Positions 1 to 10,854 of a DNA stretch of 10,854 nt are shown one piece after another; positions within the stretch are counted from its first letter, which is position 1; each line of letters begins with the position of its first letter. The DNA is from an uncultured Eubacteriales bacterium (GTDB lineage: Bacteria > Acidobacteriota > Aminicenantia > Aminicenantales > UBA8522). The notes under the pieces were generated by a model. It saw nothing but the letters and a program-made list of their open reading frames with translations. It ran no database searches and was not told where the DNA came from. The DNA is taken from assembly GCA_964445305.1 (NCBI GenBank), contig CAYUKK010000176.1:1-10854 (forward strand), given 5' to 3'. The position numbers and the translations under genes were made by a program.

Positions 1-75
1 CATACATTAACCTCCCCTACCCCTCTCCGCGAAAGACGCCCCCAGGAATTCTTCCTTAGCCATTAAATCCCCCTA

Positions 76-99
76 CCCCCTTTGAACAATCAAAGGGGG
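76..99. other. Perfect 8-bp stem-loop (CCCCCTTT-gaacaatc-AAAGGGGG). Possibly the terminator-like hairpin of a gene ending upstream of the window; no U-tract follows.
   Basis: Inverted repeat read directly: arms at 76-83 and 92-99 with an 8-nt loop. No T-run follows on either strand, so this is not a canonical intrinsic terminator. Confidence 0.2.
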
Positions 100-338
100 C
101 CTGAGAAAAGGTGGGCGTCTTTCGAGCAGGCCGGAGGGGAAAAATGGTCAGCGTCTCGGGTCAGGTCGGCCCCCGAACCACGCCACTCCTCGGGTGCACT
201 CGCTATCGTGATAATTTGTTACAAGATCAAGCACTTTCGCTTGATGATAATTCTCTATCCGCAAATTTGGGTATGATAGAGGATGTTGAAAGAGGGGGGC
301 GGAATCATGTATAGTCCGTAGGGAATGAAGGTCATCGG

Positions 339-1370
339 ATGAACGCCCTCGTCCTGGTCTTCTCCCTCTTTTCTCGTCTTGCCTGTCGATTAAAGAACCT
401 TATCTACGATATTCACCTCCTTCGACCCGCACGAGCTCCGCTTCCGGTCGTTAGCATCGGCAGCGTTGCTATGGGAGGAACGGAGAAAACCCCTTTGGCC
501 ATGGAAATTCTCCGCTGGCTCCTCGAACGAGGGTATCGGCCCGCCCTCGTTTCTCGCGGTTATAAAGGCGGCTGGGAGAAAAAGGGGGGCGTCGTTTCGG
601 ACGGAAAATCGGTCCTTGCGACCTGGCAACAGGCGGGCGACGAGCCTTTCCTCATCGCCCAATCGGTTCGGGAAGCGGGCGTTTTTGTCGGCAAGAATCG
701 CCTCTCTTCCTGCCTTAGCGCCTTCAACCTCGGCTTCGATATCGCCGTCCTGGACGACGGCTTCCAGCACCGCCGCGTCGGCCGCGACCTCGATATCGCC
801 ATCTATCCCTCTCCCGAAATAAAAGTTCTCCGCGAGTCTCGCCAATCCCTCGGCCGCGCCGATATCATCCTCATCAAGACTTCGATTCAGAATCCGGCGC
901 TCCCATGGCTTCGGCCATCGCCGTTTTCCATTCGCCGCTCCTCAACCCTTCCCTCGGTCCGAGAAAATATCTTCCCTTACAGCGTTGAAGCCCAGGGAAT
1001 GTGGCAACTCTGGGAAGACAAGCCCCTTCCTCAGGTAGATTTAGAAGAAGTACCCCTGGTCGCTTTCTGCGGCATCGCCAGACCCGAGCGTTTTCTTTCC
1101 CTTCTCAAAACAACCGGAGCAAGGGTCGTTTCTTCCATTTTTTTCCCCGACCACTATCCCTACCCGGAATCGTCCATAGAAAAAATTCTTGCTCGGCTTA
1201 AAACTTCAGGCGCGTCAGCGGCCGTGACAACAGAAAAGGATGCGGTCAAAATCCTTGGCCACCGCGCTCGCTTTGGAAAAATCCCCGTTTATTATCTCAA
1301 GATCCGTGTCCATGTTGACCCCGGATTCTACGCCCATCTCGAAAATTTTTTAAAAAAAGCAGCCGGATAA
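339..1370 (+). CDS. lpxK: Tetraacyldisaccharide 4'-kinase (lipid A biosynthesis)
   Basis: 343-aa ORF with ATG start and GAAGG 7 nt upstream. P-loop motif PVVSIGSVAMGGTEKTP corresponds to E. coli LpxK PVVVVGNLTAGGNGKTP. Further matches are VSRGYKGG (VSRGYGG), LDDGFQH (TDDGLQH) and TTEKDAVK (MTEKDAVK). Hydrophobic N-terminus is consistent with a membrane anchor. Confidence 0.88.
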   Translation: MNALVLVFSLFSRLACRLKNLIYDIHLLRPARAPLPVVSIGSVAMGGTEKTPLAMEILRWLLERGYRPALVSRGYKGGWEKKGGVVSDGKSVLATWQQAGDEPFLIAQSVREAGVFVGKNRLSSCLSAFNLGFDIAVLDDGFQHRRVGRDLDIAIYPSPEIKVLRESRQSLGRADIILIKTSIQNPALPWLRPSPFSIRRSSTLPSVRENIFPYSVEAQGMWQLWEDKPLPQVDLEEVPLVAFCGIARPERFLSLLKTTGARVVSSIFFPDHYPYPESSIEKILARLKTSGASAAVTTEKDAVKILGHRARFGKIPVYYLKIRVHVDPGFYAHLENFLKKAAG

Positions 1371-1400
1371 AAAATTGAAGAGCGATAGATCATAACTCCT

Positions 1401-2360
1401 ATGAAATTTATAGAAACGATGGAAATAATAAAAAATTTACCCATAGAAATCGCCCTTCTCGCCTTCCGCTCCCTGTTTTTTGTCCTTCCCCGCCGTGTCT
1501 GCCTTTGTCTCGGCCAAATAGCCGGCCACCTCTTCTTCTCCTTTGACCTCCGTCACCGCCGCATTGCCCTGGCCAACATGGAAAAAGCCTTCGGCCTGGA
1601 GCTTCCCCCCTCCAAACGCTCCCGGCTTGTCCGTCAATCTTTCCTCCATTTCGGCCAAATGCTGGCCGATATCCTCAAGTGGTCATCCCTGAGTCAAGAA
1701 AAGAGAGAAGAACTGCTTCGAGTCGAGGGCGCCGAGAACATCCACCAAGCTTTGCGTCAGGGTCAGGGCATCCTTCTCTTCTCCGCTCACTTTGGCAACT
1801 GGGAAGTAGCCAGTGAGGCCCTGGCCAAGCTGGCTCCCCTTCATGTCGTGGCCCGTCCTCTCGACAGCCGCACCGCCGAAAAGGAGCTCCTCCGCTTCCG
1901 GTCAAGCCTCGGCGCAAGAATCATTTACAAGCACCAGGCGGCAAAGCCCATCCTCCAGGCTCTTCGCCGAAACGAAATGGTGGCCATCCTCATCGACCAG
2001 AATGTTCTCCGCAGTCAGGCCGTCTTCGTCGATTTCTTTGGCCTCCCTGCCGCCACCACTCCCAGCCTGGCCTCTTTCCATCTTCGAAGCCGTGCCCCCC
2101 TCCTCCCGGTTTTCTGCTATCCCACCTCTTCCCTCTCCTACCTCGTCAAGATCTTCCCCCCGCTCGATTTCAAGCCGAGCGGCGATTGGTCGGCCGACGT
2201 ATTGAAAATCACCCAGCATTCGACTAAGATGGTCGAAGCGGAGATCCGCCGCCGACCCGAGCTCTGGTTCTGGTTCCACGACCGCTGGAAAACGAGACCG
2301 CGGTCCGAGGTCGCCCCGTCCAAGACGCTGACGCCCGATATCCAAGGAAATAGAGCTTGA
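1401..2360 (+). CDS. lpxL: Lipid A biosynthesis acyltransferase, LpxL/HtrB (Kdo2-lipid IVA lauroyl/myristoyl acyltransferase) family
   Basis: 319-aa ORF starting 30 bp after lpxK. Hydrophobic N-terminal helix. SAHFGNWE matches the H-x4-E catalytic dyad region of the Lip_A_acyltrans family. Whether it is LpxL, LpxM or LpxP cannot be told by eye. Confidence 0.7.
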   Translation: MKFIETMEIIKNLPIEIALLAFRSLFFVLPRRVCLCLGQIAGHLFFSFDLRHRRIALANMEKAFGLELPPSKRSRLVRQSFLHFGQMLADILKWSSLSQEKREELLRVEGAENIHQALRQGQGILLFSAHFGNWEVASEALAKLAPLHVVARPLDSRTAEKELLRFRSSLGARIIYKHQAAKPILQALRRNEMVAILIDQNVLRSQAVFVDFFGLPAATTPSLASFHLRSRAPLLPVFCYPTSSLSYLVKIFPPLDFKPSGDWSADVLKITQHSTKMVEAEIRRRPELWFWFHDRWKTRPRSEVAPSKTLTPDIQGNRA

Positions 2361-2368
2361 GGCAGAGG

Positions 2369-3115
2369 ATGAGAGAAAAACGTGCCCCTGACGAATTAAG
2401 GCCCGTCAAGATTCAGCTTGATTATCTCGATTACGCCCACGGCTCGGCCTTCCTCGAAATCGGCAAGACGCGAGTCATCGCCGCCGCGACCGTCGACGAC
2501 AAAGTTCCGCCCTTCCTCAAGGGTATGGGCACGGGATGGGTGACGGCCGAATACGAAATGCTCCCCTGCTCGACCGAAAAAAGGACCATCCGCGAGAGAA
2601 CCCAGGGACGGATCTCGGGCCGAAGCCAGGAAATCCAGCGCCTCATCGGGCGGGCCCTCCGCGCCGCTACCGACCTCGATTCCCTGGGCGAGCGAACGGT
2701 CATCATCGACTGCGACGTCATCCAGGCCGACGGTGGCACCCGAGTCGCCTCCGTCACCGCCGGTTGCGTCGCTCTGGCCCTCGCCTTGAAAAAACTCCTC
2801 GATGAAAAGGTCATCGACCAGATGCCCCTTCGCCATCTCGTCTGTGGGGTGAGTGTCGGCATTGTCGACGGCCAGCCACTCCTCGACCTTGACTACAGCG
2901 AGGATTCCCAGGCTGCGCTCGATATGAACGTTGTCGAAACTGACGATGGGCATCTCGTTGAGGTCCAGGCCTCAGCCGAGAAAGCGCCGTTCTCCCGGAA
3001 GGACTTGGCATCGCTCCTCCGCCTTGCCGACAAGGGCATCAAGGAACTCATCCAAATCCAGAAGGCCGCTCTCAAGAAAAAAAGCCTCCTCTTCATGGCC
3101 TACGGCCGAAGTTGA
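2369..3115 (+). CDS. rph: Ribonuclease PH (tRNA nucleotidyltransferase)
   Basis: Near-colinear match to E. coli RNase PH throughout: DELRPVKI.., [57 protein letters not shown]....DL.Y.EDS.A..DMNVV. The true start is taken as ATG 2369 (GAGG 7 nt upstream) rather than the TTG 2357 reported by the ORF track. This leaves an 8-bp gap after the lpxL-family stop. Confidence 0.93.
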
Positions 3116-3134
3116 AGGGAAAAAGGAGGGAAGA

Positions 3135-4088
3135 ATGCGAAGGATTCTTGTCACCGGCGGGGCCGGCTTTCTCGGCAGCCACCTCTGCGAATACCTTCTC
3201 CGGGCGGGCGCGGACGTTGTCTGCGTCGATAACTTTTTTTCCGGGAGCAAGGACAACATCCGTCACCTCCTCGACCATCCCTACTTTGAGCTCATCCGCC
3301 ACGACGTCATCCACCCCCTCTTCCTCGAGGTAGACCAGATTTACCACCTCGCCTGCCCTGCTTCGCCCATCCACTACCAGCATAACCCCATCAAGACGGT
3401 CAAGACCAATGTCATGGGGACGATCAACATGCTCGGCCTGGCCAAGCGGATCAAGGCGCGCATCCTGCTCGCCTCTTCCTCGGAGGTTTACGGCGACGCC
3501 GAAGTCCATCCCCAGCCCGAAACCTACTGGGGAAATGTCAACCCCATCGGCCCCCGCAGCTGCTACGACGAAGGCAAGCGCGTGGCCGAGACACTGATGA
3601 TGGATTACTCCCGGCAGAACAATGTCGACATCCGCATCGCCCGCATCTTCAACACCTACGGCCCCCGCATGGCCATAAACGACGGCCGCGTCGTCAGCAA
3701 CTTCATTGTCCAGGCTCTTCGGGGCGAAAACCTGACTATCTATGGCGACGGCAAACAGACGCGCTCTTTCTGCTACGTCTCTGACCTCATCGAGGCGCTG
3801 GTGAAACTCATGAATAGCGAAGCAATCCGGACGCCGGTCAACCTGGGCAATCCCGTTGAATGCAGCGTTCTCGAGTTGGCCGAAATCATCCTCCGGCTCA
3901 CCCAAAGTTCATCGAGAATCGATTTCCGCCCCTTGCCCGCTGACGACCCGGCACGGCGTTGTCCCGACATTACGCTCGCCCGAGAAAAGCTGGGCTGGGA
4001 GCCCCGCGTGAGCCTGGAGGAAGGGCTTCAGAAGACGATCGCCTACTTCGAAGAAAAGCTTGAAATCAGGAACGGGCAAGGCCCGTAA
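3135..4088 (+). CDS. uxs: UDP-glucuronate decarboxylase (UDP-xylose synthase), extended-SDR NAD-dependent epimerase/dehydratase
   Basis: Start ATG 3135 ([16 protein letters not shown], Rossmann GxxGxxG) with AAGGAGGG RBS 5-12 nt upstream. The catalytic Y-x3-K is present as SCYDEGKR. Long stretches typical of UXS/ArnA-C-terminal decarboxylases are seen ([53 protein letters not shown]). The ORF-track N-extension from 2931 overlaps rph and is treated as an artefact. Confidence 0.85.
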
Positions 4089-4136
4089 GAATAGCTGGGC
4101 AAGACTTAGAAATGAGAAATAAAGGTCGAGATAAAT

Positions 4137-4168
4137 TTAGATAACGGGAATGCGAAGAAATAAAAAAT
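4137..4168 (+). promoter_or_regulatory. Candidate sigma70-like promoter in the AT-rich spacer upstream of the GT2 gene (TTAGAT-N18-TAAAAAAT)
   Basis: -35-like TTAGAT at 4137-4142 and an A/T-rich -10-like TAAAAA(AT) at 4161-4168. The surrounding 80 bp are strongly AT-rich relative to the ~60% GC context. A motif match only. Confidence 0.25.
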
Positions 4169-4173
4169 AAAGA

Positions 4174-4221
4174 GATGGATGGATAGATAGATGGATGGCC
4201 GGATGGATGGCCGGATGGATA
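4174..4221. repeat. Imperfect tetranucleotide tandem repeat, 12 units of GATR/GCCG (GATG GATG GATA GATA GATG GATG GCCG GATG GATG GCCG GATG GATA). It contains a 12-bp unit GATGGATGGCCG repeated 2.7x.
   Basis: Read directly from the sequence. 10 of 12 units are GAT[G/A]. It lies between the putative promoter and the GT2 start codon. Confidence 0.9.
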
Positions 4222-4294
4222 AACGAAGAATTTCTTGGCCAACGAAGAAAAAGACGGAGGACCAACAAAGGAAGAGGAAGAAACGGGGCGCCGG

Positions 4295-4981
4295 GTGAAG
4301 CTTTCGATCATTATTCCCGTTTACAATGAAGTTCGGACGATAGAAGAAATCCTCCGCCGCGTTCAATCGGTCGACGTCGGCCTGGACAAGGAGATCGTTG
4401 TCGTCGACGACGGCTCGACCGACGGCACCCGTGCCATTCTCGAGCGGCTCGCCTCGCCCGCCGTCAAAATCCTCTTCCACGCGAAGAATCAGGGCAAGGG
4501 CGCTGCCCTCCACACCGGTTTTGCGGCCGCCACCGGCGATATCCTCCTTGTTCAGGACGCCGACCTCGAGTACGACCCAAGAGAGTATCCCAAGCTCCTT
4601 GAGCCCATCCTGGACGGCCGGGCTGATGCCGTCTATGGCAGCCGTTTCCTCGGCGGTCCCCACCGCGTCCTCTTCTTCTGGCACTACGTCGGCAACCGCA
4701 TCATCACGACCCTCTCCAACATGCTGTCCAACCTCAACCTCACGGACATGGAAACATGCTACAAGGTCTTCAAAAGAGACATCATCCGCCAGATCAGCCT
4801 CAAGTCGAAGCGGTTCGGGTTTGAGCCGGAAATTACCCAAAAGCTGGCCAAGCTGAAATGCCGGGTCTATGAAGTCCCCATCTCTTACTCTGGCCGCGAT
4901 TATGCCGAGGGGAAAAAAATCACCTGGAAAGATGGCCTGGCCGCTATCTTCCACATCCTTCGCTTCCGCTTCTTCAATTGA
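4295..4981 (+). CDS. Family-2 glycosyltransferase, polyprenyl-phosphate sugar synthase type (DPM1/ArnC/GtrB-like)
   Basis: KLSIIIPVYNE..., VVVDDGSTDGT and QDADLEYDP (DxD) form the typical GT-A N-terminus of dolichyl/undecaprenyl-phosphate glycosyltransferases. Product is ~230 aa with no C-terminal TM segments, i.e. the short soluble DPM1-like form. The start is ambiguous: GTG 4295 (giving MKLSIIIP, with G-rich RBS-like sequence upstream) or the TTG at 4235 used by the ORF track. Confidence 0.8.
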   Translation: MKLSIIIPVYNEVRTIEEILRRVQSVDVGLDKEIVVVDDGSTDGTRAILERLASPAVKILFHAKNQGKGAALHTGFAAATGDILLVQDADLEYDPREYPKLLEPILDGRADAVYGSRFLGGPHRVLFFWHYVGNRIITTLSNMLSNLNLTDMETCYKVFKRDIIRQISLKSKRFGFEPEITQKLAKLKCRVYEVPISYSGRDYAEGKKITWKDGLAAIFHILRFRFFN

Positions 4982-5231
4982 CAGCCTCCTCATCCCTCGC
5001 CCAATTCCTCATCGGCCTCGAGCCTTCGAGCCAGGGTCGTTTCCTCATTGACAGCGTTCAGGACGCCGTTGACCTTGAGCGGAGGCCGCACGATCTCACC
5101 CCCTAACGTTTTGTTTCTTTACGGCGTGGCCCAAAATTGCCCATAGGAAATGACGATCGACACAATACGCTTGCCTTTCTTACGGATAGGCGAGATAGGG
5201 AACGCACTTGAGGCGTGGCGTCGCGGGCGGC

Positions 5232-5260
5232 TTGACTTTCCTTTGGCCATAAATATATTA
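5232..5260 (+). promoter_or_regulatory. Strong sigma70-like promoter for the flotillin gene: TTGACT-N16-TATATT
   Basis: -35 TTGACT at 5232-5237 (5/6 consensus) and -10 TATATT at 5254-5259 (5/6), with a 16-bp spacer, in an AT-rich patch. The predicted ~80-nt 5'UTR contains a GTTTCG-caat-CGAAAC stem-loop (5283-5298) and a GGAGGAGG RBS (5333-5340) 5 nt before the ATG at 5346. Confidence 0.5.
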
Positions 5261-5345
5261 TTTTTATTTCATTTAGCTACTTGTTTCGCAATCGAAACGG
5301 GCGAGTCATCTCCACGACCAAAGGAATGATTCGGAGGAGGTCATC

Positions 5346-6755
5346 ATGAGCCTTGTCTCCTGGCTTATCATCATCGGCATCATCGTCGTCCTCCTGGCAC
5401 TCATCATCATCGTTCTGGCCATCCAGTACCGCAAGGTCGGGCCTAACGAAGTCTTGATTATCTCGGGCGGCCGGAAGAGGACGGTCACTGCTCCGGACGG
5501 GACCAAAGTCAAGGTCGGCTACCGCTACCGCCTTGGCGGCGGCACATTTGTCATCCCCTTTGTCGAAACCGTCTACACCCTCCCCCTCGACGTCGTCACC
5601 CTGAACATCCGCACCCCTGAAGTCCTGACCCACAGCGGTGTGCCCATCATGGCTGAGGCCACGGCTCAGGTCAAAATCGATTCCTCGGACTCAGCCATCC
5701 GGCTGGCAGCCGAACAGTTCCTGGGCACGGGAAAAGAGGGTATTCGGGATGTCTCCCTCAACGTCCTCGAGGGGAAGATGCGGGAAGTTATCGGCACCAT
5801 GACCGTCGAGGAGATTTACCGCGGCCGTCATGAGTTCAATTCTCGCGTCGCTGAGGCCATCCGTGACGATTTCGCCCGCATGGGCTTGGTCATGCTCTCC
5901 TTCACCCTCAAGGACATCAGCGATACCCAGGGCTACCTGGATTCCCTGAGCAAGCCGCAAATCGCTGCTGCCAAGAGGGACGCCGCCATCGCTGAGGCCG
6001 AAACCGAGAAAGAAGCAGTCATCAAGTCCTCCCAGGCGCGCAAAGAGGCAGAGGTGGCCCGCCTCGCCGCTGAAGCCCTTATCGCCAAGGCCCAATGGGA
6101 AAACGAGGCCAAAAAAGCAGAATCCCAGGTCGCCGTCAACCAGAAGAAAGCCCAGGCCGATTTCTCCTACGAGCTCGAACGGTTCCGCCTCAGCCAGCAG
6201 ATCAAGAAAGAAGAGGCCAAGATGAAGGCCATCGAGAAGGAGGAGGCCATCAAGATCGAAGAGCTCGAAATCGCCCGGCGCGAGAAAGAGCTCGAATCGA
6301 GCGTCATCAAGCCGGCCGACGCCCGCAAGTACCAGATCAAGGCCGAAGCAGAAGCCGAGGAATTCCGCATCCAGGCCGAAGCCAAAGGTAAAGCTGAGGC
6401 TCTCCGCCTCGAGGGTGAAACCGAAGCCGAACTCTTGAAAAAGAAGGGCATGGCCGAGGCCGAGGCGATGCTGAAGAAGGCCCAGGCCTGGGAAAAGTAC
6501 AATCAGGCCGCCATCCTGGAAATGTACTTCCATATCCTTCCCGAGCTGGCCAAAGCCGTCTCCGAGCCGCTCTCCAAAGTGGATAAAATCGTCGTCGTCG
6601 GTGGCGGCGACAAGAGTCTCGGCACGACCAAGATCACGGCCCAGGTGGCTGAAATCCTTTCCCAGATGCCCGAGGTCGTCAAGTCCTTGACCGGAGTTGA
6701 CCTCAAGAAATACCTGAAGGAAAAGCTGACGCCGGAAGAAAAAGAAGAGAAATAG
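5346..6755 (+). CDS. floT: Flotillin-like SPFH/band-7 membrane scaffold protein (FloT/YuaG-type)
   Basis: N-terminal TM helix [20 protein letters not shown] followed by [15 protein letters not shown] (flotillin signature entry into the SPFH domain). It has a long C-terminal coiled coil with E/A/K-rich flotillin repeats ([43 protein letters not shown]). 469 aa. Confidence 0.85.
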
Positions 6756-6785
6756 CCTCCCGGAAGGCCCAAGGAGAGGCACGCC

Positions 6786-9131
6786 ATGATTTCAGAGAAA
6801 GCGAACCAAATCGGCACATCCCCCACCCTCAAGATTACGGCCAAGGCCAAGGCCATGAAGGCCGAGGGGATTGACATCATCGATTTGAGCGTCGGCGAAC
6901 CGGATTTCCCCACGCCCGAGAATGCAAAGGCGGCCGGGATTCGGGCCATCCAGCAGAATTTCACCAAGTATACGGAAAACGAAGGTATCCCGGCGCTCAA
7001 GAAAGCCATCATCGCCAGGATGAAGGAGGATTATGGCCTCGCCTATGAGATGAACGAGGTCATCGTCTCGACGGGCGCTAAAAGCTCGCTCTTCCTCCTC
7101 ATCCAGGCCCTGGTTAATGACGGGGAGGAAGTTATCATCCCCGCCCCCTACTGGGTGACTTACCCTCAGGCAGTCGTGCTGGCCAAAGGCAAGCCCGTTA
7201 TCATCCCGACCAAGGAGGAAAATGGCTTTCTTCTTACGCCCGAGGAGCTCAAGGCGGCCATTTCCCCGGCGACCAAAGCCCTCATCCTCAACAATCCCTC
7301 CAACCCAACCGGCGCTGCCTATTCCAGGGCTCAGCTCGAAGCTTTGGTTGATGTCATTCGCGGCGAGGACCTTTATGTTATCGCCGATGAAATCTACGCC
7401 AAGCTCATTTTCGATGGCTTCGAGTTTGTGAGCTTCCCCTCCCTCGGCGAGGACATCAAAGCCAAGACCATCCTTATCAGCGGCGTCTCCAAGTCCTACT
7501 CCATGACCGGCTGGCGGATAGGGTTTGCTCTGGGGCCGGCCGAAATCATCAACGCCATGGCTAAAATCCAGAGCCATTCAACCTCCAACCCTTGCTCCAT
7601 CTCCCAGCAAGCCAGCCTGGAAGCTCTGACCGGGCCGCAGCATGAGGTCGCCCGCATGGCCGCTGAATTCCAGCGCCGGCGCAACTACTGCCTGATGCGG
7701 CTCAACGCCATCCCCAATATCTCCTGTTTCAAGCCCCGGGGCGCTTTCTACCTCTTCCCCAATTTCTCGGCTTATTATGAAAAAGAGGCGGGCGGTGTTC
7801 TCATCCGGAATTCCTACGGCCTGGCCTACTACCTGCTCAAGGAAGCGAAAGTGGCCATCGTCCCGGGCGATTCTTTTGGCGCGGATAATTACATCCGTCT
7901 TTCCTACGCCACATCGATGGAGAACCTGGAGAAAGGGATGGACCGGATTATCGAGGCCGTCTCCAAGCTCAAGACGCCGAAGAAAATCAAGCGGGTCGCC
8001 CTCAACAACACCATCACTCGAGTGAAGAGAGCTGTGCCCGTTGACGCATCCCTGCCGACCAAGATGCGCGATGCTCTCGTCGCCGAGATGGAGGGACATC
8101 TTCCCGTCGAGAACTACTACGAATGGAACGCCAACATCGCGGGAATCGTCGTCCAGCTTCGAACGAATGTTGCGCACCTCTATGATTTCTGGGTCGAGAA
8201 CTGGTTTCCGGCCCAGCTCGAAGCGGATATCGAGCCCCACGGCATCATTTATGCTGTGGATGGAGTCGCCGGTCGGGAGCCGAGAGCTTTTTACAACTCC
8301 GAGACAAAGACAGGGGTCCTCGTCAACACGGATAACTACGGCCCGTTGCGGAGCCTCGCCCTTGGTCTGGTCATGGATGTCACGGAAAGGCTCTACGGCG
8401 CCTGCGCTATCCGCGGCATGGCCGCCGCTGTCGAGGACAACGGCCGAGGCCTTATCCTCGTCGGACCGCCTGGAACGCGGAAGACCGAGCTCTTCTTCGA
8501 GCTCCTCGAGGATAAGCGGTTCAAAATCCAGGCTAACGAAATCATTCTTGTCCGGGCCGCGGGCGGAAAGGCGCAAGCGGAATGCGTCGAGAGAAAGCTT
8601 TATATGCCGACGAATACGGTCGAGAACTTCTCGCGCCTGGCGCCTCTTTTTGACGCGAGCAAGTGCGAAAACGTTGTCATCCACAAGGACGGATGCCAGG
8701 ATGAGGCTTGCCTCAGGGGCGAAGATTGCCGCCTCGACCGGGGGTCTCCCTTCTGCTACAAGGCCTCCAAAGAAGCGCATGCCATGCTCGACCCCAACTG
8801 GATTGGGGGCAAAAGTGCCCACGCCAGACGGACGACCCTGAGCTGGATATTCTTTCTCCGCTATGACCCGTCATCGCCGGCTGCTGTCCGCCTGGAGAAG
8901 GAGGAAGCGCTGCGCATCCTTGAATCGGGCGAAGCGTTAGGTTTGAAGAAAGCCCTCTCTCCGGCCAAACCACAGCCTTACTACAACCCCCACCTTTTGG
9001 TGACGACGGAGGAACGGCTGGAGCTCCAGAAAGCGTTCTTCAGCCGATTGCTGGATATCGTCCCCTGCTATCTGTTCAACAGCGGCGTGGCCGGCGCCGA
9101 GACAATAAAGCAACTGACCGCGGGCGAATAG
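6786..9131 (+). CDS. Fusion protein of 781 aa. Residues ~1-400 are a class-I PLP-dependent aspartate (aspartate/prephenate) aminotransferase. Residues ~400-781 are a domain resembling the HPr kinase/phosphorylase C-terminal P-loop kinase fold.
   Basis: N-terminal half: NNPSNPTG, the SGVSKSYSMTGWRIG PLP-lysine motif (Lys236, nt 7491-7493) and a C-terminal IRLSYA.S region, all typical of the AspAT-Ib subgroup. C-terminal half: GRGLILVGPPGTRKTELFFELLEDKRFKIQANEIILV aligns in spacing to HprK [36 protein letters not shown]. A later EEALRILESGEA matches HprK EETLRILDTEI. The reading frame is continuous with no stop, and no RBS precedes the internal Met427, so a genuine fusion is favoured. RBS AAGGAGAGG precedes ATG 6786, which lies 30 bp after the flotillin stop. 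Confidence 0.8.
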   Translation: MISEKANQIGTSPTLKITAKAKAMKAEGIDIIDLSVGEPDFPTPENAKAAGIRAIQQNFTKYTENEGIPALKKAIIARMKEDYGLAYEMNEVIVSTGAKSSLFLLIQALVNDGEEVIIPAPYWVTYPQAVVLAKGKPVIIPTKEENGFLLTPEELKAAISPATKALILNNPSNPTGAAYSRAQLEALVDVIRGEDLYVIADEIYAKLIFDGFEFVSFPSLGEDIKAKTILISGVSKSYSMTGWRIGFALGPAEIINAMAKIQSHSTSNPCSISQQASLEALTGPQHEVARMAAEFQRRRNYCLMRLNAIPNISCFKPRGAFYLFPNFSAYYEKEAGGVLIRNSYGLAYYLLKEAKVAIVPGDSFGADNYIRLSYATSMENLEKGMDRIIEAVSKLKTPKKIKRVALNNTITRVKRAVPVDASLPTKMRDALVAEMEGHLPVENYYEWNANIAGIVVQLRTNVAHLYDFWVENWFPAQLEADIEPHGIIYAVDGVAGREPRAFYNSETKTGVLVNTDNYGPLRSLALGLVMDVTERLYGACAIRGMAAAVEDNGRGLILVGPPGTRKTELFFELLEDKRFKIQANEIILVRAAGGKAQAECVERKLYMPTNTVENFSRLAPLFDASKCENVVIHKDGCQDEACLRGEDCRLDRGSPFCYKASKEAHAMLDPNWIGGKSAHARRTTLSWIFFLRYDPSSPAAVRLEKEEALRILESGEALGLKKALSPAKPQPYYNPHLLVTTEERLELQKAFFSRLLDIVPCYLFNSGVAGAETIKQLTAGE

Positions 9132-9141
9132 GCTGAGCCTC

Positions 9142-9178
9142 GTCTTGCCAGCGGCAGCGACCCGATCTCTCTTTTTTC
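9142..9178 (+). terminator. Weak candidate intrinsic terminator after the fusion gene
   Basis: Imperfect GC hairpin (GUC-UUGCC-agc-GGCAG-c-GAC, 9142-9161) is followed about 10 nt later by CTCTCTTTTTTCT (9166-9178). The stem is bulged and the T-run is distal, so the call is weak. Confidence 0.2.
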
Positions 9179-9362
9179 TACCCCTTCATCGAGGTCATAG
9201 CAGACCTGGATCAAATTACGAACTTCAAAATCTTTTCTGACCACAAAATATACCTCTCTCCCTTGACTATTTTTCCAGAAAAATACTTCTCCTCCCTTCA
9301 GCCCTCTCCTTAACAGATCCAGGAAAACAAGATTTTCACATAGCCATTCTTTCAAAATAGTC

Positions 9363-9938
9363 CTAATTAGATTTATCCGAAAAGAGGCGGTTCTCGAGGG
9401 CTTCAGCCAGAAGGTGAAGGAGGAGAAGATGGACCTCCTGGACGCGAGGTGTGGAAGTCGAGGGAACATCGAGAAGATAATCGGATAGGGAGGCGAGCCT
9501 ACCACCGCCCTGGCCGGTCATGGCCACCGTCAGCATCCCTTTCTGGCGGGCCGCTTTGAGGCCCTCGACGATGTTGACTGAGGTCCCGCTTGTCGAAAGA
9601 GCGAGAGCAATATCCCCTTTGTCGCCGAGCGCCTCAATCTGCCGGCTGAAAACGTAATCATAAGACGAATCATTGGCCACAGAGGTAAGAGTCGACGTAT
9701 CAGTCGTCAGGGCGATCGCCCGCATGGGTTGTCTTATGCGGAGGAATTTGTTGACGAGTTCCGCGGCAAAGTGCTGGGCCTCAGCCGCGCTCCCGCCGTT
9801 GCCGAAAACGAGGATTTTCCGGCCCTCCCCAAGGGCCCTGGCGACGGCCTCGATCATGACCTCAAAGAGGTCACTCTTCTGCTCGAAAAAATTCTTGAGG
9901 ATAGCATGAATATCAACCTGAATGTATCCATATTTCAT
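9363..9938 (-). CDS. gmhA: Phosphoheptose isomerase (D-sedoheptulose-7-phosphate isomerase), SIS domain; LPS core heptose pathway
   Basis: 191 aa. [20 protein letters not shown] matches GmhA [47 protein letters not shown] matches [27 protein letters not shown]. The QEVHLLLLH region matches QEIHIKVIH. RBS AAGGAG lies 6 nt upstream of the ATG on the − strand. Confidence 0.9.
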   Translation of the reverse strand: [191 protein letters not shown]

Positions 9939-9974
9939 CGCCTGCTCCTTAGGTCTCGCTTATTTCCTTTGACC

Positions 9975-10003
9975 ATTATAACCTATTCCCACACATCCCG
10001 GAT
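9975..10003 (-). promoter_or_regulatory. Candidate gmhA promoter: perfect -10 TATAAT (− strand, + coordinates 9975-9980) with a poor -35
   Basis: The − strand reads GGTTATAATGG about 37 nt upstream of the gmhA ATG. No good TTGACA-like hexamer sits 16-18 bp upstream (ATCCGG/TGATCC). A hexamer match only. Confidence 0.3.
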
Positions 10004-10042
10004 CATTATTTCCTCTCGCTATCTCCACGGGAGTACTTCCAT

Positions 10043-10069
10043 GAAGAAAAGCTATGTCCTTTTTTCTTC
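10043..10069. other. 8-bp inverted repeat GAAGAAAA-(11 nt)-TTTTCTTC in the plsC-family/gmhA intergenic region
   Basis: Arms at 10043-10050 and 10062-10069, read directly. It is located between the acyltransferase stop (10168) and the gmhA promoter candidate. It could be an operator, or the terminator hairpin of the upstream − strand gene. No U-tract follows on the − strand. Confidence 0.3.
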
Positions 10070-10167
10070 GTGGCATTCCTCCTTCAAGAGGCAAATTTCA
10101 GGACTCTGAGCTTTCACCGTCAAAATGGATTCGGCTTTAAGGCCGTCCCGGCGAGTGCTTCCTTCGG

Positions 10168-10854
10168 TCAATTGCGAAGTCCTGATTCAATAGCGGCCTT
10201 GACTCTTTCGATCAACACCGACATGTTGCTCTGGTCATATCCCTCGACCGGAATGGGCGGATGGAAAAGCACATGGATGAGCCCCCGTCGTGTTGAAAAC
10301 CTTCCCCGCGGCATGAGTTCATACGTTCCCCTGATGGTGACGGGCACAATCGGCGTCCGGCTTTCCAGAGCGAGAAAAAAGCCGCCGCGCTTGAAAGCCT
10401 GGAGGCGGCCATCCCGGCTCCTCGTTCCCTCGGGAAAAATAAGGAAGGAATAGCGGCGGCGGCGCATGAGCTGGATGGCTTTGTCAATACTCCGCTTGCC
10501 CCCCCACATCTTCTTCCTGTCGACAGGAATGAAGCCGACGTATTTCATGCCCACGCCGATGATCGGAATCCGGAACACTTCTTTTTTGAGGATGACCCGG
10601 ATGGGTCGGGGGATGAGCCAGAAGAGCAGGGGTCCGTCGAGGAAGCTCAAATGGTTGGCCATGAAGACATAAGGAGCTCGGCGATCCAATCGCTCCCGGC
10701 CAGAGACCTCGACCTTGAGCCCGAGAATACGGCAACCGAGGCTCATCGCCCACTTGGCAATCCGGAGGAGAGGGTCGCGAACGCCGAACGGCCAGAAGAG
10801 GAGGAGCAAGAGGAAAAGAAATATCGTCAGGAGAGCATAGATGAGGAGGAGAAT
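10168..10854 (-). CDS. 1-acyl-sn-glycerol-3-phosphate acyltransferase (PlsC/LPLAT family). The 5' end lies outside the window.
   Basis: Two LPLAT-family acyltransferase motifs are present: FMANHLSFLDGPLL (H-x4-D block) and FPEGTRSRDG. The ORF track's TTG at 10809 is not a real start. Translating the − strand to the window edge continues without a stop through a hydrophobic segment (ILLLIYALLTIFLFLLLLFWPF), so the gene is truncated by the window. Confidence 0.75.
   Translation of the reverse strand: MLLLIYALLTIFLFLLLLLFWPFGVRDPLLRIAKWAMSLGCRILGLKVEVSGRERLDRRAPYVFMANHLSFLDGPLLFWLIPRPIRVILKKEVFRIPIIGVGMKYVGFIPVDRKKMWGGKRSIDKAIQLMRRRRYSFLIFPEGTRSRDGRLQAFKRGGFFLALESRTPIVPVTIRGTYELMPRGRFSTRRGLIHVLFHPPIPVEGYDQSNMSVLIERVKAAIESGLRN

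Follow-up and report, generated by a model that had tools for sequence, protein, structure and literature searches.

The occurrence of a gene for a UDP-glucuronate decarboxylase (UDP-xylose synthase, uxs) just ahead of a gene for a GT2 glycosyltransferase, in a run of genes opened by lipid A functions, raises the question of which sugar this pair handles and where in the envelope that sugar ends up. The pair was studied in a stretch of Aminicenantes DNA of 10,854 bp (the window). The initial annotation had drawn an analogy with the Arn pathway of lipid A modification and proposed that the two products supply lipid-linked xylose, or another pentose, for lipid A or the LPS core. The best reading of the present analysis, to which we give about an even chance, is that the pair serves a glycosylation route with three components and a carrier lipid, supplied with UDP-xylose, of which uxs and the GT2 gene would form the cytoplasmic half.

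The co-directional run opens with lpxK (339-1370, + strand; PF02606 E 9e-67; TIGR00682 143 bits, cutoff 92), followed by a gene of the lpxL family of lipid A acyltransferases (1401-2360, +), the product of which matched PF03279 (E 1e-58, 199 bits) and was below the cutoff of every NCBIfam LpxL model. Next come rph, coding for RNase PH (2357-3115, +; TIGR01966 332 bits, cutoff 141.5) and found at the same position in every Aminicenantes locus sampled, uxs (3135-4088, +), and the GT2 gene (4295-4981, +). The pair had been placed directly downstream of lpxK and the lpxL-family gene; both are indeed located upstream on the same strand, but rph intervenes. The reported proximity to gmhA holds in a looser sense, since a gmhA-like SIS-domain gene (9363-9938, - strand; SIS_2 E 1.5e-25) is present but lies 4.4 kb from the GT2 gene, on the opposite strand and past two genes, one for a flotillin and one for an aminotransferase fusion. 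The best NCBIfam matches of its product were phosphoheptose isomerase models, with 183 bits against the TIGR00441 cutoff of 209. A plsC-like acyltransferase gene (10168-10854, -; PF01553 E 9e-33) has its 5' end beyond the window edge, and for this reason no database record matched its truncated product exactly. Rfam gave no RNA family in the window, and the surroundings of the uxs-GT2 pair showed no convincing terminator.

The product of uxs, a protein of 317 amino acids whose ATG codon is preceded by an RBS-like GGAGGG, is a UXS-type extended SDR by sequence. Its best match in the PDB was human UDP-glucuronate decarboxylase 1 (2b69/4gll; E 2e-133, 447 bits, residues 2-316); the next family reached 152 bits and the ArnA decarboxylase domains about 104. 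The likeness to human UXS1 extends over the full length, with 200 of 316 residues (63%) identical, and the NAD-binding GxxGxxG as well as the S/T-x-E (SSSEVYG), YDEGK and QTRSF motifs align with the UXS1 residues, including the catalytic ones; in the S/T-x-E site Ser replaces Thr and Glu is retained. A single SDR domain was found, without a formyltransferase domain, and the score against the ArnA model NF005998 was 107 bits against a cutoff of 777. The UXS rather than the ArnA type is in agreement with the initial annotation, and the expected product is UDP-xylose, formed from UDP-glucuronate. The protein appears to be an ordinary member of its family, with no departure from UXS1 or bacterial UDP-xylose synthases such as rhizobial Uxs1 detected at the sequence level.

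The GT2 protein (228 amino acids from GTG 4295; PF00535 E 1e-39) had been described as DPM1/ArnC-like, and this was borne out by both sequence and fold. Its best PDB sequence match was the Pyrococcus dolichyl-phosphate mannose synthase (DPMS, 5mlz; E 5e-25, residues 19-242), which has the same fold; ArnC (E 7e-19), the soluble GT2 enzyme GpgS (E ~6e-12) and GtrB (E 2e-10) were also matched. The top 25 Foldseek PDB matches of its AF2 model, a model of moderate confidence (pLDDT 72, with values below 50 across residues 118-153), were exclusively ArnC, DPMS or GtrB, with GpgS far lower. The invariant residues comprise DAD 88-90 (the DxD motif), D151 and R201/K207/K208. None of the curated NCBIfam cutoffs for AglJ (125 bits, cutoff 325), ArnC (76 bits, cutoff 529) or PpgS (73 bits, cutoff 370), its best matches, was reached, so that the protein is not an orthologue of these three enzymes in terms of those models. 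No transmembrane segments were predicted (highest 19-residue Kyte-Doolittle mean, 1.0), and the C-terminal membrane helices of ArnC, GtrB and archaeal DPMS are absent.

This lack of membrane helices, the match to GpgS and the position of the gene in a run opening with lpxK and lpxL would suit an enzyme that does not act on a carrier lipid and transfers its sugar directly in the cytoplasm, either to a precursor of lipid A or the LPS core, such as the 4'-phosphate that LpxK makes, or, in the manner of GpgS, to a soluble phosphorylated metabolite. Such a role is very unlikely, given that the top fold matches are all polyprenyl-phosphate enzymes and that the DPMS alignment continues through the juxtamembrane region up to residue 242. 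Human DPM1 and the PpgS-type enzymes are likewise devoid of membrane helices. Relatives of the GT2 protein also argue against direct transfer: among 78 long representatives (50-67% identity), six are fused to a GtrA_DPMS_TM domain and three to a PMT_2 (GT-C) domain, and in 37 of 80 loci of the family an ORF of at least 330 amino acids with at least six hydrophobic segments was found within 3 kb of the GT2 gene (55 such ORFs in total, 16 of them matching PMT_2). Sequence, fold, fusions and neighbours thus support the assignment of the GT2 protein to the polyprenyl-phosphate glycosyltransferase class. It is very likely that UDP-xylose is made by the product of uxs and that the GT2 protein attaches a sugar to a lipid carrier in the membrane, to be used in decorating the envelope.

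Whether the sugar loaded is xylose depends on the meaning of the gene linkage. In each of the nine Aminicenantes lineages sampled, the two genes are neighbours. In four of these loci (L003, L007, L090 and L093) the spacer found in the window at 4089-4294 is absent and the uxs stop and GT2 start codons overlap as ATGA; a 4-bp overlap was also found in L009 and L091. Outside this group, a module of UXS, a DUF4037 protein and GT2 is kept in Planctomycetota amid three different sets of flanking genes, the order UGDH-UXS-GT2 occurs in a Gemmatimonadota locus, and a Gribaldobacteria genome shows UXS-GT4-GT2 followed by a GtrA-domain protein. In an Acidobacteria locus a UXS-like decarboxylase is followed by GT2 and a protein with nine hydrophobic segments. 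True UXS is the commonest nucleotide-sugar enzyme adjoining the GT2 family. Two further short SDR genes next to GT2 were considered as uxs and rejected, one being RmlB (L089) and the other a WbpP-like epimerase with a dehydrogenase also adjoining (L059). That the link exceeds local chance is supported by its conservation in Aminicenantes, where translational coupling is frequent, and by its recurrence among unrelated flanking genes in three other phyla.

The same survey holds the main argument for a different donor. The GT2 family is very large, being present in at least 600 genomes of many phyla (3065 representative clusters at E <=1e-30), with about 60% identity across phyla and generic database names for the close relatives, and about 76 of the 80 loci (~95%) have no UXS close by. 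In one Aminicenantes locus the GT2 gene (75% identity) is found without UXS or lpx genes. The neighbours are heterogeneous and include GT4s, methyltransferases, RmlB and the WbpP-like epimerase, and the best-scoring curated family model, AglJ, is that of a dolichyl-phosphate hexosyltransferase. Pairwise identity revealed no separate subgroup of UXS-linked GT2 proteins from which a specificity signature could be derived. Since most loci are devoid of UXS and others adjoin RmlB or the WbpP-like epimerase, the family may use a sugar other than xylose, or its donor may differ between members. The GT2 protein could then be a polyprenyl-phosphate glycosyltransferase for a common hexose (from UDP-Glc, UDP-GlcNAc or GDP-Man), with UXS as a mere neighbour feeding cytoplasmic glycosyltransferases. 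We regard this as possible, though doubtful: the ATGA coupling in several Aminicenantes lineages, the module kept independently in Planctomycetota despite changing flanks and the UGDH-UXS-GT2 order in Gemmatimonadota speak against it, and at least three uxs adjacencies among 80 loci would be expected by chance with P <1e-3 (a rough estimate that assumes one uxs per ~3000 genes). Xylose is preferred on these grounds as the sugar of the GT2 step.

The destination of the sugar is a separate matter. In the full form of the proposal of the initial annotation, an Arn-like pathway would use undecaprenyl-phosphate-xylose, or another pentose, in the periplasm for a decoration specific to lipid A or the inner core of LPS. 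In its favour, uxs and the GT2 gene share one co-directional run with lpxK and the lpxL-family gene, the gmhA-like and plsC-like genes are close, and this order is conserved across Aminicenantes. The conserved block from lpxK to plsC is nevertheless mixed, and because it also holds rph, the flotillin gene, the aminotransferase fusion and sometimes PEPCK, the lpx synteny does not mark one pathway. No homologues of LpxK, LpxL or GmhA were found in any of 80 GT2-family loci outside the Aminicenantes block (~10 kb, BLASTP E <1e-10, a threshold that divergent homologues could escape). The UXS-GT2 module of the Gribaldobacteria genome and the family members in MAGs labelled Actinomycetota, Anaerolineales and Candidatus Gribaldobacteria also argue against a dedicated lipid A function; these three groups are not known to have LPS. 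A literature search on xylose on lipid A, on UXS together with lipid A and on Aminicenantes LPS returned nothing relevant. A lipid A or LPS target is therefore not supported beyond lineage-specific synteny.

A transferase acting on the outer side of the membrane was sought in the flanking DNA. The initial annotation had seen no GT-C enzyme or flippase in the window, and no polytopic membrane protein is encoded there. A second contig (L098), found through the exact product of the gmhA-like gene and 98.75% identical to positions 9255-10854 of the window, extends the locus to the right. It contains a complete plsC gene (232 amino acids) and, beginning 77 bp past the plsC start, a gene for a protein of 782 amino acids with matches to YfhO (29.1 bits, cutoff 28.5) and DUF6044 (27.8 bits, cutoff 27), both partial and barely over the cutoff. 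Its position would be equivalent to about 10943-13291 (+) of the window, just past the right end and about 6 kb downstream of the GT2 gene. The protein has at least eight hydrophobic segments, and the top 12 Foldseek matches of its AF2 model (pLDDT 77, pTM 0.80) were all GT-C enzymes, among them AftD (E 6e-6), ArnT (5f15, E 5e-5), STT3 and AftA.

The YfhO family is widespread in Aminicenantes, and orthologues were found 7-9 kb from the GT2 gene in two other lineages (L093 and L101). In L003, L092 and L004 the gene is absent at the equivalent position. The 782-amino acid protein is the best GT-C candidate, and we infer that it may be the partner of the GT2 protein; the partnership is put forward with caution because unrelated genes lie between the two and the YfhO-family gene is missing in those three loci. 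The window yielded no flippase of the GtrA or SMR type, nor did the Aminicenantes loci over a distance of 10 kb. Two genes located after the GT2 gene in L004 were considered for this function and rejected, a 114-amino acid ORF being hydrophilic and the other belonging to the LysE family of amino-acid exporters. The search for a flanking GT-C enzyme and an ArnE/F-like flippase was hence positive for the former, in the nearly identical contig, and negative for the latter.

The GT-C-like model, with ArnT among its matches and encoded beside plsC, adds to the case for a pathway of the Arn type directed to lipid A. Neither an orthologue of ArnT (GT83) nor ArnE/F was detected, however, and the YfhO proteins so far characterised act on teichoic acids rather than lipid A (PMC5836110). 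Taken with the mixed content of the block, this makes a specific decoration of lipid A or the inner core with the pentose unlikely.

The preferred three-component route would proceed in four steps. UXS, assigned to its family by homology, would convert UDP-glucuronate into UDP-xylose. At the inner face of the cytoplasmic membrane, the DPM1-like GT2 protein would move a sugar, most likely xylose as judged from the gene linkage, from its UDP-sugar to polyprenyl (undecaprenyl) phosphate. Some flippase would turn the lipid-linked sugar across the membrane, and a GT-C enzyme, for which the YfhO-family protein is the best candidate, would pass it in the periplasm to an acceptor in the envelope. Lipid A or the LPS core could be this acceptor, as could a different glycolipid, a polymer or a protein.

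Several known systems resemble parts of this scheme. In the ArnA/ArnC/ArnT pathway of E. coli and Salmonella, which furnishes lipid A with Ara4N, a UDP-glucuronate-decarboxylating SDR is encoded beside a GT2 enzyme. The latter attaches a pentose derivative to undecaprenyl phosphate, and the subsequent periplasmic step is that of a GT-C enzyme. The GT2 protein has ArnC among its best matches in both sequence and fold, and the YfhO-family protein has ArnT among those in fold. The analogy made in the initial annotation is one of function only, the components not being those of Arn: the SDR is of the UXS type and has no formyltransferase domain, ArnB, ArnD and ArnE/F are missing, the GT2 protein is far below the ArnC cutoff and has no C-terminal helices, and the GT-C candidate is of the YfhO family and not GT83.

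A precedent is offered by the CsbB/GtcA/YfhO systems of Bacillus subtilis, Staphylococcus aureus and Listeria, in which a GT2 enzyme makes a C55-P-sugar and a YfhO-family GT-C transfers the sugar outside the membrane; in B. subtilis, CsbB and YfhO glycosylate lipoteichoic acid and the flippase gene gtcA is unlinked (PMC5836110, PMC8035078). As in those systems, a YfhO-family protein is encoded near the GT2 gene. They differ in the donor (UDP-GlcNAc), in the acceptors (teichoic acids of Gram-positive bacteria) and in the location of csbB directly beside yfhO, whereas in the present locus lipid A genes are present, about 6 kb and unrelated genes separate the two, and the YfhO match is marginal. 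GtrB, a GT2 enzyme with membrane helices, was matched by the GT2 protein in the PDB search with a comparatively modest E value.

Dolichyl-phosphate mannose synthase, in spite of the common fold, uses GDP-mannose; the Pyrococcus enzyme has four membrane helices, and no DPM3-like anchor was identified for the GT2 protein. The mycobacterial PpgS (Rv3631) is, like the GT2 protein, a short enzyme of about 230-240 amino acids, and supplies GT-C enzymes with sugars linked to polyprenyl phosphate. Its NCBIfam model aligned with residues 25-239 of the GT2 protein, but the score excludes orthology and the PpgS donor is UDP-GalNAc. Lipid-linked xylose used by a GT-C enzyme in the periplasm, as proposed here, has a precedent in Citrobacter youngae O2 (GT136), where Und-P-xylofuranose serves as the donor in a three-component periplasmic O-antigen modification and is made from PRPP via Und-P-ribofuranose and an epimerase (PMC11127046). 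The route proposed for the present locus differs in starting from UDP-xylose and a GT2 enzyme and would presumably give the pyranose form.

In the literature searched no report was found of polyprenyl- or undecaprenyl-phosphate xylose made from UDP-xylose, the sole route to lipid-linked xylose found being the one that starts from PRPP (PMC11127046). If the GT2 protein uses UDP-xylose, it would represent a second route, dependent on a nucleotide sugar. A function would then also be assigned to a very large uncharacterised GT2 family, and a specific envelope modification by a YfhO-type transferase, a group studied so far in Gram-positive teichoic-acid glycosylation, would be suggested for the Aminicenantes, an uncultured lineage widespread in sediments. 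The full proposition, namely that the widespread GT2 family without membrane helices consists of UDP-xylose:polyprenyl-phosphate xylosyltransferases and that in Aminicenantes a YfhO-family GT-C attaches the xylose to lipid A or to the LPS core, is quite unlikely. Were it true, a lipid-linked xylopyranose donor so far undescribed in bacteria and a new kind of lipid A/LPS decoration would be at hand. With a common hexose as the donor, the locus would be an ordinary three-component glycosylation system.

The spacer between uxs and the GT2 gene in the window (4089-4294) is purine-rich and contains, at 4174-4220, a tandem repeat of the form (GATG)n / GATGGATGGCCG, resolved by Tandem Repeats Finder as 11.8 copies of period 4 and 2.6 copies of period 12. 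The GT2 reading frame is open from TTG 4235 (4235-4981, +). The true start is probably GTG 4295 and not this TTG, because nearly all homologues have a length of 228 amino acids.

Nine clear genes were recognized in the window, and five of them form a tight co-directional run on the forward strand: lpxK (339-1370), an lpxL-family acyltransferase gene (1401-2360), the RNase PH gene rph (2357-3115), a gene for a UXS-type SDR (uxs, 3135-4088) and a GT2 gene (4235/4295-4981), separated by 30, -4 and 19 bp and then by 146-206 bp ahead of the GT2 gene. The latter likely starts at GTG 4295, since almost every close homologue has a length of 228 aa. Going by the names that such homologues carry, the sequence belongs to Candidatus Aminicenantes. 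The coordinates and gene calls of the initial annotation for the uxs/GT2 pair were correct, but uxs does not immediately follow the lpxL-family gene as it had stated, because the RNase PH gene intervenes. A gmhA-like gene, described there as near the pair, is indeed present (9363-9938), but 4.4 kb off and on the opposite strand; a plsC-like gene on that strand runs from 10168 to the window end. The 364 bp gap ahead of the flotillin gene (5346-6755, forward strand) contains a sigma-70-like promoter match at 5232-5259 (forward strand; TTGACT, 16 bp spacer, TATATT, 10/12), which suggests that the transcription unit beginning with lpxK ends with the GT2 gene.

Over its full length the SDR aligned with human UDP-glucuronate decarboxylase 1 at 63% identity (E 2e-133, 447 bits); the second-best family reached 152 bits, and the decarboxylase domains of ArnA about 104. 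The NAD motif aligns with that of UXS1, as do S-x-E, YDEGK and QTR, no formyltransferase domain was found in the protein, and its scores were far under the cutoffs of the ArnA and Ralstonia-type bifunctional models. As judged from sequence, the assignment to the UXS-type UDP-glucuronate decarboxylases is solid, and from the family the product would be UDP-xylose.

In the PDB, the GT2 was closest in sequence to Pyrococcus dolichyl-phosphate mannose synthase, with an alignment reaching residue 242 (E 5e-25), and to ArnC (E 7e-19). Its best curated models, AglJ, ArnC and PpgS, each scored well under cutoff, so the GT2 is orthologous to none of the three. Its AlphaFold model has a pLDDT of 72 and a weak stretch at residues 118-153; in Foldseek, the top 25 matches of this model were ArnC, DPMS and GtrB. 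No membrane helix was predicted in the protein. By sequence and fold, the GT2 is a member of the polyprenyl-phosphate glycosyltransferase class.

Among 1.84 billion representatives searched, 3065 matched at E 1e-30 or better. The family occurs in over 600 species genomes and, with identities near 60% between phyla, in Planctomycetota, Verrucomicrobiota, Acidobacteriota, Gemmatimonadota, Elusimicrobiota, Cyanobacteria, Actinomycetota, Anaerolineales and Candidatus Gribaldobacteria. Fusions and neighbours of the family point to carrier-lipid chemistry. Among 78 long relatives (from representatives P0121-P0270), fusions to a SAM methyltransferase (38), a GtrA/DPMS membrane domain (6) and a PMT_2 GT-C (3) were found, and 37 of the 80 genomic loci compared hold a large ORF with at least six hydrophobic segments within 3 kb of the GT2 gene. 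Sixteen of 55 such ORFs matched PMT_2, and several begin less than 100 bp away on the same strand. The methyltransferase domain of the 38 fused relatives is of class I.

Every Aminicenantes lineage sampled has the order lpxK-lpxL-rph-uxs-GT2 (GT2 identity 76-100%). Four related loci (L003, L007, L090 and L093) have an ATGA in which the stop of uxs overlaps the start of the GT2 gene, whereas the window has a purine-rich spacer (4089-4294) with a (GATG)n / GATGGATGGCCG tandem repeat at 4174-4220, which for this reason looks like a lineage-specific insertion uncoupling both genes. Outside Aminicenantes, UXS is absent from most loci of the family. The link nevertheless recurs independently in several places, by a rough estimate far above random placement. 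In Planctomycetota (L050, L094/095, L096/097) a UXS-DUF4037/nucleotidyltransferase-like-GT2 trio is retained amid differing flanks (L050 5691-8340; L094 8163-10741; L097 6726-9375); a genome of Gemmatimonadota (L031) carries SDR-UGDH-UXS-GT2, one of Gribaldobacteria (L067) UXS-GT4-GT2 with a gene for a GtrA-domain protein after it, and an Acidobacterium (L061) genes for a UXS-like decarboxylase, the GT2 and a protein with nine hydrophobic segments, in that order. Against a uniform xylose donor, some family members adjoin RmlB or a WbpP-like epimerase, the UXS-linked GT2s form no distinct subgroup, and one Aminicenantes locus (L010) holds the GT2 alone. The middle gene of the planctomycetal module encodes a 283-294-aa DUF4037/NTP_transf_2-like protein. 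UbiA-type enzymes act in polyprenyl-phosphoribose synthesis in known pentofuranose pathways; a UbiA-family prenyltransferase gene directly follows the module in L094 (11044-11985, reverse strand), is absent in the near-identical L095, and may be a coincidence or a second carrier-lipid route.

The initial annotation had proposed an Arn-like pentose decoration of lipid A or the LPS core. Such a specific target appears unlikely, since it is drawn from synteny within a block that also includes unrelated genes, the association with lpx genes was not seen again in the 80 loci from other organisms, and the module also occurs in lineages that are not known to have LPS.

The window encodes no polytopic membrane protein, and most related contigs have none within 10 kb of the GT2 gene. 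The earlier statement that no GT-C is visible thus holds within the window, but a candidate, at a window-equivalent distance of about 6 kb from the GT2 gene, is encoded on contig L098, which was found by look-up of the exact GmhA product, is 98.75% identical to 9255-10854 and runs 2.66 kb further. Beyond the full-length plsC of L098, and divergent from that gene, lies an ORF for a protein of 782 aa (window-equivalent ~10943-13291). This protein contains at least eight hydrophobic segments; towards its C-terminus about 250 residues (~490-740 in the model) form a beta-rich domain, and a helix closes the chain. It matches Pfam YfhO and DUF6044, each just over cutoff, and the top 12 Foldseek matches of its AlphaFold model (pLDDT 77, pTM 0.80) were all GT-C (AftD, ArnT, STT3, AftA). 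In L093 an orthologue is located 7.3 kb from the GT2 gene, and in L101 the distance is 8.6 kb; the gene is missing at the equivalent position in L003, L092 and L004. Homologues fall into over 100 recorded clusters, several of which come from Aminicenantes and bear the name YfhO family protein. In L101 (GCA_052744935.1, Aminicenantales; 8436-14714) three genes follow plsC. The first encodes a polytopic protein of 522 aa that has an N-terminal PLDDAW motif and matched nothing in Pfam; the second is the YfhO-family gene, whose start overlaps the end of the first by 4 bp; and the third, on the opposite strand, encodes a membrane-anchored protein of 751 aa that combines about four hydrophobic segments at the N-terminus with a sulfatase domain, in a layout like LtaS or OpgB. 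Where lipid A genes are present, a YfhO-family gene beside a protein of this kind is unusual.

The best-supported reading is a three-component envelope glycosylation route fed by UDP-xylose. UXS would supply UDP-xylose, from which the GT2 would make polyprenyl-phosphate-xylose, xylose being the presumed donor sugar; a putative flippase would export it, and the sugar would then be transferred to a presumed acceptor by a GT-C, for which the YfhO-family protein encoded close by is the most plausible candidate and presumptive partner. Of this route, the analysis shows the two enzyme families, the GT-C fold of the model and the linkages between the genes. In Bacillus and Staphylococcus, the GT-C YfhO uses C55-P-GlcNAc from the GT2 CsbB, with the flippase GtcA encoded elsewhere (PMC5836110, PMC8035078). 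By analogy the locus would work like the Arn, Gtr and CsbB/YfhO systems; it belongs to none of the curated families tested, and taken singly its genes are typical of the superfamilies they come from. The only lipid-linked xylose found in the literature searched was the Und-P-xylofuranose of Citrobacter youngae O2, made from PRPP with an epimerase, and not from UDP-xylose via a GT2 (PMC11127046). A UDP-xylose-dependent lipid-linked xylose synthase would therefore, if true, be a new version within a known type of system.

A 145-aa ORF at 9068-9505 (reverse strand), overlapping the gmhA 3' end, has a weak, sub-cutoff match to the end of DUF4143 (E 2e-4) and is probably an ATPase gene remnant, or spurious. 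The gene at 6786-9131 (forward strand) is a fusion: residues 1-396 of its product are an aspartate aminotransferase, and the C-terminal domain, of about 380 aa, gave no match in Pfam or PDB and carries a P-loop-like motif, GPPGTRKT. The fusion (777-786 aa) is kept in all Aminicenantes loci, often with a PEPCK_ATP gene after it.

Follow-up and report, generated by a model that had tools for sequence, protein, structure and literature searches.

A flotillin gene linked to an aspartate aminotransferase/PEPCK-fold fusion gene, a putative metabolic partner, in Aminicenantes and other uncultured lineages

The roles and true clients of bacterial flotillins are debated, and most of the proposed flotillin "cargo" derives from proteomics of detergent-resistant membranes. 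To our knowledge, NfeD is the only genetically fixed flotillin partner known to date. Gene order kept across distant genomes is a classical sign of physically interacting products. In the NfeD2-SPFH2 operons, such as yuaF-floT/yuaG of B. subtilis and yqiJ-yqiK of E. coli, the flotillin has one fixed, co-evolving partner (PMC2636767). The FArhodopsin-flotillin tandem, found in SAR11, HIMB59 and Pseudothioglobus, spans lineages with both genes on the same strand and a 16-nt spacer between them; FArhodopsin was identified from its conserved context alone and interpreted as a flotillin-organised partner (PMC10308929). Large membrane-attached SPFH domes that enclose or organise their partners are represented by HflK/C-FtsH and the eukaryotic flotillin-1/2 cages (PMC11260169).

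Here we analyse a stretch of DNA of 10,854 nt (the window), in which a flotillin gene is followed by a fusion gene encoding an aspartate aminotransferase joined to a PEPCK-fold domain. The pairing suggests that this bacterial flotillin has a metabolic partner of its own, in place of the usual NfeD. Our literature search returned no description of this pairing, no paper combining Aminicenantes with flotillin and none tying a bacterial flotillin to PEPCK and an aminotransferase.

Layout of the locus and the flotillin leader

The features of the locus are collected in Table 1. The gene layout agrees with the original prediction, which had placed the flotillin gene between an upstream GT2 gene and a fusion gene 30 bp downstream: the GT2 gene ends 364 nt before the flotillin start, and the fusion gene begins exactly 30 nt past the flotillin stop codon. 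The SPFH domain of the flotillin is recognised by Pfam Band_7 (PF01145, residues 30-222, E 1.6e-30), while its Flot domain (PF15975, residues 345-454) scores 24.6 bits, slightly below the 27-bit cutoff, and reaches 43.7 bits in a relative (L086). The NCBIfam FloT model matches end to end with 399.1 bits, under its 700-bit equivalog cutoff; judged by these profiles, the protein is a FloT-like relative of B. subtilis FloT and no equivalog. Its translation reads as a hydrophobic membrane anchor at N-terminal residues 5-26 and a Glu/Ala-rich C-terminal half. The flotillin homologue search gave relatives of at least 82% identity only; the homologues are annotated as flotillin, and PF01145 together with PF15975 is precomputed in nearly all close ones.

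Table 1. Features of the flotillin-fusion locus (positions in the window)
Feature	Position	Strand	Details or basis
GT2 glycosyltransferase gene	4235-4981	+	upstream neighbour of flotillin gene
Candidate sigma-70-type promoter, -35 TTGACT, -10 TATATT or TATTAT	5232-5261	+	10/12 consensus positions
5'UTR hairpin, 9 bp, loop CAAU	5280-5301	+	predicted by RNA folding
Flotillin RBS GGAGGAGG	5333-5340	+	read from sequence
FloT-like flotillin gene (SPFH2 type), 469 aa	5346-6755	+	Pfam and NCBIfam matches
Flotillin-fusion spacer, 30 nt	6756-6785	+	contains fusion RBS
Fusion gene RBS AAGGAGAGG	6771-6779	+	inside 30-nt spacer
Aspartate aminotransferase/PEPCK-fold fusion gene, 781 aa	6786-9131	+	downstream of flotillin
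Class I aspartate aminotransferase half of fusion	6786-7985	+	Pfam, NCBIfam, motifs
Compact PEPCK-fold domain with Walker A GPPGTRKT, C-terminal half of fusion	7986-9131	+	

The flotillin gene had also been credited with a near-consensus promoter of its own, which is supported by the 10/12 match and by conservation in relatives. The candidate can be read with two spacings, TTGACT-N16-TATATT or N18-TATTAT. Promoter-like sites in the region number 3 against 1.6 +/- 1.6 expected, a count that by itself is not significant. The block CTTGACTT...CCATAAATATATTATTTTTATT is kept in 13 close loci, in which the DNA farther upstream is unrelated. Matches of at least 10/12 occur within 250 nt 5' of flotillin in 51 of 117 loci, as opposed to 0 of 351 control coding windows, and in these 51 loci they lie at a median of 104 nt ahead of the flotillin ATG. 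By this comparison, the promoter block appears as a phylogenetic footprint enriched 5' of flotillin genes.

The stem-loop first drawn at 5283-5298 exists and is longer, with 5280-5288 pairing with 5293-5301; it is a feature of the window that is not conserved. A 7-nt insertion found in the window only harbours it, and relatives whose flotillin is 93% identical lack it. Folding of the whole flotillin 5'UTR gave z = -2.4. Across 12 relatives, the leader has no consensus structure (-0.27 kcal/mol), and in the stem neighbouring the hairpin just 60.6% of cells are paired. We did not retain the leader fold as a supported regulatory element, as only a 4-5 bp stem with one covarying pair remains; an Rfam scan of the whole window gave no match in the flotillin leader, so that it holds no known riboswitch or sRNA. 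The GGAGG of the flotillin RBS is invariant in 12 aligned relatives. A terminator scan detected no plus-strand terminator between flotillin and fusion, and the same scan together with an inverted-repeat search gave no convincing terminator after the fusion gene. We infer that flotillin and fusion are co-transcribed.

The two halves of the fusion enzyme

The N-terminal half of the fusion is matched by Pfam Aminotran_1_2 (PF00155) over residues 30-388 with 268 bits; the PLP-lysine motif SKSYSMTGWRIG and NPSNPTG are intact, and DEIY is also present. The best NCBIfam model for this half, aspartate transaminase, scores 443.6 bits, under the 617-bit equivalog cutoff, and the substrate specificity is for this reason presumptive. 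No membrane segment is predicted in the fusion protein, which looks like a soluble enzyme.

The C-terminal half gave uninformative results in sequence comparisons with Pfam, NCBIfam and PDB, including no match to PF01293 or NCBIfam pckA, and its identity was resolved by structure comparison alone, which showed a two-lobed PEPCK fold. Its earlier description as a "kinase" half was imprecise, as the domain is a PEPCK fold and no generic kinase; the search for an Hpr_kinase_C domain in this half came out negative. Compared with ATP-dependent PEPCK (PckA, PF01293), the domain is shorter (~380 against ~540 residues), is 15% identical to its structural match, lacks recognisable Lys-Lys/His metal-binding and GDDEH motifs and carries an additional Cys-rich insert. 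In turn, its P-loop followed by an acidic motif is reminiscent of HPr kinase/phosphorylase and HprK-related kinases; the domain matches HprK_rel_A weakly, and a few homologues carry PF07475. Aligned with the family of PEPCK proteins encoded next to the pair, only the P-loop region is alignable (hhalign probability 47%). The compact PEPCK-fold proteins are a small, uncharacterised family, comprising 200 cluster representatives among 1.84 billion, to which the present locus draws attention.

Conservation and interpretation of the flotillin-fusion pair

Linkage was counted in loci sampled from the fusion side that had at least 1.8 kb of DNA upstream of the fusion (n = 120; reduced by C-terminal-domain identity to 98 non-redundant loci at 90% and 28 at 70%). 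Pairwise identity in the sample drops to 38%. A lack of linkage in orthologous loci, which would have refuted the original prediction, was not observed: a flotillin gene on the same strand lies immediately 5' of the fusion in 118 of the 120 loci (~98%), comprising 81/81 Aminicenantes-type and 37/39 distant-clade loci, the latter including Zixibacteria and a Planctomycetota-labelled MAG. An adjacent flotillin is absent from the Zixibacteria genome L084 and from contigs L130 and L140. Between the two genes, the median gap is 25 nt for the 81 Aminicenantes-type loci and 114 nt for distant clades; in Zixibacteria the gap is 3 nt. Gene order, strand and short spacer are near-invariant. Pairwise identities speak for co-inheritance: the matrix for flotillin and that for the C-terminal domain correlate with r = 0.93, and those of the two fusion halves with r = 0.94. 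In the Mantel test, 0/999 permutations reached the observed value. Some fusions are annotated "partial" within long contigs; in-frame stops or selenocysteine were considered for them and set aside, as the split alignments of L050, L055, L077 and L085 look like frameshifts of draft or long-read assemblies.

The gene context around the pair varies. The Aminicenantes neighbourhood (lpxK, lpxL, rph, epimerase, GT2 ... gmhA, plsC) is mostly syntenic, and where synteny breaks within this group it does so on each side of the pair, never inside it. In distant clades, the upstream neighbours include ABC permeases, symporters, SelA, multihaem cytochromes and FG-GAP proteins, and the pair was not seen next to any of the other window genes; since the flanks differ, recent transfer of one large block to these loci is disfavoured. 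The adjacency thus seems meaningful, as originally proposed, for the linkage survives where all other neighbours change. Genes of the oxaloacetate node (canonical-looking PEPCK, NDK and malate dehydrogenase) often accompany the pair, as in the order GT4, flotillin, 3 nt, fusion, ndk, PEPCK of Zixibacteria and in flotillin, fusion, malate dehydrogenase of the Planctomycetota-labelled MAG. The PEPCK gene adjoins the pair in 49 of 93 informative loci only and in three different positions, which means that flotillin is tied to the fusion more tightly than this obvious metabolic partner is. On comparative grounds, the pair is a conserved two-gene module of Aminicenantes, Zixibacteria and other uncultured lineages, belonging to at least three phylum-level lineages.

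We found no NfeD gene in the window, where each long ORF belongs to another family, in agreement with what had been claimed for it, nor did one turn up just outside, in the places where the surroundings of the pair could be inspected. NfeD (PF01957) and YqiJ/DUF1449 genes are missing from the upstream and inserted ORFs scanned beside the pair, NfeD/DUF1449 from the 8-10 kb around it in five relatives with a Pfam gene table and from the positions next to it in L085, L086, L170 and L171, and nfeD from the 10 kb around it in the contig of a close syntenic relative (L167). Queried with E. coli YqiJ and YbbJ, phmmer gave no match among 10,840 ORFs (2.23 Mb of loci), although the poor conservation of NfeD2 proteins limits the sensitivity of this test to a low level.

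Positions 5232-9131 probably constitute one transcription unit, a local copy of the conserved flotillin-fusion module with a membrane-recruited enzyme partner, and as part of this same reading the fusion would, with the same fair likelihood, replace NfeD as the fixed operon partner of flotillin at these loci. The sigma-70 promoter would drive flotillin and then the fusion, and the membrane-anchored flotillin oligomer would recruit or organise the soluble fusion on the cytoplasmic side of the membrane. At this site, the aminotransferase half may interconvert aspartate plus 2-oxoglutarate and oxaloacetate plus glutamate, a transamination that could be coupled directly to a nucleotide-dependent step acting on labile oxaloacetate; this step would be PEP conversion, in either direction, by the PEPCK-fold domain, or a hand-over to the neighbouring PEPCK. 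The gene order suggests that the fusion is a physical client or cargo of the flotillin. The flotillin and the enzyme of the aspartate/oxaloacetate/PEP node would form a concrete pair open to co-expression, pull-down, imaging and enzyme assays, and hint at a membrane organisation of some central carbon metabolism in sediment bacteria that are abundant and uncultured (Aminicenantes, Zixibacteria).

The two proteins might also be merely made together, for instance when cells starve or turn to amino-acid catabolism, with flotillin and the oxaloacetate-node enzyme never in contact. A common promoter and the short spacer account for co-expression with no need of protein contact, the soluble character of the fusion fits, and PEPCK, NDK and MDH genes join the cluster as they would any usual pathway operon. 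However, co-regulation alone seldom fixes order, strand and adjacency over such divergence while PEPCK moves or leaves, and no other membrane-stress or starvation gene accompanies the pair; we regard this explanation as rather unlikely, although it is the one that competes best with a membrane-recruited partner.

Another possibility concerns the PEPCK-fold domain itself, which may be non-catalytic and act as an adaptor in the role of NfeD, docking on flotillin and tethering the aminotransferase, with phosphoryl transfer left to the separate 610-aa PEPCK alone. The domain is devoid of the canonical PEPCK motifs YGGEMKKG and LIGDDEH, whereas the 610-aa neighbour retains YGGEMKKG, H232, GxxGxGKT, LIGDDEH and R333. 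Moreover, the Walker lysine is not invariant, being replaced in some Zixibacteria homologues, the invariant residues concentrate in an N-terminal surface motif (EWNANI...QLRTN..HL..F), and no NfeD gene was found beside the pair. Yet, most members retain GxxGxxKT, the acidic residue after it and an invariant ERK motif, and NDK recurs as a neighbour, even of a stand-alone homologue of the domain, which suggests real nucleotide chemistry; besides, two stand-alone homologues are not adjacent to flotillin. We therefore hold a pure adaptor to be improbable. More speculative still is an extension of the membrane-recruitment reading, in which a flotillin cage or platform houses the fusion, along with PEPCK, NDK or malate dehydrogenase if present, as an SPFH-built metabolic nanocompartment; if true, it would channel CO2 and the unstable oxaloacetate at the membrane, and the fusion would be the first soluble enzyme to serve a bacterial flotillin as a dedicated client. 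Finally, an incidental adjacency, that is, functionally meaningless synteny inherited in one lineage, could draw on the overall synteny of the Aminicenantes neighbourhood, but is largely refuted by the 37 distant-clade loci that hold the pair alone and by the Aminicenantes flanks that break on both sides of it.

Comparison with described flotillin systems

The reading of the fusion as a membrane-recruited flotillin partner has parallels in the systems described so far. Like the NfeD2-SPFH2 operons, the locus combines a FloT-type flotillin (SPFH and Flot/coiled-coil regions, N-terminal anchor) with a fixed partner in a tight operon. The partner here is a 781-aa soluble two-domain enzyme encoded downstream, in contrast to the 150-210 aa OB-fold membrane protein encoded upstream in those operons, and the window flotillin is only 21-30% identical to E. 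coli YqiK in local alignments. With the FArhodopsin tandem the locus shares a close, same-strand and lineage-spanning pairing of flotillin and partner, though in unrelated host lineages; there the partner is a rhodopsin, an integral membrane protein that resides in rafts by nature, whereas the fusion is a cytosolic-type enzyme of central metabolism. In the HflK/C-FtsH and flotillin-1/2 cages, the enclosed partners are membrane proteins, while the flotillin of the window is coupled in its gene order to a soluble one.

Conservation of the flotillin-fusion pair

We gathered related loci by searching with the C-terminal domain of the fusion, a 781-residue protein encoded directly downstream of the flotillin gene. 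With one genome per species scanned, this domain was detected in 421 genomes, and the 80 best loci, essentially all of Aminicenantes type, were used; a metagenome contig scan seeded with distant homologues (40–55% identical) provided 80 further loci, and those of Zixibacteria and of a Planctomycetota-labelled MAG were added by individual look-ups. In 118 of the 120 loci where 1.8 kb or more precede the fusion, the gene directly before it is a flotillin on the same strand (81/81 of Aminicenantes type and 37/39 from distant clades), with a median spacer of 25 nt in the former and 114 nt in the latter. The comparison of relatives' neighbourhoods, which the original prediction had proposed as its own test, thus revealed a conserved linkage. 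Redundancy does not account for this: the sample comprises 98 loci at <90% identity of the C-terminal domain and 28 at <70%, with a pairwise minimum of 38%. Pairwise-identity matrices of flotillin and the C-terminal domain correlate at r = 0.93, as strongly as those of the two halves of the fusion polypeptide itself (r = 0.94), and in a Mantel test the observed value was reached by 0/999 permutations.

The window spans 10.85 kb of a short metagenome contig, and its close relatives are Candidatus Aminicenantes MAGs. Among L005–L083, many loci fully syntenic with these carry record titles such as "uncultured Eubacteriales", "Clostridiales", "Candidatus Desulfaltia", "Terriglobales" and "Burkholderiales", and such MAGs are probably mislabelled or mis-binned.

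Genes and sequence features of the window
Feature	Position	Strand	Remark
lpxK	339-1370	+	
Lipid A acyltransferase gene	1401-2360	+	
RNase PH gene	2357-3115	+	
NAD-dependent epimerase/dehydratase gene	ends 4088	+	
GT2 glycosyltransferase gene	4235-4981	+	
Promoter	5232-5261		TTGACT-N16-TATATT
Leader hairpin	5280-5301		9 bp
Short leader stem	5303-5307/5328-5332		
Flotillin gene	5346-6755	+	364-nt gap after GT2
Fusion gene	6786-9131	+	781 aa; 30 nt past flotillin
C-terminal domain of fusion	7986-9131		381 residues
Five-cysteine cluster	8664-8756		domain residues C227-C257
Non-coding segment	9132-9362		
gmhA-like SIS gene and PlsC-type acyltransferase gene	within 9363-10809	-	convergent with + strand genes

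Promoter and leader of the flotillin gene

The flotillin assignment proved sound (Band_7 E 1.6e-30, Flot and FloT matches, an N-terminal hydrophobic anchor), the Pfam Flot score being slightly below cutoff and the NCBIfam FloT match running end to end at 399 bits, under the equivalog cutoff. The near-consensus promoter claimed for this gene matches 10/12 consensus positions. The number of promoter-like sites in this region would not stand out on its own, and the promoter is convincing because it is conserved: 13 close relatives carry CTTGACTT...CCATAAATATATTATTTTTATT almost unchanged, several of them with different genes upstream and hence unrelated DNA on the 5' side of the block. Sites matching 10/12 positions or more occur in the 250 nt before flotillin at 45/78 Aminicenantes-type and 6/39 distant loci, and in 0/351 control coding windows; the median position of those before flotillin is 104 nt from the ATG. 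As predicted, the fusion follows flotillin closely, after a spacer with a good ribosome-binding site in which a terminator scan found no + strand terminator. We regard promoter, flotillin and fusion as very probably one conserved transcription unit.

The 5'UTR hairpin of the original prediction exists and is longer than claimed, but it has no counterpart in relatives and sits in a 7-nt insertion found in the window only. No consensus leader structure emerged among the relatives. Only one leader pairing is retained in 12 relatives, a short stem that immediately precedes the ribosome-binding site of flotillin and has one pair varying on both sides (AU, CG, UG, UA); the evidence for it is weak, since overall only 60.6% of cells pair.

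Changing surroundings and metabolic neighbours

The adjacency of flotillin and fusion is not inherited synteny. Among Aminicenantes, synteny is interrupted both before and after the pair: many loci have no GT2, one subgroup has no lpxK, lpxL and epimerase, and a 1.9-kb gene lies downstream of the fusion in some loci and not in others. In distant clades, no other gene of the window was detected next to the pair, and upstream neighbours include ABC permeases, sodium symporters, SelA, multihaem cytochromes and FG-GAP proteins. The order in Zixibacteria is GT4, flotillin, 3 nt, fusion, ndk and PEPCK, and in the Planctomycetota-labelled MAG flotillin, fusion and malate dehydrogenase. The setting of the pair amid envelope-biogenesis genes (lpxK, lipid A acyltransferase, sugar epimerase, GT2, gmhA, plsC; window 339–4981 and 9363–10809) is specific to Aminicenantes and missing from other clades.

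The exceptions to an intact pair involve mobile elements, the inserted or nearby genes being of defence or toxin type. In L113 (3237–5424) and L129 (4128–5286), genes for TIR, PIN and Mrr-type restriction endonuclease proteins are inserted between flotillin and fusion; in L130 (2213–2593) and L140 (2752–3132), a PD-(D/E)XK nuclease or HepT toxin gene is found close to the fusion, with no flotillin within the 3.4–3.8 kb present. No flotillin adjoins the fusion in the Zixibacteria chromosome CP070796.1 (L084, 10003–11550), and the aminotransferase half seems to be cut short there, with only roughly its final third detectable (starting near residue 258 of 400). In L050, L055, L077 and L085, the fusion ORF is broken into overlapping or frame-shifted pieces; such split ORFs in MAGs look like assembly error and probably account for many "partial" annotations within long contigs.

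A separate gene of about 610 codons, encoding a divergent PEPCK with all catalytic motifs (e.g., L039 11264–13096, L171 10787–12643), adjoins the pair in 49/93 informative loci, either downstream of the fusion or upstream of flotillin on either strand. It is missing from the window, and among its closest relatives, the loci whose C-terminal domain is >70% identical to the window's, 10/12 informative ones (18/20 overall) have no adjacent PEPCK. Flotillin is thus linked to the fusion more tightly than canonical PEPCK is. NDK and malate dehydrogenase are recurrent neighbours too; the latter directly follows the fusion in the Planctomycetota-labelled MAG (L170 3644–4600; NCBIfam 349 bits, above cutoff) and is a further oxaloacetate-using enzyme. 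The aminotransferase, together with these PEPCK, NDK and malate dehydrogenase neighbours, places the module at the aspartate/oxaloacetate/PEP/malate node.

The fusion enzyme as a probable flotillin partner

As a rule, according to Hinderhofer et al. (2009, PMC2636767), an SPFH2 flotillin is encoded in one operon with an NfeD2 protein (YuaF, YqiJ); in 17 genomes they found an SPFH2 protein without NfeD2. The predicted lack of an NfeD gene in the window was upheld by family searches of its ORFs. In the syntenic close relative L167, precomputed Pfam calls contain no NfeD/DUF1449 within 10 kb either side of the pair; none occurs in the Pfam-annotated neighbourhoods of L085, L086, L170 and L171 or among the inserted and upstream ORFs scanned. 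A phmmer search of low sensitivity with YqiJ and YbbJ gave no match among all 10,840 ORFs of the loci.

A functional linkage of flotillin and fusion is strongly supported. We lean towards a physical role of flotillin in organising the fusion enzyme at the membrane, which would place this enzyme in the slot held by NfeD in other flotillin operons. Cage structures are known for flotillin and other SPFH proteins (PMC11260169), which makes an enclosing or platform role conceivable. The main rival, a co-regulation of the two proteins without contact, appears unlikely, if the most serious of the alternatives. A sub-variant in which the PEPCK-fold domain of the fusion is a non-catalytic adaptor is rather improbable.

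Over its N-terminal 400 residues, the fusion is a class I aspartate aminotransferase whose PLP motifs are intact; the C-terminal domain matches no Pfam family, gives only a faint HprK-like signal and belongs to a small, uncharacterised family of PEPCK-fold proteins that are compact, about 380 residues long (200 representatives of 50%-identity clusters among 1.84 billion proteins). It retains the Walker A motif GPPGTRKT, a subsequent acidic residue and an invariant ERK motif; the PEPCK metal-binding and GDDEH motifs are not recognisable in it, and the Walker lysine is substituted in some Zixibacteria members. Five conserved cysteines (SKCENV...C..xxC....C.LD.G..C), located in a low-confidence insert of the domain, could form a metal or Fe-S site; most of them give way to other residues in P0086 and P0095, both Zixibacteria homologues. 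Stand-alone homologues of the domain occur in L173 and L174, one directly following an NDK gene, and neither of these two has a flotillin beside it. A merely incidental adjacency of flotillin and fusion is essentially excluded by the conserved linkage.

We found no paper describing the pairing of flotillin with an aminotransferase/PEPCK-fold fusion, and its novelty lies in a flotillin operon with a soluble metabolic partner. In logic, the flotillin-associated rhodopsin tandem (PMC10308929) comes nearest as a precedent; by gene family, the pair is closest to the yuaF-floT and yqiJ-yqiK operons.

Follow-up and report, generated by a model that had tools for sequence, protein, structure and literature searches.

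An aspartate aminotransferase fused to a compact, remodelled PEPCK-fold domain in uncultured Aminicenantes bacteria

Central carbon metabolism is switched chiefly at the phosphoenolpyruvate (PEP)-pyruvate-oxaloacetate node, where phosphoenolpyruvate carboxykinase (PEPCK) is among the best-studied enzymes. Oxaloacetate, the substrate of PEPCK, is also handled by aspartate aminotransferase (AspAT), which interconverts aspartate and 2-oxoglutarate with oxaloacetate and glutamate. The known systems closest to the fusion gene described here include ATP-dependent PEPCK (PckA; PF01293), with structures from T. cruzi (1ii2), E. coli (1aq2/1os1) and Thermus (2pc9); the class Ib aspartate (and aspartate/prephenate) aminotransferases (6f35, 1j32, 6f77, 5wmh and 1bkg), none of which, unlike the fusion, carries a C-terminal extension; the C-terminal domain of HPr kinase/phosphorylase (HprK/P; PF07475; 1jb1, 1ko7, 1knx); and the Euglena gracilis complex I accessory subunit NDUEG2 (8j9h_E2). 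Nothing relevant was found in the literature on the fusion architecture, on PEPCK-like pseudo-domains or on a link between flotillin and PEPCK.

The window analysed, a stretch of 10,854 nucleotides from an uncultured bacterium (contig CAYUKK010000176.1), encodes an aminotransferase and a second domain in one frame, as the first-pass annotation had claimed, and a scan of it against Rfam returned no RNA families. The fusion gene and its parts are as follows.

6771..6779, + strand: Shine-Dalgarno-like AAGGAGAGG, 6 nt 5' of the fusion-gene ATG, read directly from the sequence
6786..9131, + strand: fusion gene, AspAT, linker and R-type mini-PEPCK domain; 781 aa, ATG start, no internal stops
6786..7970, + strand: class Ib aspartate aminotransferase domain, aa 1-395 (PF00155, PRK06107, structure relatives)
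7971..8045, + strand: basic linker KTPKKIKRVALNNTITRVKRAVPVD, holding a conserved N-x-x-T motif (protein N408, T411)
7986..9128, + strand: aa 401-781, a compact domain with the PEPCK fold ('mini-PEPCK', R-type), corresponding to residues ~74-446 of E. coli PckA

The fusion gene is genuine and widely conserved in uncultured Aminicenantes bacteria: of 80 species-representative genomes, about 70 match its 781 aa in a single unbroken tblastn segment (query 1-781, identity 67-88%). The same two-domain architecture, for which the first-pass annotation had proposed a database search, extends beyond Aminicenantes to Latescibacteria, Zixibacteria and others.

The N-terminal 395 aa align end to end with the solved class Ib aminotransferases (E 1e-89 to 1e-108) and share all of their PLP motifs, the closest relatives being AspAT 6f35 (3.8e-108), 1j32, 6f77, the prephenate/aspartate aminotransferase 5wmh and the Thermus AspAT 1bkg. 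Residues 30-388 match Pfam Aminotran_1_2 (PF00155) at 1.7e-79, with 268.1 bits against a gathering cutoff of 19.7. The motifs taken as diagnostic of class Ib AspAT (PLP-lysine S-K-x-x-x-M-T-G-W-R, N-P-x-N-P-T-G and D-E-I-Y) are represented by VSKSYSMTGWRIG, NNPSNPTG and ADEIY, which align column for column with 6f35 and 1j32, and IRLSYA is also present. The best NCBIfam model is aspartate transaminase PRK06107, at 443.6 bits under its equivalog cutoff of 617, and the archaeal AspAT model scores 393.9 bits, under its cutoff of 550. The assignment to the aminotransferase family is safe, with the exact substrate range of this half being putative.

Fold and homology show the C-terminal domain to be a truncated, remodelled paralogue of ATP-dependent PEPCK, not an HPr kinase. 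Its predicted model, in which the first 20 residues have low pLDDT, has the two-lobed PEPCK fold and matches the whole of PEPCK, N-lobe included, and the profile of the mini-PEPCK family aligns with the PEPCK profile over 340 columns (hhalign, 99.5% probability, E 2e-21); the window's own C-domain reaches no Pfam or NCBIfam PEPCK model threshold. Residues were mapped to PckA by profile alignment and the predicted model, the single-sequence hhalign against E. coli PckA being weak (23%) and 15 residues off in the Y207 region. Residue numbers below about 400 follow the C-domain unless PckA or protein numbering is given (N8 is protein N408). Compared with PckA, the domain is about 160 residues shorter, lacking the first ~73 residues, Arg65 included, and the C-terminal adenine-binding segment, and it carries an inserted Cys4 cluster as well as the fused aminotransferase. 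In the linker, N8 is invariant and T11 (T411) nearly so among 72 orthologues, and both are kept in stand-alone relatives.

The Mn2+ ligands of E. coli PckA are taken here to be Lys213, His232 and Asp269, and its substrate-binding residues are presumably Arg65 and Arg333 together with Lys288, with an adenine-binding segment after about residue 446. K213 and D269 are studied active-site positions, as represented by the mutant structures 2py7 (K213S) and 6com/6v2m (D269N). In the profile alignment, K213 corresponds to S123, H232 to R143 and D269 to D/E185, leaving two of the three metal ligands replaced, while K288 aligns with P208 and D268 with N184. The R333 position is H265, varying as H/F/Y/V/M/S among Aminicenantes orthologues. 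There is no equivalent of R65, the alignment beginning at PckA residue 74, and the domain stops ~15 residues past YLFNSG (equivalent to YLVNTG 436-441), without the adenine-binding segment. Canonical PEPCK membership was ruled out by these catalytic residues. Two further features lie in the domain.

8463..8486, + strand: Walker-A P-loop GPPGTRKT, protein G560-T567, equivalent to PckA G248-T255
8694..8756, + strand: cysteine cluster C-x4-C-x5-C-x8-C (protein C637, C642, C648, C657), inserted after the (C)ENV motif

The P-loop retains the equivalents of PckA Lys254 and Thr255: G160, G163, T164 and K166 are invariant in the 72 orthologues, with T or S at position 167 among the patterns listed. 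Relative to the HprK Walker-A GxSGxGK[ST], G, G, K and T are kept and the third glycine is replaced by R (K or N in orthologues). D/E185, Y118 and E202/R203/K204 are likewise invariant or nearly so. All four cysteines of the cluster are invariant; the cluster is absent from some stand-alone relatives and probably forms a metal (Zn?) knuckle. In total 67 residues are invariant among the 72 orthologues, many of them Arg, Lys, His or Asn aligning with PEPCK cleft regions, and the domain is under strong purifying selection.

The mini-PEPCK is a widespread PEPCK-derived domain outside every Pfam and NCBIfam model, represented by 377 clusters at E<=1e-3 (HMMER) and by 303 species genomes in one motif scan. 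The window's copy is of the R-type, combining HMMER membership with R122, R143, a non-Arg residue at 265 and D269-P-x-W272. R-type domains are also found in about 100 clusters of archaeal proteins of 880-910 aa (Asgard archaea, Bathyarchaeia, Altiarchaeota and others), annotated only as PEPCK, in which the N-terminal ~330 aa are the R-type domain and are joined to a genuine, catalytic PEPCK_ATP rather than to AspAT. These copies share with the bacterial fusion R122 (92/94), R143 (93/94), a non-Arg residue (H/Y/F) at 265 and the DPxW motif (D269/W272), but they lack the Cys4 insert, have no flotillin or aminotransferase nearby and have often lost the P-loop lysine, which is K in only 35 of 94. 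Several aminotransferase fusions of the Zixibacteria type have R or M in place of this lysine. Given these losses, phosphoryl transfer cannot underlie the function for which the R-type domain is conserved.

Stand-alone compact PEPCK-like proteins (350-570 aa, an unnamed family) share the HMMER family, fold boundaries and N-x-x-T motif of the fusion domain. Unlike the fusion, they mostly keep the PEPCK catalytic set K122, H143, GTGK[ST], DD, R208 and R265 (40 of 73 representatives) and show no linkage with AspAT, PEPCK or flotillin. Their neighbourhoods, surveyed in 80 metagenome loci, offered no clue to function and contained no PEPCK, NDK or flotillin except at one locus (L139) that is itself an Aminicenantes-type fusion locus; an occasional aminotransferase and archaeal housekeeping genes were present, with an agmatinase-like gene upstream in 9. 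Because most stand-alone members keep the full set, the family taken together is probably enzymatic and the stand-alone proteins are probably active enzymes. The derived form, fused to AspAT or to PEPCK itself, is probably non-catalytic.

The fusion gene follows a flotillin gene in the window.

5232..5261, + strand: sigma-70-like promoter match TTGACT-16/18-TATATT, upstream of the flotillin gene; a consensus match only, with 3 sites against 1.6 expected
5346..6755, + strand: flotillin/SPFH (Band_7) gene, 469 aa; Band_7 1.6e-30, Flot 2.8e-5 (Pfam)

The 30-nt spacing between the two genes reported in the first-pass annotation was borne out by the ORF end at 6755 and the fusion start at 6786, no + strand terminator-like site lies between them, and the promoter match is a possible start of a transcription unit comprising both. 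In all 72 Aminicenantes loci with DNA upstream of the fusion, flotillin is the gene directly before it, with a gap of ~30 nt, and flotillin also lies upstream at L084 and at Latescibacteria L167. On the other side, a complete ~610-aa ATP-PEPCK immediately follows the fusion gene in 42 of 80 Aminicenantes loci, with the two genes overlapping by 4 nt in L170 and L171; PEPCK also adjoins the fusion in L083, L084 and Latescibacteria L167. As read from its sequences, this PEPCK matches all canonical catalytic motifs, and it ends in a conserved basic-aromatic tail, RPRRxxFWRSR. The window represents a 'type B' locus, in which PEPCK is missing between the fusion and a SIS gene, as it is in ~26 other species. 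The 610-aa PEPCK was not found elsewhere in type B genomes, the best 120 of 1429 matches all being closely related to the type A query; three further look-ups led to type A again.

The fusion points to an undescribed coupling of aspartate, oxaloacetate and PEP metabolism. The reading tentatively preferred, at slightly less than an even chance, is that the PEPCK-derived domain is an accessory module that binds a ligand and, at the oxaloacetate node, couples AspAT with the reaction of PEPCK. The R-type domain keeps the architecture of the PEPCK cleft and the P-loop that binds phosphate, with arginines or other residues substituting for Mn2+ ligands and several substrate-binding residues, and the probable ligand of the cleft is ATP/ADP, PEP, oxaloacetate or another phosphorylated or carboxylated metabolite. 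The domain, putatively non-catalytic itself, would likely serve to link the aminotransferase with the ~610-aa ATP-PEPCK in function, and probably also in physical contact, and oxaloacetate may thereby pass between aspartate and PEP by coupling or channelling. The replaced metal ligands and substrate residues, together with the missing Arg65 and adenine segments, argue for an accessory ligand-binding or assembly module and not a canonical carboxykinase or HprK-type protein kinase. Coupling is further suggested by Rosetta-stone evidence, the R-type domain being fused to PEPCK in the archaeal clusters, by the strong purifying selection on the domain, by the AspAT-type N-terminal half, whose putative product is the PEPCK substrate, and by gene linkage, the fusion and a complete PEPCK being adjacent in over half of the Aminicenantes loci. 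If the domain couples both enzymes or senses metabolites, it would represent a new regulatory or channelling principle for labile oxaloacetate, and the annotations 'PEPCK' and 'aminotransferase' in the genomes of these abundant uncultured anaerobes would need to be read differently.

An AlphaFold2 model of a natural archaeal mini::PEPCK fusion has good local confidence (pLDDT 85.9) but a pTM of only 0.64 and a disordered linker, and thus gives no support for fixed cis docking of the mini domain on PEPCK, an observation that counts against coupling.

A second possibility, judged somewhat unlikely, is that the C-domain is itself catalytic, as a compact PEPCK-like enzyme that is Mn-independent or differently metallated. 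The Arg-substituted domain may then be a new metal-independent PEP/oxaloacetate enzyme, and the fusion could by itself turn aspartate into PEP (or into pyruvate via oxaloacetate decarboxylation) or, in reverse, act as a synthase of aspartate from PEP and CO2. The Walker lysine and other polar residues, invariant in 72/72 Aminicenantes orthologues, count against coupling in that they fit retained nucleotide-dependent chemistry too, and R122 and R143, at former metal-ligand sites, could stabilise an enolate or phosphate. The type B genomes, the window's included, keep the fusion with no PEPCK beside it, which also counts against coupling, and the retention of the catalytic set in stand-alone members is in keeping with an active domain. 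Against catalysis stand the replacement of two of the three Mn2+ ligands and of the K288 and R333 equivalents, the latter site being variable even within Aminicenantes, and the missing R65 segment and adenine pocket. The archaeal PEPCK-fused copies, nearest of the sub-type, often lack the Walker lysine and share a polypeptide with a complete PEPCK, next to which a second PEPCK activity would be redundant.

The coupling reading could be extended to the membrane, as the conserved flotillin link raises the question of membrane localisation of a soluble metabolic step. It is unlikely, though conceivable, that flotillin, AspAT::pseudo-PEPCK and the tail-bearing ATP-PEPCK encode a membrane-microdomain-associated metabolon, in which the retired PEPCK paralogue would be an adaptor or sensor handing oxaloacetate over between aspartate and PEP. 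The PEPCK tail would then serve as a docking or membrane-anchoring element, and the archaeal counterpart would be hard-wired as one mini::PEPCK polypeptide.

It is very improbable that the C-domain is an HprK/P-like protein or peptide serine kinase/phosphorylase, acting as a phospho-switch on the aminotransferase, a carrier protein or a peptide. The HprK-like label of the first-pass annotation stands at the level of the PEPCK-like superfamily, whose P-loop core is common to HprK/P, PEPCK and the fusion domain; at the sequence level the family profile finds its best PDB matches in HprK/P chains (E ~0.005, P-loop region), and a few relatives give faint PF07475 matches. Below that level the label fails. 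The window's C-domain has no PF07475 match at E<=10 and matches TIGR04352 (HprK_rel_A) at E 0.025, with 13.7 bits against a cutoff of 200, TIGR04355 is absent from the matches listed, and all scores are far under family thresholds and span only ~50-60 residues round the P-loop. The structure fits PEPCK rather than HprK, including an N-lobe that HprK/P is without; the HprK C-terminal domain is not present as a whole fold, and the conserved His preceding its P-loop aligns with Arg. Genes for HPr, RiPP precursors, lasso peptides and exosortases are absent from the conserved neighbourhood.

An error of assembly or annotation, with a hidden frameshift merging two ordinary genes, is effectively refuted as the origin of the fusion: split calls in L001 and L084 and frame breaks in L049 and L074 (long-read or low-coverage relatives) would favour it, but L049 and L074 are the only frame breaks in the 80-genome tblastn, the remaining loci being truncated by contig ends, and the ~70 genomes with a continuous alignment are independent, come from many studies and include complete chromosomes, which removes the concern over a hidden stop near the junction that accompanied the first-pass annotation. 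In L001, a long-read relative in which two genes are called, the break lies within the aminotransferase C-terminus, away from the domain junction, and the second frame runs uninterrupted from the aminotransferase tail into the C-domain. Full-length fusions of 779-817 aa are also present in Latescibacteria and others.

The gene at positions 6786-9131 encodes a single protein in which an aspartate aminotransferase (AspAT) half is followed by a C-terminal domain assigned to the PEPCK fold ('mini-PEPCK', the whole being AT::mini), within the following features of the window:

339-4088 and 9363-10809: genes for LpxK, lipid A acyltransferase, RNase PH, NAD-dependent epimerase/dehydratase, SIS-domain protein and acyltransferase
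4106-4993, minus strand: 295-aa ORF with no Pfam match, conserved in 32 loci
5232-5261, plus strand: sigma-70-like promoter match ahead of the flotillin gene
5346-6755, plus strand: flotillin/SPFH gene, 469 aa (Band_7 1.6e-30, Flot 2.8e-5), ending 30 nt before the fusion
6771-6779, plus strand: good Shine-Dalgarno sequence, AAGGAGAGG, ahead of the fusion ORF
6786-9131, plus strand: fusion ORF, 781 codons, single, without internal stop
7986-9128, plus strand: C-domain, 381 residues, the C-terminal part of the fusion
8463-8486, plus strand: Walker-A-like GPPGTRKT within the C-domain
8694-8756, plus strand: cysteine cluster C-x4-C-x5-C-x8-C (protein C637-C657), invariant, inserted after the ENV motif
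9068-9505, minus strand: 145-aa ORF overlapping the fusion 3' end and the SIS gene, with a weak, below-cutoff DUF4143 match (1.8e-4)

The continuous 781-residue frame with its P-loop and the 30-nt interval from flotillin to fusion, both described in the first-pass annotation, were recovered. Residues 30-388 match Pfam Aminotran_1_2 (1.7e-79), the top NCBIfam models are aspartate transaminases (PRK06107 at 443.6 bits, below the equivalog cutoff of 617), and among solved structures the nearest are aspartate or aspartate/prephenate aminotransferases of class Ib (6f35 at 3.8e-108, 1j32, 6f77, 5wmh and 1bkg), with which all PLP motifs align. On this sequence evidence the N-terminal half belongs to the class Ib AspAT family.

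In hhalign comparisons with richer profiles on both sides, the C-domain aligned with PEPCK at 99.5% probability (E 2e-21) over about residues 74-454 of the E. coli ATP-PEPCK, PckA, and its stand-alone relatives directly match the NCBIfam PEPCK subfamily NF006821 (3e-8, 8e-14), from which the C-domain is identified as a compact, whole PEPCK fold. The top Foldseek match was PDB 9a4u, an integrative model from cross-linking mass spectrometry titled PCKA-QOX2; judging from the entry's title, QOX2 might be part of a membrane oxidase, in which case the entry would offer a possible precedent for contact between PEPCK and a membrane complex.

Residue equivalences were drawn from the profile alignment and the predicted model (C-domain numbering; add 400 for the protein), with PckA residue roles as described in the literature; most audited positions are those studied in PckA mutant structures (R65Q, Y207F, K212, K213S, S250A, K254S, D269N). 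The domain keeps the P-loop G160-P-P-G-T-R-K166-T167 (PckA G248...K254-T255), with K166 invariant in the 72 Aminicenantes orthologues and T or S at 167 in the listed patterns, as well as D/E185 (PckA D269), Y118 adjoining the Y207 position, and the ENV and NSG motifs. Replacements are K212 by R122, K213 by S123, H232 by R143, D268 by N184, K288 by P208 and R333 by H265, the last being H, F, Y, V, M or S across orthologues, and the first 73 or so residues of PckA, including R65, and the adenine-binding part beyond about residue 446 are absent. New elements are an N-x-x-T motif conserved within the basic linker and the cysteine cluster, whose spacing differs from classical zinc ribbon and ferredoxin motifs; the cluster takes the place of a PEPCK surface hairpin. 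The active site as aligned is not that of a canonical PEPCK. The C-domain is evidently under strong constraint: 67 of its residues are invariant across the 72 orthologues, whose identity to the window averages 67% here and 78% in the aminotransferase half.

Four independent lines of comparison tie this R-type domain (R122, R143, no Arg at 265) to PEPCK. In about 100 protein clusters of 880-910 aa, annotated just as PEPCK and belonging to Asgard archaea, Bathyarchaeia, Altiarchaeota and a small number of bacteria, the domain precedes a genuine PEPCK_ATP on the same chain (mini::PEPCK). These N-domains share the derived residues, with R122 in 92 of 94, R143 in 93 of 94, H, Y or F at 265, and D269/W272; as just 35 of the 94 have K at the Walker lysine position, the R-type function there would need no phosphoryl transfer. 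Among the best 80 of 303 genomes, 42 Aminicenantes loci have a complete ATP-PEPCK of about 610 aa directly 3' of the fusion (PF01293 5.5e-22; NF006821 286 bits), in which a reading of the sequence matched all canonical catalytic motifs; a 4-nt overlap joins fusion and PEPCK genes in some loci. The PEPCK linkage recurs in distant carriers, with NDK alone in the last:

L084: Band_7, AT::mini, PEPCK, NDK
L083: AT::mini, NDK, PEPCK
L167 (Latescibacteria): PEPCK (minus strand), Band_7, AT::mini
L168 (Zixibacteria): AT::mini, NDK

Bacterial PEPCKs beside AT::mini are extended at the C-terminus by about 60 aa, a tail ending in a conserved basic-aromatic motif, SK[ST]RPRRxxFWRS[RK] or RDRGWR[WY][RG]. 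This tail, which could be a docking peptide or membrane-binding, is missing from the archaeal mini::PEPCK proteins and from 545-aa PEPCKs that stand alone. Tailed copies lie at L018:9198-11009, L084:8291-10132, L083:3192-5048 and L167:2275-4116 (minus strand), each with a variable acidic linker preceding the motif, which at the stop codon reads SK[ST]RPRRxxFWRS[RK] in Aminicenantes and RDRGWRWR or RGWRYG in Latescibacteria and L083.

A flotillin/Band_7 gene lies directly upstream of the fusion in all 72 Aminicenantes loci with upstream sequence, with no terminator-like site between the two genes in the window and no NfeD partner in the loci inspected. This arrangement was seen in the window, L003-L082, L084, L167, L169 and L170, spanning phyla that include Latescibacteria. 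Type A loci have the order flotillin, fusion, PEPCK and SIS (minus strand), with SIS about 1.9 kb downstream, and in type B loci, that of the window and those of about 26 further species, SIS follows the fusion by 9-260 nt and PEPCK is absent from that position. The window, where no PEPCK similarity was detected, has only 9132-9362 between fusion and SIS, the 1.9 kb of type A loci such as L014 and L018 being filled by PEPCK in about half of Aminicenantes species, as though a clean excision or a relocation had removed the gene from this place in type B. Key residues of the mini domain are alike in both types, save P or K at 162. Across Aminicenantes the surrounding genes keep their order, and as a set they resemble envelope/LPS housekeeping genes; the 145-aa ORF at 9068-9505, without counterpart in 80 related loci, is probably spurious.

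Going beyond homology and linkage to function, we infer that the AspAT half would make or consume oxaloacetate, the substrate or product of PEPCK, while the C-domain is a PEPCK paralogue keeping the cleft and phosphate-binding loop, with Arg for metal ligands and several substrate- and adenine-binding elements gone. Because the two enzymes share oxaloacetate, the paralogue has an altered site, and the same derived domain occurs on PEPCK itself in archaea, often with a dead P-loop, the most economical reading, which we put somewhat short of an even chance, is an accessory ligand-binding or assembly module for ATP/ADP, PEP or anions resembling oxaloacetate. Through this module AspAT would be coupled to the PEPCK reaction (Asp to OAA to PEP, reversibly), possibly within a complex limiting the loss of labile oxaloacetate. 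AlphaFold2 modelling of a natural archaeal mini::PEPCK gave high local confidence, a pTM of 0.64 and a disordered linker, so fixed docking in cis is unsupported and trans or oligomeric arrangements are possible. The main rival, rather unlikely, is that the C-domain is itself catalytic, Arg-assisted and Mn-independent, in a one-chain converter of aspartate to PEP or pyruvate. In its favour are the Walker lysine, which never varies in Aminicenantes, and the fact that type B loci exist; against it, the R333 position is not conserved and R65 and K288 are missing.

The domain had been labelled HprK-like in the first-pass annotation, and a protein kinase of that type now appears very improbable. At sequence level the family profile does rank HprK/P first, weakly (E about 0.005), but only over the P-loop core, which is common to both families; that part of the label stands, and membership of the HprK family gives way to the PEPCK-fold assignment. 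No Pfam or NCBIfam model exists for the domain: the proposed searches returned no Pfam family and, from NCBIfam, TIGR04352 at just 13.7 bits. Since defining features of each were looked for and not found, the C-domain is placed in the PEPCK-like superfamily, outside both PEPCK proper and HprK/P.

A motif scan covering a single genome for each species found relatives encoded in 303 genomes, of which the best 80, all Aminicenantes (some under placeholder 'Eubacteriales' titles) and including three complete chromosomes, were compared. In about 70 of these the full 781-aa protein is one unbroken tblastn segment at 67-88% identity, which answers the earlier concern over a frameshift hiding a stop; in the rest it is cut by contig ends, with frame breaks in only two. 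Nucleotide identity of the window to L003 and L005 is 82.6%, which assigns its source to Aminicenantes. In the long-read locus L001 the halves are called as separate genes; the frameshift responsible falls within the C-terminal part of the aminotransferase, the second frame running from aminotransferase tail through linker to C-domain. Such frameshifted fusions (L001:4724-7065, L084:6001-8287, L049, L074), mostly in long-read or low-coverage assemblies, are split by gene callers into 'aminotransferase' and 'hypothetical protein', and many full fusions are probably hidden among family members publicly annotated as 'partial aminotransferase'. The architecture extends beyond Aminicenantes, with full-length fusions of 779-817 aa, for example in Latescibacteria, and both halves present in shorter, partial Zixibacteria-labelled records. 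These comparisons indicate that the fusion is genuine and old, leaving an assembly artefact a negligible prospect.

The architecture had been unfamiliar at first pass, and full-text literature searches gave no account of it, of the N-terminal extension on archaeal PEPCKs or of flotillin being linked to PEPCK. The fold and chemistry neighbourhood are known; the domain family, the architecture and, probably, the role are new.

An exhaustive profile search returned 377 representative clusters, of which 205 reach E<=1e-10, most members being stand-alone proteins of 350-570 aa whose neighbourhoods gave no functional clue. The PEPCK-like catalytic set (K122, H143, GTGK[ST], DD, R208, R265) occurs in 40 of 73 scored members; these H-type proteins look enzymatically competent and may be compact carboxykinases or kinases that have gone unrecognised. 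Copies fused to the aminotransferase are R-type, and a small far branch has wholly lost the P-loop. H-type genes (L143, L145, L147, L148, L150, L153, L154 and similar metagenome loci) lie on archaeal-looking contigs beside genes judged by eye to be ATP-dependent DNA-ligase-like, topoisomerase-like and primase-like, with an agmatinase/ureohydrolase-like gene directly upstream on the same strand in nine. Inteins usually occupy conserved, functionally important sites of active enzymes. One stand-alone member, P0195 (754 aa), contains an intein (PF14890, 1.5e-16) at about residues 216-393, after the part matching the family profile up to the P-loop.

What the first reader, a model, noticed from the sequence alone, without database searches (positions are those of the whole stretch)
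8463..8756. Degenerate Walker A (GPPGTRKTE) and a 5-cysteine insert in the kinase-like domain
The P-loop reads G-P-P-G-T-R-K-T-E. It keeps the Lys-Thr and the following Glu of HprK (GDSGIGKSE) but replaces the second conserved Gly with Arg. About 60 residues later there is a cluster C-x9-C-x4-C-x5-C-x8-C (KCENVVIHKDGCQDEACLRGEDCRLDRGSPFCY, nt 8664-8756) that has no counterpart in HprK. The HprK ADD motif is replaced by ANE. Together these suggest a pseudokinase or a metal-dependent (Zn or Fe-S) variant with altered nucleotide handling.
Basis: seen in the sequence. Interest (0 to 1): 0.5.

Follow-up and report, generated by a model that had tools for sequence, protein, structure and literature searches.

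The report
Aspartate aminotransferase fused to PEPCK-like domain
The odd phosphate-binding loop and the cysteine cluster are real, conserved features of an uncharacterised, compact PEP-carboxykinase-like domain (not an HPr kinase) that is fused to the aspartate aminotransferase across the candidate phylum Aminicenantes, probably tying aspartate metabolism to the oxaloacetate/PEP node.

Summary
GPPGTRKTE lies at nt 8463-8489, and the Cys pattern C-x9-C-x4-C-x5-C-x8-C lies at nt 8664-8756. Both sit in one 781-aa ORF (6786-9131, +) made of a class I/II aspartate aminotransferase plus a 381-aa C-terminal domain with no Pfam or NCBIfam family.

The fusion is a single ORF in all 69 relative loci with enough contig to show the whole gene, nearly all Aminicenantes, in conserved synteny. 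In 70 orthologues (window included) the four insert Cys are invariant and C227 is present in 66 of 70. The P-loop Gly position is never Gly (K49, R12, N8, Q1). K166, R143, E202-R203-K204 and E228-N229 are invariant, and T167 is 68/70.

Against PEPCK, the Mn2+ ligands and partners are remodelled: H232→R, K212/K213→R/S, D268→N, R333→variable. Stand-alone relatives keep the canonical set.

Best reading (about 0.4): a still-functional, arginine-rich PEPCK-derived site working on oxaloacetate/PEP beside the aminotransferase, with a structural Cys4 metal knuckle. Main rival (about 0.33): an allosteric sensor pseudoenzyme.

The parts
6786..9131 (+). Single ORF of 781 aa: aspartate aminotransferase fused to a PEPCK-fold domain
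   Evidence: It is one ORF of 779-816 aa in all 69 relative loci with enough contig to show the whole gene.
6873..7949 (+). Aminotransferase class I/II domain (aa 30-388), aspartate-transaminase type
   Evidence: PF00155 E 1.7e-79. The best NCBIfam hit is aspartate transaminase NF004769 at 443.6 bits, below its equivalog cut-off of 617.
7971..8105 (+). Linker and N-terminal strand of the C-domain, with conserved motif L-x-N-x-x-T-R-x-K (aa 396-440)
   Evidence: N408 and T411 are invariant and L406 is 90% or more conserved in A3. pLDDT is 89-92 for residues 11-30 of the domain model. The motif is also readable in stand-alone relatives. Equivalence to the PEPCK R65 loop is a guess only.
7986..9128 (+). 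Compact PEPCK-fold domain (381 aa), with no Pfam or NCBIfam family
8349..8354 (+). R122-S123, aligned to PEPCK K212-K213 (K213 is a Mn2+ ligand)
   Evidence: R122 is 69/70. Stand-alone relatives have Lys here.
8412..8414 (+). R143, aligned to PEPCK H232 (Mn2+ ligand) and to the HprK His
   Evidence: It is 70/70 Arg in orthologues. It is His in 41 relatives, most of them stand-alone.
8463..8489 (+). Walker A / kinase-1a loop GPPGTRKTE. R165 replaces the second Gly (PEPCK G253). K166 and T167 match K254 and T255.
8532..8540 (+). A-N-E, the kinase-2 position (PEPCK G267-D268-D269; HprK ADD)
   Evidence: N184 is 61/70 and D/E185 is 70/70.
8589..8597 (+). E202-R203-K204, an invariant family motif (E202 aligns to PEPCK E282)
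   Evidence: All three are 70/70.
8661..8675 (+). Core motif K-C227-E-N-V (PEPCK L-L-E311-N312-V). C227 is specific to the fused clade.
8694..8756 (+). Four-Cys insert C237-x4-C242-x5-C248-x8-C257, enlarging the PEPCK hairpin that precedes the R333 loop
   Evidence: All four Cys are 70/70. The insert is present or absent as a block among stand-alone relatives. pLDDT is 74-85.
8778..8780 (+). H265, at the position of PEPCK R333
   Evidence: It is variable in orthologues (H41, Y9, F6, Q6, R3, S2, V2, M1). It is Arg wherever position 165 is Gly (44 of 45).

Best explanation
SHOWN:
- nt 7986-9128 encode a compact version (381 aa against about 540) of the two-lobed PEP-carboxykinase fold. It is permanently fused to the C-terminus of the syntenically conserved aspartate aminotransferase gene of Candidatus Aminicenantes.
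- The non-Gly Walker A (K, R, N or Q at position 165), R143, R122, N184 and the four-Cys insert are fixed, clade-wide features under purifying selection.
- Stand-alone relatives and a few basal fused ones keep the canonical PEPCK set (Lys, His, G-x-G-K-[ST], D-D, Arg).

INFERRED (mechanism I commit to):
- The ancestor of the fusion was an active mini-PEPCK-type enzyme coupled to the aminotransferase through oxaloacetate (Asp + 2-oxoglutarate <-> oxaloacetate + Glu; oxaloacetate + phosphoryl donor <-> PEP + CO2).
- In the Aminicenantes lineage the M1 (Mn2+) site was replaced by two arginines. The catalytic Arg of the R333 loop was given up at the same node at which the P-loop gained Lys/Arg.
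- The result is a cationic, probably M1-metal-free site. It still binds a phosphoryl group through K166/T167 with D/E185, and still acts on the oxaloacetate/PEP pair next to the aminotransferase.
- The PEPCK adenine loop is missing, so the phosphoryl donor need not be ATP.
- The Cys4 insert is most likely a structural metal (Zn-type) knuckle. It stiffens the enlarged hairpin that leads into the former R333 loop.
- C227, next to E228-N229, may be a separate active-site or redox-sensitive thiol.
For: Fold:
- Foldseek top 35 hits are all ATP-PEPCK, TMq 0.60-0.75.

Homology chain:
- The family profile finds stand-alone relatives. These hit the PEPCK model NF006821 at E 3.5e-18 to 3e-08.
- hhalign to E. 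coli PckA gives 97.9% probability.

Fusion and selection:
- One ORF in all 69 relative loci with enough contig to show the whole gene.
- 452 species genomes encode a relative.
- Synteny is conserved.
- Mean pairwise identity is 69% for the C-domain against 76% for the aminotransferase.

Retained residues: K166, D/E185, E202, R203, K204, E228 and N229 are 70/70, and T167 is 68/70.

Order of changes: H143->R lies on a branch subtending 149 leaves. G165->non-Gly and R265->non-Arg both lie on the branch subtending 125 leaves.

Other points:
- Basal fused proteins with His, Gly and Arg exist, for example P0082.
- An intein sits inside the Walker A of relative P0198, as is typical of functionally critical sites.
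- The metabolic logic (the aminotransferase product is the PEPCK substrate) is established biochemistry.
Against: - No activity or ligand has been tested.
- Two of the three Mn2+ ligands of PEPCK are Arg/Ser here, D268 is Asn, and the R333 position is unconstrained. The canonical PEPCK mechanism therefore cannot operate as such.
- The first roughly 110 residues of PEPCK, including the oxaloacetate-binding R65 loop, are not alignable. The adenine-binding loop is deleted.
- At least one fused lineage (P0121) has a wrecked P-loop, HAPNVKKER.
- The gene neighbourhood is cell-envelope and housekeeping, not carbon metabolism.
- The 165/265 association rests on essentially one evolutionary event.
- The metal in the Cys4 site is unknown.
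- The same Cys spacing occurs in disulfide-rich eggshell CREMP repeats.
Confidence: 0.4

Rival explanations
1. Allosteric sensor pseudoenzyme. The PEPCK-derived domain has lost catalysis. It now only binds a metabolite of the PEP/oxaloacetate/nucleotide pool through the Lys/Arg-rich pocket and tunes the fused aminotransferase or its oligomeric state.
For: - Canonical catalytic residues are replaced (H232->R, K213->S/R, D268->N) or unconstrained (the R333 position is H, Y, F, Q, R, S, V or M).
- Position 165 tolerates K, R, N and Q.
- The P-loop is destroyed in the fused P0121, and in a stand-alone subgroup that still keeps the Cys4 module.
- P0135 carries a degenerate copy in front of a complete PEPCK_ATP domain.
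- There is a precedent. The PTA-like domain fused to malic enzymes has no PTA activity but mediates acetyl-CoA regulation (PMC8100219, read).
Against: - Conservation of the C-domain (69%) is nearly that of the enzyme domain (76%).
- A large set of polar cleft residues is invariant, including P-loop Lys, the D269-equivalent acid and E-R-K; T167 is 68/70.
- The Arg replacements are themselves invariant, which is not what decay looks like.
Confidence: 0.33
2. HprK/P-like or peptide-kinase-like protein kinase/phosphorylase. The domain phosphorylates a Ser on a protein, perhaps the aminotransferase itself, using ATP or PPi.
For: - The only sequence-level hits of the window's domain are HprK-type. 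These are HprK chains at E 0.017-0.03 around the P-loop and TIGR04352 at E 0.025.
- G-x-x-G-x-x-K-T-E resembles the HprK motif G-x-S-G-x-G-K-S-E.
- PF07475 is precomputed on two relatives.
Against: - All scores are far below family cut-offs (13.7 against 200 bits; the best PF07475 hit among the relatives scanned is 21.1 bits against 33.3).
- Stand-alone relatives hit PEPCK models at E 1e-18.
Confidence: 0.08
3. Redox or Fe-S variant. The Cys cluster, with or without C227, binds an Fe-S cluster or forms reversible disulfides that switch the domain according to redox state.
For: - Four invariant Cys plus a fifth at 66/70 sit next to E228-N229.
- Some lineages swap Cys for His (C242H in P0052 and P0053), as metal sites do.
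- The hosts are uncultured Aminicenantes.
Against: - The spacing C-x4-C-x5-C-x8-C is not a classical Fe-S motif.
- The four-Cys block is gained and lost as a unit without other changes, which is typical of structural knuckles.
- A Zixibacteria-type subgroup lost C237 and C242 but kept the rest of the domain.
- No spectroscopic or coordinate evidence is available.
Confidence: 0.12
4. Artefact or meaningless drift: a sequencing error or lineage-specific decay.
For: Some database relatives are frameshifted or truncated (P0018, P0051, P0110).
Against: The same features recur in 70 independent genomes with an intact ORF.
Confidence: 0.01

Closest known systems
ATP-dependent phosphoenolpyruvate carboxykinase (PckA; Pfam PF01293; e.g. 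E. coli 1aq2, T. cruzi 1ii2, T. thermophilus 2pc9)
   Same: - The alignable motifs are Y-G...K (207-213), S-x-H-x-x-A (232), G-x-x-G-x-G-K-T (248-255), x-D-D (268-269), E-x-x-x-Y (282-286), E-N-V (311-313) and N-T-G.
- The fusion partner makes its substrate, oxaloacetate.
   Different: - It is 381 aa against about 540 aa.
- The first roughly 110 residues (R65 loop) and the adenine loop W-N-G-T-G-K-R are missing or not alignable.
- The substitutions are H232->R, K212/K213->R/S, G253->R/K, D268->N and R333->H or variable.
- It carries an extra Cys4 insert.
- The window's domain has no PF01293 hit.
HPr kinase/phosphorylase (HprK/P; PF07475, TIGR00679) and HprK-related kinases A/B (TIGR04352, TIGR04355)
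   Same: - It shares the P-loop subdomain of the PEPCK-like superfamily.
- It has local sequence similarity around x-[HR]-G-x(8-11)-G-x-x-G-x-x-K-[ST]-E and the following [DN]-[DE].
   Different: - The HprK N-terminal domain and capping motif are absent.
- Scores are far below the cut-offs.
PPi-dependent PEPCK (P. freudenreichii 8e1u) and GTP-PEPCK (9e32)
   Different: They are much larger proteins (1126 and 605 aa), and there is no sequence-level match.
Malic enzyme with a fused, inactive phosphotransacetylase-like domain (PMC8100219)
   Same: A central-metabolism enzyme carries a C-terminal enzyme-derived domain from a neighbouring reaction.
   Different: The folds are unrelated. It is cited only as a precedent for the regulatory-domain rival.

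Membership tests
HprK/P (PF07475 / TIGR00679) | Family HMM above the curated cut-off | tested here: not met
   There is no PF07475 hit at E<=1 for the window's domain. The only hit is TIGR04352 at 13.7 bits against a cut-off of 200.
HprK/P (PF07475 / TIGR00679) | Walker A G-x-S-G-x-G-K-S-E followed by the A-D-D motif | tested here: not met
   The window reads G-P-P-G-T-R-K-T-E and A-N-E. Lys, Thr and Glu are kept. The second Gly and the first Asp are not.
HprK/P (PF07475 / TIGR00679) | The best structural match is HprK over the whole domain | tested here: not met
   [not shown]
PEPCK-like fold superfamily | Two-lobed PEPCK fold with a P-loop nucleotide lobe | tested here: met
   [not shown]
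ATP-PEPCK (PF01293, PckA) | Family HMM above the curated cut-off | tested here: not met
   The window's domain has no hit. Stand-alone relatives reach only 18-65 bits against cut-offs of 26.5 (Pfam) and 369 (NF006821).
ATP-PEPCK (PF01293, PckA) | Kinase-1a loop G-x-x-G-x-G-K-T | tested here: not met
   The second Gly (G253) is Arg here. It is K, R, N or Q in 70/70 orthologues. K254 and T255 are kept.
ATP-PEPCK (PF01293, PckA) | Mn2+ (M1) ligands K213, H232 and D269 | tested here: not met
   hhalign gives S123 (or R122), R143 and E185. Only the acid is kept.
ATP-PEPCK (PF01293, PckA) | Substrate and phosphate arginines R65 and R333 | tested here: inconclusive
   R333 aligns to H265, which is variable in orthologues. 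The R65 region is not aligned by hhalign. A T-R-x-K motif in the N-terminal strand is only a visual resemblance.
ATP-PEPCK (PF01293, PckA) | Adenine-binding loop (R449 region) | tested here: not met
   A six-residue deletion falls at W-N-G-T-G-K, and R449 aligns to V368.
ATP-PEPCK (PF01293, PckA) | Catalyses oxaloacetate + ATP <-> PEP + CO2 + ADP | not testable with these tools
   This needs an enzyme assay.
Aspartate aminotransferase class I/II (PF00155) | Family HMM above the cut-off, with the PLP-Lys motif | tested here: met
   PF00155 scores 268 bits against a cut-off of 19.7. The motif S-K-S-Y-S-M-T-G-W-R is present. The aspartate-specific equivalog cut-off is not reached (443.6 against 617).
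Structural Zn(Cys)4 knuckle | Four Cys converging on one metal | not testable with these tools
   The four Cys are invariant, but the model coordinates could not be read. No metal prediction was possible.

The most novel reading that the evidence does not exclude
The fusion is a two-step aspartate <-> PEP machine in which a 380-residue mini-PEPCK works without the canonical Mn2+ site. Two invariant arginines and a Lys/Arg in the P-loop take over the roles of the metal and of R333. Because the adenine loop is missing, it may use a non-nucleotide donor such as PPi. A Cys4 metal or redox module gates the active-site loop. This would be a new mechanistic class of PEP carboxykinase and the main oxaloacetate/PEP link of a whole candidate phylum.
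Probability: 0.15. Interest if true: 0.85.

Novelty: new variant of a known kind. Interest (0 to 1): 0.6.

Why it matters
- **Annotation gap.** Public annotation calls these proteins only 'PLP-dependent aminotransferase' or 'hypothetical'. Half of a core gene, conserved in synteny across the Aminicenantes genomes retrieved and present in Zixibacteria and other uncultured lineages, therefore has no assigned function or family.
- **If the domain is catalytic.** It would define the smallest PEPCK-type enzyme known, with a metal site replaced by arginines. It would also be a natural example of substrate hand-over between transamination and the PEP/oxaloacetate node, and it would change metabolic reconstructions of these abundant sediment bacteria.
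- **If the domain is a sensor.** It would be a clean case of an enzyme turned into an allosteric module, with living intermediates (stand-alone canonical forms and basal fused forms) that allow the path to be reconstructed.
- **Testability.** Either outcome can be tested directly with one recombinant protein.

Tried and rejected
1. Selenocysteine or programmed recoding as the reason many database relatives are 'partial' or split. Rejected. The aberrant entries (P0018, P0051, P0110) show out-of-frame stretches or contig ends, and 69 genome loci have one clean ORF.
2. Full-length AF2 model to see how the two domains face each other. The model is poor (pLDDT 71, pTM 0.51, aminotransferase half below 50) because the alignment is shallow there. 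It gave no information.
3. Measuring Cys-Cys distances. Model coordinates are not exposed to the script tool.
4. The afdb50 fold library was unavailable.
5. Exact look-up of the window's protein in public assemblies found nothing on record.
6. Sequence searches of the PDB with the domain or its profile gave only P-loop-level hits.
7. Genomic context of stand-alone relatives. There is no consistent neighbourhood: glutamine amidotransferase-like, radical SAM, ndk/yicC/gmk, panD-panB-panC, and ABC/cobalt transport.
8. The ScmC/SynChlorMet lead (PF27840 weak hit). NCBIfam gives only E 0.02-0.07, so I dropped it.
9. Literature searches for the fusion or for PEPCK in Aminicenantes found nothing relevant.
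10. Covariation of P-loop position 165 with position 265. The association is strong in raw counts, but parsimony on an NJ tree shows only 6-7 changes and one dominant shared branch. It is not statistical evidence of coupling.
11. The CREMP eggshell repeat match of the Cys module. The spacing is the same, but per-repeat E-values are 5.8-28. I treat it as composition-driven resemblance.
Full report
**Observation.** The finding lies inside a 781-aa ORF (nt 6786-9131, +). I number the C-terminal domain from nt 7986.
- The P-loop G160-P-P-G-T-R165-K-T-E168 occupies nt 8463-8489.
- A-N-E is at nt 8532-8540.
- The five Cys (227, 237, 242, 248, 257) span nt 8664-8756 with the stated spacing C-x9-C-x4-C-x5-C-x8-C.
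- Five of the protein's 11 Cys fall in 31 residues. Only 58 of 20000 shuffles reach this.

**What the gene is.** Residues 30-388 are a class I/II aminotransferase (PF00155, E 1.7e-79). The best NCBIfam models are aspartate transaminases. The last 381 residues match no Pfam or NCBIfam family. The only hit is TIGR04352 (HprK-related kinase A) at E 0.025, 13.7 bits against a cut-off of 200, over the P-loop. Sequence searches of the PDB give only P-loop-level hits. With the family profile, HprK chains reach E 0.017-0.03 over about 60 residues.

**Fold.** An AlphaFold2 model built on 38 homologues is confident (pLDDT 89, pTM 0.88).
- Foldseek agrees. The first 35 hits are all ATP-PEPCK (E down to 8e-18, TMq 0.60-0.75), followed by GTP-PEPCK.

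The domain is therefore a compact version of the whole two-lobed PEPCK fold, not an HprK-type kinase domain.

**Homology chain.** A profile search of 1.84 billion representatives found 339 relatives. They include stand-alone proteins of about 320-570 aa. These carry canonical motifs: S-I-H-G-A, A-P-T-G-T-G-K-S-T, H-S-D-D-W, S-E-R-K, E-N-V and N-S-R. They hit the PEPCK subfamily model NF006821 at E 3.5e-18 to 3e-08, far below its cut-off. hhalign of the combined family alignment against E. coli PckA gives 97.9% probability, E 3e-13, over query 15-380 and PckA 89-463.

The residue map is as follows. E. coli numbering and residue roles are from my own knowledge of the PEPCK literature. PDB titles for the K213S, D269N, R65Q, K254S and Y207F mutants appear.

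| E. coli PckA | Window domain |
|---|---|
| K212 / K213 | R122 / S123 |
| H232 | R143 |
| G248-T255 | G160-T167 (G253->R165, K254->K166, T255->T167) |
| D268 / D269 | N184 / E185 |
| E282 | E202 |
| E311 / N312 | E228 / N229 |
| R333 | H265 |

The adenine loop W-N-G-T-G-K-R is deleted, and the first roughly 110 residues of PckA (with R65) are not aligned.

**Distribution and selection.** A scan of one genome per species found 452 genomes with a relative. The best 80 are almost all Candidatus Aminicenantes. In all 69 loci with enough contig to show the whole gene, it is one ORF of 779-816 aa containing both domains. The synteny LpxK - acyltransferase - RNase PH - UDP-sugar decarboxylase-type - glycosyltransferase - flotillin - fusion - GmhA - PlsC is conserved. 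The fusion therefore sits in a conserved core-gene block of the Aminicenantes genomes retrieved.

Across 70 orthologues including the window:
- Mean pairwise identity is 75.9% for the aminotransferase, 63.6% for the linker and 69.3% for the PEPCK-like domain.
- Invariant (70/70): G160, G163, K166, R143, R190, E202, R203, K204, E228, N229, D269, N334, N365 and the four Cys 237, 242, 248 and 257.
- Near-invariant: R122 at 69/70, T167 at 68/70, C227 at 66/70.
- Position 165 is K49, R12, N8, Q1 and never Gly.
- Position 184 is N in 61 of 70. Position 185 is D61, E9.
- Position 265 is unconstrained (H41, Y9, F6, Q6, R3, S2, V2, M1).

**Two states of the active site.** Over 195 family members the residues sort into two sets.
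- The canonical PEPCK-like set is K122 / H143 / G165 / D184-D185 / R265. It is found mostly in stand-alone proteins.
- The derived set is R122 / R143 / K-or-R165 / N184-[DE]185 / non-Arg265. It is found in the Aminicenantes-type fusion.
- Intermediates exist, including fused proteins that still have His, Gly and Arg, such as P0082.

Raw counts for positions 165 and 265 are K/R with non-R 109, G with R 44, K/R with R 7, and G with non-R 1. On a neighbour-joining tree with Fitch parsimony, H143->R maps to a branch subtending 149 leaves. G165->non-Gly and R265->non-Arg map to the same later branch of 125 leaves. There are only 6-7 changes at each site in all. The association is thus one main historical event, not statistical covariation.

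What it does show is an ordered remodelling. Two of the three Mn2+ ligands became Arg/Ser first. The P-loop then gained a basic residue at the node where the R333-type Arg was released from constraint.

**The cysteine cluster.** Four of the five Cys (237, 242, 248, 257) belong to a block that is present or absent as a unit among stand-alone relatives. It is present with the spacing C-x4..8-C ... C-x8-C in P0124, P0132, P0139 and P0147. The whole segment is deleted in P0123, P0125, P0133 and P0135.

Relative to E. coli PckA, the block enlarges the hairpin between E-N-V (311-313) and the R333 loop by about 16 residues. Some lineages replace Cys by His (P0052, P0053). A Zixibacteria-type subgroup lost C237 and C242. 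C227 is different. It sits in the core motif K-C-E-N-V next to the conserved E228-N229, and it is specific to the fused clade.

Invariance, block-wise gain and loss, and Cys-to-His swaps fit a structural metal knuckle best. The only PDB sequence match of the segment is to the four-Cys repeats of an eggshell membrane protein with the same spacing. The per-repeat E-values of 5.8-28 are not significant.

**Mechanism.**

Shown:
- The domain has the PEPCK fold.
- It is permanently fused to an aspartate-type aminotransferase.
- It is under strong purifying selection.
- It retains the phosphate-binding Lys/Thr and the D269-type acid.
- It has lost or replaced the Mn2+ ligands, D268, R333 and the adenine loop.

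Inferred:
- The aminotransferase makes and uses oxaloacetate, which is the PEPCK substrate. The fusion therefore most likely began as a two-step aspartate <-> oxaloacetate <-> PEP enzyme.
- I commit, at about 0.4, to the reading that the Aminicenantes domain is still a working site. It would be arginine-rich, probably free of the M1 metal, and not necessarily ATP-dependent, and it would act on the oxaloacetate/PEP pair, with the Cys4 insert as a structural metal knuckle.
- The main rival, at about 0.33, is that it has become an allosteric sensor. This is the case for the inactive PTA-like domain fused to malic enzymes (PMC8100219).
- Three observations support that rival: the unconstrained position 265, the wrecked P-loop of the fused P0121, and the degenerate copy in front of a complete PEPCK in P0135.
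- An HprK-like protein kinase role is unlikely (about 0.08). A redox or Fe-S role for the Cys is possible (about 0.12) and is compatible with either main reading. Artefact is excluded.

**Comparison and novelty.** The domain belongs to the PEPCK-like fold superfamily (tested and met). It fails the membership tests for HprK/P and for bona fide ATP-PEPCK: family HMMs, the second P-loop Gly, the Mn2+ ligands and the adenine loop.

Public annotations name these proteins only as aminotransferases or hypothetical proteins. One stand-alone cluster carries an automatic 'ATP-dependent PEPCK' label. Five literature searches found no description of the fusion. I class it as a new variant of a known kind: an undescribed family of compact PEPCK-derived domains with a remodelled active site and a Cys4 insert.

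Interest is 0.6. They point to a core gene, conserved across the Aminicenantes genomes retrieved, whose second half has no known function and can be tested directly.

Noticed in passing
window 339-10809; loci L008-L087: The gene order LpxK - lipid A acyltransferase - RNase PH - UDP-sugar decarboxylase-type - GT2 - flotillin - fusion - GmhA(-) - PlsC(-) is conserved across dozens of Aminicenantes genomes. Flotillin is directly upstream in 72 of 80 loci.
   Followed up: partly
window 9068-9505 (-): This 145-aa ORF has only the C-terminal end of DUF4143 (E 1.8e-4). It overlaps the 3' end of the fusion gene and of gmhA, and looks like a remnant of an ATPase gene. Relatives have a variable gap of 0-2 kb between the fusion and gmhA at this spot.
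   Followed up: partly
L005 8001-10700 (protein P0135, 899 aa): A relative carries a copy of the mini-domain with a destroyed P-loop (GSSENDIAT) and no Cys insert. It is fused in front of a complete PEPCK_ATP domain (E 1.9e-48). The same gene was seen on three contigs.
   Followed up: partly
protein P0198 (754 aa): A stand-alone relative has an intein (PF14890, E 1.5e-16) inserted exactly inside the Walker A: APTGTGK | intein | STSS.
   Followed up: partly
window 8691-8765; PDB 9pgb_A: The Cys module shares its exact spacing (C-x4-C-x5-C-x8-C) and its Gly/Pro positions with the repeats of a cysteine-rich eggshell membrane protein. Each repeat match is individually insignificant.
   Followed up: partly
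proteins P0155, P0193, P0200, P0206, P0230, P0256: This stand-alone subgroup has lost the P-loop entirely (e.g. CSDAAVLSA) and the His and Asp-Asp motifs, yet keeps the four-Cys module. It is a probable pseudoenzyme branch.
   Followed up: no
L088 1229-5406 (protein P0273): A stand-alone canonical relative lies directly downstream of panD (aspartate 1-decarboxylase), panB and panC. This is another link to aspartate metabolism, seen on one contig only.
   Followed up: no
proteins P0018, P0051, P0110 and many 'partial' entries: Public gene calls of this fusion are often frameshifted, split or truncated, even on long contigs. Databases therefore under-represent the full-length architecture.
   Followed up: partly
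proteins P0085, P0086, P0095, P0102 (Zixibacteria-type): This subgroup has the P-loop G-P-K-G-[ML]-K-R-G-S (Lys replaced by Arg plus an extra Gly). It has lost C237 and C242 and keeps Arg at the R333 position.
   Followed up: no
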